From positions 1 to 13,081 of the forward strand of contig NW_021826340.1 in assembly GCF_006345805.1 (NCBI RefSeq): a stretch of DNA of 13,081 nt, read 5' to 3'. Origin of the DNA: Octopus sinensis. Its lineage: Eukaryota. The notes below the pieces were generated by a model. That model did not search any database. It saw nothing but the letters and a program-made list of their open reading frames with translations, and was not told the DNA's origin. Position 1 is the stretch's first letter, and every line of letters begins with the position of its first letter. The position numbers and the translations under genes were made by a program. This document shows, piece by piece, positions 1-13,081 of the stretch.

Positions 1-108
1 TATGTATGTATGTATGTATGTATGTATGTATGTATGTATGTGTGTATGTATGTATGTACGTATGTATGTATGTATGTATGTATGTATGCATGAGTCTGTA
101 TGTATATA
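1..108. repeat. (TATG)n microsatellite, imperfect
   Basis: Tandem TATG/TGTG units read directly; explains the MYVC ORF at 2..205. Confidence 0.95.
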
Positions 109-328
109 TGTGAGTTTAGTTCAAAGTGTTTTTTATTATTTTTCCTCTTATTTGGCAAGCAAAACACACAAATCAGTTTTGAAGTTCTTACAACAGTGTA
201 TATAATGTGAGGAATGGGTGTGGTGTGTAGAAGAAATAATTGTGATTGTTGGTCACGTAGAGTAAAGAATCTAGTTGGGTGCTGGCTTTTTAGCTCTTTG
301 TTCGTCTTCTTATACTTAATAGTGTCGT

Positions 329-442
329 GGTTGTTGTTGTTGTTGTTGTAGGTTCTGGCTTGTAAGTTGGTTTGTTGTCTTTGCTCTGGGCTTTGCTACT
401 GTTGTTGTTGATGCTGTTGTTGTAGCTGTAGTTGTTGTTGTT
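329..442. repeat. (GTT)n-rich low-complexity tracts
   Basis: GTT runs at ~329-349 and ~399-442. Confidence 0.8.
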
Positions 443-486
443 CCACCTTTGACTGTTTAGGCCCAGCTTAGATTTGATCCAGTATC

Positions 487-532
487 GGTGTGGCAAGATG
501 TTTGCTTCCTAACCACATGGTTACGTGTTCAG
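487..532 (+). mobile_element. Degenerate 5' head fragment of SINE family A
   Basis: gtgtggcaagatgtttgcttcctaaccacatggttacgtgttcag aligns with the head of the 6994 copy (gtgtggtaagtagcttgctaaccaaccacatgattccggattcag). Confidence 0.7.
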
Positions 533-550
533 AACATATGACAACGATCT

Positions 551-760
551 TAGTGGTTAGAGTGTTGAACCCATGATAGTAAGATTGCGGTTTCGATTCT
601 CGGACCGGATGACACGTTGTATTTTTGAGCAGAACACTTCATTTCACATCTCTCTAGTCCACTCAGCTGGCAAAAATGAGTAATCCTGAGATGAACCAGC
701 GTCCTGTCCAGGTGAGGAATACATCCGCCATGGAAACTGGGAAACCGGCCCTTATGAGTC
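551..760 (+). mobile_element. tRNA-derived SINE, family C (CORE-like middle)
   Basis: A-box-like tagtggttag and B-box-like ggtttcgattc, then ttgagcagaacacttc...cagctggcaaaaatgag resembling the CORE domain, then gatgaaccagcgtcctgtccagg. Single copy in the window; boundaries approximate. Confidence 0.7.
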
Positions 761-859
761 GGCTCTTTACACAAGCAGACACCGGGGTCGATCATCATTA
801 ATCACCCCATCCAGAGATCATTGCTGTCAATATATCATGATTCTTTCTAAATGGCAGCC

Positions 860-960
860 AAGGCGAATGACGGATTAGTAGAATACCTAAAGTGTAGTTC
901 AAATCTACTTAAGGACAATTTTGTCTTCATTCTTTCGGACTCAATAAAGTATAATAAAGT
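860..960 (+). mobile_element. Highly degenerate SINE family B remnant
   Basis: agttcaaatctacttaaggacaattttgtcttcattctttcggactcaataaa aligns loosely with agttcaaattccgctgaggtcgattttgcctttcatcctctcggggtcgataaa of the 7711 copy. Confidence 0.55.
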
Positions 961-1012
961 CATATATTAAGGCCGCTTCTTCTCCCTCCCTCTTTCTCTC
1001 CCTATGGCTCAG

Positions 1013-1132
1013 AAGCAGCTGCATTGAAGAATCCAAGACAAGAAAGAATTGCTCACATCACTTCCGACTGAACAATCAGGATTTCATTGCCATTCTGTGG
1101 ACCCCCAGAAAAAATATCCTGTGCACCGTCTT
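1013..1132 (+). CDS. Candidate internal coding exon (120 bp, phase 2-2), product unknown
   Basis: Long polypyrimidine tract (~976-1003) plus CAG acceptor at 1010-1012, donor GTATGT at 1133. Only one of three frames is open: SSCIEESKTRKNCSHHFRLNNQDFIAILWTPRKNILCTV. No homology recognised. Confidence 0.4.
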
Positions 1133-1282
1133 GTATGTACTCACCGATATGCAATATAGCACATAGTTGTTGTTGTTGGTTTTTTTTATTTTCGTTTTTG
1201 CTTTTTGTTGTCCATCTTGTTTGCTCATCCTTTCGATACCGTCTTCTTCTAACTCATCTCCTTTCATTGTTGCTAAATCTGT

Positions 1283-1672
1283 AGCGTAGGAGTGGCTGAG
1301 GGGTAAGTAGCTTGCTTACAAACCACATGGTTCTGGGTTCAGTCCCACTGTGTGGCACCTTGGGCAAGTTCTGCTACTATAGCCTGGTGCCGACCAAAGC
1401 CTTGTGAGTGGATTTGGTAGACGAAAACTGAAAGAAGTCCGTCGTATATATGTATATATATATGTATGTGTGTGTGTGTGTTTGTCTCCCCAACATCGCT
1501 TGACAACCGATGCTGGTGTGTTTATGTCCCCGTAACTTAGCGGTTGGGCAAAAGAGTCCAATAGAATAAGTACTAGACTTACAAAGTCCTGGGGTCGATT
1601 TGCTCGACTAATGGCTGTGCTCCAGCATGGCCACAGTCAAATGACTGAAACAAGTAAAAGAGTAAAAGAGTA
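1283..1672 (+). mobile_element. SINE family A, near full length (tRNA-like head, internal (TA)n(TG)n, AGTAAAAG-repeat tail)
   Basis: Collinear with the copies at 6994 and 9444: A-box-like tggctgaggggt, B-box-like gggttcagtccc, CORE-like ccttgggcaag, tail aagtaaaagagtaaaagagta. Resembles octopus OR-type SINEs (name unverified). Confidence 0.92.
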
Positions 1673-1866
1673 TGTTGGCAAAATCGCGGGCAAAATCGCT
1701 AGCACATCGGATGAAATGTTTAGCGGCACCTCTTCTGGATCTTTGCGTTCTGAGTTCAAATACTGCTTTGGTCAACTTTGTTTTTCATCCCTTCGAGGTC
1801 GATGAAGTGAATTACAAGTCCAGTATCGGGGTCGATGTAATCGACATGAATCCGCCTCCTCAAGTT
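1673..1866 (+). mobile_element. SINE family B, diverged
   Basis: gttctgagttcaaat...tttcatcccttcgaggtcgat...ggggtcgatgtaatcgac matches the 7711 copy. Confidence 0.85.
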
Positions 1867-2161
1867 GATTCGATCCTGCAACGAACCGACGTCCCGTTCA
1901 GAGACAATATTGTGATCTCGGTCACTTAACCGCCAAGGAGACCGGGTAACTGACAGTTTCGGTTCTAAAGTCCTCCCAAAATATTGTGGTTTTGACAGCA
2001 GTGTCATGGTGATGGTTTGCTGTCATCGTCATTGTTTTTGGATTGTTGTTGTTCTTTTTCTTATTCCCCTCCTCATTTTACTACTCCTCAGTTTCACCCA
2101 CAACTCCTCCTCCGGCTCCACCTCTTCCTCCCCCAACTCGTTGCTATCGCTCTAAGCCCTA

Positions 2162-2297
2162 AAGGCCGTGAGCTGGCAGACCGTTAACACGCCGGGGTTG
2201 ATAAAATGAGTTTCAGTCGAGCAGTGGGGTCGATGTAACCGACTTGTCCCCCTCCCCCCAAATTTCAGGCCTTGTGCTTATTGTAGAAAGGATTATT
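2162..2297 (+). mobile_element. SINE family B (B1 tail) with ~84-bp internal deletion
   Basis: Head ggccgtgagctggcaga joined directly to ggggttgataaaat; tail caggccttgtgcttattgtagaaaggattatt. Confidence 0.88.
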
Positions 2298-2308
2298 TCT
2301 CCAAGCTC

Positions 2309-2713
2309 TCAGCTTGCAGAATCGTTAGCACGCCAGGCATAGCCCTTAACGGTATTTCGTCCGAGTTACATCTGCCGTTACGTTCTGAGTTCAAATTCCG
2401 GCGAGGTAGACTTTGCCTTTTATCCTTTCGGGGTCGATTAAATAAGTACCAGTTACGCACTGGGGTCAATATAATCGACTTAATCCGTTTGTCTGTCCTT
2501 GTTTGTCCTCTCTGTGTTTAGCCCCTTGCGGGTAGTAAAGAAATAGGTATTTCGTCCGAGTTTATATTTTGAGTTCAAATTCCGATGACGTTGACTTTGC
2601 CTTTCATCCTTCGGGAGTCGATGAAATAATTACTAGTTAAGTTCGGGGGTCGATGTAATTGATTGCCGCCCACTAAAGTTTCAGGCCCTGTGTCTATAGT
2701 AGAAAGGATTATT
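2309..2713 (+). mobile_element. SINE family B (B1 tail), interrupted by a nested B2 copy
   Basis: Head 2309-2367; body resumes at 2546 and ends in gtagaaaggattatt. Confidence 0.88.
2368..2545 (+). mobile_element. 5'-truncated SINE family B (B2 tail), nested, 17-bp TSD
   Basis: Flanked by ggtatttcgtccgagtt at 2351-2367 and 2546-2562; tail ...gggtagtaaagaaata as in 7711-7940. Confidence 0.88.
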
Positions 2714-2744
2714 GCTCTAAGCTCCAAAACGTATTAACTCCAGT

Positions 2745-2969
2745 TAATAATGGTTTCAAAATTTAGTCCAATACCAGCAATTTTAAGAGCAGGTTTTAGT
2801 CCATTACATTGATTTCCTACTTGACTGGAGGTACTCATTTTTATTGACCTGGTGGGACGAAAAGGAAAGCTGACGACGGCGGTATTTGAACCTAGACGTA
2901 AAAAGCCGGAAGAAATGCCATAAGCATTTTGTCTGACGTATGAACTTTCTGTCTGTTCGCCGCCGCCTT
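2745..2969 (-). mobile_element. SINE family B (B3 tail), diverged
   Basis: Reverse complement starts aaggcggcggcgaacagacagaaag, contains ggttcaaatacc and ends ttttgaaaccattatt. Confidence 0.8.
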
Positions 2970-2980
2970 ATTACTCCAAT

Positions 2981-3207
2981 TAATAATTCTTTCTATTATA
3001 GCGACAAGATCAGAGAATTTTGCAAAGAGAGTGCTAGTCGATAACTGATACCATCGATCCCAGCTTTCATGTGGCAATTGTTTTATCAATTTGTCTAAAA
3101 AGCAAAGTTTACCTCGGTGGAATTTGCACTTAGAAAGTAAAAAGCCGGAAGAAATGTCACTAAGAATTTTCTCCGGCATGTTAACGATTCTACCGGCTGG
3201 TCGCCTT
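2981..3207 (-). mobile_element. SINE family B (B1 tail), diverged
   Basis: Reverse complement: aaggcgaccagccggtagaatcgttaacatgccgg...caaattccaccgagg...atagaaagaattatt. Confidence 0.8.
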
Positions 3208-3237
3208 GAAGCTCCACTTAGAAATAAAAAGGAAAGC

Positions 3238-3378
3238 AATGTCATTTCTACTATAAGTACACAGCCTGAAAGTTTGGGGTTGCGTTGCGGTCGATTACAT
3301 CGACCCCAGTGACCAAGCGGTGCTTATTTCATCGATCTCGAAAGGATGAAAGCAAAGTCGACCTCGGCGGAATTTGAA
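3238..3378 (-). mobile_element. SINE family B (B1 tail), 5'-truncated
   Basis: gtcgattacatcgacccc and aaagtcgacctcggcggaatttgaa are reverse complements of the family B body. Confidence 0.85.
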
Positions 3379-3922
3379 AAAGAAAAGTAATCACTCTATT
3401 CATGCTTAGATCCTTAAATCTCCTGCACATCTCAGATTCAAATACTGCTAGTGCTGATAAAATTATACCAGCTATGTTTTGAGGTAAATTCATTTGATTT
3501 ATATCCCGACACTAAATTTTCTGTTGCATAAACACGGAATAAAGAAAACATAGCAACGATATTGGAACCAGGTAAGTGTAAAACGGTGTCAGAATAAGTA
3601 CAGATTAAAGGTCATAATACTTGTTACTGATGTCGTTTTAGTTCCAGTAGGCTTTGTCTAACCTCTTAACATACACATTTTTTTCAATTTCCATGCAAAA
3701 AAAATATTTTTTTTATTATTTATTTTGAATCTGTATATATAGAAGAATAAGGACACAAATTATTTTGGATCAGTTAAGATTTATTATGAAGTTACTAATA
3801 GAAAAATAGTTTCTGATAGTTAATGATAAAAAACGGGAATAACATCATGAACGAAGTATTTCAGGCTGGAAATAAGTGACGGTACTCAGTGTAGAATGAA
3901 CGTATATATTCGTTCAAATATA

Positions 3923-4151
3923 TAGGGTTGGCGAAAAGTCACCCTTCAGTAAATCGAAATTCTATAAATACTATCTGTAATTCTATATTCACTCGAATGG
4001 GAAAATGTATCACTCCAGAAGGACGTTTGTTTGAACAATATTCATGATGTTTCATATTTAGATGCTTTTATTAAATTCATTCAGTTGTTGAACATAAATC
4101 TTGGGATTAAATGGTTTTTATTTACTGTCAGGTGACTTTTGGCCAACCCTA
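3923..4151. mobile_element. Tc1/mariner-type MITE (~229 bp), ~32-bp TIRs, TA TSD
   Basis: tagggttggcgaaaagtcacccttcagtaaat (3923-3954) is the inverted repeat of atttactgtcaggtgacttttggccaacccta (4120-4151) with 4 mismatches; TA at 3921-3922 and 4152-4153; no coding interior. Confidence 0.85.
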
Positions 4152-4203
4152 TAAATTTACTAGAGATCTCTGAGCGAAAATATACGGGATAATGTATTTA
4201 AAA

Positions 4204-4682
4204 AATAATATATAATAATAATGAAATTATTGTATACAGTGCTCAGGTGCACCACAACTTGTCAGAGTATATGCAGTAATGTACAAATGTCTGGAAAGCG
4301 AACAATGCATGAGTCAGATACATGCTTGTGTGTGTATGGAGGGGAGAAAATCAGGTGTAGTGTTGGCGAATCTCAGAAAGCATTGAAGTTTTGAAGGATG
4401 CAGTGCTCCGACAACTAACAACTGATGCCGGCAGTTTGTTCCATGCTTCAGCAACTCTCAGCGTGAAAAAATGTTTCCTGAAGTCATGGGAGCTGTGCTG
4501 TTTTCAGACTTTGTAAATATGTCCACGGGTGTTAGATGGGTGGAGTTTGAATAGGTGCTCAGAGTTATTGTTTGTACGATGGTTGATAATTTTATGAGTG
4601 TCTGCCAAATCAGCCGCCAGACGTCGGAGTTTCAATGTGTCCATGCCCAGGAAAGTAAGGCGTTCAGGATATGGCAAATGCC
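4204..4682 (-). mobile_element. CR1-clade LINE 3' fragment (ORF2 C-terminus, 3'UTR, (ATT)n tail), non-functional
   Basis: 4680->4351 translates HLPYPERLTFLGMDTLKLRRLAADLADTHKII...NTRGHIYKV*...FRKHFFTLRVAEAWNKLPASVVSCRSTASFKT...HYT*. These are typical CR1 motifs (YxERL, RR..DL, TRGH, FFxxRVxxxWNxLP). Premature stop at 4504-4506. Confidence 0.92.
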
Positions 4683-4876
4683 AAATGATATTAATAGGTT
4701 AATATCAGCTCGGTTGTAATTGAGTCGATCCACGTTCTATGACGCTCCACCAATGTCCTTCCTGTTGATTATCTCTTTTATTCTTTTGCAGAGACAGTAT
4801 TTCTAGGAGTAAAATCTTTATCCAATAGTGATGATGGTGGATGATGATGAGGAGTATAATTTTTATCCATGTAGAT

Positions 4877-5030
4877 CGGTGGTTCTCAACCGGAAGTCAT
4901 TTGACCCTTATGGGGTCTATATAAGATTTTGTCGTTAAAATTGTATGTCAGTTAATTCGTTATACTTCTACAATATACAAACTCTTTTAACAATCTTTTT
5001 CTGTAGTTCTTAATAATATTTAATTCTAAA
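4877..5030. mobile_element. Probable hAT (Charlie-like) DNA transposon end fragment
   Basis: cggtggttctcaacc resembles the CAGTGGTTCTCAAC terminus and follows atgtagat (NTCTAGAN-like target). No partner TIR seen; right boundary is a guess. Confidence 0.5.
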
Positions 5031-5034
5031 AAAT

Positions 5035-5094
5035 GTTCTTTTCTTTTTTTTTTTACGATTCAATCATTTGACTGTGATCATGCTGGAGCACCAT
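5035..5094 (-). mobile_element. SINE family A 3' tail fragment
   Basis: Reverse complement ggtgctccagcatgatcacagtcaaatgattgaa matches the family A tail. Confidence 0.8.
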
Positions 5095-5210
5095 ACAGCC
5101 ATGCCTGCGCTTATAGCATATTTTAAACATTGAATGACTATGGAAGTCTTGTACATTATTTACATTATTTACAATTGACGGAAATTCCAAGTTCGATTCC
5201 AGGCAGTGAT

Positions 5211-5213
<3 letters not shown>

Positions 5214-5301
<88 letters not shown>
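5214..5301. repeat. (AAT)n microsatellite
   Basis: About 29 units with one interruption near 5259. Confidence 0.97.
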
Positions 5302-5305
<4 letters not shown>

Positions 5306-5354
5306 CATCGAAAGATACCTTAGGAATGAGAACCCAGGTTCGAAATTTCCCCAA

Positions 5355-5400
5355 GACACCTGTTGAAGGCTGGAGGGTAAATCGGCCGAAACGTTGTGTT
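5355..5400 (+). ncRNA. Minimal type I hammerhead ribozyme motif, core-mutated (CUGUUGA for CUGANGA)
   Basis: Helix I gacac (5355-5359)/gtgtt (5396-5400); core ctgttga plus an extra A (5360-5367); helix II ggctgg (5368-5373)/tcggcc (5382-5387); gaaa (5388-5391) followed by cgtt, forming palindromic aacgtt in place of helix III. Confidence 0.65.
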
Positions 5401-5545
5401 AACAACAAACAAGATGAGGACAGATTTCCGTCAAATGTAAATATTGTACGTACTTCCTCATTTCTTAAACATAGAACTGTATGAGAGCCTTGTTAAGTAA
5501 AATAGAAATCAAAGGGCTCCATCGGCAAAACACGGTCGAGAACCA

Positions 5546-6011
5546 GTGATGCAGATGATGGTGGTGGTGATGGTGGTGGTGGTGGTGGTTATGTTGATGA
5601 CGATTATGATGACGATGACGATGACGATGACGACGACGACGATGATAAAGGTAGTGATAACGGTTGCGATTATTTTGGAAGATGCGAGCCAAGAGGATGG
5701 TGCACAGGAAGACAAAAATAATGGCGACTAAGGCGATGATTGATTATACTTGCCGCTTCCACAGCCGCCGACGACGACGACGAAGACGATGATGATAGTA
5801 AATGTAGAAGTGGTCGTGGTAATTTGGTGGTGATGTTGGTGGTGGTGGTAGTGGTTGTGTGGTGGTGGTGGTGGTGGTGGTGGTAGCGATGATATATTGG
5901 GATAGTGAAAGTCGTGATAGTGATAATTGTGTTGGTGCACAGAATGGTGGTGGTGATGCTAGCGGTGGAGCTGATCATGATGATAATAGTGGTGGTGGTG
6001 GTGGTGGTGGT
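5546..6011. repeat. Compound trinucleotide low-complexity tract (GAT/GGT/GAC)
   Basis: Mixed GGT, GAT and GAC runs; source of the poly-His/Thr/Val ORFs. Confidence 0.9.
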
Positions 6012-6166
6012 CTTTGAGGGTTATAACTTCCATTGCAGTGATGACAATACAAATAGTGGTGGTGCTGATAGTTGAATGGATAACTTCGTTAAAAGTACGT
6101 TGAAATCAACTCTGCAGGAACTGAAGTTAAAAAAAGAAAATAGGAAAATTGAATTATTATGAAACT

Positions 6167-6170
<4 letters not shown>

Positions 6171-6253
<83 letters not shown>

Positions 6254-6264
6254 ACACACACACA
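6171..6264. repeat. (AC)n microsatellite
   Basis: 40 perfect AC units at 6171-6250 plus an imperfect extension. Confidence 0.97.
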
Positions 6265-6374
6265 TATCACAACACATCGCCAAAGAAATTTATATATCAT
6301 ACCGACATATACTCACGGAGATACCTTGCCAAACACACAAGTGCATTCATACACATATTTACTCACATAATTTT

Positions 6375-6387
6375 ATATACACACATG

Positions 6388-6441
<54 letters not shown>

Positions 6442-6456
6442 CGTATATATATGTAT

Positions 6457-6488
<32 letters not shown>

Positions 6489-6838
6489 TATATATACGTA
6501 TTATATATTATATATGTGTGTATGTGTGTGTGTGTGTGCATTTATGCATACAAGTGTGTGCGCATGTTTGCGTGCGCACATGTGTGTTTCTGTATGTACG
6601 TATTCACATGGTTTATTTGTCTTATTGACATGCGAACACATACAAAATATACACATATAAACCTATGCAAGATATGTCTAAGGATATATATAGACTCGTA
6701 TACACATTTATATATGTGTGTATATATATATATACATATATATATGTATGTAAGTAGGTATTTATATACACACACACACACAAACACACACACACACGCA
6801 CACACACACATATATATATATATATAAATATATATATA
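6375..6838. repeat. Compound (TA)n/(TG)n/(CA)n microsatellite field
   Basis: Alternating purine-pyrimidine runs read directly. Confidence 0.9.
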
Positions 6839-6993
6839 GGTATGGTGATGCAGACAGGGAAAATACAATTCAAAATATATGTATATTTTTATTAATATTT
6901 TGCAGGACTAATAGACTGACTTCGTCACTTCCTTTATATCCAAGATAACTGTTAAAATCGAACTGTAATCTTCAAAACTTACACAAAGACATA

Positions 6994-7138
6994 GGCGCAG
7001 GAGTGGCTGTGTGGTAAGTAGCTTGCTAACCAACCACATGATTCCGGATTCAGTCCCACTGCGTTGCATCTTGGACCGACCAATGCCTTGTGAGTGGATT
7101 TGGTAGACGGAAACTGAAAGAAGCCTGTCGTATATATG

Positions 7139-7171
<33 letters not shown>

Positions 7172-7408
7172 GTATGTGTGTGTGTTTTTGTGTGTCTGTG
7201 TTTGTTCCCCTAGCATTGCTTGACAACCGATGCTGGTGTGTTTACGTCCCCGTCACTTAGCGGTTCGGCAAAAAGAGACCGATAGAATAAGTACTGGGCT
7301 TACAAAAAAAATAAGTCCCGGGGTCGAGTTACTCGACTAAAGGCGGTGCTCCAGCATGGCCGCAGTCAAATGACTGAAACAAGTAAAAGAGTAAAAGAGT
7401 AAAGAGTA
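6994..7408 (+). mobile_element. SINE family A, near full length, 26-bp internal deletion
   Basis: ggcgcaggagtggctgtgtggtaag head, internal (TA)n(TG)n, tail aagtaaaagagtaaaagagtaaagagtaa. Confidence 0.93.
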
Positions 7409-7514
7409 AGTACAAGGTGAAATTACTACCTGCTCTTATAGCAGGTTGATGCCGGTAGTTTATCCCGACCCTTCCGACTTTTAGTTCGTGCATTTGAAAA
7501 ACGCATTATTTGTG

Positions 7515-7516
<2 letters not shown>

Positions 7517-7548
<32 letters not shown>

Positions 7549-7572
7549 TCACACACACACACACACACACAT
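7517..7572. repeat. (TA)n(CA)n microsatellite
   Basis: Read directly. Confidence 0.92.
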
Positions 7573-7599
7573 AGACATGCACATAAGCACCCAGGCGGG

Positions 7600-7638
7600 T
7601 AATTATGGACGAAGATATGCTGCATTTTTATACATACA
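7600..7638 (+). repeat. 39-bp exact dispersed repeat, copy 1 (copy 2 at 9608-9646)
   Basis: taattatggacgaagatatgctgcatttttatacataca at both sites. Confidence 0.92.
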
Positions 7639-7710
7639 TACATGCGTGTCTACGCGTGCGTGTTTGTGTGCGTCTGTATGTGCATATTTATGTATGCATA
7701 TGTATGCATA

Positions 7711-7940
7711 GGCGGTGAGCTGGCAGAAACGTTAGCGCGCCGGGCGAAATGCTTAGCGATATTTCGTCTGTTGTTACGTTCTGAGTTCAAATTCCGCTGA
7801 GGTCGATTTTGCCTTTCATCCTCTCGGGGTCGATAAATAAAGTACCAGTTTCGTACTGGGTCGATGTAATCGACTTAATCCCTTTGTCTGTCCCTGTTTG
7901 TCCCCTCTATGTTTAGTCCCTTGTGGGTAGTAAAGAAATA
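7711..7940 (+). mobile_element. SINE family B (B2 tail), full length (230 bp)
   Basis: ggcggtgagctggcagaa head, B-box-like gagttcaaattcc, ends gggtagtaaagaaata; sits in TA/TG-rich simple sequence. Confidence 0.93.
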
Positions 7941-8562
7941 TATATATATATATGTGTGTATTGTCTTAGTGAAACCTCTCAATGAGATTTTCATATTGAA
8001 AATCATAGAGCCCAAGTGTTCGTCAGATACGGCGTTTCGACACCAGTTATCCACGTCAGTGATGAACAATGCAGATCTTACCGAGCAGAGTCCCAACAAA
8101 ATTCGTTTCGTATAGAAATTGGTATTCAAAACATTCAGTGACTTCTACGAAAGCTGATCAGGCTAGAATTAAATTTCTATATGCACACATTTCAAACAGT
8201 ATTTGATTGCAATAACGATATGCATAACAACATAGAACAGAAATAACTGTAGTAATATTTTAGTCTGAGATATATTTCCTATGCTGTTACACACACACAC
8301 ACGTGAAGAGACAAGCACAAACACATGTGCTGTGTGTGTGTTGTGTGTAAAGAATGGCACCTAGATCTACAGGCAAGCAGACATATCTAGTATGTATTTC
8401 ATAAATAGGCTTGTTAGTCAATTTCTGAATCTGCAATCATTAACCATTGATCACGAACTTCACAGTATAATGAACTATTCGGTAATAATTGCTTACCATA
8501 ACATGTGTTTATTTGCTGGCATATTGACAAACAAGCAAATTTAACTTATCCTACATAAAGAA

Positions 8563-8649
8563 CATATATATATATATGTATATGTATTTGTATGTATTTA
8601 TATATGTATATATGTATATACAAATATACATACGTGCTTGTATATATAC

Positions 8650-8696
<47 letters not shown>

Positions 8697-8812
8697 TGTG
8701 TGTGTGTGTATGTGCGTGTGTGTGTGTGTGTGTTGTGCGTGCGTGTGTGTGTGTGTATGTGCGTGTGTGTGTGTGTGTGTGTGTGCGTGCGTGTGTGGTG
8801 TGTGTGTGTGTG
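8563..8812. repeat. Compound (TA)n/(TG)n microsatellite
   Basis: Read directly. Confidence 0.95.
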
Positions 8813-8976
8813 TTAGTATTTGCTTCAACAGTTTGTTTTAGATTAAATCTCCTGCCAAAATTACACAATGATATATATGAGTTTGATATGTGCATGAATG
8901 TGCTTCTACGTGAATTTACATATACCTATAAGTGCATGTGCGTATGGGTGGTGGTACGTGTGTGAGTCTCAACAGC

Positions 8977-8980
8977 TATA

Positions 8981-9024
<44 letters not shown>

Positions 9025-9028
9025 TATA
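8977..9028. repeat. (TA)n microsatellite
   Basis: Read directly. Confidence 0.95.
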
Positions 9029-9034
9029 GTTCTA

Positions 9035-9439
9035 GGCGCAAGCATGGTTCTATGGTAAAGCGCTTCCTTCACAACTACAACGTTTGGGGTTCAGTTCCTC
9101 TGCGTAGTACATTGAGGAAGTGTCCTCCGCGCTACTGTCTTGAACTGACCAAAGACTTGAGAGTTGACTTGGTATCTATCTATTTATCTAATTAGCTAGC
9201 TAGTTATATATGTTGTGTGTGCGCGCGCATACGCGTCTTTGCGTTTGGGTTTGTCTCCCCCGCTACCATTTGATAACAGGTGTTCGCTTCCTTACTTTCT
9301 CCGTTATATAGCGGTACGGCAAAATAGAGAACGATACAATAAGTAGCAAACTTAGAAAAGCACAAGGGTTTATTAGTTCGAGTAAAGTGATGAAGGTGGT
9401 GCCCCATCATGGCCGCAGAGGAATGAATGATAAAAGATA
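9035..9439 (+). mobile_element. SINE family A, old diverged copy
   Basis: ggcgcaagcatgg...ggggttcagttcc...gaccaaagacttgagag...tagcggtacggcaaaa...ggtgccccatcatggccgcag, collinear with the 6994 copy. Confidence 0.85.
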
Positions 9440-9443
9440 CACA

Positions 9444-9883
9444 CGTATAGGTATGGCTGTGTGGTAACATGGTTCCGGGTTCAATCCCTCTGCGTGGCAA
9501 CTTGGGCAAGTGTCTTCTAGTACAGTCTCGGGCCGACCAAAGCCTTGTGAGTGGATTTGGTAGACGGAAACTGAAAGAAGCCCGTCACACACACACACAC
9601 ACATATATAATTATGGACGAAGATATGCTGCATTTTTATACATACACACATGTATATATGTATGTACGTGTGTATGTATATGTTTGTGTGTCTGTGTTTG
9701 TCCCCCCAACACCGCTTGACAACCGATGCTGGTGTCTTTACGACCCCATCACTTAGCGTTTCGGCAAGAGAGACCGATAGAATAAGTACTACGCTTGCAA
9801 AGAATAAGTCCAGGGGTCGATTTGCTCGACTAAAGGCGGTGCTCCAGCATGGCTGCAGTCAAATGACTAAAACAAATAAAAGA

Positions 9884-9886
<3 letters not shown>
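9444..9886 (+). mobile_element. SINE family A with head deletion and 39-bp insert in the internal microsatellite
   Basis: High similarity to the 1283 and 6994 copies; ggtaa joined directly to catgg in the head. Confidence 0.92.
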
Positions 9887-9923
<37 letters not shown>

Positions 9924-10029
9924 TAGAGAAGAAACACTATTATGCAATTCAAACAATGATAGACATAAACCAAATCATAAAGAAAAATTAAAATATATTA
10001 TAAAACATATAACTAGATCACAAAAAGTT

Positions 10030-10540
10030 CTCGTGGCTTCTGATCTTAATTGATTGGAAGTGTTATCATGTATATTGTTTTGTCTTGGTACAGCAAATAT
10101 TCTGCTCAATACCACAGATTTGCTTGTCAGTTGTTTGACCATGACCAGTTGACCATGTCCCTTAATGGCTGACGATATGTGCGTATCTGACCAGGAGCAG
10201 AAGTAGTGGGGCAGCATCATAGCCGTGTGTTGAAAGGAATTCTTGGAGGTTTGGATAATTCACCTTTGGGCACACGGGCGGTTCGTTCAACAACCTTAAA
10301 CAATCCTTATTCAGGGACCTTTTGAGCGGGATGGGCTACTCGGCCAGAAGAAAATTCTAACTGTGCCCCACCTGCAAGGTCATGCGCTGTTTATCTTGAT
10401 ATGAGATCACCATGTCGCGCACATCTTGTGATGCATGTGCTTGGTGTACCCTTATCAGACGGGTAGTCATGATGGGTATACTGGGTTTCGTATATTTTAC
10501 CCCACAGTCACTTTGATGGCATGCACTGCTCTCTCACTCA
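10030..10540. mobile_element. Probable interspersed repeat (LINE terminal/UTR region, unclassified) abutting (AAT)n
   Basis: ~500-bp block richer in GC than its flanks, with a sharp end ctctctcactc|aataat. It looks like a sequence I recall as repeated in octopus (unverified). No protein motif found; left boundary uncertain. Confidence 0.45.
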
Positions 10541-10555
10541 ATAATAATAATAATA

Positions 10556-10623
<68 letters not shown>
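10540..10623. repeat. (AAT)n microsatellite
   Basis: About 27 units with one interruption. Confidence 0.97.
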
Positions 10624-10625
<2 letters not shown>

Positions 10626-10670
10626 TAGACCAAAGCCAAACTTACAAATATTAGACCAAAGCCAAACTTA
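10624..10670 (+). repeat. 21-bp direct repeat x2 (period 26)
   Basis: attagaccaaagccaaactta at 10624-10644 and 10650-10670. Confidence 0.9.
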
Positions 10671-10979
10671 GTTCGCTTTTGGTGTATCTTTGAATCTCAG
10701 TGTAGGTCTTCCATAGTTTCTTTTCCCCTTGCATAGTTGGTAGTAAAGGAGTTCTCTGGGCAGTCTGTTGTCGTCCATAGTGTACGTATCCAAACTGACA
10801 TAAATTTTTATCAATAAAGACTTCTATAATAAGAGGCAGATCAGCACACTGGAAGGTCTCTTTTTTGTTGATCTTGTCAAAGTGATATTTATAATTTGTT
10901 GTAACTGTCTCATTATATATGCCTGTAACTTTTCTATTTGAGCCTCATAGACTATCCAGGTTTAGGCTCCATACAGCAG
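10668..10979 (-). mobile_element. RTE-clade LINE fragment (post-RT C-terminal region), decayed
   Basis: With two frameshifts and one stop it reads LLYGA*TWIVYEAQIEKLQAYIMRQLQQIINIT/DKINKKETFQCADLPLIIEVFIDKNLCQFGYVH/MDDNRLPRELLYYQLCKGKRNYGRPTLRFKDT, matching RTE motifs LLYGxETW, GHVxRM, RLP, GKRxxGRPxxRxKD. Confidence 0.88.
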
Positions 10980-11793
10980 AAAAATCATCATAATTAGAAA
11001 GTTTTTCCACCCTTTTTTACTGTGATGATATTCTCATTTAGGTTTGCTTCACTTGTTAATATGCAAACCCGAAATCTTTAGTTTTTTTTTCATAATAATA
11101 ATACGTTAGGGCTCACTCGGTAAATACATGCATATTCTAAAATATCGCGTCATTTAATTTTCTACCGAATTATCTGGAGCATACCTATGATTTTTCCTAC
11201 ATATGAAGTGCATATTTTGCATATTTTCAAGTGATGATGTCTTCTGGCTTATTTTCATGCATCAAGTAGAGTAACCAGTTAGCGTCATATACTATTTTCG
11301 GTGATATATTGTTTTTCAAAATATACTTCTGGTTTATATTTGGGACAACGCACAGGTCTGAAGGTGAACGCCGAAAATGCAACTCATCTGAGAAGAGCAT
11401 ATATTACTCTAAAGAGTAACTGGTACAGCCTGGATTTTGTTTTTAGCATCGACAAACTAGACAGGTTACCGTCTGATCTGGTGTGAAGGTAAACACCATC
11501 AGTTGATATCTCAAATGCGTGTTATAGTATGAGTGCGAAGAAGATGCCAAACAAAACCTCATGACATAAGCGTTAAATAATATGTTTTCTGACACACTCA
11601 ACATAAAATATGTTTAAACTAACTTTTGTTTTTCATACTAATGATACGGCTAAGTAATTAACCCCGAATGATTATTCATGTTTTAAATATTATTGCAACA
11701 GTCTATAGATTATTGCCGATGAGTTTAATAAAGCTTTGAAGTTTATTGGGAAGACAATTAGACATGAAAGGACAGAGTATTCTTCAACTAGAA

Positions 11794-11891
11794 CAACGAT
11801 TATCCGCCATAACCATCAACGGTTGATCTGAATAATGTAATTATCAACGATTATCCTCCATAATTATCGATGATTGATCTGAATAATGTAA
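11794..11891 (+). repeat. 47-bp tandem duplication (period 51)
   Basis: caacgattatcc...ttgatctgaataatgtaa at 11794-11840 and 11845-11891, 6 mismatches. Confidence 0.9.
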
Positions 11892-12039
11892 AAGAGTTTT
11901 AAAATACAACCTCGAAAATTTTCTCCTTCAACGAAAAATAACAAAAATTTCTTCCCTGGAAAACCCAAAAGGAATTGTCATAGTTCTATAGATTGGATCT
12001 TCATTTAGAATGAGAGCATAATTAAGCACACTGTTCATA

Positions 12040-12209
12040 GCTGTTTCAAATTTAGGAAAAAGTAATCAATTTTGAAGGGAGGTAGAAGCTTATATCTTCG
12101 ACCCCAGTACTTGACTGGTACTTTATTTTACCAACCCGAATGGAGAAAAGGCAATGTCGAATTGAAATTTTGTACGGCGTCCTAGCAATTCTGTCCGGTC
12201 GGCACGTTA
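12040..12209 (-). mobile_element. SINE family B (B3 tail), degenerate and internally deleted
   Basis: tcgaccccagtacttgactggtactttatttt...aaaggcaatgtcga is the reverse complement of the family B body. Confidence 0.75.
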
Positions 12210-12225
12210 AGCACGATGTATATAT

Positions 12226-12416
12226 TGGTTTAAAATTTGGTACAGAGCCAACAATTTTGATGGAGGGGTGCTCAACTGGTACTTGTTTTATCGACTGCGA
12301 AAGGATACGAAATGCAAAGTCGACATCGGCGGAATTTGAACTCAGAGCTTAATGATAGGTGAAATGCTGCTAAGCATTTAGCCTAGTGTGCACTCATTCT
12401 ACAAGCTTACTACCTT
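12226..12416 (-). mobile_element. SINE family B (B3 tail), degenerate
   Basis: caaagtcgacatcggcggaatttgaactcaga...gctaagcattt is the reverse complement of the family B head and body. Confidence 0.8.
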
Positions 12417-12507
12417 CACACACACTGTATAAACTGCTACGGCAGTATCTACAATATTGTAATACAACGGTGAATTTAGGATCTTGTTTCCGTGAAGAAA
12501 ATAAATG

Positions 12508-12553
12508 AATGAATTACTGCCAAATACATAAATGAATTACTGCCAAATACATA
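12508..12553 (+). repeat. Perfect 23-bp tandem duplication
   Basis: aatgaattactgccaaatacata x2. Confidence 0.92.
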
Positions 12554-13081
12554 AGCACTTATAAAGTAGATAATGCTATGGAAATTGCATCATATAATAA
12601 ATGGATTAACTTGATACAGGATCACTGCAGCGATAATATAAATAATGAAGATATTCTGGAAAACCTTATTACCTATCTCTGTATCACCGCAAAAGCTGAA
12701 AATAAGATCATGAAAGAATAAACACCTTGGCGCAGACATGGTAAGAATAGGTATAATCAAAGTGAAAAAAAAAAACTTTACTATTCAATGAAGCATTGCT
12801 TCATATCAAGGATGTTGGAAATAACTATACTGGTAGATATACAACTGAGATAGTGCATCATAACTTGGCGTAACATGCATACAGTTTCAATTGAATGAGA
12901 CACTTAATACTACTTGGTTTAATACACCTTTATCTAAATAGGTGATACCTTTACTTGTACATTAAACACTGTAAATGGCAAAAGTAGTGTATAATAAATT
13001 CGTTACATCGATGACTATGTTGATGACCTCTTATGTGATTGAAGTCACAACAATAAAGATTCAGAATCCAAAGTTGTGACA

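Follow-up and report, generated by a model that had tools for sequence, protein, structure and literature searches.

Layout of the window copy

The window, by which we mean the whole 13,081-nucleotide stretch of Octopus sinensis DNA that was analysed, carries a short repeat copy enclosed by a degenerate 14-bp target-site duplication. The left copy of this duplication (5139..5152) and the right copy (5480..5493), neither of which is assigned to a strand, are identical at 11 of 14 positions and differ by three transitions, a match reached by 6 of 1,184 random pairs. Next to the left copy lies a tail-less, 5'-truncated second arm on the minus strand (5153..5186), recognised by its blastn/nhmmer match to the family body and equivalent to body positions ~120-152 plus one extra 9-nt unit. 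This inverted arm overlaps by 3 nt (5184-5186) the 3' part of a tRNA-like head (5184..5215, plus strand; head positions ~46-76), which includes a B-box at 5191-5200 and lacks an A-box because the copy is 5'-truncated. The head is followed, also on the plus strand, by an (AAT)n spacer (5214..5301), whose length differs between family copies, and by a pLTR body (5304..5481) with 93% identity to family copy L008. Within the body, an ATG at 5326 opens a 52-codon frame that in long copies extends into an RT-endonuclease ORF.

The body contains a plus-strand minimal type I hammerhead motif (5355..5400), assigned from the sequence, the family data and consensus features (PMC4209133). Helix I (5355-5359/5396-5400) and helix II (5368-5373/5382-5387) are visible in the sequence, as is the core, which begins at 5360 and has U at 5363 (the A6 position); they are completed by the GAAA-CGUU segment (5388-5395), with the cut predicted after 5395. 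Further along the plus strand, a body-tail stem-loop (5412..5463; z -2.37 for copy L002 and -1.30 for the window copy) includes a 7-bp stem (5414-5420/5455-5461), and the ends of tail-less arms fall within this stem-loop. The optional ~30-nt Penelope 'tail' (5449..5481, plus strand) is present on this arm only and shares its last 2 nt with the right copy of the target duplication. A sequence-only reading had described the B-box, the (AAT)n run, both helices, the core, the GAAA-CGUU segment and the 7-bp stem, and all are found at the coordinates it gave, as is the inverted recurrence of 5424-5448 at 5161-5185 (23 of 25 matches). A second GGTTCGAA motif that it placed at 5337-5344 is likewise there; this motif sits within the coding frame with no A-box preceding it, and is probably incidental as a promoter motif.

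Other repeats are scattered through the window. The minus strand of 4250-4870 holds what is left of the 3' end of a LINE-like reading frame, now broken and presumably of CR1/L2 type. Copies of other short repeat families occupy 1284-1672, 6995-7401 and 9513-9894, more short repeat copies are found at 1731-1829, 2366-2464, 2550-2648 and 7762-7860, and one of the window's other short repeat families starts tRNA-like. Within 10380-10680, a second (AAT)n is preceded by another repeat, also present in L027, and followed by a 20-bp direct repeat.

Family size and conservation of the hammerhead motif

The hammerhead fold of the window copy taken by itself is not above chance (z -0.94), and Rfam returned no hammerhead call on the window, on family copies or on the relative L258. 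We accept the motif as real because the family keeps it, and not because of its fold score. An exact 33-mer with the intact hammerhead core occurs 1,997 times in the genome against none for the reversed control, which removes the possibility, named in the earlier reading, that the sequence is single-copy. The 180-nt body gave 1,552 first-look candidates in its own genome, and among the 40 that were scored the full-length ones show 89-93% identity. Since the 33-mer is present in 6 of 53 arms not selected on that stretch, its occurrences translate into an estimate of about 18,000 arms, and as a rough range the octopus genome carries ~9,000-46,000 arms of this pLTR family.

At position 6 of the hammerhead, 165 of 172 arms have A and four have U, so that the A anticipated at 5363 is indeed the consensus and the A6-to-U change of the window copy is rare within the family. 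The entire core is kept in 91 of the 172 arms, and the family majority sequence has an intact minimal core (CUGANGA / GAAA / NUH), helices I and II and a palindromic remnant of helix III, which upholds the proposed minimal Penelope-type hammerhead. As in the minimal PLE hammerhead, helix I has 5 bp, helix II has 6 bp and helix III is absent, and the two also share an extra nucleotide before G10.1, the G10.1-C11.1 pair and the palindromic 15.2-16.2; nothing in the motif of this predicted ribozyme differs except U at position 6 of the window copy. Judged against the hammerhead consensus, the window copy, which fails at A6, is probably catalytically dead, as had been suggested. Helices I and II show no covariation within the family, each pair having 0-2 compensatory and 10-28 disrupting changes, as neutral decay from one source predicts. 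The lower mutation rate of the core (3.6% vs 5.0%) is not read as selection, because 30 loci were picked for an exact core match. Other PLE families of the same genome (L065, L080, L086-L089, L094, L097, L107 and L108) have different minimal hammerhead-like motifs, one of which has U at position 3.

The pLTR of a coding Penelope-type element

A full short copy begins with a tRNA-like head of 76 nt that contains both an A and a B box, continues with (AAT)n and a ~145-nt body, and may end in a ~30-nt tail; it thus includes the upstream A-box that the earlier reading expected of full copies. The spacer often contains or adjoins other inserted repeats (L003, L024, L033, L039, L126 and L135). Where coding sequence is attached, a unit reads from the ORF stop through ~30 nt to the tRNA-like head with its A and B boxes, and then through (AAT)n, the hammerhead body and the tail into the next unit's ORF. 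In 29 of 30 loci picked by ORF-end DNA, one of which is the query locus, the endonuclease C-terminus gives way directly to the head, and the head also follows the endonuclease in 17 of 20 loci found using a foreign endonuclease protein. At the other end of the ORF, body and tail are in frame with it in all 25 loci picked by tail plus ORF start (four are repeats of other loci). Twelve majority tiles give an open frame of 770 codons from inside the body to the end of the endonuclease, the body encoding the ORF's initial ~52 codons. The same body sequence is found both after ORF ends and before ORF starts, as a pLTR in partial tandem that overlaps the ORF start. One locus, L178, has an inverted arm, a tail, a broken RT-EN ORF, a head, a body and a tail, all within an 11-bp duplication, and L179 and L180 are near-identical segmental copies of it.

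The coding partner was found through an unbiased 33-mer sample, in which 5 of 30 loci have a shared coding stretch that translates to a GIY-YIG C-terminus, with a PLE-type RT lying upstream. A partner search via Pfam GIY-YIG gave 50 loci, all of other PLE families and none matching the body, and was discarded. Among five family frames scanned, RVT_1 is above the Pfam cut-off in two, and the RT also has weak matches to telomerase RT (E 0.0013). Pfam made no call on the family endonuclease frames, and the endonuclease is recognised from its motif and homologues. The element thus has one ORF with a PLE-type RT and then a C-terminal GIY-YIG endonuclease, a feature of Penelope/Poseidon elements. 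Its translations, set against the definition given in PMC8557442, have an RT-endonuclease junction without the CX2-5CxxC finger and CCHH within the endonuclease. In a quick RT tree, built with no named clade references, the octopus element falls with P0004-P0007 and apart from two other octopus PLEs. The ORF, pLTR, inverted-arm, tail and target-duplication features of EN+ Penelope/Poseidon-clade PLEs are all found in the octopus element.

We consider it hardly in doubt that the element is the pLTR of a protein-coding Penelope/Poseidon-type retrotransposon; the explanation as a whole, a Penelope retrotransposon end with a tRNA promoter, appears probable. Of the earlier proposal, mobilisation by an RT/GIY-YIG protein is borne out, with the element's own ORF encoding both RT and GIY-YIG endonuclease, and the suggested match of the 3' part to the pLTR of an autonomous Penelope extends to the entire unit including the tRNA head. 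What falls away is a separate non-coding tRNA-SINE/retrozyme hybrid, as head and body belong to a coding element and short copies show no diagnostic difference.

Alternatively, the pLTR could have given rise to an independent non-autonomous tRNA-SINE, with its short copies then amplifying themselves by means of Penelope enzymes. Short copies have the head-spacer-tail layout of SINEs and far outnumber long ones, as seen from the five of 30 33-mer loci with ORF DNA, and read depth drops steeply along the ORF. Short and ORF-attached pLTRs nevertheless have an identical majority at every position, the one head site that differs in frequency doing so because of the query used, and the body frame is open and in register with the ORF. 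The head itself is part of the coding element, and the short copies do not behave as a distinct non-coding lineage whose similarity to its partner is confined to the 3' end. Moreover, PAc needs RNA extending 172 nt into the ORF past the tail (PMC11167929), and solo copies would lack that. We therefore regard an independent SINE as improbable, and return to the short copies as products of the coding element.

The copies diverge by 4.6-7% and their ORFs are broken, which points to an old burst of this element, and no intact young copy was found among the family copies examined. The ORF sequence was also found in sequencing runs of four other organisms. A protein search with the 52-codon peptide matched only two predicted host proteins; the predicted octopus proteins P0002 and P0003, one of them annotated as a dystrobrevin beta isoform, start with the pLTR-encoded peptide, through either exonisation or a gene-prediction artefact.

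Paired arms, tails and target duplications

Many insertions of the family are head-to-head pairs inside one 8-15 bp duplication. Among 88 loci, 48 have two head-to-head arms, and these comprise 43 with one tailed and one tail-less arm, two with two tail-less arms, three with a short arm and none with two tails. The 26 two-arm loci from sets not selected for tails are similarly distributed (21 tail plus tail-less, two with two tail-less arms, three with a short arm, none two-tailed). Target duplications scoring at least 10 were found in 17 of 34 two-arm loci against 4 of 562 mismatched pairs. The window copy fits the one-tail pattern, with its tail-less inverted arm at 5153-5186, 3-nt overlap, truncated head and 11/14 duplication. 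The view of the inverted partial arm as a Penelope signature is strengthened by these 43 of 48 loci, and a one-tailed inverted-arm architecture has been described for PLEs (PMC8557442, PMC3846280). For PAc, two RT start sites and cutting of both strands have been reported (PMC11167929), and the 43-to-0 one-tail rule, together with the target duplications, provides genomic support for this two-start-site, two-strand priming seen in vitro.

We further note several features of the arms themselves. In 44 two-arm loci, private substitutions are common to both arms of an insertion at 11 of 4,786 sites, 2.8 times the frequency found when arms from different insertions are compared (173 of 208,549). 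At the inner RT start site, the number of copies of a 9-nt unit differs between arms (window 5153-5170, L039, L040, L119, L124 and L126), suggesting slippage or repeated priming at that site. In seven loci (L208, L219, L199, L205, L209, L025 and L049) a new head or body is fused directly onto the first ~135-430 nt of the ORF that follow the tail, as though RT had jumped between RNA molecules, and some arms begin that far into the ORF (L201, L202, L215 and L218).

The ends of copies also bear on the retrozyme route, in which dimeric hammerheads would cut tandem units and the circularised RNA would be copied into DNA. A hammerhead is present, and retrozymes have been proposed as PLE derivatives (bioRxiv 10.64898/2026.07.22.740005). 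Copies end at tail sites and at the head, however, and not at the cut site; they are mainly single or head-to-head rather than tandem arrays, and the units differ from the non-coding tandem units, each with a hammerhead, of non-LTR retrozymes. Among the read ends and joints listed, which come from libraries not suited to circular RNA, none falls at the cut site. The predicted cut site falls within the ORF start, as it does in PAc, for which cleavage required the protein and was dispensable for insertion in vitro (PMC11167929). A retrozyme origin is accordingly very improbable; the hammerhead is likely carried along as a pLTR component, and is predicted to be inactive in the window copy.

The tRNA-like head and its 5' boundary

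Among 12 genomic tRNA genes the head is closest to tRNA-Arg (52.5-53.5 vs shuffle maxima of 32-39), a comparison that spanned only six amino-acid types and does not fix the specific source. The combined A- and B-box pattern is present in 17 of 25 unselected heads. The head no longer folds as a tRNA, and Rfam and ARAGORN made no tRNA call for the element on the window, the family copies or L258. Low-threshold ARAGORN runs on relatives yielded noise and were rejected.

The 5' boundary of the head is sharp. Of 66 heads that extend to position 3 or less, 55 end within 0-9 nt upstream and none at 10-19 nt; five others are mirror arms and six run on for at least 22 nt. One of the counted stops, L033, is in fact a long copy that has undergone a small deletion. 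In the least biased sample the pile-up weakens to five stops vs three continuations. The upper limit of the boundary lies ~13-15 nt before the A-box, which is the usual distance for tRNA-type Pol III starts.

We also find that TTTT (T4) is absent from the majority head and body and from the 770 sense-strand codons. Own-codon shuffling predicts 2.8 occurrences, with 121 of 4,000 shuffles as low as observed, and a free third-position model predicts 3.9, with 46 of 4,000 as low. The P value depends on the null and the tiling (0.01-0.14 overall, 0.01-0.03 in the cleanest test), and own-codon values of 0.10 and 0.14 came from earlier tilings with partial or out-of-frame tiles, since superseded by the 12-tile set. 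A comparison with T4 rates in other octopus PLE families was set aside because those have more Phe.

These patterns can be compared with those of 33 relatives from metagenome contigs, whose pooled T4 count is 259 against 247 expected. The lowest P among them belongs to L258 (2 vs 7.0 expected); of the 36 3' flanks that are visible, that of L258 alone has the A- and B-box pattern, which is found in 5 of 7,200 shuffled flanks. In the quick tree L258 and the octopus element are not sisters, the tRNA resemblance of L258 is marginal (38.5 vs a shuffle maximum of 35), and relatives without the A- and B-box pattern are almost as T4-depleted (L289, P 0.017; L268, P 0.033). On the contig, L258:1-5390 is a tandem Poseidon-type PLE with two T4 runs per unit, and L258:2815-2910 has an A/B-box-like stretch ending in CCA, with a short AAT run next and a hammerhead after it. 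From these sequence features, L258 may possibly represent an independent promoter capture.

RNA-seq reads of the family are abundant, lie equally on both strands and have no shared start or end, and 83-84% extend into unlike flanks. Because of these properties, the reads probably derive from copies inside host transcripts.

The sharp 5' boundary and the absence of T4 are consistent with a Pol III start, as a fit and not as proof. The same pLTR could instead carry its tRNA piece as a passenger, from an old SINE or retro-tRNA insertion, in an element made by Pol II, with the boundary arising from fold-back self-priming at a hairpin or from a coincident Pol II start. A hairpin does span the 5' boundary (z -2.37), and rotifer pLTRs without tRNA heads also start with palindromes, for which self-priming is described (PMC3846280). 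Known PLE pLTR promoters, among them the internal ones of Penelope and Chlamys, are of Pol II type (Inr/DPE/TATA, intron; PMC2377424), and the private changes shared by arms of one insertion are what snap-back or gene conversion would produce. Against this, the palindromic junctions observed are perfect, with no sign of the 2-nt bulge that the genomic hairpin has, which suggests that the cDNA ends inside the hairpin, and the tail-less arm is sometimes the longer one (L139, L004), for which simple snap-back fails unless a later deletion is assumed. The tRNA fold has been lost while the A and B boxes are intact, and a passenger would leave the T4 depletion unexplained. We think the passenger reading unlikely, and lean towards a Pol III start for short copies. 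That Pol III makes the entire coding RNA is a more tentative suggestion, which we would not yet presume.

Proposed route of transcription and insertion

In the route that we propose, transcription would start in a tandem master copy, a few nucleotides before its head, and one RNA would run from the head through the first pLTR, the ORF and the second pLTR. By analogy with anole PAc, the RT/GIY-YIG protein would nick both target strands and prime two cDNAs, at two sites located at the tail end and ~30 nt inside. Priming in the first pLTR would yield copies of up to ~330 nt ending at the RNA 5' end, and priming in the second would yield long 5'-truncated copies. The two cDNA ends may then be joined head-to-head via a short palindrome or microhomology.

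The most far-reaching form of this reading is an autonomous coding retrotransposon whose whole ~2.7-kb RNA is made from a captured Pol III tRNA promoter, with T-run terminators purged from its coding strand, SINE-like tip copies shed, and at least two captures in the Poseidon clade, that of L258 being independent. We put this forward as a conjecture that could well prove wrong. SINEs are by definition non-coding, driven by Pol III and dependent on retrotransposons that Pol II drives; a coding Penelope whose own terminal repeat contains a tRNA promoter would blur that division. The 'SINE' fraction of octopus, reported as large, would then partly consist of pLTR remnants from a coding element. 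Were Pol III to make the full RNA, SINE and partner would be united in one molecule, providing a natural route to SINE birth, and translation of an uncapped Pol III transcript would become a testable question. Ribozyme-assisted cap-independent initiation has been reported in RNA viruses (PMC13725137), which serves only as a lead here.

Comparison with known systems

The octopus element shares most of its organisation with Penelope/Poseidon PLEs as described for PAc of Anolis (PMC11167929), for Pen2a_Av of Adineta (PMC3846280) and in PMC8557442. Common to them are a single ORF with RT and C-terminal GIY-YIG, a pLTR that includes the ORF start, a hammerhead that overlaps it, an inverted 5'-truncated pLTR, a one-sided ~30-nt tail and an 8-15 bp target duplication. 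Unlike the pLTRs in these descriptions, the octopus pLTR opens with a head that is derived from a tRNA and bears A and B boxes, followed by an (AAT)n spacer. None of the papers listed by full-text literature searches deals with a tRNA promoter in the pLTR of a PLE, and a consensus of the octopus family may already be deposited in Repbase, Dfam or a supplement. Octopus repeat papers mention, in their available text, Penelope and many unclassified SINE families and not a tRNA-headed pLTR.

Among elements with hammerheads, metazoan non-LTR retrozymes have a type I hammerhead related to that of PLE pLTRs and differ in being tandem and non-coding; the main text of their description has neither the word 'tRNA' nor 'promoter' (bioRxiv 10.64898/2026.07.22.740005). 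The Schistosoma Sm-alpha/Sj-alpha SINE-like elements (PMC6765202, PMC2770079), like the octopus element, combine a hammerhead with a tRNA-related repeat, in their case apparently Pol III-transcribed; they are non-coding and often tandem, with no coding partner, tail or inverted-arm signature stated in the available text. In the TRIMp3 elements Cassandra, Helenus and Ajax, a small-RNA-derived Pol III promoter lies in the terminal repeat, as we suggest for the octopus head, and is proposed to stem from a SINE insertion (Kojima 2024, PMC10886601). TRIMp3 elements are, however, non-coding LTR elements, and the same paper argues that their autonomous partners require Pol II, whereas the octopus head lies in the repeat of a coding element. 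TRIMp3 and the schistosome Sm-alpha/Sj-alpha are thus the nearest promoter precedents, both non-coding, and the unusual part of the octopus element is its tRNA-like head, the hammerhead and the window copy being ordinary.
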